The notes: a model not told the origin generated them from the sequence alone. 64,000 nt of DNA from Catajapyx aquilonaris (GCA_000934665.2 KZ538517.1:1-64000), one strand, 5' to 3'. Shown: positions 1 through 64,000, counted from the stretch's first letter. Made by a program: numbers and translations.

Positions 1-1269
1 CCCATGGGGCATATGTGGAGGCCTCCGTATCGATCTGTTTAGGTGACAGACAGAGAGACAGACAGACAGATATAGGTCTGGAAATATGTATTAGATACTG
101 TATACGTTAGCAAATACAGTATAATGCGGCTTCACTGAATGCTTGCTCAAAGGAACAAAAAAGTGCTCCCCTCTGAGCTATATATTTGTGTTTGACAGCA
201 ACATATATTTAGGGCAGTGGAAACTTTTAAAATCCTCTACATAACTGCAGAGTGAGCGTATTTTTGCATAATATGAACTCATAAACAATGTATTATCCTA
301 TATCGAGACCTATACATGTGTAGGCTAGTCACCTAATTTTCTAGAATATATTAGATACAGAACAAAGTTGATAATTATGTGCCTCATTAAGCGTTGAAGC
401 CCCGGATGCGTCATCGATGGTTAATCCAGAACAAGTGGTTGAGCCGTGTGACACATGTAAGATTAATCAGTCGTTCTGGATTTACCATAAATCACGCAAC
501 CATATATACCTATATATAAGTACAGTACAGGCCTCATTCTACAGTCTCTCGCGAAAGTACCAACCAAGATGCACTCGAAGTAACTCAAACCTCTACATGG
601 TGTTCCGCTAACCGAATTACAAAATAAGGTGTGTTCCATTGCACCACAGAATAATTTTACTCATATACTTAGAGGTACAGTACCTATCACGCATGTAGCA
701 CTTTCTTCATGCATCCCAGCTCCCACAGATTTCAGAGAGGATACATTGAACTTGCAGCCGATTTCAGCGTGGGATAAAGCAGTACATAAAATACCGCAAT
801 GCAGAGCTTCATTTCTCTACACTAGTCTACGAGGTACAGTATCGAGTATTCAGCTTCCTCACCCGGCATGGTAGGTATTTTTTAAACGGTTGGTTTTATT
901 TAGCAAATTAGCCATAGTCAACGGATATCTGAGTATGCACCTCTGGAACCTCCCACTCTTCAAATGAAGATGCCCTCACGCAATAATAAGAGTAAACACT
1001 GTCCTTTTGTTTTGCAAGGGAACAACTGACTTTGAGACAAGGGTTGAGACTATATCCAGGATTACGAGCATGCCATTGCGTCAACGACAACAATAATGTA
1101 CGTATCTCAGTACATGTTGGAATCATTGTTGCATGCTTAACTCCCCAGTTGTTTACATCTCACCATGGCACCAGTAGTACGACAAATTACTCTTCAGTAT
1201 AGGCGTATATTTGGGAAAGGATTCTGAGAACGAGGCAGGAAGGATTAAACTGGAGGTGGAGCGAGCGAG

Positions 1270-4200
1270 ATGGGCCCCAAATCTAATAAAACAAGAAAAG
1301 ATGACAAGGTGACCCTGGTATTCGGTCCCCTTGCGATCGAGTGCAAGCAGGCAGAGACCGCCCTCCTGATCCTTCAGAGCCCTGAAGACCCCCTGGTGGT
1401 AGAGTCCTGCCAGCAGCTGCAGAGGTTCGCGTCTAAGGGCGAAGCCTACCTGGTACACTTGTTCAACATAGGATGCCTGCCCATCCTGGTCCAGTCGGCC
1501 GCCAGGCCCGAGGTCGTGGTCAGGCGGTTGGCCTTCAAGATCCTGGCACTCATGTCCGAAGTGGACATCATCCGGCCCGCTTACCACGACATGGGCGTCC
1601 TCCAGATGGTGGAGCCGGCGCTGATAGCTGAGTCCGACCCGCACCTCCTCGAGTTCATGACATGCATCTTGGCCAACCTTAGCGACAGCAGTTATGGTAA
1701 GGCCTTCATCATGCAGACTACTGTTAGTGCCGCCATCATCGACCTGTTGAGCGCCGGAGATCCGGATATCCAGAAGAACAGTTTGCAGGTTAGCATGAGT
1801 TATTCTTCTTATTAGGTTTTTCTACCATGTGTTTCTTTCCCTCTGCAGGTTCTAGAAAACCTTATGGAAGATCCTCTCACCGCTCTGGACATATCTCGTT
1901 TGGATCCGTTCGCATCCCTTATGACTCTCTTGGACTCTGAGTACCCAGTGATCCAGAAGATGGCCCTCCAGGTGTGCAACAGGATGACCGAGCTAGAGGC
2001 TGAGGCTGCTGTCGGCATCCGAGAGGCTGATGGCATCGAGAGGCTCTCCACCATTTTGGACAAGCTCGACCAAATGGACCTGCACTTGGCAGTGGTAGAG
2101 GTCCTAGGAAACTGCTGCAGGAAAGACGAGGAGGGTGCCAACAAGCTCATACAATGTGGGGCACTAGGAAGACTCACTCGCGTCGTGAACAAGTCAGTCT
2201 TTGACATTCAAAAGCCGAACTCTAAAACCGAACTTGTAAATGTGACACTAGGCGTTCTCACTGCAGGTGGAAGGACCCTATTTTCGCCCAGCTAGCCACA
2301 AGCGCCATGGCACTCTTCGCCAAGATGGCCGCCTCTACTCCAATATCAAGGGCTCTCCTAAGCCTGGATGCACATTTGGACATAATCGATATGCTGAAAG
2401 ACACCACCATGCCGGTCATGCAGGATTTCCATCCCAGAGCAGCAGTGGCAGTGGCCAACTTTGCACTCTTTCCGTGCTTTCGGGGAAAGATGGTGATGGA
2501 CGGCGTGGTGGCACCGCTGGTGGAGGTTAGTCAACCAGGGAGTTCTTGCAGTCAGTCAGACGAAACTGTCAACTGTCACCCTATTGCAGATAAGCCATAA
2601 CCAACTGGAGACCCTGGCGACCCGTGAGGCCGCCACTGTGGCCCTGACGCACCTCCTCCCGGACGGAGATCTAGCCTGTCGCCTATTTCTGGAGGCCGGT
2701 GGGGTAGAGGTCATGGTCTCCAAGATCCACGCTGCAGGCGCCAGGCTCAACCTGGCTCCTTCCCTTGGCAGCTCCATGGCCTCCTCTGAGTTGCCTGAAG
2801 AGGGCCCGAAGTCAGGGACAGTGGGAATGGTCGAGGAGATGAGGATGGCCGCCACCAAGTGCCTCGGGGAGTTGGCCATGTGTCGGCCAGTGCGCCACGA
2901 GCTTCTGCAGCCGGAACGTGGAGTGGTCAGCGCCCTGGTCATCTCCGCCAGCCGTCCTCCGTTGCGAGCCCAGGCGCAGTCCTTCGCATCCCTGTCCGTC
3001 ATAACCAGGGTGGACCAGGGGGCCAGGAAGCAGTTCTTCGAGGAGGATGGCTCCAAAGTGCTGCTCAACCGGGGGCTCCGAGCCCGAAGCCTGGCCGTCA
3101 GAAAGGCTGCCTGGAGTCTGATAGACGCCCTTGCCACCTCCGACCCTCTGGCCGGAATACAGTTGATACGAGACGGCATCTTGGACCACCTCCTGGATAA
3201 CATGCAGTCGGTCAACGCCTACCCGGTACTGTCCAAAGCCATCCACTCCGTGCTCAAGAGCCACCCTCCTGCGCTCTTCTCCGTTACTGGCAGGCTGAGT
3301 CCAAACGACTTCATCACTGATGGATTCTACGACGCTGGCCACTGGCGCATTGGTACAAAGTACCACTCTCTGGAGTGGTACATACACTACCATGCCTGCC
3401 CGAACAACGTGGTGTATTATGTCCACTTTTTTGGAGCTCGTGAGTATTCTTCCTACTTGCTACATATACCCAATGCGACATCGTCTTCCTATCCGTTTTT
3501 TCTCTCTCTTCTTATTCAGATGTGCAAACTTACCGCAGGAAGCTAGACCCAGGGCGGCGTTATTTGTCATACGAAGCAAAGTTACCCAAGACCAAAAGTA
3601 AAAAGATTATCCCACCACCGGAAGTGAAACAAGAAGGTGAAGTCAACAAACCGGATTCCTCAAATGCAGGAGAAAAAAAAGAAAAGGAAGACACTGTGGA
3701 GGGGCAGGAGGAGGAGGGTGTGAAGGAAGATGAAGATGCAGAGGAAGAGGAGGAGTGGGACGAGGTTAGCGAGGACGATGGGCAGGGCTACGAGCCACCC
3801 GACCAGCCAGACAAGCCTGTGATGAGGCTGCAGTTTCAAGAGGAGTCCACTGGGAAGAGGAATCGGTGGGCAGTCAAGCTCAAGTTGCCAAAGATTAGCA
3901 TGGAGAACAGCCTGGGAGCCTACATAGAAGAGGCGCGTTTCTGCCTGGCCCGATGCAGCGCCAAGAACGAAAGGGCGCAGGTTGGGGTCCTGGGCAGGTA
4001 TGTGGCCACTTGCTTCGGAGGACCCATCAGCGGACCCAAAGCCTTGATGGCCCATGTGCACGCCTGCAAGGATGAGGTGCGACAGTGGAAGAAGACGACC
4101 CACTGCATTGTTGTCCCTCTTGGTGCCCTCACCAGCGGTGGGTTCAGGGAGCGGTCGCTGGTCTACAAGGCACTAGGAGACCAGCTTGGAATACCATCGT

Positions 4201-4421
4201 CACTGGTCAGGGGCGACTATGGGAGGACTTGGAATGAGGTCACCTTCCTGACACAGTGCTCTAGGGACGATAAGGTGGAAGATGAGAGTGTGGAGTGGGG
4301 GGCTCTGACGGACAAAGTGCCGATATGCGACAGGGACATCTATATCGTGGACGTTGTGTTTAGACCAGGAGCACTGCTCAAGAAGGGAACCAAGCAAGCA
4401 GACCAGTACATGGGGCTGTGA
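1270..4421 (+). CDS. ARMC3: Armadillo repeat-containing protein 3 (ARMC3/gudu-like), about 957 aa, 5 exons
   Basis: Exons 1270-1788, 1849-2192, 2267-2525, 2590-3439, 3520-4421 join through GT-AG introns with consistent phases (2874 nt). N-terminus KVTLVFGPLAIECKQAETALLILQSPE, then ARM repeats, GRLSPNDFITDGFYDAG, an acidic linker, and a C-terminal EDR1-like segment (VPLGALTSGGFRERSLVYKALGDQLGIPSSLVRGDYGRTWNEV) typical of ARMC3. AATAAA at 4521-4526. Confidence 0.9.
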
Positions 4422-6455
4422 GCCATGACAGCAAGATGATGACACGCTTATATTTTTACATATGACAAATGAGATGTGGCCTGGCTGACTTGTTTTATCA
4501 ATTCTATGCTACTGCCTGATAATAAAAGTTTACTTTGCGTTAGCAGTGAATGTTGATGGCCTAACCTAAAGTGTTCGCTTAATAATTGTGTGTACTGGAT
4601 GAGGATCAGACTTGAGAGGAGTGTGCAGGCTAGATTTAAACATTTGGCTACATTAGAGTGGGATATCTGAAATATACCCTGCAGAGAAGAGGGCCAAAAA
4701 AACGTGTTTTTTTTTCTCTCTTCCTAAATATTGGCAACGGAAACTGCTGGTAAGTAATGAGGAAGAAGAGAATAATGAAAAGAAAATATACGGTTAGTAG
4801 TGCAAACTTGCGAACTTGCTTGAATTCCGGAATCAGCGAATAATTAAAGTGAAACGTGCAATTGCAGTATCATCAGATTTTTTTAAAGAATCCCAGCACA
4901 TTATAGACCTGTTAGAATTAGGTTAGTCAAATTACTGCATGCAAAGCAAATCGAAAAAGACCAATAATGTTGTAGGCAAGGTTGTAGGCGTATGAACTGT
5001 AGATCCCTAATGTTGTACTCGTATAAAATCTGTAACATCACAGGCAGTCAATTGAGAAAAGGCTTCGTTTATATTTTGGTTTACATAAAAACATTTGAAA
5101 TAAATTATATATCAAAGTGCAATAACTTTTGAAGGAAACTTTTCTGCGCCCTATGAATAGTGACATTCGACTTAGCTCGTTTCTGGTAATATTTAGAAAC
5201 CTTTAATTTTGATTAGGGGGGGAGCTAAAGTGCACCCTTGCCACTCAAATGGTTGCTGAAGAAGTTGAATGCTCATTGCCACAGTTAATGAAGCCCTAAT
5301 ATTTGCCCCCAGGAGGTTTTTCGACTGATTATACCGTGAAAAATCCATGTTTTTGCCTGCCTCTACTGAACTGGTGGTTTGGGCACTGGACCATCCTAGT
5401 ACCTCCACAATATTTATTCCAAAAATGCACAACACTGCATGCAGTTAAATTTCATCACCAAAAATAATTGATTACAATAATATTATTGTATTACAATAGT
5501 ATTGGTACTCTTTCCGTCAAACACTCCTGAACTTAATTTCCTTACACCCAGTTATTCTCACACCTTAGTCCCAAAGCACCTATGATCTGCCACCCTTCTT
5601 GCCTATCTCTCCTCCCTGACTAGAGCATCCAAGGGAAGACTTGGCCCTACTACCTGCACATTGCATTGACCAGCCACAGAGGAACTCACTCGGTCCTACA
5701 GAGCAATGCAGCCTGCTTCTTTGCAGTCTAGTCCTCATAAAATTAGAACATTTTATAGTGGAAGTACTGTGCAGTAGAGTAAATAGCAATGCTGGCTTTC
5801 ATCCCATCTTACCTTTCACTTCTCTTCTCCACCTTCAGACCCAAGGTGATGACGTGTGGTCTACTGGTCTCACGGAATGAGTTCCCTCCCCTCACTAATG
5901 CAATGGGTGCAATATGGACCACAAAAAATGTGTCTTTACACGCACATGTGCTACTTCCACTTCTTAATTGTTTAAATTACCAGAACTTATTGTTTCCACT
6001 CAAGAAATTGTTAAGAGCAGAAAGAAATGCAGGAACTTGTAGCAAAATGCTGTCAAAGTTATTTAAACAGAAATATGTGGTGGTCTGGACACGTGGGATC
6101 CAGAATAAAATGACATAAGCCAGAGATTATTCAGAGATCATTTCCAAAAGGTCCAGCACAATTCAACCTACTATCCAGCTCACAGTAGGCAAAGTTTCTT
6201 CAACAGCTGCATTATGTTAGGTAGTTCCTCTCATTGGTTAACTTCCATGTAAAAGACACTGTTAAATTTGTATATTTTATTTTGGGTATAAAAGCTCACT
6301 CTCATGGCTGATAAATGGTAGGCCTATGGAGCATGGTAATAAATTCCAGCATTAGGTATATCTATGGAGTGCTGAAGAGTCCAAAAGGATCATCTGATGC
6401 CATATGTTCGCATGCAACACAGGTTACTAACCCCCCAAAAAATTTCCATACTTCA

Positions 6456-9400
6456 TTACAGGTCCCTGATGTGCAAGTAGAGCTTATGCATGCCTGAAGT
6501 AGCAGCCATCAGGGTCAAGTAGATCCCAGTCCAAAATATGGTCCTCCCTTTCAGCACAGCAGAATCCCTGTCGTCCCAGGCTGCCTTTACCTTAAACCTG
6601 GCATTCTTGCTTGGGCGTGGTACAGACCCCAACTCAATGGCATGGTTTCCTCCATGAGTAGAACCTCTCTTTGTAGACTCAATGACAACCTTCAAAAAGC
6701 TACTCTCCCACTGTGGCTGAACCAGCATCTGCATCTCCTCACTGGTCAGAACTACTGTCTTAAATGTTGGGTCTACTCCTAAACCCCTGCGCCATATCAG
6801 GCGAAGAGCTGCCTGCCTTTTGTCATCAGGAGTGTGGTGCTGGGAATTTGCGCCAATCAATGCCATCCAATCACCCTCGATTCCAGCTGCCTGGAGACCA
6901 AACCATGAAGTAAGATCAATGGAATCTTGATCCATAGTCATCATTGCTGTCAGCCCTCGATACATCCGTAGTCCACAGCGTATGTTAAAGGAGAAAATGG
7001 GACGACCACAGGTTGGGCATCCACTCTCTTGAGCAAGCCAGCACGGTATGCATTCTAGGTGCAAGCCATGGTGACATTTAAGGATCTTGACCTGAGTGAA
7101 AAAAATAACAATAACAGGCATAAAATGAAGTGGCATAAAATAGATACTATGGGGCTCATATTCTTTTGGCCACTTTATCCTGGTCTTGAAACAACCCTTC
7201 ACACAGACACACTTCCTCCGTGGGGCCTCTGCGAAGGGTTGCTTCAAGACCAGGATAAAGTAGCCAAAAGAATTTGAGCCCCATAGTACTTCCTGTATAG
7301 GTGCCATGGGTCACCACTGCCCGGTTACCAAGGTCACATTAGCATCATAAAAAAGTGTATTATACAATCCTATATGTTGAAGATTCATATGCCCGATTGC
7401 ACCAACGAAATTACCGATTCGATAGCTCCTAATAGATCGTTAGCACATGTTAAAAGGGCTCCTAACGATCCATTAGGAGCTATCGGATCGGTAATTTCGG
7501 TTGGTGCAATCGAGCATGTGCCTTCCAGTTCCGACACTTCCATTGTGCAGGCCCTTGAGATAATGTCTTACATTTAAATTTCATGGAAACACCTCAAATT
7601 TCAATGAAATGGGTAAGGTCATGCAGAGGAATGCAGATCTGCCAGGATATTGATACCTTGTGTTTGAATAAGTCTATTATCTCATTAACTACTAACTAGG
7701 CTGCACAGACGAATGACACCTATACTTAAAATAACAGCCTAGAATGCCTGGACCACCCCCCAAAGTTTCGGGCAGTTATTTTTTCTGCGCCCTGTAAATA
7801 TGAATATGAGCAGTTCAGAGAAGGAACTCATTTGAGACACCCTATCTATACATGAGCAAAAATTGTTCGCCTCTCAAATGCAAGAAGAGTTCTAGGTATC
7901 GAGTGATGGGTGAGTGCACCTACACCAACAAAATTGCACCCCTGTTGTAATGGTGACTGAACTGATCCCCCAGTAAGAACTTTTTGCATGAGTGCTCTCC
8001 AAGTTGGTGATCCAGTCATTTATAATTAGAACAATTAGTTCAGTCCTGACCATCTTGACTGTGCCTACAAGGTCACCCTGAATATGTACATCTAATCAAG
8101 GTTGCAAGCATATCCTAAGTGTACTCTCTAGTCATACCAATTATAACAACATTGATAATTACCTTGGATCTCCGCACTAGAGGTACCCTACACAGGGCAC
8201 AACATTCTGACTGGTCAATATTACAACTGTCAACTACTGGTATGATGTCATTAGCCACTCCAGCCATGCGGCTAAACTCTGCTGTGGTTGTTTCAGTTGC
8301 AAAGAGGGCATGAGACAAGCACCAAAAGAGGGCCCATCGAGGTACCATCACATTTTCTTTCCAGGCAAGACCATCTAACAAGGCCATAGCAGCAGGTAGG
8401 AAAGGAGTGGCAAGTGCGCAGAAGGCCCGCCACCAAGCTTTTGTCTCATGCAGACGTAAAATGCGCAGTGGGCCCATTCGTTTCTGGGTATGGACCCACG
8501 CAAACAGGCACAGAAAGGCTGATTGTTGAGCATGATCAAACCAGAGGATCTCTGGTATTCCATAATCACTGCCTTTGCGCACTGCCATTACCATTGACAA
8601 TAGTGACAAGGTCATTGCTGCTGGCATGATACGCCTTTGAAGTTCTGATGGGATCTTCAGTGCATTCATTGTTGCTACGCTCAGGTGAAGATGCATCTGG
8701 CTAGCAAGCACTTCTGCAATCACAAGCCAGGGTGGGATATTTTCCAAATTGATATACAACACCCCCATTGTTGTTAGGTACATGATCCATCGTGACTCGC
8801 TTTGGTGTGTCCTTAGCAAAGCGGCAAAGGAGTTGCACATAGTTGACCCAAGAAATGCTATGAGAGAGGACAAAGCCCATTTGTCAAGGAAGGTGTCACA
8901 TGGCGTTTGTAGGAAATCCCAGAAGCTGTTGGGCCAGGCTCCAAAGCTTTCTTCACTCCAGAAGAAAGTCACTCGTATGGCAAGAAATATGAGAAGAAAG
9001 AGTGTGGTCAGCCGATGAGTGACCAATCCAGCAATCTCATCCAGCTTCCATAGTTGCCATGATATTATCTTTCTACGAACCAGGTCATCCAGCAGATAAT
9101 TCCAAGTCATAAGGCGTCCCTCGGTTTTCAGGTTGAATTCATCCAAGAGGCGATTAATCTGCAGGGTTAACATATAAGTGACAGGGGTGGTGTAAGGTGC
9201 AAGTGAAATATACAGGGTGTCTGTGAACCGACCAGTCATACCTGTACCCGTGGCTTAAATGACACGAGAGGAGCATGTTATGTAGAGGAGTCATTATGTC
9301 TGGGCAGCCTCATTACTGAGATAATTGATCATTTACGATTTAGCGATTGGGCCTAAGAGTGATTATCACAGATTGTCACAGATCACATGTGACATGTAGT

Positions 9401-12400
9401 ACACATGCGACATGCTAGTAGCCAATTGGAAAAGCTGCTATTTTCACCCGTGATGCGATTTCGGGGGTGAAGGTTTCCATACCTCCCAGGATACTTTGTA
9501 CTTGTCGTATAAAGGCAATTATCTCAGTAATGAGGCTGCCCGGACATAATGACTTCTCTACGTAACATGTTCCTCTCGTGTCATTTAAGCCACGTGTAAA
9601 GGTCTGACTGGTCAGTTCACGGACACCCTGTATATCAGTATCTGTCATTTTGTTTGTTTGGTGCTTTTGTAATCAGGTGTATACTTGAGGGTGGAGGGAT
9701 CAGCTCCTAGTTTCAATCACACTACCTGCAGGCGCGTTATGGTGAGGTCCCTTCCAATCTTATGGCAGCTGAGTTCCTTAAGCATCACTAGGAATGACAG
9801 GCCAACAACAGCAGTGGCAGGAAGCAGTTTGCCAAGATGCTGAAGTGCAGCACAATAGTTGCCATCTTGAAGGCGTACTGACTGGAATGACCCAGTCAAA
9901 ACCACAAGTGCCACAAAGAATCTCTTCCTGTACTGATGAATTCCATTCTTGCTGCGTGTCACTCTCCAGGCTGCCAAGGCAGCAATAGCCATAAAGAGGG
10001 TGTTCAGGAGAGTTGTGGATTTCCAAGGTAGGAAAGGGAGTAGAAGTCGTGCCAGTGGGAAGGGCAAAGTCACCAACAATTCTTTATTATCTGCTGCTAT
10101 TGCTGCACTAATCTGGCTTAGCCATAGTAGTATCCCTGGTAGCAAATACGGTAGGTATGTAAACACCACGTCTAAAAGGAGCCTCCAATTGAAGGCCACG
10201 AACCAGCCACCCATCATCACAGCTGGAAATATGAATTATTTCATTGTTAACTATATGGTGGGGTAGTGCTTTAAGACTAGGCCTGGAAAATAGAATATAG
10301 GAGAGAGAAGGGGGGTGAATGTAATATTGAATTTAATGGTAGGTCTACTGTTATGTGCCGTTTTGCAATGCAGGAAAAATCTTACTCTAAATTTTACAAC
10401 GAATGTGTCAAGTGAATCACTGCCTGCTCAAAGTCACCTGCTGTGGCATTTTGTCAATTTTTTCCTACTGTGGCTTAGCAGGCTGAAAAACTTGGGCAAT
10501 TGGCAATAATGAAAACATAACAAAATCTTGCAACCATTTTAGAGAGGAACCTAGACCAGAGGTCTTCTGGTGCTATTAAATGGGAATTTAATGACAGTGT
10601 GAGGAATCAACTTCTTCTACTAGTTGCATAAATAATTTGTCTCCTGAAATGTGAGTGTTTGAACGTGGGACCCCTTTGTTGTCACAGACTCAATTTTATC
10701 ACTTTTGGCATAAGTATAGGCTAAATTGTACAATATTTTTAATGGATGTTCCTCAATTGAGATAATCCTAATTACATATAAAGTACTGTACACATCCTCA
10801 CGTATGCTACTTTTAAAGGTATCATGCTTGTCCCACTAGGCAAAAGTTTTCAACACCCACTCATGAAGTTATTTCTTGCAATGGGAGCCACCCTAGCACC
10901 ATTACACCCTTCACCTCCTCTTCCAATTAGAACCTCTCCTACAAATCTTTTTTTTTCTAGAATTAAAAAGGGTATGAGGGTCTTGTGAAATATGAGACTT
11001 GTAGGCAGGGTATTTCATGACTATTTTAGCGAACAATTCCAGGTTTTTTCAACACTGCATGGGGCATAAGTAACTGGGTGTTGTTGTCAAGGAAGCAAAT
11101 GCCTTCACTTTGTTTTTCTTTGCATATCTTTGCCTAGAACACTGGAAACACCCTCCCTGCACTCCAGCTCTTGCACCCAGTACCTTCCACTTCTTCAGTA
11201 CTCTAGAAAATGCTCTGACTGGAAGATTTCAATTGAGGAAAAGATGAAAGGATAGGTGGTGGCTCCATTCAAAGGAACAGCCTTCTGTAACAAGGGTGCT
11301 GAAAGCATGGGCTTCTGGAATAGCTTGGGGACCAATGTAAGTGTGTTTGGGTATCCGTGTTCGGAAATTTCAATTTTAAAATATTTGAACATTTTTAAAA
11401 TTAATGATACCGATTTGCCCTTCTAGCAACCCAAACCTACAGTTACCTTTATGCTCATGGATTTTTTTAAGAACCTAACTTAAGCAGTGGCATCGGCATG
11501 AGAGGAGTGGGGGATTCCCCTAAAACTCTGCATACTTACAGCCCTGCAATAATAGAGTGGTACAGCTGATCACTGTTCATAAAATCTCTCCCCCCCCCCT
11601 CCCCCTATGATATTTTCTACTTACAGTACTGAAATAAAACAATGTATCACAACTTACTTGCAAAAGGACGTTGTAGAAAGCTGGCCTGAGTGACTCCAAC
11701 AACCAGCATAACTGGAAACGATGTCATAAAGAGGATGCTTTCAGCTGTCACCTTGAATGTATCCATAGTCGCACTTATAAAGCCATACACCAGTGAGCAC
11801 AATGTTCCACAAACATATGCATGGATATTGGTCCAACTGCAAAGTGGTGCCACAAAAGCAACCATGACGCTCAAGAAGGACTCACCTGGAGATAAAATAG
11901 CAACACTGACAAATTTTTATATCATCCTGTTATAAAATCAAAACCTTGCTTTTTCCCTTCACAAAAAGTTACAAATGTCTTGAGGTTTACTCAACCACTC
12001 ACAGGCACCCTGAAATGTCTGCATTGATTGTGCACAGATGGCTTATATTAGAGAAGCCTCACTGTTGTTTTGAGAATGAATAGCTGCAGCCAGTAAATTA
12101 TGCTATTGACACCCAGCATTTACTTCTGAATTTTTTGTACCATTCTTCACTGCAGCCTGTCACATTGTGAAAATGTACAGGGTGTTCCAAGTTCATGGGT
12201 GATTTTAGTTTTCACTAATTTCACATGAAGTAATTTTTTGCGCAGATAGTTGTGCCATGATGTCCCATTACTCTCAGGTGGTCGACTAGAGTGGTTTCAA
12301 TAGGATAGGGCACCTGATTAGGGGCGCAACAAAGCTACAAAAAAAATAACAGCTTCAAGCAAAATTTCCTATAAAACTAAAAGTACTGATACAGATGTTT

Positions 12401-14592
12401 GGGGAAGTGAAGTGGCGCTGCGGTAACGCACGTGCCCATGGATGTTAAGGTCCCGGGTTCGATCTCAGCCCGGGGACACCCCCTTCATCTTGTGCAGTGT
12501 TTGGGCCATCTCTGGCTTCGTCTCGGGTGGGACTCCTTAGACTAACCACCCAGGGGAGTTCGCAAAATGATCTCACCCACGACATTGCACTGCACTTTGC
12601 ATATCCCCTCCTGTCATCCTGCCCATGGGCCCGGGCGTTACATATAAAGGTTCCATAATATGTACGAGACATAAATAAAGGTCCGTGCTATATACCTCCG
12701 ATGAGGTCAAGCACTACCCGGATATTATATTATTATTATATTATATAGATACTTGGAACATTCTGTATATCTGCTGATGACCAAACTGCTTCATGATGAC
12801 TTCCAACTATGCTTCCTTTTTTCAAAATGCTATGTAAACACACTGGACTCCAAATTTTCTGGGAGTTGATTATCCATGCAGTGACAAAAAATACATATAG
12901 AACTAAAAGTCAGAAAGAATGTCAATATGTCTCGCAAACAAAGAAATATAAGGGTCATTAAGATGAAAACTAGCCACGGTCATATAGCAAATTTCTGGAT
13001 GGGTTTGTCACGACATCTTATACACAAAACGAAGGCCCTACCGGTGTAGTATTATAACACACTGACAGTTGGTCATTCGATCACTCGACACAGTCACATT
13101 GTGCTTTTGTTCAGGACCCCCCCCCCCCCCCTTCAAAAAAACCGTCCAGTCAGATATGGAAGCAACAAATGTAGAGAAGCGAGCGGTAATCAGTTTTTTA
13201 ACCACAGAATGTGTCGGCAGTACAGAAATCCATCTCAGTATAAGTACAGCACGAAAACTATGTTTTTGTCACGTGTTACAGCCTGGAGTAAGCAGTTTCC
13301 GAGAGGGGCCATTGTCGTTGACTGGTGATTCCAACTGAGGTCAAGCAAACCGCTTACTCCAGGCTCTAACACATGGCAAAGGCATACAGTTTTCGTACAC
13401 GGTACTCATACTGATACGGATTTCTGTATGGCCGACACATTCCGCAGTTCAAAGATGGGTTACCGTGGACAGTCTTTTTGACTGGGGGGTCCTGAACAAA
13501 AGTACACTGCGACTGTGTCGAGTGATTCAATGGCCAACTGTCAATGTGTTATTACTACATCGGTGCGGCCTTTGTTTTGTGTATAAGTAGTCGTGAAAAA
13601 CACTTCCGGAAATTTGCTATATGACTGGCTCGTTTCATCTGAATGACCCTAATATAACAGACTTTTTCCAGAAGACAAACTAAAAATCTATGGCATATTT
13701 TATTATTTTGATTAAACCCAGTCCCCAAATAGCCACTCTAACCCTTCCCTACGAGATATTTTCCTGAAAACTGCAGGTCTTTTGTTTTCTGACACCATAT
13801 TACATGATGGTTGATGATCACAAAAAAATTAGCTACAGTAATATGCTCACTTTTAGACTCAAGATGCTCCTCGAGTGCCTGCGCTTCTAACCGCTTGGCA
13901 ATGTTGATAGGGTTCATTCTTTCCAATGCTATATATGGGGTCTTTATAGCTAAACAGATCCCCCACAAGCAGAACATCACTAACTCATACATCGCATCTC
14001 GAACTTGCACTGTCCAGTGCATTGCAATACGTCCATAGCAGGCAATGGTGGTAACTGATGGAAACGATATCCAGCCTCTGTCAACACTTAAGGCACTTAA
14101 TTGTGTCTCAGTGGACAATTCATCTTCCATGAAAGGCATTTCTTGCACCTTGTTTTCCAACAGCAGATTGTTGATTATTCGTGAGCTTTCAGTTTCATCG
14201 ACATTTTGAAACACACGAACAATCATGGAAGAGATGGGTCCTGATGGTATTAAGGAATCAAGATTGGTAAGGAATGCCCCAATATAAAATGGAAAAAATA
14301 TATGCATGCATCAATCCTCACCACTCATGAAGGCAACAATCCTATGGATAAACATTAAGGCCAAAATGAAGAAGAGCTCCCTCAGTAATTTTGGCTTCAA
14401 TCGTCCCAATATTAGTGTGAAAGCAGTCGTTACACTAACTACCACCACGAGATGTTTCTGAAAGATGTGAAAACTCTGTCTCCATATCTCATCTACAACA
14501 TAGGCCAGGGGCAGCGACTGTGACATAATCCGCATGACATTGCCTGTCTCCACTCCCCCTCCAGACGCTAACATCTCTTGAATTTTCCACAT
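6456..14592 (-). CDS. Divergent TRC8/RNF139/RNF145-like multi-pass membrane RING-H2 E3 ubiquitin ligase, about 1005 aa, 6 coding exons
   Basis: Exons (-) 14592-14322, 14240-13851, 11885-11658, 10222-9726, 9158-8163, 7091-6456 are GT-AG and phase consistent (3018 nt). Many hydrophobic helices. A RING-H2 is assembled across the last intron: CALCRVPLVRRSK|VKILKCHHGLHLECIPCWLAQESGCPTC. The N-terminus (QSLPLAYVVDEIWRQ...LILGRLKPKLLRELFFILALMFIHRI) resembles the TRC8_N start. Minus-strand AATAAA at 6276-6281. The start codon and family assignment are inferred. Confidence 0.7.
7379..7525. mobile_element. Short palindromic/fold-back element (MITE-like) in last intron of RING gene
   Basis: cgattgcaccaacgaaattaccgattcgatagctcctaatagatcgttag pairs with ctaacgatccattaggagctatcggatcggtaatttcggttggtgcaatcg; arms about 60 bp. 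Confidence 0.7.
9213..9630. mobile_element. Tc1/mariner-type MITE, 418 bp
   Basis: TA|CAGGGTGTC...GACACCCTG|TA; imperfect terminal inverted repeats of about 125 bp (9213-9338 vs 9505-9630); TA target duplication; no transposase ORF. Confidence 0.85.
12178..12765. mobile_element. Tc1/mariner-type MITE interrupted by a SINE
   Basis: TA|CAGGGTGTTCCAAGT ... ACTTGGAACATTCTG|TA terminal inverted repeats with TA flanks. Confidence 0.65.
12401..12746 (+). mobile_element. tRNA-derived SINE
   Basis: Pol III A box TGGCGCTGCGG (12413-12423) and B box GGTTCGATC (12456-12464) at tRNA-like spacing, a body of about 250 nt, and an (ATT)n-type tail at 12722-12746. Confidence 0.75.
12952..13649. mobile_element. 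PIF/Harbinger-type long fold-back MITE, 698 bp
   Basis: TAA|GGGTCATT...AATGACCC|TAA; the two halves are imperfect inverted copies over about 340 bp each (e.g. gcctggagtaagcagttt vs aaaccgcttactccaggc); 3-bp TAA target duplication. Confidence 0.85.
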
Positions 14593-15040
14593 CTCCCTAC
14601 ACTGCAGAAAATATTTCAGTCAAATTGCTATAGCTCCAGGCAATAATGGTCAATTTCACATAACCCACATACTTACTTTCAATTTGACATCCTAGTTATG
14701 ATGTTAGAGGTCTTTGCAATATCCAGACAAATTGAACTACTCATTAGGTCAGCATTTTACTCCACCAAAACCACAGCCATTGTTGGCCTGTCTCTGAATA
14801 GCGTTTCTTTGGCAACATATTGCACAAGAAGCCAACTGGATAACAATTGTCACAAATCTTTATGGTCCATTCCCACATTCATTGTGTTCGCTTCATTTGC
14901 TGCAATTGGCAAGCTTGCAATTCCAGGGACTCGTGACATGCTGGATGTGTTCCATGAGGAACAGTTGGTGAGAATATTAGCAAAGAGGAATCAGTCAAAA
15001 TGGTAATAAACAAGGGTTATATTTTCCAAATTAGCTATGA

Positions 15041-15205
15041 TGCCGCGTTTACATGTGAACGATTTTCTCAGAGATGAGCAGCGATGAGCTTTACTGATCG
15101 ATGAAACCGATTGTTTGGAGCAAAATAACAATCCATTTTCGCCCCCATACAATTGGTTTCATCGCTGCACATCACTGATCAAATAGCTCACATGTAAACG
15201 CGGCC
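15041..15205. mobile_element. Small Harbinger-like MITE
   Basis: TGA|tGCCGCGTTTACATGTGA ... TCACATGTAAACGCGGCc|TGA; inverted arms and a 3-bp TGA duplication. Confidence 0.7.
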
Positions 15206-15540
15206 TGAAAAGGCAGAAAGTAACAGCAGAGGGGATGGAACGCAGACCGCATTGCCATGGCAACCATGACCACTTCTTTAATTCACTTCAGTCACCATCC
15301 CATAGTTGCACAATGGCAGGGAAAGTGCAGTAGTGTCTCAGAGCTATGCCACATTACCATCATTATTTCATCCCTCATTTTTCCATCCAGTGTAAACCCT
15401 GTAGACATACACTGACCTGCATGAGCATGCATTACTACAAATTGACACATATGAATGGGCCGTGAAGCGAACTGCACATGAAACTGATTCTGCTGCCACA
15501 GAGGCAACAGCTTTTGGGATTTTTTGTGGTGCTTCTATAT

Positions 15541-15600
15541 CAGTGGTTCCCAACCGGGGGGTCGCGAAGCCTTTTCTGGGGGGTTGTGCATGGCCGTGAT
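15541..15600. mobile_element. hAT-type transposon end fragment
   Basis: CAGTGGTTCCCAACCGGGGGGTCGCGA resembles hAT/Charlie-family termini; I did not find the other end. Confidence 0.4.
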
Positions 15601-17282
15601 TATTTTTTACCCTATAATTATGGTGCAGGCACAACATCTGCAAATCACACAACACACGTAATCTTGAAGTCAGTCAATTTTACAAATAAATGAAGTGAGC
15701 TACCTTAGCACTGCATGTGGCCTGGCACACAAAAAGACAATTTCAGCAATTTCTTTCCCAGATTATTCTTCAAGAGCAGGACGATTTTATTCTACAAATT
15801 GAAACCATACCAAAATAACTACTTATGTAAAAAATCCAAATTTTAATTGGTCAATTTGCATAACTTTATTATGTGATACTAAGACCATTCATGTGCATAA
15901 GGCAGCAACCTTTTCCCCTTTGTGCCAGCTTGTTCTAACTGACAGCTGGCTGTGCTCCTTCATTCACCTTGCACAGCTTTTCCCAAGATGCAATCATGCA
16001 GATTCTGTTTTATTTTTCACATGTACAGTGCATGTAAGCTTCTGATTGGCCATGAGCATATTCAAGATGGTCTTTGCAGTCTCTATACCAAAGCGAGTGC
16101 CTTCTCCAGTGTCCAGTGTCGAGTCACACATCCACCAAAATTTTGGCTTTCATGTTTGGCCCCTCAGATGCTGCTCAAATACAGAGTCAAGATTGATGCA
16201 CGTGTCACTGGCCCCAAACACTGGGAATTTGCCTCAGCTCAACCCACAGTGTTCATCATTACGAGTTCTATGGTCACGAATCACGGAACTATTACTTGGG
16301 GAACAACCTACTCTTCCTGCAATGAGGTCTGGCTGTAATTCGCTTGTAAGTCAGGGCTAAGGTCAGTGGCAATAATGTTTCCAGCTTCTAATAATATATT
16401 TTTTCCTTAATACTGGACAATAGCAAAGGAATGGTTGTTGCAATTCTTGGATAACAAATCCATTTACAGTACACACACCAAGTCACAATCAAAAAAATCT
16501 CTTCCCTGCATTTTTAGTCATCCATATATAAGGACACTATTAATCATAAGATCAACAGTCACTGCCCCAGTACTGCTGCATGTGATGTTTGAATAAATCG
16601 TCAACACCTGACATGTCAAGTGTGATTTGATCTGAATACATATTACAGCAGGGGTAATAACTGCTAATAACCAGACTGCAAGTGTCCTAAATAATCAAAA
16701 CTATAGCGTAAGTGTTGAACCTCCAAATATGAGGGCATTTGTTTTTTAAATATCTCCCACCATTATTAACATTATTACTATGAATGTCACGTTAAATGAG
16801 TCTGGTAAGTGGATTGAGGGAAACGGGAATCCTAAGATCAGAACTTGCAGGTTACCATTATGTGGCCTATTAAAAGTCAATTTGAGCCTTGTTGTGACAA
16901 AAGCTGGGACCAAAAGTTCACTGGGATTGCTTTACACAAAGGTGACCTACATCAGGTCACAGTTATTGCACTGAGTATTTAAAACAAACATCAGCACCTG
17001 ATCAGCTCTGATCAGAGGAGTCCACTTATGTACTTCATTGAGCAAAATGCGTGCACCGAGTGAATGTCACGAGCGAGGGAGGGCAGGTAGGAAAATAACA
17101 CTTTCTGAATGAAGGGACAATATTTGGCAGTGACATCCACCCATCTGTAAAATCTGCAGTCATCTCATTAGCTTAAGTTATGTTAATCAATTATTTCCCA
17201 ATCAACCCGCCCACCCTACCCATCTGAATCCCCAAATAAAAAAATACAGAGTAAACCAACCCAGCTGCCTCCAGTTGCTTTT

Positions 17283-20200
17283 CTACAGATCTTCATCCTG
17301 GATTCCTTCAAAGGCATCATTCTCAACCATTGGGTTATCACTTGAGCTGCTTTTTGAAGATGACTTCAAGCCCATATTTGACAATCGGCCTGTTAATTTT
17401 TTCATGGATGACTCTCTTGTTGGTGATTTCCCATCTTCAGTCTGCCACAGAGTAAATGAAATGAGTCATGGTAACACTGAAATAATGTTCCCTTACAGCA
17501 TTACAATCACAAATTAATAGAAGAGTAAATAGTGGTTGATAATCTTGATATCACATACTCTGCACTCTTGTCAACATTTCACTTTTGCAAACATGATGAC
17601 TGTGTACGTATATCACTTTCGTACAATACGAAACCTGTCGACAGGCAAGAGCCACCAAAATTGCATCAGACAAAGGAAAAATTTCCAATGAGCATCTAGA
17701 TCAGTCACGTTGAAGTAGAAATTAATGTGACTCACCCCACTACTTCCACTACTTGGAAAGTCACTTCCTACAGATTCCTTCCTGGCAACTGCAACATGAA
17801 AGGTGGAACCATCCCTCCTCATGTATGACCATGGTCCGCTGGGAAGTCGGTCATAGGTCTTCTTCAGCCCCACCCCACTCCTTTTGGACAGTAGCTCCTC
17901 TACCATTCCCTGCAGGCAGACAGACATGAGGATGGCCTGGTCACTTGCTATAGTGATCCATTCAAGGGTATCCTTCGCCATGAGATATTCAATTGACAGC
18001 TCAAGCCATGGCTCCTTGGCACTCCTGTTGCCTTCTGTCCCTTCATTTTGGCCCTAAAATTGTGAAGACATTTGCTGGTGTGACACAAAGTGGTAGTAGT
18101 CTACACAAAAATAGTGTCTGGTAATTTGAAACAACTCTAGTTCACATTTTCATCAAGATCCTGCAACAAAAGGTTCAACGAAATACAGCCTAACACTCTT
18201 CAACATTGAAGTGTAATTCACATCATTAAATTTAATAAATAGTATCAATATTACAATGCAAAATGATATTTATATATGATCAAAAATTCCAGGTTACCCC
18301 TATTTCAATTTATCAAATAAGGAAAGACTGCACATTTCTCACTGCAGCATTTATTAGCATTAGCATAATTTAGCAAGTCTGCTAGCCTCAGAATTGAATA
18401 AATGTACACTGATATAAAACCTTGATATGTCTGCTCTTTGATCATGTGACTCTCTCCTTGCAATAAAAAACTGTATAAAGATATAGCCAAACATAAAAAA
18501 CTCACATGCACAACTGTGATCCTCCAACACCTCATCCTGGTGACCCTGAAACTACCTTCCTTGCATTCACCATCCTGCTGAATACGGAAATTGAGCTCCT
18601 TATTACCAGCTGCTATCACAACCCTTGTGTTGGGAACTGGGTAGTCGCACAGGCATGGTCGGAATTGGACATAACCATAAAACTTGAGTGTTCTTGCCAA
18701 TCGCAGATACTGTAGAATAAATATATTCATAAGCACAAGGTAAAATGTCAGTCTCATTCATGATCAGGCCAGTTTTACTGTGCTAGCAAGTCCCGATTAT
18801 GCTAGAAGCTACCTATCCAAATTTGCAGAAGTGTGGGAAAACAGCTTTTCCTTTAATTCTGGTACATAATAGCTTATACACTGTACTCCCAATTATCCAG
18901 GTGGGGATTATCTGTGCATCACCAAAAAATAAAATTTAAAATAAGTGTCAGAAAAAAATGTCAATATGTCTCGGAAAGAAATATTCTCCTTCCAGAAGAC
19001 AAACTAAAAATCTATGATAAGTTTTATGATTTTGATTAACTTTACTTAGCAGCATGCACTATGTACACAATAGCTAATTAAAAACCTCTGAACAACTCAT
19101 TTTTACAGTTTTTAGGATCGTTTTCCAATTATACATCCAGTGACACCCATGCAATCATTAGCCCGGGTAATCAGGAGTACAGTGTGTTTCTTCTCTCAGG
19201 ACCTCCAACATCTCAGCACACAATTGCATGCTTAAAAATACTGGAACTCAAACCATGGGAAACAAACGCTGAGCATCTGGTTATTCCAGTTTCTTTTTGT
19301 ATTGATGCCCATTCTAACCTGGTGTGCATGCACTTTAGAATTGTGCATATGCATGTCACAATCTTTTTGTGAGTTTTTTGCGCATTTTATGTACTATTTT
19401 GTGCCTTTGCATGTGCTTTGTGACAGCAGGATCAAAATTTTAAAATATTTAACATCCTAAGAAGCCAGTGCAGAGTCTGAGTGCTTTCTGCTAGAAATAC
19501 TTCCTGTAATTTTCAGACAGGTGGAACTCTTTCATGTTCTGAGAGGCTCAGGGGAAGATGCATGGTGGGAAATCAAACATGGCATCTGGCGGTAATTCAC
19601 TCTTTCACCACCAGCCCTGCCTGCTGTCCACTCTACTCTCAATCCCAATGGCTTACTTCGTTGAATGCAATTTCCATAAGACAAAAAGTTGATTCCTTCT
19701 GACTTGAACAGAAAGGAAATTAAGGAAATAACAGCAATAGTGTAGGGCAGTTGTGATTGGCCTTGACAAATTTGCATCTAGGAGTTATGAACAGTATGAA
19801 ATAGAGCATGACATATGAATGGACTTGGATACTTCAAAAGGTAAAACATCAAACCTCTTTTTTGGAGCCCTTTGCCTGCAAAGACACCAGGTGTTGCCGT
19901 GTTTCATTTCCAGCCAGGATCCACCCATGCTGGAGATCTGCAACCATCTGGACATAGAGAAGGTTGAGTGCAACAGGATCTTCCAGCAAGTCCTCATCAT
20001 ATGAAGGATCCCAATAACTGTAAGCAGACAAATAATTATTACTTATCAACAATAATAACAAGTTTCAATTTTCTTGCAGAGCTCACCTTTTCCTCAGCAC
20101 AATTCTGTGGATACCTTGGAGGGATTTTTGAGATATGTAAGGAGATTCAAAGTCTTGTAATCGACGGACAACTGAAATGATAACAGTAAATACACGTCAC

Positions 20201-22286
20201 ATTATTTGTAAATTTTAGCTTAACTTCTACATGATTAAAATATATGCCTTACGAGTGACGTCTCCATCATCCTCCCGCCTCATCAGGAAGAGAGCAAAGT
20301 AATGGGTGTGTTCCCTTGGCAATTTGAGCTGCTGACACACTTTCTAAAATAGGTTTAATGAGATCAGCGATACATATAAATATAGCGCTGCATTGCCCAA
20401 GACTCCTATTCAAGAAAGAGGCAGGAGGAAAAGTTATAAATTGTTTAAGCCAGCAATCCATTTAAAGATAATCAGAAATCTTAAAGTGTTAAACTGGTTG
20501 CTGGTGTCATCACTCCATATCTTCTCCCCTACCGCCTCCTTACTCTGGGGACTTGGGCAGTGTACTACCTTTATGTAGTAGTTATGTAGTAGTCAAGTGT
20601 GTATTTAAAGAATAATGCATTATATCCATCACATTACAATCTTAGGTCAGAATACAGCAATATCTACAAATTAATGTGCAGGCCTGTATTTTTGTGCCAT
20701 TGATTGTTAGTTTAAAAATCAGAAATAATGAAATACAGGCCAGTAAAGCATTATAGCCACACTGATGCAATCCAGCCTAAACTAAGAAATACTTGAGAGA
20801 GTTGACTCACCTGAAGGACCTCAGAGGTGGCCTGATTGGTCCTGACCCTGACGGCCACTTTATGACCATTCATAAGGCAGACATCAAGAGGCCAGTTCTC
20901 CTCATCATCCTCCCCAGCATCCCCAACCTGCCCCTTAACTCCCATCTTCCTCAGAAAGGTCTCCTGCTGAGCTGTGAGCAAGAACCCAGCAAACATTTGG
21001 CTGGAAGCAACCAGTGGATCCTGGCTCACAGTCTGGATGTACTTTTCCAGCAGTAATCTTCTCTCCTCTGCCTGGGCTGGAGTCAGGGGAAGGAGGCGCT
21101 TTGGTGGAAAGGGAGGTAAAGTGGCAGGAAGGGAGGAGGAGGTGCCAAACTCTCTCCGAAGCTGTTCATGCAAGTGGTGCAGCTGCTTGTAGCGGAGGGA
21201 ACAGTGGAAGAGTCCATTCACATGAAGGTTATATGCCTGAAATATAAGATTGATAACTATGTGAGTACTGCATTAGTATGGCTTATCACATGTCCTTAGC
21301 TTCACATATTTGCACTTGAAAGGAGGCGGAAACACCTGGATGATTAACCTGCCTGCATCACACTAGAATGCATATCTCTGTTAACATCTTTCTAGACAGC
21401 AAATAAAATGATCAAGATACTTCTCCTGAGTGGAAACTGGTCGGAGGTAATATGAATTTGGGTGGGATTAGTGTTGACTTTGTGCAGGAGTCACATAGTT
21501 GCGAATCCTCAGTAAAAGCATAACATAACTCAAAAAGTGATACTCAGGTGTCCCGGGCTTTAAGTAGTAACAGCCCAGGAAGTGGGACAGAGTTACATGT
21601 GGGTCTGACCATATTCACTTGTATTTTCTGAATGGGGGTGACACACTAGAGTAGCTACATGATACTATGCTACTGTCAGTAATCTAGAGAGTCTGCATTG
21701 GTTTTTCTATAACAGACCTTCAACTCTACTAAACCTGGCATTGGCCAGAAGTACAGAGAGAGCAATGCATTAGTGAGAGAGTTACCAGCACTGCCTGGGA
21801 CGAGTGACAGGTCCTGCCTCCTGTGTCATCATAATTATAACTTGCGTAATATTTTTAAATTGTCTTTTTCTTTTGCAAAACCGTTGCAAAGTGGAGATGT
21901 TATCATTAACGTGGCAAACCTTGATATTAAAGCATACTGATGTCTCATGAAAGGATGAAATATTGGCAAATATAATGCCAACATAAATTTTCATACATTT
22001 CAGAAATTATTCAAGTAATTCAGAATGCAACCTAGTGCCAAGTGTTAGCCTAAACAAGAAACACTTTACTGGTCAGCTGCAAAGTAGGTAAGTGAAGCAA
22101 GAGGTGTGTGTGGGTGGGGGGTGTCAGCCACCCTGGACATAAATCACCCACTCTCCTCCTGCCAAGAACAACATGGGCAACCAGTTTTGTGGGAGGTGGG
22201 CAACATTAAAAAGGGTAACTCACGACATATGTGGATCCTGCACTGGCATCCTTAACCTCCTGCGCGTCTGGGATGGAGAAGTGCAT
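17283..22286 (-). CDS. SNX17: Sorting nexin-17 (PX + FERM-like), about 502 aa, 8 coding exons
   Basis: Exons (-) 22286-22224, 21236-20811, 20343-20253, 20171-20087, 20017-19855, 18709-18506, 18053-17736, 17441-17283; all GT-AG, 1509 nt. Starts MHFSIPD...YV|AYNLHVNGLFHCSLRYKQL; contains SYWDPSYDEDLLEDPVALNLLYVQ and WITIASDQAILMSVCLQGMVEEL; ends FEGIQDEDL, the SNX17 C-terminal motif. Confidence 0.96.
18880..19184. mobile_element. MITE in an SNX17 intron, same family as the interrupted copy at about 12841-13715
   Basis: Termini CACTGTACTCCcAATTAtCCaGG and CCGGGTAATCAGGAGTACAGTG are inverted; the internal sequence (atgtcaatatgtctcg...ttccagaagacaaactaaaaatctatg) also flanks the 12952-13649 element. 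Confidence 0.7.
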
Positions 22287-22955
22287 AGTCACCACTGCCC
22301 CCTTTCTCCCTCTCTTTCTATCTCTCCCAGGCAGAAGAGCTTTTGTTTGGTTAGAGGTGGATCCCCTTCACTTCCAACTAGTGAGTGGATGAAGCAGCAT
22401 CCATCAGCATGAGGAGCAGGTGGGCCAGTGGAGGAGAAGGGGGCAGCTGAGGGGCCAATGACCACAGCACCACTCTTGATGCTGCTGTGGTCATGTGGAG
22501 GGTGGTGCTGGCGTTGATGGACGATAGCAGCAATCAGGCAGGCTCGCGCTGTCTATTAGGTCAGCCAGCGATCAGCATCATGTGCAGTAGGCAGCACCCA
22601 CGCACTCGGGTGGTGATGCCACAGCCAGCACTACCATGCACTCACTCTTTTATCTCGTCCACAGCGCGAGAGTAAACAACGACCTCGCTTGTTGTTGTGG
22701 TTGATGGTGTTGTTGTCGGTATGCTGGCGCCGACTCCGCCACTGCCAGCTGCGGCAGTCTTGCACCAGATGAGACCCTGTCTGATCTCCCCGATCTTGTC
22801 CGCCTGAGGCCTCTCCTCTCCTGCCTGCCTGCCCACCGCCTGCTCACGGGCCTGCTGCCAACCTGCCCGGCTGTGGTCTCCCTTAAGGTTGGTAACACAG
22901 GCTGCAGGTTGGTTGAGCTCTCCCTCCATAGATGGCGTCCTTTGCAGGGGTGGTG

Positions 22956-22963
22956 TGACGTCA
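22956..22963. promoter_or_regulatory. CRE/ATF palindrome TGACGTCA in the presumed SNX17 promoter
   Basis: GTGACGTCAC lies at the upstream edge of the GC-rich region preceding the SNX17 start; function is inferred. Confidence 0.35.
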
Positions 22964-23648
22964 CGGGCAGGTTGATATTCAAACAGAAATATTGCTGCCT
23001 TTCCACTATATTTTACAAAATTATTTAGACCCACACTTGGATGATCCGGAGGCAGTTGGAAATTGTCGCACTCCTAGGCCAGACATGGAATCCCATCATA
23101 AAATGTCTGAAATTATTGTGCTGGGAGCGGCCCTCGGTAGAAAGTTCATGGGCAATGCACGATACTTCTGACCCATCTCTAATTGGACCAAAAAGGCAAT
23201 GATTGTCACAATGGGCACTTGACTGAACTGGGGATACTGAATTAACACCAACAACAAGAGACCCATAACATTTTACATCTCATTTGAATCACTCATTATA
23301 TATTTTTAGTTCACATGCACCACCCGTTGCATTTTCCAGTGGGGTCTTTGAGATTGCACATTATGGGGATGTTGTTGACATTCTACGGTCTCCCACACAT
23401 CTGCAGACAGACTGGTGCATGGTACATGGTGCATATAACCTGGATGTACTGATTTGGAAATTCCAGATGCAGCTGCTTGAATAAATCGAGTCAGCTTCAG
23501 AGTCACACCTTGGTCACAACCTCATAAAGGCAGCATTTACTTGTTGCCTGCCATTGTAGATTTTTAAAATTATTCCAATGACACTGACCATGGATCACAC
23601 CAATGAGATTGTGACAGAAGGGAACAAGTCATGTCAAATGGGTATACC

Positions 23649-24030
23649 CAGGGTCGTATTACCGAAGGGGCACACTGCGGCACGTACCCAGGGCCCACAT
23701 AATTTAGGGGCCCCGGAGGGGCCCTATTTTTAACTTCTTACACCAATACTCATTGTCAGTGCCGCGCTGGAATGTATGGATCACAGGGCCTAAAGCTGTT
23801 ACTCTGACAATAATTATTGAACTTATAGGGCCCCCCACATCATTGTAACAGTTCTAAACTCTTATAGTTTATTTTTTACCATAATCGTGTCAGTAAATGT
23901 CGAAAACACACATTAATTCCATAACAATCATACCTCTAAAAAAAATTGTCAGAAACCCAAGAGGGCCCCCTCCCTCTACTCCCCCCTTCCCCACGTGGTG
24001 GCTTTTCCGATATGCTTTGGGCCCAGGCCG
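23649..24030. repeat. GGGCCC-rich non-autonomous DNA transposon remnant
   Basis: Starts CAGGGTCGTATTACC; recurring GGGCCC/GCCCAGGGCC motifs typical of hAT-derived MITEs; ends not resolved. Confidence 0.35.
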
Positions 24031-24063
24031 AAACGTCTGCTCTAATAATTAGAATAATAAAGA

Positions 24064-24140
24064 AATAATAAATTTTTCTAGTCATTTGCACTACTTACAA
24101 TTATTGTAAGTAGTGCAAATTACTAGAAAAATTTATTATT
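24064..24140. repeat. Near-perfect 77-bp AT-rich palindrome
   Basis: 38-bp arms, 1-nt spacer, 1 mismatch: aataataaatttttctagtcatttgcactacttacaat-t-attgtaagtagtgcaaattactagaaaaatttattatt. Confidence 0.9.
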
Positions 24141-24961
24141 ATGGATAATATTAGCTGGTTGCTGGAACTACAAATCCCTAATCAATCAGTGAAAGATGCA
24201 GATGTTGAAGTCAGAGAAGTAGTCAATGATGTATTAAAAGCATAATTACGTGTGAGGGATAGTTGGGGGAATGTAATGAGAATAAAGTGGGGGGGGGGGA
24301 GGGAGAGAGAGAGATGTTACCATTAGGGCACTGCTTCCCAGTCTTTTTCATTGGTGAACCCAGAAATTTGACTTGTAAAATTTGCGATCCTCCAGATGTG
24401 CACATTTTGATCCCCCAACATGAAATAACAGGTAAGCAGTGAAAATTTAACACTATATTGTTAGCAAAATTCAAAGACAGCAGTAGGACTTTCAGTTTAC
24501 CATACACATTATTGTTTTCCCTGATATCAGGTATTGTGCATGCAAATCAATTTCAAGTACTTGAACTCCCTTTCATTTCATAATAGCATCACAATCCATG
24601 AGAACAGCAGTAATATGAAATCTAGTTGCACAACACAGACAGCCCTAATCCCATTGCAATCAAGCAAAAATCTCTTGACCTTGGATCTTTCAGATGAATT
24701 ATTGGCACCCTGTCATGTGTCATGGAGAGGTCATTACCACCAAATGATGGTAGCCATATATCCCAGATAAGTAAAGGGCAAAGGTGTCAGGTCCACAGAT
24801 GCTGAGACTAGTTATAATCCCTATTTCACAATCAATTACAAAAATTTTTTGCATGATTTATTATTACACTGGTACTCTATGTACACACAGACGCTACTCA
24901 ATTATTTTTGCTAAGAACCGAAATGTTTTTTTTCTTTCTTTTCTGTAACAACTCCACATGA

Positions 24962-26414
24962 CTACTGCTTGTTCCAAGCTTCCTTCTCCAACCGCTCCCT
25001 CACCACCTGGTCCAAGTATGGCTTCAAGTACCTCACATCCTAAATGCAAAAATATCTTTAATACCCATACACAACCTCTCTTGTCTGGGCAAAATCTCTG
25101 TTTGGATTAACATACCTCATCATACTTTGTCCACTCATCCTTGGGAAGAATGTCCTTCCGGATGGACAGCTGCAGGGCTCGTTGGACGCGGAAGTTGCGC
25201 TCGTCCTGCAGGTGAGCAGGCAAGCGGCGAAGGGCCTCAATCACATCTGGATTCTCATACAGGCAGTCGTCGTGCCACAGACCTGGAGAAGGTAATGTTT
25301 ATTCTATGTTGAACTATCTGCATAAAAAACATTACTTACTTACTGGGTGGCACTTACTTAATAAATCCCACATTCCTACCACACAGAGTAACTAGTCTAC
25401 CACAGACATACATTGGTTGATTTTCTATTAAAATTAGACTACAGCAGGCCTGACACCAAGTTTCAACTTATACAACACAAAGTATATTCTCAATATTGAT
25501 CGAAAAGTGAAGGGTTCATACCTTTCCACTACATTATGCTTCTACAGTATAGGATGTAATTAGAAGCACTGTAGGGGGCAAGGTGTCTAGTGATTATGGC
25601 ATTGACCTGCCCAGTGGCACTTTTATCGCAAGAGAAATCACACGGTTTATTTTAAAATATCATTGAGACGTACACTTCATATTCCCTCCCCCAAAAGTAC
25701 AGTGCTGGTCATAATTATACCGAGGCAACCGCCAGCGACATTTTCCGAAGCGGCAGAAGAAGGAATCGAAGATAAGCATACTTCAAGCATGGGCGAGCAA
25801 GATTCCTTCTTCTGCTGCTTCGGAAAATGTCGCTGGCTGGTGCCTCGATATATGACCAGAACTGTACATCTCATACATGGGATGCACCTGACCCAGCAAA
25901 TTCAAAAAGGAGAGGGGCTCACTATTCTTCCCAACCAAGAGACTGCAGATTCACACAAGCTTGGCAAGCCACCCTGCATCAGTCACTTATATACTGTGTC
26001 AACCTCTCCTGTCCCTTCCAGTAGTGTATGCTGGCCAATATTGCATACTGGAGTCTCTTAAGCTGTACATGATTTATGTGGTTGGCCAGCATTACTCTGG
26101 ACCAGGCCTGCATAGAATGCAGTGGCAGGCAATGTGCTGCATAGAGATGAATCATCCACGAAGCATGGCTCCTCCTTACCGTACTGGTTGAACCCGGAGG
26201 ACCGGTAAACCCATCGGCGCAGCGACTCTGCAAAAGTAAAACGAACCAGATAAGAACCAACGTCACGAACGTCCTGTGCGTCCCTGACAAGTCATCGAAC
26301 CCGGGCCTCGTGCCGTCCCCACGTAGACGCAAGCACTCGACAGGACCCCCGACCCAGCCCCCAACAGCAAAATAAGAATCCGGATTTACCAGTGAACCCT
26401 CTGGAAGCCGCCAT
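24962..26414 (-). CDS. UQCRB: Cytochrome b-c1 complex subunit 7 (QCR7), 105 aa, 4 exons
   Basis: Exons (-) 26414-26390, 26227-26180, 25282-25116, 25039-24962 give [95 protein letters not shown]...EAWNKQ. The ORF track misses it. Minus-strand AATAAA at 24857-24862. Confidence 0.95.
25700..25864. mobile_element. Tc1-like hairpin MITE in UQCRB intron 2
   Basis: TA|CAGTGCTGGTCATA...TATGACCAGAACTG|TA; about 65-bp arms around a 33-nt loop; the terminus resembles the Tc1 CAGTGCTGG end. Confidence 0.8.
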
Positions 26415-27400
26415 TTTCCCTTCCCTGGATAGAACGAGCAACCGGATGTGAAGGCGGAAGGACACGCAAAGGTCTACGCTTGTTGCCAGGTGCAGCCAGA
26501 CAGTGTCGCCATCTCGGGCGACATCACCGCCAGCTGCTGCTCATCCAAGGACCAGGCCAGGAGCAAGGCCATTGCCGCAAAAAACCAGCAGCATAAATAG
26601 AACAGGACCAATGAAGCATTTGCCCGACACTACCCGTAACTCCAAGGCCACTTAGGTATTACGTATAGCCCGCTTTAAAAAAGAAACCGTACTCGGTACA
26701 TAGGCGCTAGAATTGGGCGCGCTTTTTTTCCTCATCCATATTATAATGTGAAGGCCGTTAAGATCTCGTTGGTTGAGACATGGCATAAAAAAGAGTGGGC
26801 ACGTGAACACAGCTTTCTACCCTCCCAGCCAGATGTCACGTGCATAGAAAGCCACAAGCAGTCTGCCTTTTTTTGTGACGCGCGATCAGGTTTGGTTCAC
26901 GTGAACACGTCCTGATTCCGCCTTCCACTCCCCCATGGACACATACACAGTGTCTGTGTCACCCGCCCTAATCTCCAGACCAGACTTCATATATCTGCAG
27001 ATCCCAAAGTCCCCCTGTTGTTGTCAGTCACATTCCGGGTAGGGTAGTACTTGCCACGTACTACCTAGCACAAAGGGCATTGTTTCTTTGTGGTGCAAGT
27101 GCCAGGGAGGGGTACCCTCTTCTTTATTAGTCACTGCCCCATCCTCTCCCCCATTTCTGACTAGTGGGAGGGAGGCGTATAAATAGCCATAAAAACTGGG
27201 GTTTAAAAGCAGGGTTTGCCAGTGTCAGTGGGGCCCAGTTAGTGAGGGAATGGACCTGAAAGTGTTTGGTAGCTGTGCAACTTACATCGACTGCCTCAAG
27301 AGCCGCTCACGTGTCGGTCAGCTTCACCACACCTGGAAGTGGTTGCACCTCACACTCGACATACACAGCCACCTTGTCTGCCTCTCCGAGGCCGTCACGA
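26400..27400. promoter_or_regulatory. Putative bidirectional promoter UQCRB/LIPT1
   Basis: The start codons are divergent and 1.2 kb apart. CpG-rich region with a YY1-like GCCGCCATTTT (26407-26417) overlapping the UQCRB ATG, ETS-like CCGGATGT/GGCGGAAG at about 26442-26460, and CACGTG E-boxes at 26800, 26837, 26898 and 27308. Confidence 0.55.
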
Positions 27401-27618
27401 CTGCGGCGCACTAAAGTCCAGTGGAATTATTAAAGCGGCCCCCACAGTCAAAATAACCGACCAACTGCCAGCTTCTTGCAATATTTGCGAGGGGTTTTAT
27501 CATTGTTAGACATAACGAAAGACTAGTCAAATTTTTTTAAGAAAAGGGAGCTCTTCCCAGTTGCAAAACAAGAAAAAAAAGTTTCTTTGTGGTTCAAAGG
27601 AGGATTCAACTGTACAAG

Positions 27619-30600
27619 ATGTGGAGCATTTTGGCCATCGGGAAGCAGGCAGGGAGAGCTGCACGCCTCACTGTGCGGATGTGTGGGGTACGTATATTTG
27701 CGTCTTTCTGGGTTACACACTGAATTTGTCAAATGTTGAATTTGGAAAGTGTGTGCCATGACATTTCACCTATTTTAATATTGACAGCAAAGTCATTGGT
27801 TACTTAAGATCTGCTTATTCTACATCAGGTTGTGGTTCATGCCTGGCCAACTGGTCACTGCGTTTAATGTGAGTGTGTCTTTTGCACAATAGGTGACCTT
27901 TAGTAGCTATGGTCATTAGCATAATTGCCTCACCACATGGGCAGAATAACATAGATAAAAGCCCCATTTAGATAATGATGACTGGATTTTTCAAGCACAG
28001 AAATGGAATCCTGATCTATTGCGTCATTGACAATTGCCCTTTTAGCATTGTGAGGCGTATATCTATTTGCCTCCAGAAATAAGATTTGTTAGAAAATTGT
28101 GCAATGTTAATCAAGCCCATCTGGTAAAATACTGTGGAAGAAATTTATTGCAGTGATGATTTGTAAACTGCTTTGTATGAAGAAATTGTTGTTTCAGTAG
28201 TTGCAAACTTTTCAAGTCTTATTCTTTGGCCAACAGCTACTTGACATTTCCCTTCTACTTATGTTAAAGTTGATAGTGCAAGTGGTAATCACTTCTAGAG
28301 AATGTTTCAAGGAGCAATTTATAAACCTGCAAGAGATTAAAAAATTTATTAATTTAAATTAATCACTACCGGTACTGCATATCTGGAATTTCTTTGAGTA
28401 TTACTTGAGAGAGTGGATTTCACAGTGCCATGTACTGTTGTACAAGCACATGTCATAACCTCAGATTTTGCAAGCAGTGTTCCATGCATAAAGGCACACT
28501 TCAAGGACTGTTCAAGGTCATATTCAATGTCTTATTCCCAATAGGAATCAAAGGTCATGGCTCCAGCCATGTCCCTCAGCACATCTTCCCCAAAGGAGCC
28601 AGAGAAGTCTGTGTTTATCTCCCAGTCAGCAGACATTTTCACCAACCTGGCCCTGGAGGATTGGCTGTATCGTAACCTGGACTTCAGCAATCACAATGTG
28701 CTGCTGCTGTGGCGTAATGAGCCCTGTGTGGTGATTGGACGGCACCAGAACCCATGGGTAGAGGCCAACCTGCCCCTGCTCAAAGAGAGAGGGATTGCCC
28801 TGGCTAGGAGGAACAGTGGTGGAGGAACCGTCTACCATGATAGGGGAAACCTCAACTGCACCTTCTTCACTAATAGGTACTGTTTGACAATGGTTTCATC
28901 CAGTAAGAAGGAATGCAAAAAATACATGGATGTCAATAATGTCTTCGTTTTGCAGGGATGCATACAACCGACGCCAGAACCTGGAAATTGTATGCAATGC
29001 TCTGCATCGTGAGTGGGGATTGGCAGCAGAGATCAGCCCTAGGGAGGATGTCATGCTGCAAGGCTTTAAAGTATCCTTTATAAACAGAAGCCAAAACATA
29101 CACACCTACATATCAAAAAAGTGCAGATGCAGTTTATTTGGTGATGCTTAGTTCTTTTCCAAGAGGGAATAAAGTGGGTAAATAAGTACCGTACTAAAAG
29201 GGGTAGTCTGAGAAACTTTTGTTCTGTGCCAAAGTAGTTTCAATCCTGAGCAGCATCACAATGCAAAGTACAGACCGTAGGTATAGACACTCCACATTTA
29301 AAGACTTGTGAAAATGTTCTTTATGTTAAAAACTGGATGAATTTCTCATTCTCTGGCAGTGAAATAATGTTAATGTCTGATGACTTAACTCTGATAGCAA
29401 TGTCTTTCATCTGATATTCACTGGGTATTGCACAATTCAATCCGGATGAAATGTCAATTTTTGAGTTGATACTGTGATAAATGTACAGGCACCCGTGTAA
29501 GTCAGCTTTTCTTATCAAGGCATATCCTCCCGACAACTAAATCCCAAAACTTGTCAATTTTGAGCAGATAACATTACATGGACATTGAACGCATTTTTCA
29601 ACAGTGAATCCCTCATGAGAGTTCAGTTTCCTTATCTAATTACATTTGATATCCGGTTCTGCTTCCAAACTGGGGAAGAACGCGTATCACCATTGCACCG
29701 TCCTGGTCAATGCCAGCATGGCCTCTCTGAAAGACAGCTTGCATAATGACAAGGTGAGACATTGTTTGCGCTGAGTTAACAGGTGGTGGCAGACTTTGGA
29801 CTTGTTGTGGGGGATATGGGTTCACACAACAAAAGATTGAGAATTTATCTAATCAGGGTGTCTGCCACAATGCGGTTTTTTCAACTTTTGAGCAAGCAGG
29901 CTGGGTTGGCAAAGTTCAATTTGCAGGCCGGCTGGAGTAAAAATAGCCAAGGCTGTTGCCCTTGGGGAAGCGATTGCGTAAGGGACTGCTCATGCAATTA
30001 GAACGTGCTGGGCAGGTAACCAGGCATGATGATTACATGATCGCTGCACCCTCCTAGGAATAGGATTCCACGTGTAGTTATGACTAGATTTTAATAGCTG
30101 GAATGCAAAGTGTCATATTGAAAAGGAGTAATGGAACTTTTACTAGTGTTATGTAATGTTCTAAATTCTGGTATGAGACTTATTTTCCCCATTCATAATT
30201 TTGATGATAGTGGCATTGTAACCGACTGCTTTTATTGAGACAATCAATCTGGCAATGGTCATGATTTTGAACAGTAAATTTATGTAAGCAATTTTATTCA
30301 CTTTCAAGGCTGGCATTGAGAGCAAGGCCACAGCAAGCGTAGGTTCTCCAGTAAAGAACCTCAAAGAAGCACTTCCAGCTGTGTCTGTGGAGAAAGCCGT
30401 GGCAGCCATAGGCTGGGAGTATCTTCGTACCGACCCAAAAGGAACGGATGGCGGGAAGGAACACATCTCAAAGCAGCGTGGGTTCAAGATGATCAATCCC
30501 ACTGACAGCTGGTTTCCGGGTATGTGGAATGCACCCGAAAAGTTGATGGCTCAAAGTAACCAGTGATCAGATTACTACCTGATTTTTCTTATGATTTTTA

Positions 30601-32618
30601 CACCATTTCATTTTTCTTATTGTGACAATAAAGGCCCAGATATTTTAGCCTGTACTTGTTTTTTGCTTTTTTTATGTGATCCCCCTGGAGGACCTTGGTT
30701 GCAAAATGAGATGTATCATTTCAAGGTATAACTTTGAGAACAGGAGCTTGCAATATGCTTGTTCAGTTTGGGCACTTGAATGATGCACCATTTAAAGTGC
30801 ACTGCCCTTTTTTTGAAAAGTCTGATTTTACAACTATGACCACCGGGCATTATTTTCTCTCTGCGAGGAATTGCAGAAGCGATATTGGTAGCATTTTTTT
30901 TCGGTGTTGAAAAAATCCCTTGGGTGTCTTGGAATTAGCCTTCAGTAGTGGCAAACAGTGTTATGATGGCCCCAAGTTTGCCTTTGTCTGGGATTCCATA
31001 AGTAAATGAATCCGGTGTAATCTGCTTATCATTGGTGTAATAATAGGGGATTGATAAGGCACGAGTAAACAGGGATTGAACTTTAGTTGTAGAGTACAAA
31101 GTGTTAAATTTTTTGTGAGAATGAGGCCAGCATCACCTCAAAATGTAAGTTCAGGTCAATATATTGCTTGGGCTTCCCTTAGGAACAAGTCCTTATGGCC
31201 ATTGCACCCCACTCATGATATTTCAAAGGTCATGCGATAATCTTCCGGAAAATGCTACCGTCATTGACACTTCTGACCCTGGCTGTTTCCCTCTTAATCC
31301 TACTGATTGGCCAATCATGCATTTAGTGCATGTCATACTTTGCCAGAACTTTTGGAGGCACTCCAAACTGCATTCCTTAGTGCTTGACTTCTTTGAAATA
31401 ACTCCTGCTACTAATCACCTGAGAGAAATTAGGAAATCTTTGCAAGTATCCACTGGTTTACACAAGCATTTGTGGTGCGCACAAGGTTTTACTTCCAGAT
31501 TATGGTTGGGAAATTAGTGGAAGGAATCCAAGTTCATTTGGGATTATCTGGCTCTCTGTCACATGTGAATTGCTATGCAGTTAATCTTTCTGTTATGTAG
31601 GTCATAGATAAACAAAACAATCTATTGGTTCATCAAAAGAGATCATGTGAAGTCTGGCAATTTGCCACAATTTCAGCTAAAGGCATTACAAAATATGCAT
31701 TACTGTTAATGTCATCTGGTTTGTCACAGAGAGAGATGACGACAATTGGCAAATTGTCAGCACACCAAGTAAACTGTCATTACATGCTCTACTCTGTGAT
31801 AGCATGGTATGTTCATAGATGGGTATGATATAGAAATGAAGGAGTGCAGGAGTTTCTCTTACTCAGTTCGTCAATTTAATAATTCAATAAATTGCCTACA
31901 TGACCTACCATTACATAACTTCTGATATCTATTTGCCTAACCTCATGTCATTTTTATTCCACATTTTTCATATCATTGGTCCTTATAAGTTACCAATCAT
32001 ACATTCTTGTTCAAGATCAGTACAAACTGTGCTAATGATTAATGCTGATAATCAACAGGACTGGACAAGCTGAATGAGGAGTTCCAGAGCTGGGGATGGA
32101 TATTTGGAAAGACTCCAAAGTTCACCATCACACGCTCCTTCTTGATTCCTCAAGAATTGATTGGCGATCAGAAGGTCAACAATGGTAGCAGGGAGCTAAC
32201 CATACAACTGCAGGTAAATTTTATGTACCTGAGAACTACTTGGCACTATGTGGCCTCTATAACTCCTTGTGTTGTGATTTCAACAAATTCAATCAGTACA
32301 CCTTTGAAAAATATTACATGCATAGATAATTTTTTTCCCCATTATGTGTGTATTACCTGGTGCTGATGTGACATTCTCATGTAGGTGTACCATGGACTGG
32401 TAGAGGACGTATGCTTTCGGATCCCTCCTGAGTTTGTGGGAGGATTGGTTGACATCAAGGGGCAGCTTGACATGGTGGAGCCACTAAAAGGGAAGAGATT
32501 TTCAGAAGAGGTAGTCAACCTGTTCGAGGATCTGTTGGTCAACCAGCAGCCTCAGGAGAAGCGCGAGAAGAATCAGTTTGTGGCCAATTGCATGAAAAAA
32601 GTGGTCCAGTCAGTCTGA
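27619..32618 (+). CDS. LIPT1: Mitochondrial lipoyltransferase 1, about 406 aa, 7 coding exons
   Basis: Exons 27619-27687 (MWSILAIGKQAGRAARLTVRMCG, transit-peptide-like, less certain), 28545-28876, 28956-29070, 29649-29753, 30309-30519, 32059-32213, 32385-32618 (1221 nt). Motifs NLALEDWLY, VVIGRHQNPW, RRNSGGGTVYHDRGNLN, K|ISGSASK...AYHHCTVL, SKATASV and WIFGKTPKF. Confidence 0.93.
29071..29648 (+). other. U12-type (minor spliceosome) intron of LIPT1 with non-canonical 3' end
   Basis: Donor GTATCCTTT (29071-29079); branch-like TTTCCTTATC (29627-29636); the conserved K|ISG junction requires the intron to end in TG at 29647-29648 (or AT at 29644-29645). Confidence 0.8.
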
Positions 32619-35600
32619 CAGAGACCCTGTTAAGGGCTTGATGCCTGTTTCTTTTGCTACTTTTTGTTAACTGGGAGTGCTTCCTAAACATGCTAACATG
32701 GTGGAAAGACTTAAGAAATTAGGGGCAAGTAAGATATACGAAAACATTACTTTTTTAGCACATTGGGGAAAAAATCATACCAGTGAAATATGTACAAGTG
32801 AATCTCGGAGTAAGTGTTTGCACAATTTTTGTCTTCAAATCATTGCAATGGTATATTTAGAAAATAAGATTTGACCCAGCTTTTGTATTGTACCAGTGAA
32901 ATAATTTGTATTTGCTATATAGTGGTGCTTCATATGAGTATACAAGTGGCTTGAGGTCAATAAAGGATATATTTACTAATTATTCCATCATTTGGTTGGT
33001 GTAATTGGAAATGGGCAGCAACATTATGACATTTAATTTTCCAGCGAATCTTTGTCAAGGTGAGTGGTTGGAGTTTCCGCACTTCTTGTCATTTAAGGAA
33101 GTGTCAGTACTATTGATGTGCTCACTGGAGGGTGGCACTATATTTATGTAAGAAGTTATCCCCAGTGTATTCCTGTGCCACCAACGGACTAACCAGTATG
33201 AGTTGTCCATCATCTGACAATTCAAGTCTTACATGCACTTGTGATGGAGAGTAGAGCAAATAAAACAGCTATAACTGTTAGCATTATGTTCACAAGTGAT
33301 ATCAAAATGGAACAGATAAGTACAGGAATACCTCCTCCAGGTTTCACAACTGGACTGAATTTTATGGAATTGGGATTTATAAGGTTCATAATGTTAGTAG
33401 ATATGAATGTACTGTATAATTATGTATACTGTCTCATGCTGAGATTGTTGATTTAGGTGCAATAGCAATGTGTACAGTACATGACAATCTGATATAATCT
33501 AGAAGTCATCACTGTTAGCCCCTTTCCCTTTCTGGTCCACGCAGTACTTTATGTAGCAATGGAATTGGAGGCCTAGTAAGTGCAACTTCAGTGAAAATTA
33601 TTACAAGTAGCTATGTACTGTACACAATGGAATGCTGCACACTCATGTAACAAGTGTATACTGGAGCACATACTGTATTTGTGGGACATCAGGAACTTAG
33701 AGCAAAATTCATTCCCCCCCATAACTACCTATGAAAATCTGCATCTAAGGTATCTCATGTGATGGAAAATGACATTTTCTGCCCTGGCTTTTCACTTGTG
33801 AAGCATTTCCAATACCTAAAATGATAAGGTTGTGCACTTCAAGTTAGGAGTGCAAGACCTACTTCTTGTAAGGCAACTGATTCCATGTATTGTACTGTAC
33901 TGTATTATACATGGAAGGGAAGAAGGAGCAGGATCATAACTACTAGGCCTACTACCCAGGGTTGCATATTAATTTTTGATTTATGCAATACAGTCTAATA
34001 ATGCTCTACAGTTTGGAGCAATGGTCCAAACGCCTGATGTCTCCCTGTCTGCCTTGGGTTCAACCCTGCTATATAGTGCTAGCTTGACCAAACTGTTATG
34101 ATTTTGTTAATAGCCTGCAACAACTTGTAAAGGCTTGTATTGTCCAGGGAGCTATGCAATATCGCGCCATCTTATCTGTTTATTCAACTATTGACATCCT
34201 GTAATTTACTCTTTTTTTTGGTACAATGCCCATTTATGGGGGGAGGGGGGGGGGGAGTTCTTGTAACAGGACGAACATTTTGCGCCCATTGGGCTATATA
34301 GAGGAACCACTCTGACCGTGAGAGTCAGTGGTAGTGCATTTGGAGGGCAAAAGAAAAATATAGTTTATACACTTTGTACCGTATACGCAGGCATCAACTG
34401 GAAAGTGATCTCCGTCTCATTTTTACAAATATGCAAATTTTGCTTAGACACGTACCGGTAATTCAAATAGGCACCGCGACTGAGGTCATCGGGGTATTGT
34501 CTCATCCACGCGTTGACGAAGTAAATGAACTCATATCAGAACCATGTTGTTTACTGGTTCCAGACAATCATGATGGCACCATTCCGATGATGGCTATAGC
34601 TAATCATCAGAGCAGAGCGCTTCCAGACGCACAGATTTCATTGCATATAATATAGCTATTTTGGCATGTACATGATGTATGTAGTACCGAAAGTGACCTC
34701 CAAAATAAATTACACAATGCCCGATTGAATTTGACCAAAATGTGACTCCGATTGTTCTGCATTTCAGATCATTTCATGTAACACGCTGTACCCCACGCAG
34801 ATATACGTAAGATACTCATCATCTCCATATTTGGCATTTGAATTCCACGCCGCTTCTCAGAAACCAATGAAGCTTAGAAGAATGTGCTGACTTCATAAGA
34901 TCGTATTTCAAGGCCTTCGGGGTCAGAGACGTCTATTGTTCCCGCCCTACGCGTAGATCCTGAACAAGCTTGGACACTTGGACATGTCTATAAATAATCC
35001 CGTTTGCATATAATGATTCATCGTTGTTTACTTCACAGCACTCACATTTCACTTACAGCTAGCCTAATGCGCAGTTAATTAGGATAGTCGATACTCTGAG
35101 CGTCATCTCTAAACATTAACTCGCCTTGCATAAGAATGGTTGTGGTGATGCCCATATTTTTTAAAGCATAAACATGCGTAGTAAACAGTTTTAAACTGTT
35201 TATTCTAACCCACACAGTTTTTGTTGTCTGTATTTTTTATATACTGTATACTGTAATGGTTGCAGTATTGATATATACAGTATAATATAACACTAAGGGT
35301 TAACCTCTTGGACTACTTTCGAAGCCTGACTTTCGGTTAACACTAATATTTTTAAATTGCTTAAATATTAGAGGCCCTGATTTGCAAACCAATCACACTC
35401 ACATTTTCGCGAAAATTGAATTAGGCATTACACAAGAAAGTCATCCAAGCGTGTTTTACAATCGTTAAATCATATTTCCGCTAGGGCAATTAGAGTCCCC
35501 TATATAAATGTTTGTAAAAAAAAAATAGAGATCCCATAAGAGATACCTCTTCAACTACTCATATCTCAAAATCATTCTATTGTGACTGATCGTTCTGCTT

Positions 35601-38600
35601 TTCAGGTCTTCATTTGTAAACGCACAATGCCTTGTTCAGACACTGGTCCAAAACCTGCCCCAAAAATTCATAAGTTTTCACTTTTCTTATTTGAGAGGCC
35701 CTCATTTAGAATAAAGGACCCCTCTCTCCTTTCCATTTTCTAAGGTGAGAAAGTGGACTGCATAATTTATCGAATTTGGTATTACATTTTACAAAAAAAA
35801 TATGACATTGACATTTGAAGCTGTTGCCAAAATCTCATATTCCACACACTCTGTCCATGGTCGGAGGGTGCCCTGAACCCGTTATGCAGCAAGCTTGGGG
35901 CCACCGTCATCACCATGATCTGCCGGAATTCCCCTCCTTCCTTCCCTCCCCCCCTTTCCTTCCCTTCACCTGAACCGCCTCCACCACCCTCTTTCTTTTT
36001 TCCCATTCCTTCGAAGGTAGGCTCAAGACAGTCCGTTCCTGACCACCCTACAATACGCACGTGTTGGCTCATAACTCCGTGAATGAGTGACGTGATATTG
36101 TGAGTGTTGCACGTGCACCCAACAGCACATCATGGGGTTCAAGAGCGCATTTCCAGGCGTAAGTATACCAAATTATACTTAAACTGTGTCCTAAACGGTA
36201 CCGTACCGAACAAAAAGGCGTAATAAAATCGTTACGTCAGATGGATAGATGCCAACCCATTTTAATATTCAGTTCTCGTACTGCTTGTAGGATTCTTCGA
36301 GGCATGAAATGTACAGTATCGCTAACGTGTGTACCGGTACTTAGGACCACGTGTTTCTTGTGGGAGGCTCAAGACGGCCTCGGTCACACCTTGATAAAAG
36401 ATCGTTTAAAAATTTGCGAATGACTTCCGGTCGAAATTGATGCTTCTGAGAATATCCCACGCATCAGGTTTTTGGCCCTAGGAAGGACCGGTTTTTTGGC
36501 GAATATAGCGCTGGACACATGACGTCAGTCAATGAGAGCGTGGGCTTCTCTTGAACAAGTACAAGGACATGTCCTATTGTAATATTGAGTCTGAGAAGTT
36601 GTCGCGGATGATTCACTCGTATGATTGCTAGTGATTCTTTGCTTATTTTTTTTTCTTGCAAATGCGGGATGTAGGTCGAATTTCCCTACTTCAAATGAGG
36701 GTGTATGGAGGACCAGAAGCCACGACCGGAACCAATTATAATCCAATCGCATGATGATCCCCAAAAACCATTATTTCTCTTATTATTTGGGCAACAAAAG
36801 TAATCCAGCGAATGGCTGTTCTCATTTAGTGGGTAATGCAGAAAGCAGGTATTTTTTTATCGATGTAAAAAAAAAGGCTTTCAAAGTCGACTTTCCTCTC
36901 TCGACCTGGAAATGCTTGTGTAAGCGTTTGTATGTGAGTGTGGTATACAGACGTGTGCATATTAAGAACGAGATTTCCTTTGCGGTTGGAAATATCCGTC
37001 CGGTAACCAATATGTACCGGAAAAAAAAATTGGCACATGAATGAGTCACGTAGTTGTAACTGTGCAGAATTTCAGTAAAAATTAAAAATATTTTAAAACC
37101 GCGTTTATGTAGCAAGGCGGATGTTACGCAAATGCCAGTAAAATATTGAGGAATGGTCATGCACACTTTATTTTAATTTTCTTCGTGTAAATCGTGTCGT
37201 TGCCTTATTTAAGCCGAAAAATTGTTTAGCAGGTCACATCGATTTTGTCATTTTCCTTACATTTTACAACAGGTACCGCTCTGTACATGCAAACAAGTCC
37301 ATTGATTGTATACACACCGACCATTTTATGTCCACCAGTTTTTATGTCCCGTTTATGGCACAACCATTGATATTGTATTCATATTGCTTTCAAATATATG
37401 GAAAAATTCGAGTTGCGACACCATCACGCAACCACGATTAAAAGCGGTAGTTCCTACCGCAAGTATTTTTGTTTAGAGTCTTTTGACCACAAATTGCTCG
37501 AGATTGCCAACTGTGTTCTAACGGGGTGGCAACGACATAAAAAGAAGGCGTGAAATACGTGTTGCAGGTGGTGGTAATGGCCTGAGTGACATGAGCTTTA
37601 ACCGCCAGCAATTTTCCGTCTACCCATCACAATGGTGGCAGTCCAAAAAAAAATGGCGCTAAATGAGAGTGCAGGTGCCGCCCAAACCTAGGACACATCA
37701 CGGAAAAAAAAACTAGGCAGTGTGCAAGTGTACAGCATTGAAAAGATGCAGAGCGTAACCTTCCGGAAGCCTCCTCCTTTTCTCTCCGTACACTAAGAAT
37801 CTCCTCTCTATTTTTTTATTATATAGAGTGCGTATCTCAAGTGCAGCCGAGAGGAGTTACGCCCTTGAAATTCCGACACACGCCCCAACACTCACACGAT
37901 CTGGTTTCTCTCCTCAGTTACACACCCACTTGGCCATTGTGGCCCTTTTTTGCATGCCAGTTCGCACCGACGAGAAAGGTGCCACTCTCACCTCCTGTTG
38001 ATGCTGACGTCATGCGCCGAAATGACCTGCGCGATGAATACTAGCTGATCTTATCCGAGATTTATTGCCATTTTTTTCTATCGTTAAATTATTCGGGTAT
38101 GATAAAGTGAAATTTAGTGTGGTCTTTAGTACGGTGCTTCAGGTGTCATCTGTGGTTAGGCAAGGCCCGAGTTGTTTCAGCACCCTATATGGCTGAATCC
38201 GGGCTGAATGAAGGAAGTAAAAAAATGAAATCTTGGCAGTAAGAACAACCTTATCTTCATAGTGTATTGTTACAGAGTCAGGCCTTGAACTAGTACCAAA
38301 CCCAAATATCTCGTTCTATTTGTGGCTTCAGCTGAGCTTGATTGATATCACCTGAAGTGTTTTGCTATGATTCCGGATTGCCTAAACGGAGTGAGGAAGT
38401 CACGGTATCCAGATGTCGGCTCATCCTCTTTGTCACGCTTAGTAAAGCTTCGTAACCCACATAATGATGATTTTTTTTGTGCTAGTGCGAATTCCGGCCT
38501 GAAGGTAAGGGTAATTTAGATAAGAATTTCTTCAGCCGACGCTTTTGCCTGTTTCGGCCAAGAATTTCAAGGCCATTAAATGTAAACACCGGGTCGTTAC

Positions 38601-40880
38601 TGGAATCCGACTCTTTTCACCTGACTACATCTCTGTTGTAACCTACTTATTGTCAGGCACGTCACAAATAAATACTGTACAGTTATGAGGAGTAGCAGTT
38701 AGTAGCGCCATACGAACAACCGGAACTAGTCGAACCTATCGGACCATTCATATCTTCCATATCAGACTATTCAACCTCGCTTCTTCTTCCACGTAATTTT
38801 GACATAATGTCACAACCTGTCTCAATGAATTTGATGGGTGATGACCATGTAGGACACCGCGTTGACAATTTATTCAAACATCCTGAGGCCATTACGGATG
38901 TTGAACCTCATGTTGCAGCCTCCGGTCGTCCCTTGCCCTCCAAAACAACACAACCCCTAAGGGTAAGGGTGTGCCAAAAAAGACGTACATCCACCTGTGA
39001 GTCAACGAATCGCGTCACTAAACTGAATCAGCATAAAGGGGTTTCTTGTTTCGCAACTTTTTTTTTGCACAGTCTGTCACCTAACTGACGCAGTTATTAT
39101 TACGCTTGTTTTCAAACCCAGCAGAAACTGTCTCCTGATAGCCACACTTAAAGAGGATGTGGCTGTGAATGGGACTGTAAATTTGGAGCTTCCGAGGCAC
39201 CGGCGCCATATTTCTGCGAATGTGTGTGAGTGTGCGACACCCACACATAGTCATTAATATCCAGCCATCCTGTGGTTCAAAGTACTGTAACGCTCACTCA
39301 TTCACACTCACACATGGTCTGAAAGAGGGTTCTTCCGCTGACCAAATGCCTAAGCAATGAAGTGTTGGGTGACCTGCGCCTTGACCTGCATGCCAGAATT
39401 TCACGGTACAAATTACCACCACCAGGGTTAACACACGTTCCTTAAACTTTGAGGAAACAGCAAATTGCTCCACCGCTTTCTTACGCAAAATGTGCGCATA
39501 AAAGATAAAGGCCTTGTAAAAACTAGCCCACATTCTCCGACTTGGAAAAGTGCAACTATATAGCGTCGTCCTAATATTAGCCCACAAAGATTTGAAGTGG
39601 AATGCAGCACTGCATCTCCTAATGGCTTGTTGGAGGAGGCTTTTGAAAATAAGTGCGACATCATGTAACTGTGACGGAACGAGGCGCACTTTTGCCAGGG
39701 TTGAGTAGCATAGGCAGCCTGCTTATTAAGCAACCCGCGTCCAGTTAGGTAAAAGTTGAAAAAGCATTTAAGACGCCCATTCTTCGGTCCAGACATAAAA
39801 CTTAGAATTATCGCCGTCATGGTCTCAATGCCTAACTATTGCCCGGAAACGACTCAAGAAGGCGGTTCGTGGCCACCTTTTACACGTTCAGACAATGCAT
39901 TTCCGTATTAGTTGTTTACGAATTAAATGCTGTATTGACCAGCCAGTCGTCCGAATCATTGTGGCCATCATTATAAGAGACTTCCGCACTATAATCTAGT
40001 AATCTGAACACCTGAGTGCGTATCAGAAATTCTAGGATAACAGTGTGACGTCAGTGCAGGACAACCCTGTAACTGTAAAGTGTCATGCGTGTGCAATTAT
40101 CGCATGTTCTCCGAAACCTACAATTATCCTAATGTGTGATGTGTCGAGGCAAAACAAAAGGCTATTAAGCACGTTCGAGCGAATAAGACAAGTGACGCAT
40201 CTCCATGGACCCTGAGAATGTGCTCGCACACATAACCTCCTCATACTTGAAACAATGGAGCTCATTACGATTCACAAGCACGTAACCTGGGCCTCCCAGA
40301 TATCCAATAAAAGTCGGTCGATTAGCTTTATCGCAACCCTGAGTATCCAGCCTAATCGATCACTCAATCAATTAAAGTACTCTGCTTTCCAAGTGAAAAC
40401 ATTGCACTCCTATGCAGTTCTTCATTTAGACACGAACTCACGTGTTACGGGGAAAAAAATGGGCGGAAAGAGTCGTAACGATTGGCAGTTATCGCCAGCA
40501 TTCTTGTAAGTCACGTCTAGGTCGCTGAAACTGGCGATAAGACGGATTAGTGCAGCTCACACCTTGCTAGTGTTAGGACGTATCGCAGCTTAGATGAACA
40601 CCATGCAAAAGTTGGAACTGACTGGCGTAAGTGCGACCGCAACGTACTGTATATATAAAAAAAAGTGAAAGGGTAACAATGGTGACGATGATCCAAATTC
40701 CTGGCCTACATTACCTACGTATGATTGTTAAAATAGACATGGCCACTTCCTTCCTTCCGTCCTTCTGGATAAAACCATGCATGGGGGCGCCCCTGTTCCC
40801 TTCCGAACACCCACCACCTCCACTGTATATGTATCGTCATATGTGCACACACACACACACTCCACACTCGAGGTCCGATC

Positions 40881-42691
40881 ATGTTGGCCATAGCTAACGA
40901 AATTCACCTGACGGAGTTGGCATGCAGGGAGGAAGACGAGATTGAGCGTATCCGGGGGGTCAGTGTGTATGTGTTGTGGTTGACCCCTCCCCTCAACAAT
41001 GACCCATCCCCACAACAATGTGCATTACTTTCTTGCATTTTTGCAGAGCTACTCCAGGGAGTCCATCTACACGGTGAACCCTGTGGAGGAGGAGGAGGGT
41101 GGCGAGTGTTGTGCTGATTGTTGTAGGCCGCACAGGCGCACAAAGAAGTCCGTTATGATTGGGATTCTTGTGACGTTGGCTTGCATCACGATTGTGGTGG
41201 CCGTGCTGCTGTTCATCTATTTTGTCCTTGACGGTAAGTTATACGACAAGTGTTGTGAAGTCTCAAATGACCTTTACTATTCATATTGCAGATATAGACT
41301 TAGTTGGGACTGGAAGGAAGGCTGGAAAGCATTCGAGCGATGATGATGCAAACTTTACGTCGACGACCATGAAAGGTAGATGAAATACTGCAAATATATT
41401 TGATTTATTTTGTGGCGCGAATTTCACGTTAACAGTAAATCATGCTTTATATAACTGGCAAGGTTACCTACTTCCTTCATGCTACATGCCGGGAGGCATG
41501 AAGTAGTAAAGAGATAGCTATTTAGTGCACTGCTACTTATGAGTAGTCACATTTCTCTGATTTTATGGATCAAAACCGTTGGCCTAAGATGAAGTGCTCT
41601 GCAATGCAGTGAATAACATACTGATGATGAAATTTATATGCAGAAATCGACTGGAACACAACACTTCATTATGATGAGAAGAGTGAGGGTGATGTCAAAT
41701 TCCTGGACACCACTGTGAAGCCATTGTCGTCGTCTACTGAGCCTGCTTGGAGAGTCACCGATGCTATATCTTATTCACCGACTGCACCTGACCAAGAAAT
41801 AACATACGATGATTTCACTACTGCCACGGCCGAGGGGAGTACCAGCAGTTCGTCGGGCCCATACGTTCCAGAAGAGTCGTCATTTTCAGAGAGAATGTCA
41901 TCAACCGAAGAATATTCCTTAGAGGTGAGTCTGATGAAAGCGAATGTAAAGCATTGTTGTTATTGTGATTCTTATTTTTAGACGACGCAGCCATTCGAAA
42001 CCACAGAGGTGCCTCAAGTGACGGAAGTTCCTCCTCTTAAAAACGTCACCAACCGTGGTAAGCCCTTTATGTGACTAATACTTGTGACTAATTTATGTGA
42101 CAATGCTTTGCGCCTGTAACCTCCCAAAACGCTAAAACCCGTACACTGACATGCGCTTGATAGCTTGTGGCGTTGACGAGTTTTTCTGCACCGACGGCTC
42201 TGCTTGTATCCCTTTCGAGTTGGTATGTGACACTGAAGCCCACTGTCAGGATGGATCCGACGAGGAAGGCTGTACTGACATTGGTATGTTTGCTTTGTGT
42301 GCAAGACTGTCTGACGATGCTTTTTGTGCAATGCTTCATTTGTGATATTTTGCTCGTATGTAGTGCGCATATGATTTTGATGCATGCTGTTTGATTCAGT
42401 TTGCCAAGAGAATGACTTCCACTGCACTGGAAGTGGCATTTGCATCCCACCTGAATGGCTGTGTGATTCCAATCGGGACTGCGAGGACGGTTCTGATGAG
42501 CTCAATTGTCCCTCTCCTGGTTAGTCTGCATGAATATTGAATTATTTAAATGTACGGACACTAACTTCTGCCGATTTTTAGCCTGCCCCTCTGGCCAGCT
42601 GTTGTGCTTCGACGGTTCCTGCATCGAGCTGGACCACCTCTGCGATGGCAAGAATGACTGTTCCGACGGTGGCGACGAGAAGAACTGCTAA
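40881..42691 (+). CDS. Type II single-pass membrane protein with Ser/Thr-rich stalk and three C-terminal LDL-receptor class A repeats, about 351 aa, 8 exons
   Basis: Exons 40881-40958, 41047-41233, 41292-41375, 41644-41924, 41982-42057, 42164-42283, 42400-42519, 42582-42691 (1056 nt, GT-AG, in phase). [26 protein letters not shown] follows basic RPHRRTKK. Three LDLa exons after phase-1 introns ([48 protein letters not shown]). AATAAA at 42965-42970. Confidence 0.85.
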
Positions 42692-44474
42692 AAAGTGCTG
42701 CTCCTTTTCCAAACAGGCGTCAAGTGTCGTGCTGACGTTATAGTCGATCTGTGATTTCTTATGGCAGCTGAGTCGGCTTCCTATTTTTTAAACCCTTATT
42801 TATTTTGCAATAGGTGATGATAAGACAAATAAGTGTTGTGCCTTCGACGACGGACAGCTTTAAACGTGTGAATGTGTATTATTAGGTTTAACTCAGCTAG
42901 TTATAATGCGTAACTAATTCCGGTGTGTGAGAACTGAAAGTGAAGCGAGTGTACAGTAAGCAGAAATAAATGACATTATAGTTGTGTAACTCATCGTGTT
43001 TCTACCCTCACAACATGACAGATGCTCCTTATACAACCAAATTTTTCGAAACGAAGATAATTTTTATTATTTTTTACTATATGATTTCTTATACCGTTTT
43101 TAAACATTCCAGGATATTAACAGCTCGAGGGGAGAGAATGAGACTTATAGAATCCACATAAAAACCAATAATCACTTTGACGAAAGACTAGCTTTAGTTT
43201 CTACAGCCGTAACTTTTCACACTGGGAACATTCACTTGGATTTACTTATAAATCTCTACAGATAAACGAACCACATCTATACAGTATGTATATAGTATAT
43301 ATTTATATCTTTGTATATAAACGTCAAATGTACAAATGTCGACCCCATGTCAAGGTCGCTTCTGCTTGGAATGTTCCATTGTCGTGAGGAGGCAGTCAAG
43401 TTTCTTAGCGGCCATTTTGAGCAAACGGGTCGGTTGTTTTTTTCAAGTTTTTTTTAAGCTTTTGGTTCTGTCTGATGATAAGTTTCACGGGGCGGAAGTT
43501 AGGTTTCAACACTTGAACACAAGGATTGGGTTTCAGTTTGAAGAGGGGAGGTAGCTAGAAGAGAGGAAGTCTAATGGAAGCTCTACGATTCTATAGTTCT
43601 CAATCTACGACCAATTAGGTTATTATTAGGTGATACAACCAGTAAAAAGAAAGCAGGCAGGAAAATACATTTGAGCTCACAGTCTTTTGATCTAAATCAA
43701 TGTTCATTCCAACCCGGCCTGGAAATGAATGCCTTCAAACCTGCTACATAACACTTCAAAGGTTTCTGAAGAAATCCCTGCTTATTTTTCCATCCAAATG
43801 AAATGCAGTTAACAAATGACAATTAAGAATCTGCCACTTATCCTACTCAACGAGAACGAATCTACCAAATGGTCCTAATCTAATGGTTACCTACCGGATT
43901 TGACTCACCTTCTAAACTACGACTAGTTCATAATTTACCACATGGGAAAACAACTAGCTCTCGGAGAGTTATGAACACATCATAACTACCAGAGCTTGTA
44001 GTTCATTGGGGCGGAAGGGTTAGCTTCAATTTCGGGCTCAATTTGACATATGCATTGTTTTAGAAAGTTACAAACAATTTCTGCATTATTTGTGCTCCTT
44101 TGTTTGTTTTTTTCATGCATGTTTAAAGCAGCGTTGTAAAAATTTCGCATTATTTTAAAACAGGAGGCTTTCCATCCACGTTAAAACTTTTACCCTTTCT
44201 CGTATTGCTACACAGTGTCGTTAAACTTGCTAATTCTTCAACACAACGCTAACAGTATCACTGCAAATTGAACCAAAAAAAACGCTTGCAAAATGTTTAA
44301 AAAATTCCAGGAAAGGGTTAAATGCTTATTCCAATGGATGCCCCACGACATGAAAATATTCACAGTGCAAAAAGTGACATAAATAAAATAGGTAGAAATT
44401 CTGGCGAAAATTCCACCATCCCGTTGGGTGAGGTTTGGCACACTGAGGAAGTGAGTACGACAGGGGGAGGAAGG

Positions 44475-47312
44475 TCAGTGGCTGCTGCCCCCAGCAGGCC
44501 TCCTCAGCTCGCTCCAAGAATCGGCCCTTTGCTGCTGACCACCCGAACAAACCCCACCCCCACCCCCACCGCCGCCACCCACGCCCCCGCTCCCACCACC
44601 TTCACTGTTGTCCTGCAACAATGACTGCGACTGATCCTCCAGGCTCCTTTTCAAGTTCTCCAGGGTTCGAAGCAGCATTTGCCTCCTGAAATTGGTCGCG
44701 TCTCGTTGCTGGCGAGCCCTCTCCTCCTCCCTTCTCTGCCTCTCCTCCTCCCGAGCCTCCCTGATCTTGGCCTCCACCAGAAGACGCTCGTGACGCAGCT
44801 TCCGGATCTTCTCGCCCAAAGACGACGACGACGACTGACGCTGTTGGTCACCCGAAGCGGACCTCGCCTTCTTCCTGCCCGATTCGTCCACTTCGCCTTC
44901 CTCTTCATCTTCTTCGTCCTCCTCGTCCTCTTCATTCGGACTGTTCACTGCCCTTTGCTCCAACGACCTCTGAATGCGTTGGATGGTATCGCACGTGTAC
45001 ACCTTTCTTTTGACCGGCTCGCTCTGTGGGCAGTACCGAGGGCAGCCAGGCCCAGAATCGAGTTCAACTGAACGAAAGGCCATCAGTTGTGGAGGACGTG
45101 GGGGAATGGGAGGAGGTGATGATGATGGTGGAACAGGCAGGATAACTTTGTTGTTAGGTTCAACTTTGGGAGACTCGACTGCACTGTTTCTTCTCAACGC
45201 TGGACTTCCAACTGAAACATGGCGAACTAGAGGTGGTTTAGGATATGCTCCCTTTTCAGGTATGCTGGGAGGGGGTGGTCTGGCTAATCGCCGCGAAGCA
45301 GCCTCTTCATTGTCTGTTGAAGAGGCTGACGGAAGAGGTTCGTCGTTCTTGATCTTGGCCAGGATGACTTCAGCCTCCAGGATCAGCTCTCGGTACTTTT
45401 TGCCTGCCTCTTCGTCGGCAGCCTGAAGTTTGGCCTCGCAGTCTGTACTCATCAGAGGTTCGCTTGGATTGGTCACTGCTGCAGTTTTCGAAGGAGTTGC
45501 AGGGTCGTCTGCTTGAACGACGGCGGTCATTGATGCACGTCTGGATGATCCTTTGCGAGCGCTGCGTCTTTTAGGACGTTCTCGCCTGGAAGACACCAAC
45601 AATTTATGTCTCTGCAAATGTGTTAACCTCAACACACTCACCTACTAGATAACCTCCTTGGTACTGGCACGTAGTAGCAGTGGCCAGTGTTGACTTTGGC
45701 CAGCGACGCAAAGGCCAAAGCTTCGCTGCTTCCATCATCAATGAAGCCGAAGTCTTCGGGATCCGATTCCCCCCTGCCAGTGTCAGCACCGGGATCAGAC
45801 ACGTCTCCGTCGTGGATGTCTTCGTCGCAGTCTGTTGGGTCGCTGTCGCTGAGGATGTCAGTTTCCTTCTCGTACACGTAACTCTCGTCGTACTTTCCCA
45901 TCTCGTGAAGAGTGCAGTCATCCGACAGGGACGACGACGGTGAGGAGCTGAGGCTCTGCCGTCGACAGGGGCCAATGTGGCGACGTGGAGGCAGCTTTGG
46001 CGCCTTCTTGTGGTGGTGCCCCTTCAGAGGACTGTTGCTGCACGATGATGACAACTGCGGCAAGTGACGGTGCCTGCTGTGATGGTGGCTGTGACTGTGG
46101 TTGTGACTGTGGTGATGGTGGTGGTGGTGGTGGTTGCGACTTCGATTGTGATGGTGGCTGCGATGAAGAGGAGGAGGTGGGGTCGGAGGAGTTATTCTGT
46201 TGGGAGTAGGGGTGGCGGTAGGCGTTGGCGTAGGTGTCGGCGTCGGTGTCGGTGTCGGTGTGACACCTGGAGTAGCATACACTGAAATGAGCAAGCAAAC
46301 GTTGATTGATTACCGCTATCCTCACAGATGCTGCAATTTTGTCCTCACCATGAGCGCTGTTTCGAGCAACGTCGGCTGTGCATGGAACAGTGCTGTCGCT
46401 GGAATAAGAGCCCCTGGAGTGCCTGGTGGACTCCCCACTGCTTCCTGTACTACCCCCAGTGCCAGGAACTACTAAACTGGAGTAAGTGTTTTCCCGATGA
46501 GCCCCGAGCCACGGATTGGTCCTGATTCTGCTCCTCTGCCTGGGCGACCCCGTGGTGGCCTTCAGTTCCTGCAGGTCCTCCAGTTGGGCGAAACTGGTCC
46601 TAATGGCCGGAGCCGGTTTCCGAGCCTCGTCGACCGATTCGGTGCGACGATGCTGCTGCTGCGGCTGCTTGTTCTGTACAGAGATAGCTGAAGTCGAGTG
46701 GTTGGAGACGGCAGGTGACGGGTGACGTCGAGGAGGTGGCGGAGGAGGGGAGAGGGGCGGCGGAGGTGGTGTCGGAGCAGGCGAGGAAGGGTGCTCGTGA
46801 CACGGGGGCAACAGGCCTTGCTGTTGGCGCCCTCGTGACAGGATAAAGTGAGGAGAAGAGTGGAAGTAGTGCGTTCCGGTCCGGAGGTTGATGTAATATT
46901 CCGGAGGGAAAGAGGCGCCTGGTGAGTACCCGTGTGGTGAGGCGCCGTCAGTGGAGTAGCCGGTGGAATATGCCGACTCTGGGGAGGACAAAGTGCTGTA
47001 TGCCTGAGGAAGGACGATGCTTTGGCACGACTTTGACGGAGCCGGGTTGTTGCTCTTTTCTGGAACGCAGCTGGCCGCAGGCAACTGCTTCTTCTTGGGC
47101 GCCTTGGGACTGGTTGGGGAATTTCCAGCCGAGTCCAAGGGAGGCCTACGGGGCAGGACCATCGTAGCGCCCTTCACAATCACGACTCCTTTGCTGCCGC
47201 TACTGCCGCCGGGGGTGCCGCTGTTCATCTTCAGAGCCTCCTTCTGCCTCTTCTTCCGAGGACGCACCATGAGGTGCGCCTCCATCCACGACCTCAGCTT
47301 CAGCCCCAACAT
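44475..47312 (-). CDS. Uncharacterised, largely disordered protein with C-terminal coiled coil, about 904 aa, 3 coding exons
   Basis: Three long ORFs in different frames join through short GT-AG introns 46348-46282 (67 nt) and 45641-45586 (56 nt): exons 47312-46349, 46281-45642, 45585-44475 (2715 nt). PT and poly-His tracts, acidic block KYDESYVYEKETDILSDSDPTDC, and an E/R-rich coiled coil. An acceptor (CAGCAG) near 47353-47358 implies an upstream exon, so the start is tentative. Confidence 0.8.
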
Positions 47313-50300
47313 TCCTGCCAGTCGATTAAACCATTCCGGCCATACTCGCACTCTGCTGCAAAGAGAGGCAAAAAATATGGATTGTCATTATCACCGAGAG
47401 TAATTCCCAAGCACGAGGTTCAGGCACACCGTGAAATGTTTGGCAATAGTAGAAGCAACCGGATCGATTTGTTCCGAAGTGAATCCGCTGAAAGAGGACA
47501 GTGGCAACATTGTGTCCGGAAGAGATGCCGGCAGCAATAAGCGAGCGGCTTGGCTTGATGAAGCTGATCCCGAGACGTTCCTCCCCCTTTCTCCTCCTCC
47601 AGGGCATGTCAACCTCTCATTAAGAAGATCAGCGGGCCTTGTGGAATCCTGATTGTGCTCGAGGGGAGCCAAGGGGAAGATATATCTGCATATCACGACG
47701 AATTACTATTAATTTTTCTTCAATCAGTCCAAGGGGGCACGGGATGCTCATTAAAACGAATATAGCTGAAATGCGTGTAACCGACTCATTCTTGGGAGGT
47801 CCTTTGATTTCAACTTTTGAGATACCAAAAAGAAATGGCATATTCTTTGGGCCTTATCTAACGGATGGCGGCGGCTTTTCATCGACGACGCTTTGTAAGC
47901 CGCCGACCTAATGCAATCTGAGCGAGTATTAGCTCGTCTCTTGGCCAATTAGAAGGTCATTAGATCTGTTTGGGCGTCACCCTGCACCAAAAGACAAGGG
48001 CTTCCCCTGAAAATTGCCTTTTGTCCCGGAAGCTGGGGAACGCCTATCTGCTCAGCTGCAGCACTAAAATTAGGATCACCCGCACGCTGACAGACTCTCA
48101 GATTCAACCATCCTTTTACAAATTAAGGGCCAAAGTTCTGAAACAGGCGGAGGGTTTTTCCCAAATATTTCCGTCGCCATTTTGCAGCACCAAGTCTGTG
48201 TGATAGCTATGTGAAATATAATCACCTCGTCAAATCCTGATAGAGACAGGATTTGGGGGACACACTTACACGTGCCCGTGCCTCAAGATTGGCTGCAAGG
48301 AAATGAGTCGGAACAAAGGCCCGAGTAGTCCATCCGTCTGCTGCAAAATCCAATCCCACGCAATTACTGTAACGCTTTGGAGCAAAAGCACTACCTCACC
48401 AAGAGTATTGACTCGCATGTAGAGCAGTCTTGAGTGAACATGGTTGAGGGTGAGGGCTTGGGGGGAAATGAACTTGGGCCAGCATTCACCACTCACTCTT
48501 CAATTGCACTCCATTAGTCGCCTCAAAGGGACGAAGAGACCTCCATTTGGACTCGTGGACGTATGACGGTGACAGCCTCCATTTGCATCTCCTCTTCACA
48601 AAATATTCGGAAAAAGCCTTCTCTGTATTCAACACATGATTTACCAGGAAGTAAATAAATATGTACAGTTTATTTATTTACCGAACACTTTTCCTGCTGT
48701 GCACGCAGCCCTCCATACAATCCAGCCACTTTGGTTGCCTATAGGACAGGACAGAAGCGTGATAGTCCGAACAATCATTCTGTCAAGGGGTAATTTGCCA
48801 CCGGATTTAATTAAACCCAACCTTCCCCCATTTCCCCTAGATCAACATCCTCCTTCCATGTTTTTGCGGAAGTTCTTGGTTTCTTCTACGGCTGATTTTT
48901 GCGTCCTAATTAAAGTAGAAGCTGACGGAACACAGGCCGCGATTTTAATCTTCGTTGCTTTCAGACCCCATCTAATTTCCCTTAAAATCTCGCCCAGGAT
49001 GTTGTAGCATTTTGTTGCAATCAAATAGGAAGCTAAAATTTGCAGCATGGACTGCAAAATTGCCGCTGAGGCTTCCCCCTCATTACACACGTTCGGACGG
49101 CACAATCAATGTTTCTCCCCTCCAGCTATCCCCCCAAAAATATATATAAAAAAACAGCTCAAAAACAGCAGGAAGGTTATTCTGAAGGGTCGCAATTACA
49201 GGGGCTTAGAATTGGACACCTTTCCCCATTACACCCGATTTCACGGAATCGATCCTCCCCCCAGCAAGCCACCGCCCACCCTATACTTCCATCAGAGGAA
49301 GAAAAAAAAGAAGAGTGGCTTTGTTATTCCTCCTGAGGCGTGAAGAGAGCCGAGTCCAAATGACAAAGGAAGGGTCCAGCAGTCTTTTCCTCTCCTCCAT
49401 ATTGATTCCAGACCAGAAAGGAGCTACGACCACACTGGATTGCGAGCTTAGCCCACCGGAACAAGCCTTTCAAACTCAGCATACTCTTTATAGCTCTTTT
49501 CTTTATATTGGGCTTGAGAAATGTGAAACACAAAACAACAAAATATTGCAGGGCTATTGGGTGAAAATGGCATTTCTCACTTACGATTTAACTCACAGAA
49601 TGGACATTACTGGTACTGTAATGTACGTGAAGCATCAGTAATTGTGCTTTACAATACACTAGGGTGCAGTATACGTCCACAGGTTTAATTTTTGTTAGCC
49701 AGTAAGTACCCCATGTCTGAAAGGGTCAGATAAAGAGATTCCCCCCCNNNNNCCCCCCATCTTCTTAGGCTATTACAGGGGCAAATAACACGTGCTCAGG
49801 GGAGTTTAGGAGGGGGTTAGAGAAGAGAAAGGCTTGGTTTTAAGTAAGACAAATTCGGGAATGTGGCCCCAAGCCAATTTCTCAAAAAGGGGTTTCGTGC
49901 CCTTGCTCAGGAAGCGTTTTTAATGAGTCCCCTGCTGGATCTCCCCCAAACTCCCCCAGACTTGTTTCTCGCATTTCACGTAAGCACCTTCCAATAAAAC
50001 AAGCGATTTAAAGAATTGCGCATATAATTGCAAAGGGAGTTTAAAGGAAGGAAATTTCCAGCCTTGTAACCAGGATGTGCGGCAATTCGACCGTTTTACA
50101 TCCCACGCCTGAGGAGCTTCCTACACAATAGGATCCACTTAGGTTTGAACTTACACAAGGACGATTCTTTTCTTCTTCGATGAGCAGAGGAGCCAGACTC
50201 TTTATTCTCTACTCAGACATGTCACATCTTTTTCTTGGATTGTAAGTTCTAACAAAGGCAACTGATGTTCCCGGGGTTACCACTTTTGTAAGCCAATTTT

Positions 50301-53300
50301 CGTCGGTAAAATGTCTCACAGCTGCGAGTAGAACTCCTATGACACGAGTACCGCCTGTATAGTAATTATTGGGCGCAGTGCAACAGCGGACCAATTTAGT
50401 TGAACAGGAAGCTTAGTTCCGGATGGGCTTCCAATAACATGTAATTATGCTCTCGAATTACCAGCTAAGTGAACTACGTGAAGTGGCCGAAAGAGGGGAG
50501 ACTTTGATCCAGAATTTTTTTGGAGGTATGCACGGGAGGAGAAGGGAAGAAGAGTGGTATAAGTGCATTAGATGAGAAGGGGGGTCCACAAGGAGGGGAG
50601 AGTGTGATTTCCCTCCGGGAAATGGGTCGGAGGGCAGGAAGGAAGGCGGGCCCAAGATGTCATCAGACGAGAATTAGGACCTGGAAATGAGGAATAAACA
50701 AGGAAGAAGGGGAGGCCGAGACAGATAGCAAATGACGTGAATTCCTTCAGGAAAACCCCTCCACCTGAAAAAGTAGACTGGGAATATCCTGAGGACAGCC
50801 TCATTACTGTCCCCTGTTAAATAGAGGAGGGCCACTCTGCATAAGTGTCATTTGTAAAGGTATCTCAAATGTCCATTTATGTCATATAACCCAAGCCCAC
50901 AGCTCGCCACACGAATGCTAAAACAATTATCCGCTATTTGCTGTAACCCCCCCCCCCCTAAGTGCTACACCTTGATTATAGATAAGGAGGCCATCATCAC
51001 ATCGCATTATTATTGAAGCAGTAGAGTGCGTGGCCGACCTAAATGGCCTAATCAGCCTTACGCAACGTTTCATCAGGGCCAACCCCAGCAGGGGTCGAAT
51101 TTCGGTTAGGTTCCAGGCAATGTTCGAGTCATTTCCTAATCACTGCCGTTTCCCATCCTCCTATTGTCGAGGAATGGTGGTGAAGCAGCAGCAGCCTGGA
51201 AATCAATTGGAGGTTCCATCGTCTCCTTTTATTTCATCCCCCTCCTTCCCCCCAGCCCAGTGCAGCTGGGAATCCTCCCCCGAAACGGAGCGAGAAATGA
51301 TAAGTAGCTTATCCCTTTGAGTCGGCCGAGGGGACATTAGGAAGAGGAGGAGGCGAGCGAAGGATCCGGATCTCAAGCCGCTCTCTTCCACCTCCTAAAG
51401 GCTTAGTACGGCCTCCTCTATTTTGGCCTCACCACCCACACTCCGGACCAGATCGAACCCACTGGAGAAGGAGGCATACTAATGGCCTTATTCGCACGTG
51501 CACACTCCAATAATAGCTTTCGTCGAAAATGCACGATCATCGATACATCATCCATTTGAAGCTATTTCTTGGACCTCTTGTCTGGATTTTCTAGGGGGCT
51601 AATGGAACATGGGTGGGGGTTGGAGGGGAACACCGAGGGGAAAACGTGTAAAAGGTTTTAGCATAACTGATGACTCCTGTTCAACCCATCCTTGCTTTTC
51701 ATAATGACTGAAAAATTACATGCATTGTAGTACCTGTATGTATAAGGATACAGCCTGATTTTCACCACCACCACAGTCAAAACGAACTTCAATCACTGCG
51801 GCTTTGTGTACTTGGGAACTCTAGTTATACTCCAACCACACTGTAACTTCGAACCTTTATGCTTAAGGGCGGAAGGTGAACTCCGGCAAAGGTAATGTAG
51901 TGGTACATTTTTTAAATCTTCATTACGCTGAAACAGTAGCGGTCGGACGTGCGGGAGAAACACTGTAATTGAAATTTCCAACCTGTAGGGCACTTCACGG
52001 TATTTGATTTTCTTTTGTACAGTCAATGCTCTGGAGAGTACTACCTATTGTCGAAGGCTAAATCAGTTTATGGCTCCAGTGATGGGCACAAACCAATTCG
52101 GATTTGAATTAATTCGAAGTTAATTCCAAACTGATGAATGAAATGGAATTGGATTTGTGGTTCTATATACACACTAGAAAATTTCTCACACGCAGACAAG
52201 AAAGGAAATGGGTGCCTGAGAAGGGATTTTCGAGGAAGAAAATAAATGAAGTACACTCGGGTCCTCATACGCCAAACGGGCATCTGCCTGCTTACTGGTG
52301 CCAAGCCTACATTTAGCTCGTCTTGTCTAAACGCTTGTAAGTGCCCATCTCTTAGCATAATTGGCCCACTCCCGCAATTTACCACAGCAACACTCATAAT
52401 GCAGAGTAATAAACTCCTAAAGTGCAAAAGCGACATTTAAGCACAAAATACCGATATAGGCATGTAACTAAACCACCTTGGCGGCTCCTCTAAGGCACTC
52501 CCAAATCTCCGGTCCAGGAGTCATGAAAGTCATGGCTGAGCAAAAGAGCGTGCCTGGAATGGGCCCGAGAAATCATCACTTTAGCATGCATCTCAGGAAG
52601 GGTCTATTAGTCCGAGCCTGCTGGCCCGGAATGCATTCGAGCTCATAAATGGAGAATGGGGAATCTCCCAGGCTGACCCCGCCTTTACCCCAGCATCTCA
52701 AATCAGATGCCTCTCAGCCCTCCGATATATTCTATTACGTGAGGAGAAGGAAGACGGGAATTGCAATTCCCACCGATTGTCTGCTTTGCTATAGAACCAG
52801 ACTGGAAGCTCCTTTAGTCTATATACGCCCTCTCGGTGTATTTATACTGATTAGGAGGACGTGACTGATCCGGATACCAAGTTCCTTTCCGGGTCTTCCT
52901 TATCTCGGGAGGCCTGGGAACAAACTCTCTGTCGTAAAATAAACGCTATCTCATGAACTTCTGCGGCAGTCGGACAAAAAAAAAAGTAGTAAATGTCCCG
53001 CAAGATATACGGCGATCATATAATTAACTATTAATCTGATATGACACGGAAACGCCCAAGTAATTATAATTTTATATACAGCTGTTCCGGGTTTGTATTT
53101 TTTACGGCAATAAGCAAAGGGTGTGGGAGAATGTGCCAGGCTATAATAACATTTGGCCAAGTATAGCCCGCTGAAATATCTGCACATCAAGAACTCATAC
53201 ATTTTGCATTCCACTGCAAAATCCAATTAACGGAAGCAATGTAATATGACCCACCCTTATATGCGGCTTAGAAACGGATTGGCTAATCTCTTGCCTACGC

Positions 53301-53481
53301 ATATACAGAGTAATGAAAACCCAATTTCAATTTACCCTAGAGAATGTCATACATTTTGCAATAGCTCAGTATCCTAAATAGTTTATGTGAGACGCTTATT
53401 AGGTACATGTATAATTGCTATATTAGTTGGTACAATGGGCAAAATTAATTCTAGCATCCTGAATGTACTGCACTTGCTGTA

Positions 53482-53738
53482 CAGTTGCGGACATTAATTC
53501 CGTCATACTGGTAGCGACATTTTCCGATGCGGCAGACGTGCAAATGGAAGTGATAGAGTGCCAGCCGGGTGCCAGCAGTGCGAGTAAGAAATGGTAGCCC
53601 TTGGGTGACGTCACTCCATTTCCCCCCAGCCGGTGACGTCAATCAAGGCCTACTTCTTCTTACTCTATCATTCGATTTGCACTTCTACCGCATCAGAAAA
53701 TGTCGCAAGCAGCATGACGCGATTAATGTCCAACAATG
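53482..53738. mobile_element. Tc1-like fold-back MITE
   Basis: TA|CAGTTGCGGACATTAAT...ATTAATGTCCAACAATG|TA with imperfect arms of about 75 bp; shares the GCGACATTTTCCGAwGCGGCAGA core with the 25700-25864 element. Confidence 0.7.
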
Positions 53739-56700
53739 TACACATGACAGACGAATTGAATTCCATATTCATACACAGCATAATCACTGGCCCGGAGACT
53801 GCATAAAATGCAAACGTCAAGTTGTGATCAACCCATCTCCATCAATCTTCCCTCGGAAATGAATATAAAAAAATCCTCCGACGTGTTGTATGAAGACCTG
53901 TCAGTAGCACGTGGTGGTGTCCCCTCTCTGCCCGTCACCTGATGGCATCACACCCTCCCAGAACGTTGCATCTCATCGTGTCCTATCTCATCCCATCCCC
54001 CGTCTCCTTGATCGAATCGATAAACAAGTGGGGCAAACCTCGTTAGAGCCCCCGATTCCGTCCCGATCGAGTCTCGGTCCTCTTCCTTTTGCATATTGGA
54101 GACGGAATTAAATTTGGGAGGCTAAGGAGGTTGTGGGGGGGAAAATGGGGGCGTCTCCTAGACAGGAAATGCTCACGAGGACACAAGTGGGATACTTGGT
54201 TCTCGGAAGAAGCTTCCATTTCCATTAACACGGTTACGGGTTTCTGTCCTCTCAGGACTAGTGCAAACGTGCACTGGCACTCAATAAGGGCTCTCTCAAG
54301 GTGGGGAAAAAAAATCTTAAGTTTTCTAGAAATACCCAAGAAAAATTTCTCACCTGAAAATCCGAGTGCTTAGTCAGCATGGCCATGTGTCTTTTTTGGT
54401 CCAGAATAGTTGTATTACACCACTGTCGATTCTCGGCGGAAAACCTGAACAAGAAGAAGAGAAAAAGGTTTCGTGACCGGTTCTAGAAGCAAATAAATGG
54501 CTCTCCACATCAATTACGCTATGGCTCAAAACGTCAACATCTCATCGATCTGGGGGAGTTGGTAAAAAAAAAACACACAGGGAGAAATGAGGAAGAGGGT
54601 TTGACATCACATTCTTTCTCTGCGGGATCCGGTCTGGAAGGATAACATCCTTTTTCTTGCAAGCTCAGGGGAAAAGGAAGCAAGGAGGCACACAAAAAAG
54701 TACAGAGTCCAAAATCCAATACCCAGTCCAATATCGAAAGTCTTAAAATCAATCAGTTTGTCAATTTTCTATTAGTAGTCTCATGGTGCCGATCCAAATC
54801 GAATTGAATCTACTTTTCTGATGAGTCAGATAGTTCACACAGATTTCAGACAACATTTACTCGTTACTCCTGAAAATGCAATTATTTACCTGAATGCATA
54901 CCCTAATAATGTAAAATTCATACTGGACTATACCTGACACTTGTTGTTGCGAAGCAGTCAATTACTGGGGTGCAAAACCACGATGTGTCAAATTCATATG
55001 ACTGGCAGTGTTTCTCTGCAGGCTACATTATTGTTGGAGCAGTTTTGATGTTTCACTGCATACGTCGTAATAAAGCCATATATCATTAAAACACGTCACA
55101 TTATTTTGATCGCATTAGTCACACCGCTGATTGATTCAGTCACCTGCATAACTACACGTCAAAACATCCGATTTGTTGCAATACATCAAACGTGTTATGC
55201 ATCACAATAATATAATTAACCAGCCTAATTAATTTCAGGCACTTATGCTCTCTTCAATATTCGTATGCGTCTCCACAAAACACCCTCAGCGCCACTTGCT
55301 ACACGCATCCACCACACTTTGTATATCCATTTCCATATCCATCCCAGACGCCTATGCCGCCAACCCGATTTCCCAAACTCGCCGCCTTTGAAATTTTAGC
55401 GGCGGGCTCGATAAAAAGCCTGACAGCAAAGCTGCGTCACACAATCTCCCAAACTGGAGTTTTTCAGGCTCTTCAATCCCGATTTTACCATATACACCCA
55501 GCCATAGCACACAAGGCCCTCTCCCTTTCCCCCCCNCCCCTTCAAAACCCCTATACGCATAACGAGGCGTCAGAGCCTCGACTTTCCCTTTTACAGTAGG
55601 CAAGCTATAACGCCAGATCCTATATGCATGCCTAACTTGATTAAGCCATAAAATCGACTGCTTTAAATCCGGTTGTCAGCATCAGAGGGAAAGCTTTCAT
55701 ATACGCACTATATTCGTACAATCCCCCCCAAAAAATTTGGAGAGTGGCTAGGCTGACTGGCCGAAGAAAGCTGGTTATAAATATGCTGACAGGGAGTAAT
55801 TGCAACTATTAGTACGCGTCACTCTTCCAAACAAGTTATTTGGCGCAAGGACATGTGAATGTGTCGTCGATGTCGCTCGTTGATATATCTTCAAGGAGGG
55901 AAAAGTTCAGAACTTTACCCGCTTTTTCTCCCTCGCCGTTGCCGTCTAAATTTCAGCCAGGACTTCATAAAACCGGATCCACTTACCCCCCTCAAAATCG
56001 ATGTCAGGGCGTGGCAAGAAAACTTGCGAAATATGGAAATAAGGTGGATCAGAACCTCTCAAAAACTTGTGTCGTAACTTCTTAAATCCACCCGCATTAA
56101 AAACATCGACCATAAAAAAAACATCACGTATAATCCCATATCTCTCTGTCGTGTCTAAACGGCCATTGACCATGGAGAGGCAATCGCTCCTGGAATCAAT
56201 ATGCTAATTGCGTCCAACACATTGCATAAATGATGCTGGCGGCGCTGCAATAAAAAGGTCCCCATCAATAGTGTCCATCGGACAAGTGATTCCACTACAT
56301 CAAGGAACATTCCCACAGTTTTCCCCCTCACTCCATGAACAAAAACAACGGTCAAAATGAACGTCCGACATATTTGTCCCATTCAGCATCCCCTCCCTCT
56401 TCCCCACCAAAAAAGTGTCCTTTTTCCCTCGCAATAATAAAAGCGCACAAACGCTTTAACTGCTGCTACCGTCTATAAATCCAGCTGAGTAATGAGGACC
56501 GTAAAAGTATACGACCTTCTACAGCATCCTCATGTGCGAAATGGGACTCTTTCGCCCCACGGGTTTCCCTTGTACAGTACCCATAGTACCAGCACCCAAA
56601 AAAGAAACTGTGGACGTGCTTACCATTCCTCCATTTTTTCCATCGCTAAAATTAATGCGTTTTTATTTTTCATCCAGAGATACCGAGTTTTTTCATACCA

Positions 56701-58720
56701 GGTGGTTTACAACCGTCGTGGTGTCAACGGAATTCATGCAGATATTTCGCTTTTTATGGGCTCATTAAAAGGGGCCTATTGGTGAGTCGTCTCGTTTGTT
56801 TAATCGGGTCTCATTTAATGGCGTTAAAGGGGAAGATAATTGCCTTCTTGAGACGCAAATATAAAATTTACCACGTACTTTTGGAGGAGCAAAATTATCT
56901 ACAAAGTGTGGGATTGCTCCTTGGTTTTCTTGTATAATGACTAATGAGTTTATATATAATTGCTTCAAAAGTGCTGCGCTTGTCATATTATCATACATTA
57001 TTGGTACACGCTGTTTATCACCAAGCCATTACATCCCGATTTAACCATCCATTAGCTTTTTGGCTCAACCCTTTTCAAAGGCACATTGGTTAACCACTTG
57101 AAAATAAAAAATATGCGCGGATCCAGAACCATCCTACCCGATTCAAAACATCATTCAGTTTTCAACATTCCCCCTCCAAAACCGAACACGAAGCAGAAAA
57201 CAAACACAACATTAAATTTGCATCCGAAATGCTCGCTATTCCATTACAGCTTGTTATGACAAATGCGTTTCGTTTCCAGCTCATGATGCAGCGTAATAAT
57301 CGATTTCAAAACCCCCTCCACAAAATCGAGGCGAAATAAGGGTATGGGTGTGGTCATATCCACTGTATCATATATGAGAGGAGTGATTTTCCGCCCGGAT
57401 TTTCAAGAGGCGTCGTCATCTTTTGGGGATGGGGACATCCACTGCTTCCACGTCCTTTGCTGCCTTCAGACCGTTCCTTTCCCCTCCCCAGAAGGCGCCA
57501 TCCTTGATGTATTTGTGGCCAAGTCGACAGGACGTGATTGGAAAGGCCAACCAAGAGAAAGAAGGGATGGAAAAAAAAGATCGAATTCTGGATAGGATTT
57601 TTTGCCTTCTAAAAAAAAAATAACGGAACGATTTATCAACCGCTGAAAAAGGGTACACAAGTTCCTCCGATGCTAACCAGAATCCCTCCCCTTCAGTCCT
57701 TTCTATGGACGTGTAAATATTGGGCACGTGATAGGATTGGATCAAAGCTGAAGTGCTATTATATTCGCAAGTATGCTCTGAATAATCCAGATAATTTGAG
57801 TCGTAGATATAGCTTAAAACTCATCGTGGAAAACTTGAGAAACTATTACTTTATAGAGCAAAAGCACTTGGAGCACAAACTTGGAAGGCTCGTTCCGCTG
57901 GGTTGAATTCTAATGACGACAGGAAGTCGGCATTTATGAAGGCGTATGTCCTTGCCTTAATCCTCATTTCTCTCTCGGTATGTACGCATTAACAAGTAAT
58001 ATTCAGGTAGGCAGAAAATTCTTCCATGCCTTACAAAATTTAATTCGCAGCAGATAGAGATCTTGAGATAGGATGGGGAGGGAAAGAGGATTTTCATTAC
58101 CGGGTAGAATCCTCGTGTATGGAAATCCGATGTTGAAGGGAATAAATGGATGACATGTGGATCGATTCAGGCGAGGAGGAAAAGCATCCCGAGCAATATC
58201 CAATATGATTTAGAGAGCTCCAGGATTTATGTACCGATTTGTGAAAGTTTCCAGAAAATCATTCGGGATGTTATGAGTGAGTGGATGGAACATCCTGGGA
58301 TTCTCCTGTGTTCAGCATGGTGGAAATTCTTCCGCAAAGATGTCTTCCAGAGAGATCGAAAAAATTTGAGCCCAACAGGAAGAACTCGCTTCATCATAAC
58401 GGGGGGTTTTTGCCCCCTATAAATCCATTTTTCAAAGTGCATTAACGGTTTGCTGATATGTACACTTTGTGATTAGTTCTGACATACCTGCAGGAATGAT
58501 CAATATGTATTCAGCAAGAGACTCCCCAATGCATCATATATCGAAACGCAAATCTTCCAGCGCATTATTGCAGATGAAAAGCGGAAGACGAAAAGCCAGT
58601 TTGTTCTTATGGCCCCTAGAAGCTTTACGATGCAGATGGTCACAGACGAAAGGCCAGCTGCAATACAAAATTTCAAATTTTTATTGCCGAATTTATTTCC
58701 ATGGATATATATGGCTCCTT

Positions 58721-58723
<3 letters not shown>

Positions 58724-58799
<76 letters not shown>
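58724..58799. repeat. (CT)n microsatellite
   Basis: Perfect CT dinucleotide run of about 38 units. Confidence 0.97.
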
Positions 58800-58801
<2 letters not shown>

Positions 58802-61800
58802 CCGTCGATAAATCCGGGCCCTGTTTTGGGAATAAACCCCTCCTGGTACTAAATCCCCCTATTGTACGTACCGATCGGACCCGCATTTTCCATGCAGCCA
58901 GCCCCAGGCACCAAACCCGGAAACTGCTATAATAACCATAGGCCTAATTGAGTGAGCTTGCATTGGATCTGCTATGCTCTTAGGCCCACCCCTGATTTGC
59001 GGTCAGCCCAAATGGCGTATACTCAGCAAAGCTAATAGGAGAGGCTTAAGTACTGATTAGATTAGGCTCGGACAGCAAAGGTCTGCTTGGAAGAGGCACC
59101 CCCTCGAGGGCACTGCCCGGACACACCTAAAATAGGAAATTACACGCACCGACTCAGCCGGATGGGACTTCTGTCCTGGGACTAACTAAGCAACCTTTTC
59201 CCTGCACCAAGTTTCCAACCCAGAAAGATGATGTGTTTAGGTGGAGGGCAACGTGAACCGTGTAGTTTATCAAATCCTCCCCCAGATTTGAGGCTCCGGG
59301 AGTGCCCAAAGCGCTTTCATCTTGGGCCATATCTGTAACCTGCATGTCTCCCTGGGGCACCCCTAGGACTCGCTATCAGACCGGGAATGCGTAACCCCTT
59401 AGCGACCGGGTCATTCCGTGAGAGATCTCATCTGGACATCAGTCCTCGGTGCATCTTTATTTGTATATGAGTAAATGCATTGAAATTCCGGAGACTTTAC
59501 GACTTCTTTATTTCAAAAATTTATAGCCGGGAGAGAGCTATAGAAATGTATTAAAGTCGCCCTTCTTATTAGATTGTATTTGCAAATGGTTTGAATTGGC
59601 AGGCCAGCAGTGCTGATGGATGGATCACGTCAGGTAGAAAGTACTGCACTTTATCTTCTAGCATGCATAGCCTATATAAGCTCTGAACCGGAGCAGCACA
59701 GATGGTGGCTAAGAGCAAACTTATCCAAACGAGGATGAGCAATCCATTAAAATTAGCAGCCCTCCAATGTAGACCCGGATAGAATTTCTATTTGGGATCC
59801 TCTACTTTCACAGTGCTGGGTATAACATTAATCATCAGAACGTACCTGATGTTTCCAAAATAATTGTTCCTTGGCAAATAATAATAATAATGTGACGCAA
59901 CCCAAATAAGAGTGACAATCATATTTATGCTGCACGCAAAGGTAAAATGACTGCCATTTTTCGACTTTATGGTGGTGCTAAGTTCCCATAAAACTTTTAA
60001 TTAATTTCATGCCGAAGTGGATTATGCAAAATAAACAAACTTTAGCAATCCCGGCATCGTAATCTGGCATAAATCACGCTGAAATTATTTCATGAAAAGA
60101 TTAAGTACGCACCCCTTGCAGAAAATTTTTGCATATTTTTAACGTCACGTGTAGTACCGTTACCATTTTCACAGGCCAATAATGTACCCTTAAAGCTTCA
60201 TAACCGTAAATGTCCACGCACTAGATAATATCAGAATTGGACCATTAAAAAAAATACCAAGCAGACGCATTATCCTGATTGTGCCGCAACCATTCCGGTT
60301 GCACACATCCCAGGATAAAACCAGCTGACCTTTTCCACCAACCAATTCTGCACCTGTAAAACTATACGCTTATTATGATTTCAGAAACGTACGCATGCAA
60401 CTGAAAGGTTGAGTCGGGGACAAAACCATCAGTGTCCCCTCGTGCTCGCTGGAGAGGGCATTTCAACAATGTCTCTGACACTCTGTCAAATCCAACAGCG
60501 AATACGTATAAAACTGCGAGGCCAGCAAAAAGCCAGAAGAGATTTTTAGAGAAGTCAGCAGGTGGCATCCGGTACATCCGAACTAAATATGACCAAAAAA
60601 TGAACCTGGCCTCTCCCAAAGGCAATGCGATATACGGATTCATTTTTCAAGCACAAAATAGGAACAAAACAGGGGGCATGTTTTATGAAAGAGAGTGTGA
60701 CAGACTGCTCTCGAATATTCATCCCCGGAGCATGGAACTGGGAATATAGCAAGTCAAATCGGAACCCGATTTGGAGATTTTTTTTGTGTGTGTTCGTACG
60801 GGGAGCACGCAAATTTTCCGGAGCTGGAACAGGGAGTCTCCGGGACATACAGGTCCGCTCAATATCAATCCGCAGGGCTTTCCGTATAAAAGTCTGCAAT
60901 GCGCGTCTGGGTCAACATTCTACGAGGTATATCCTCCCTAGGCGCTCTAACTCAGACGACGCTCAATGTCAACAGTGAATGGGTGACATTTGCCCACGTT
61001 TTACATTCGCCAGTTTGATTAAATTCAAAGTCAACTCAAGGGTATTCAGAAACCAGTCGAGTGGATTCAAATCAGGTTTCATCGAGGAGGAGAAACTTTT
61101 TTTTTCCTTGACTTATAGCTTCTGCGATATAGGATCAAAACTTTTCAGCTATTTGATTAATCTCAAGTTTTGTTCAAAAAAAAAACAAATCTGAAGTTTT
61201 CGTGAATTAATTGAAGTTTCAAGAAGTAAATACCTGCTGTTACATCCGGAGATTGTTAACTACAAGGCTTCTTGATGAGCTCGATTGAAGATGTGTACTT
61301 TGAACTGCGGCATGCATTACGCCCTAAATTAGGAGCAATTATTTATCTGTAACTGTCTTTGAGCTCCAAAATTCTGCTCATTATTTTTGCAACACTGCAG
61401 GTGATGAAGAGACAAAATTTTGCAAATGAGGCATGTGGCAGTAAGGACGGTGACACCTCACTTGTCAGAAGAAGGTCGAGTGTGTGCTGTAGGGTTAAAA
61501 CAGACCCAACCACTCACATCTGCTACTCTCGTTCTCGGCAAGGGTATCCCTGAGTGGAAATGGGGTGCTTGTAGAACCTGACATTACAAATCATGTGGGA
61601 TGCAACATGCATACGATAATATTATGTTACTGTACACCAAGTAGCACATACTGTCCATGTACTTTCCCAGTACAACAATTATGAAATGACTAACAGTTGC
61701 TCTGCATCAAACGAGCATGTAGTCCCATCATAAAGCCGAGTAGAGCTTTCCAAGTAATAAGTACTGCGTGTCTGAAAAGTGAATTGCGCCGAGCAATACG

Positions 61801-64000
61801 ACGTGCAGACAACGAAAATGCGCAAAACACCGCCGGTAATGAAGGCCGAGAAGGAGCAACGCCGAGCTAATGTTATGAATACAAATGCAAATTGGCCTCC
61901 CAAACTCATCCGCCGGCCATTTGACCAAGCAACGCTCGCTATGAAAACGCCTGTCCACTTCTCCCCACCCTCTATATACACCCCTCGCTTGAATTATGTA
62001 CTAATGCAGTGTGCAGCCAGTCGGCCAAATGAAGCTTGTAAACTCCAGCCAACCAACATTTCCACGAGCCCTCTTCATCATTTCCCCAACACCCAACAGT
62101 AAATCTATATCGCCAGAACACCCACCCGGTCCATTGCACCACTCCAACTACTATCCGATCCGATTCCCAAGCTCAATCTCCACACGTTTTACAACCGACG
62201 TGCAATCGGTTCCCACGCTTCATAAGGTGCGATGGACAGTGTTGGGCATCGGTGCGTTCAGCATGTTGTGTTTTGATTTGGAAATGACAGGGACCCTGGT
62301 CAAAAATGGGCTGGAGCTGATTGGCAAGCTCAAAAGCTGCGGGGGAAAGATAAGTTGGTTGTCACGGGGGCCAATATGCCGGGGGCGAAACTGCGGGGGC
62401 GAAAAGTCCGAGACCCGTTGATGACATTGCTATCACCCAGTATTCGCATATCCGGCACATAAGGTGCAGTATTCTATCGATCTAGAAATCCTTCTGCAAC
62501 CAACCAAGCAGGAAGTCCTGAGGTTATGTAACGGGTTAGTACACTGCAGCATGTATGTATAGTAACATTATCTGGATAGCTCAGCTATATACCATGAGCC
62601 GTACACAATGTGTTTCTTTTTCCACTGAATCGGTAAAATCTCCCAAGCTTCGGACACGCTCGCACGTACAAAGGTGATGGAGGGTGATGGATGGGGCTAT
62701 GTTGCCACTTCTTCAAAAGCCTTATATAGGTCCTAATCCAGAATAGCCAAGAGAAATCTACAATGCAGTTCCTGGGGCTATATATGCCATCTCTTTAACA
62801 CCTTTTTGTTTGCAGAGTTCATATTCCTATGCGTCCATGACTTTTCCACTTCCCACCCCTGCTCAGGCCTTCCAGTTTCGCACAATTGCAGTTTCCGTCC
62901 TGGACCGTTTTGAACATGCAGCATGGCAGCAAAACTAATGCAGTAATGCTCTTAGTCGGCGACCACTACAGTGTAAAAGCACTGGAGTCATCCGACCATC
63001 TCTTTGCACTCAGCAGTCGGTCCAAAGCGCATAGGCTGCTGCAATAAAAGAGAATATTATCTGGTTTGTGGGCGTCTGGCTGAAACTTTCAAGTCTGCCA
63101 GGTGTAACCGACTCTGGAATTCCTCATATTTTTTTTTTCAAAAGCCACGTTAAAAATAAACAACTCTTTTATTTATTAGGGCACTAGAGAGCACTCGCTC
63201 CTCATCGTGTTGAGAAGGTCATTGCTACAAAGAACAAGAAGACAAAGAAACCCCTACTGTGACTTTTTAATCATCCGTCGCAATGGGAGGTGCGAAATGA
63301 GCTTCTCTTTTTCTCGCCCGCCTTGATTCTCTCGCTTTGAGCGTGGCAGCTCTGAAGCTGTAGGCTCCCAATTCCTTTGATTTCGCCAAACGAATTTCAG
63401 AGCCGGAACACAAATAAAGTCTGCGACGAGACTGGAATTGGGGACAGCTAGTCAGAAACTGTTGCAAGCTCTTTGCCATTTAACTAGGAAAATGGAGGCG
63501 GGTTCTGCTTGCCTCAGGGTATAGTTTGAGCTCGTTACTACGCTTGTCTCTCGTCGCCGACGGCTTTCATCATTTGTGCACTGGCAAATTGTGACCTGCT
63601 CATTTGTCCTTCGACTGACAACCTTGATCAATGTGAAGGACGGGATGGCCTCCAAAATCTGATTATTGCGACTCCAAAAATTGGGGGATAGTGGTTTAAA
63701 AATTTCAAGAACAATATCACTACATTGAATGAATATGGAATTCAGGAATTATTTAATCACAAAGATCATCAGAATAAGCAAACTACCATACAAAAAGGCC
63801 ACAGTTTTGCGAAGAATTTCCTGCAAAGATCTGCAGTATAAACTATAAAGGATGGTGTGGTGAAATGGCTCCATGTAAACTGGAGTCCAGGCTTTTCCAT
63901 TTGGGTTGAGTTGTGAGAAGAGGTGGGGAAATTAATCTGCATTGCCGCCTAACACATAATACATCAAGGCGGTATGGTCCGGGAGAGGTAGGGTGGAAAG

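Follow-up and report, generated by a model that had tools for sequence, protein, structure and literature searches.

A probable minor-spliceosome intron with GT-AT termini places an extra leucine codon after the invariant lysine in a LIPT1 gene

Results

A seven-exon LIPT1 gene

The window, by which we mean the whole 64,000-nucleotide stretch of Catajapyx aquilonaris DNA that was analysed, contains a LIPT1 gene of seven coding exons on its plus strand, spanning 27.6-32.6 kb. The gene model draws on homology, reading frame and sequencing contigs. Five runs contain the stretch, and the contigs of four of them were used: three DNA runs (X1, X3 and X4) of a single sample, which may have supplied the assembly itself, and X5, from another sample and another study. 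The coding exons and the intron that is the subject of this report are as follows.

27619..27687, plus strand: first coding piece, with the ATG at 27619 and 23 codons for a presequence of basic character at the N-terminus; donor GTACGT at 27688
28545..28876, plus strand: coding exon, N-terminal part of the LplA-B_cat domain (X5 piece 28544-28874; Pfam; reading frame)
28956..29070, plus strand: coding exon ending ...Q-G-F-K in phase 0 (X5 joint 28874>28954, GT..AG)
29071..29645, plus strand: probable U12-type intron, 575 nt, with GT-AT termini (joint 29070>29646 in X5 record 4)
29071..29079, plus strand: U12-type 5' splice site GTATCCTTT (from sequence; orthologous AAA followed by GTATCCTT in 9 of 80 loci)
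29626..29637, plus strand: putative U12-type branch-point region GTTTCCTTATCT, with its A at position 9 (by comparison with the motif in PMC1557818)
29644..29645, plus strand: used 3' terminal dinucleotide AT (X5 joint; X5 record 6 starts at 29646)
29646..29648, plus strand: TTG, extra Leu codon (X5), the last two bases of which are the TG acceptor of the initial annotation; AAA TTG ATT is also found in contig L001 of another species
29646..29753, plus strand: coding exon starting L-ISGSASKLGKNAYHHCTVLV..., with a GTGAGA donor at 29754 (X5 piece 29646-29749, joint to 30305; Pfam)
30309..30519, plus strand: coding exon (X5 contigs, homology, reading frame)
32059..32213, plus strand: coding exon, placed by homology and reading frame, without reads
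32385..32618, plus strand: last coding exon with the TGA at 32616-32618, placed by homology and reading frame, without reads

Joined across 29070>29646, the seven exons yield a coding sequence of 1224 nt, or 407 codons, with a single terminal stop. Coding junctions one to four are based on spliced contigs and the last two on homology and reading frame. The first junction is seen at a loose end of X5 record 4, which covers 27657-27686, is joined to about 28545 and continues in an open frame into the following exon; the ATG at 28557, which the initial annotation had taken as the apparent start, lies inside the exon 28545-28876. Five of the six introns in the coding sequence are GT-AG, the sole exception being the one at 29071-29645.

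The gene had initially been called LIPT1 and is indeed an orthologue, as judged from the match of Pfam PF21948 (LplA-B_cat) to exon 1, our label for the part at 28545-28876, at 5e-31 (108.6 bits against a cut-off of 27), and from its best named protein matches, which are arthropod lipoyltransferase 1. In this protein search, lipoyltransferases accounted for the best 120 of 1409 matches, the named ones being hexapod throughout and identity reaching a maximum of 83%. Searches for the LIPT1 protein of the species itself or of a close relative returned three distant matches with an exon-4 query and none with a 41-residue exon-2 reference. Like bovine lipoyltransferase 1 (2e5a) and E. coli LplA (1x2g), the window protein matches LplA-B_cat and contains all of the RRNSGGG, ISG[ST]A and YHHCT blocks; it differs from relatives, in which the Lys directly precedes [IV]SG, in that this Lys stands one place further away, with a Leu in between. 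In humans, LIPT1 has a single coding exon.

U12-type signals at both ends of the intron

The exon preceding the intron stops at 29070 in phase 0 with ...GGC TTT AAA, its final codon specifying the family's invariant Lys, and GTATCCTTT starts immediately after it. From position +1, this 5' site agrees with the U12 consensus RTATCCTT(T) in 9/9 bases. Towards the other end of the intron, the core of a branch motif, TTTCCTTATC, occupies 29627-29636 with a single A at 29634. The surrounding region 29626-29637 reads GTTTCCTT-A-T-CT, to be compared with the U12 branch motif given in PMC1557818, which is approximately TTTTCCTT, followed by an A at position 9 or 10 and then by pyrimidines. A 29634 precedes the last intron base, 29645, by 11 nt, and the optimum branch-to-3' distance stated in PMC3584512, which also remarks that U12-type introns lack a pyrimidine tract, is 11-13 nt. 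In the intron's last 25 nt, GTTCAGTTTCCTTATCTAATTACAT, the branch motif itself is the only pyrimidine run, and TCTAATTACAT, which separates this motif from the exon, does not form a pyrimidine tract. With motif position 10 as the starting point, and not the A at position 9, the distances become 10 nt for AT and 13 nt for TG, so that distance alone cannot choose between these two dinucleotides.

The initial annotation had based its proposal of a minor-spliceosome intron on these signals, and its statements on the donor at 29071-29079, on TTTCCTTATC at 29627-29636 and on the missing pyrimidine tract all match the window at these coordinates. The same applies to its elimination of the nearby conventional ends: use of the AG that ends at 29619 or of the one that ends at 29626 would change the frame, the AG ending at 29621 is in frame but meets the TAA at 29637-29639, and the AC at 29642-43 leads into ATT TGA. 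The frame from 29640 reads L-H-L-I-S-G-S-A-S-K.

The mere presence of the motifs is within chance in 64 kb: GTATCCTTT occurs once (0.63 expected; at least one copy in 51 of 100 shuffles), RTATCCTT four times (4.2 expected) and TTCCTTAY six times (5.2 expected). What is beyond chance is their placement: the donor exactly abuts the end of a coding exon, and the branch motif is found 11 nt ahead of the 3' end in use. The other RTATCCTT occurrences were taken as chance, as no coding exon on the matching strand ends at 17968 (plus strand) or 51744 (minus strand), and the one at 32963 (minus strand) lies past the LIPT1 stop codon on the opposite strand. An AT-AC intron on the minus strand, the kind of artefact that PMC4528330 warns of, was likewise rejected, the minus strand beginning with ATGTAATT and not with ATATCC. 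A scan of the 64-kb window against Rfam gave no family matches.

The intron is removed up to 29645

The type of the X5 run is not on record, yet its contigs skip three introns at their exact borders and have depths of 119-214 over exons compared to 0-11.5 over introns; X5 therefore behaves as RNA. In its record 4, which is 1417 nt long and has a depth of 118.9, 29070 is followed immediately by 29646 ('skips 575, GT..AT, both 0'). The position of the cut is unambiguous, so the intron comprises 29071-29645, has GT-AT termini, and leaves an mRNA that encodes GFK-L-ISGSASK. Record 6 (772 nt, depth 214.2) starts exactly at 29646, is unbranched and crosses the next intron, while record 5 (depth 11.5) represents the unspliced form from 29234 to 29675 without a differing letter. 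All three records contain the 30 letters 29646-29675; this is the fork that a word graph of 31 letters should produce with a cut before 29646. The 3' side of the joint in record 4 consists of 30 letters, one below the 31-letter rule for a bridging record. The evidence for the junction comes from one RNA-like run in the form of contigs, which drop rare variants and hence do not show the TG-spliced share. A join of 29070 to 29649, corresponding to the use of TG 29647-48, was absent from the contigs of the four runs, which could miss a rare isoform.

These data correct the initial annotation with respect to the boundary. It had preferred GT-TG termini and an intron end at 29648, and had kept GT-AT, with an added Leu, as a second option; the sole spliced contig supports the second option, with the intron being removed up to 29645. 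Its argument that the exon must start at 29649 was drawn from motif conservation and was reasonable, but the mRNA contig starts this exon at 29646. What it had claimed more generally, namely U12-type signals, a 3' end other than AG and a K-ISG motif that is split by the intron, has been borne out. It had also called for a check of 29647 for a T/A error: T 29647 as well as AT 29644-45 are identical in X1, X3, X4 and the unspliced X5 contig, and the presence of T 29647 in contigs from both samples means that no assembly error is involved there.

Some orthologous introns have U12-type signals and AG ends

Metagenome contigs were scanned with exon 1, and of the 336 loci that matched, 80 were kept. 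The comparison of the intron position across relatives, which had been proposed at the outset, finds AAA followed by GTATCCTT at the same codon in nine of these 80 loci (L004, L005-L011 and L013), eight of which (L005-L011 and L013) share 74-78% identity with Periplaneta LIPT1 across 185 residues. Both intron ends are available for four loci, and all four have a U12-type 3' region that ends in AG. In L004 the end reads ACCTTAAC, with AG 12 nt on, whereas L007, L010 and L011 have TCCTTGAC followed by CAGCAG, so that the branch A is separated from the two AGs by 11 and 14 nt. The spacing of AT (11 nt) and TG (14 nt) in the window equals that of the two AGs in the latter three loci, which suggests that an ancestral AG pair has decayed in the window's lineage. 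As the orthologous introns that we see end in AG, the window intron looks like a lineage-specific switch of subtype.

Six other loci (L018, L019, L021, L046, L061 and L063) have U2-like donors at the same position. With U12-type donors in nine loci and U2-like donors in six, the intron position is old and its type varies by lineage. In 26 of the 255 proteins for which the end of exon 2 could be located, the Lys is followed by V-S-F, which fits read-through into GTA TCC TTY; this is no proof of a U12-type donor, however, as Ser can also be encoded by AGY.

An extra leucine in the lysine-ISG motif

The invariant Lys, which we take to be the catalytic one, equivalent to Lys133 of E. coli LplA, stands directly before [IV]-[SAC]-G-[ST]-A in the family. 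In the observed mRNA it does not, the sequence there being K-L-I-S-G-S-A. The assignment to the LIPT1 family rests on the profile match, and the displaced Lys departs from the family pattern.

The same departure is found in a second species. Contig L001, 1435 nt in length and with eight A's at its end, encodes a full LIPT1 of 383 residues that scores 173 bits against Pfam LplA-B_cat and E = 3.5e-66 against bovine 2e5a. It is 64% identical to the spliced product of the window over 251 residues, without a gap at the junction, where it reads AAA TTG ATT (K-L-I) and thus has the same extra TTG Leu codon. In two well-separated species, then, it is the form with the Leu that was assembled as the transcript. 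HMMER sets the Leu of L001 opposite the Lys of 2e5a, the bovine lipoyltransferase, with no gap; in the alignment to the ligase 8cri a one-residue gap is opened instead.

Other proteins keep the motif intact. P0134, which is 81% identical to L001 and 67% identical to the window protein, has GFK-ISG without the Leu. With L001 as query, 149 cluster representatives were newly obtained from the best 150 matches listed; among the 105 of them that show the motif, Lys directly precedes [IV]SG in 102, and the other three resemble intron read-through. In the 255 proteins with a located exon-2 end, Lys and [IV]SG are adjacent in 178, the remainder mostly continuing into the intron.

Irregularities in further species fall on this very junction. 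The frame of two cDNA-like contigs changes exactly here, with +5 nt in L017 and +1 nt in L033. An Orchesella gene model has K-Q-ISG, one Periplaneta model K-VRGQQ-ISG, one Spodoptera model K-VSF...K-VSG, and one Eumeta model has no Lys at all. It had been predicted that gene predictors would mis-annotate the junction, and models of other species are wrong at this same place (P0109, P0112, P0013 and P0101). For the window itself, predictors that demand an AG cannot build LIPT1 correctly, since the intron ends in AT.

Discussion

The intron at 29071-29645 of LIPT1 very probably belongs to the U12-type, and specifically to its rare GT-AT subtype; its removal would accordingly depend on the minor spliceosome. 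This subtype is rare but already known. Table 2 of PMC1557818 contains seven GT-AT and one GT-TG among 66 non-canonical U12-type introns, the text of the same article considers productive splicing possible for GT-AT, and GT-AT is given among the termini of animal minor introns in bioRxiv 10.1101/2022.09.24.509304. The closest known counterparts are the GT-AT U12-type introns of DEADC1 and SLC24A6, which show human-mouse conservation (Tables 2-3 of PMC1557818). Like the window intron, they combine a full GT-starting U12-type 5' site with a branch motif near the 3' end, AT in place of AG and a junction supported by transcripts. The window intron differs in residing in an invertebrate LIPT1, and in that the 3' site used adds a codon within the catalytic motif. 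What is truly curious here is the effect on the protein. Among the papers searched, none combined LIPT1 with a minor intron, and none a uORF with a lipoyltransferase.

A plausible course of events would start with recognition of the rigid 5' site GTATCCTTT by U11 and later by U6atac, while U12 would pair with TTTCCTTATC, making A 29634 the presumed branch point. The 3' cut would then be set by the distance from the branch and not by an AG, falling after the first dinucleotide that is both acceptable and suitably spaced. In the window's lineage, which has presumably lost the AG that is still present in the orthologous introns, this would be the AT 11 nt downstream of the branch. Splicing would join AAA (Lys) to TTG ATA TCC, and the main mRNA would encode GFK-L-ISGSASK, with one Leu between the Lys and the ISG strand. 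For the enzyme this allows two alternatives: the additional Leu may be tolerated, for example by means of a beta-bulge, in which case the longer protein would be a working enzyme, or activity may derive from a rare TG-spliced mRNA.

The second alternative has an explicit form, in which TG 29647-48 is used as well, the resulting K-ISG mRNA encodes the active enzyme, and the abundant mRNA with the Leu is a weak or inactive by-product of imprecise 3' choice. Several observations speak for it. Of 105 relatives, 102 have the Lys immediately before [IV]SG, and P0134, a near relative of L001, lacks the Leu; in the Periplaneta-like loci, two AGs follow each other at an interval of 3 nt, with the same spacing as AT and TG; the Orchesella model with K-Q-ISG and the shifts of L017 (+5 nt) and L033 (+1 nt) occur at exactly this junction; and the TTG codon retains a TG in both species with the Leu. 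In addition, PMC3584512 describes 3' site choice in U12-type introns as error-prone, and GT-TG, though represented by one case only, does occur in the 66 introns tabulated in PMC1557818. Against it stands that no contig joins 29070 to 29649 and that record 6 is unbranched from 29646, with the qualification that contigs cannot reveal a rare isoform. Moreover, the Leu is present in the assembled form of two species that are only 64% identical, which is a poor fit with a waste product. On the whole, we regard this use of TG as quite unlikely.

The arrangement also recalls tandem 3' sites of the NAGNAG type and the TG 3' sites of U2-type introns (PMC2374985, PMC4528330). In common with these, the candidate sites AT and TG are 3 nt apart and differ in their outcome by a single residue, and the Periplaneta-like loci extend the likeness to NAGNAG-type sites with their CAGCAG at the same place. 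In contrast to them, the signals in the window are U12-type, neither site is an AG, and only the upstream one appears in the contigs.

It is still less likely, to a degree that makes it very improbable, that the major spliceosome removes the intron as a non-canonical GT-AT intron of the U2-type. Precedents exist: 14 GT-AT and 23 GT-TG introns are annotated in FlyBase according to Table 3 of PMC4528330, and PMC1557818 names U2-type GT-AT and GT-TG introns that human and mouse share in conserved form. However, all 14 FlyBase GT-AT splices have a similar, mostly canonical alternative (PMC4528330), while the AGs near the window's 3' end are out of frame or lead to a stop. The 5' site agrees with the U12 consensus throughout; the 3' end has a U12-type branch motif at a distance of 11 nt and no pyrimidine tract; and U12-type donor and branch site are kept in orthologous introns. 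The chance that an artefact deceives us, either an assembly error at 29647 behind which an ordinary U12 intron with GT-AG ends is hidden, or an RNA contig that is chimeric, is practically negligible: although X1, X3 and X4, as the possible source of the assembly, may not be independent of it, X5, from another sample and study, has an unspliced contig with the same letters over 29234-29675, three of its contigs converge consistently at 29646, and L001, from a different species, has the same extra codon.

This leaves the U12-type GT-AT intron, with its 3' end at 29645, as the preferred reading, and one may ask whether the extra codon is part of a wider pattern. Conceivably, the 3' end of this old U12-type intron shifts back and forth by a few bases among arthropod LIPT1 genes, exactly in the codon that follows the invariant Lys, as exemplified by AT/TG in the window, CAGCAG in Periplaneta-like loci, K-Q-ISG in Orchesella, the contigs displaced by +5 and +1 nt, and the pair formed by L001 with and P0134 without the Leu. 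In that case, either the choice of the 3' site would set the level of active enzyme, or the LplA fold would work with its Lys displaced by one residue, which, if true, would be a first for the family. We put this forward as a speculation that is unlikely to hold.

At the level of the gene, one intron position in three states, U12-type GT-AG, U12-type GT-AT and U2-type, offers a compact case of subtype switching and of U12-to-U2 conversion. At the level of the protein, the consequences would depend on what the additional Leu does. If the protein that contains it functions as the enzyme, the distance from the Lys to the ISG strand would be less rigid than its conservation implies; if it is not, most LIPT1 mRNA would encode a crippled enzyme, and the capacity for lipoylation would depend on a rare splice choice.

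Candidate splice sites at the LIPT1 U12-type intron

In three Periplaneta-like loci among the metagenome contigs that carry LIPT1, the U12-type intron orthologous to that of C. aquilonaris ends in a tandem acceptor:

L007, 3887-3931: tandem CAGCAG ending the orthologous U12-type intron
L010, 5256-5300: tandem CAGCAG ending the orthologous U12-type intron
L011, 5254-5298: tandem CAGCAG ending the orthologous U12-type intron

In all three, the branch A lies 11 nt from the upstream AG. Judged from the sequence, cutting at this AG would add one Gln to the product, and this predicted residue matches the Orchesella LIPT1 gene model P0109, which reads K-Q-ISG.

Two cDNA-like metagenome contigs from other species carry extra bases at the precise point where the Lys codon meets ATA TC, namely five nucleotides (TTCAG) in L017 (505-570) and a single G in L033 (570-633). 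These insertions break each LIPT1 reading frame, intact otherwise, into two frames; alternative 3' splice sites or slips in the assembly may account for the extra bases.

The RNA-like run X5, which stems from a sample and study other than those of the DNA runs, contains low-depth intron sequence at 29234-29675 (U12-type intron) and 29778-30025 (next intron) of the window. Its contig depth is 11.5 in the former and 3.8 in the latter, compared to 119-214 in exons; as contig depths cannot be ranked, these values are no evidence for slower removal of the minor intron.

The LIPT1 N-terminus and 5' leader

The ATG at 28557 resembles a start codon, yet is internal to the coding sequence. Upstream of 28545-28556, the spliced contig runs on into an exon ending at 27687, and an ATG at 27619 in this exon (27619-27687) yields 27 additional N-terminal residues of basic, presequence-like character. 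The leader preceding it holds a further reading frame:

27250-27414, + strand: conserved 54-codon upstream ORF within the 5' leader of LIPT1, with the LIPT1 ATG following about 200 nt further on

By tblastn, 15 of 80 metagenome loci also have its peptide ahead of LIPT1 exon 1, with the shared core LH[HQ]TWKWLH..T...H..LV. A Pfam search with the peptide gave no match, and a literature search for 'uORF' together with 'lipoyltransferase' found nothing. In the poly(A)-ended transcript contig L001, where 2 nt separate the uORF stop codon from the LIPT1 ATG, the peptide is 76% identical to that of the window over 33 residues (tblastn), and synonymous codon changes are present in the DNA alignment of the two. 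On sequence grounds, the ORF at 27250-27414 has the appearance of a uORF encoding a conserved peptide, or of part of a bicistronic leader.
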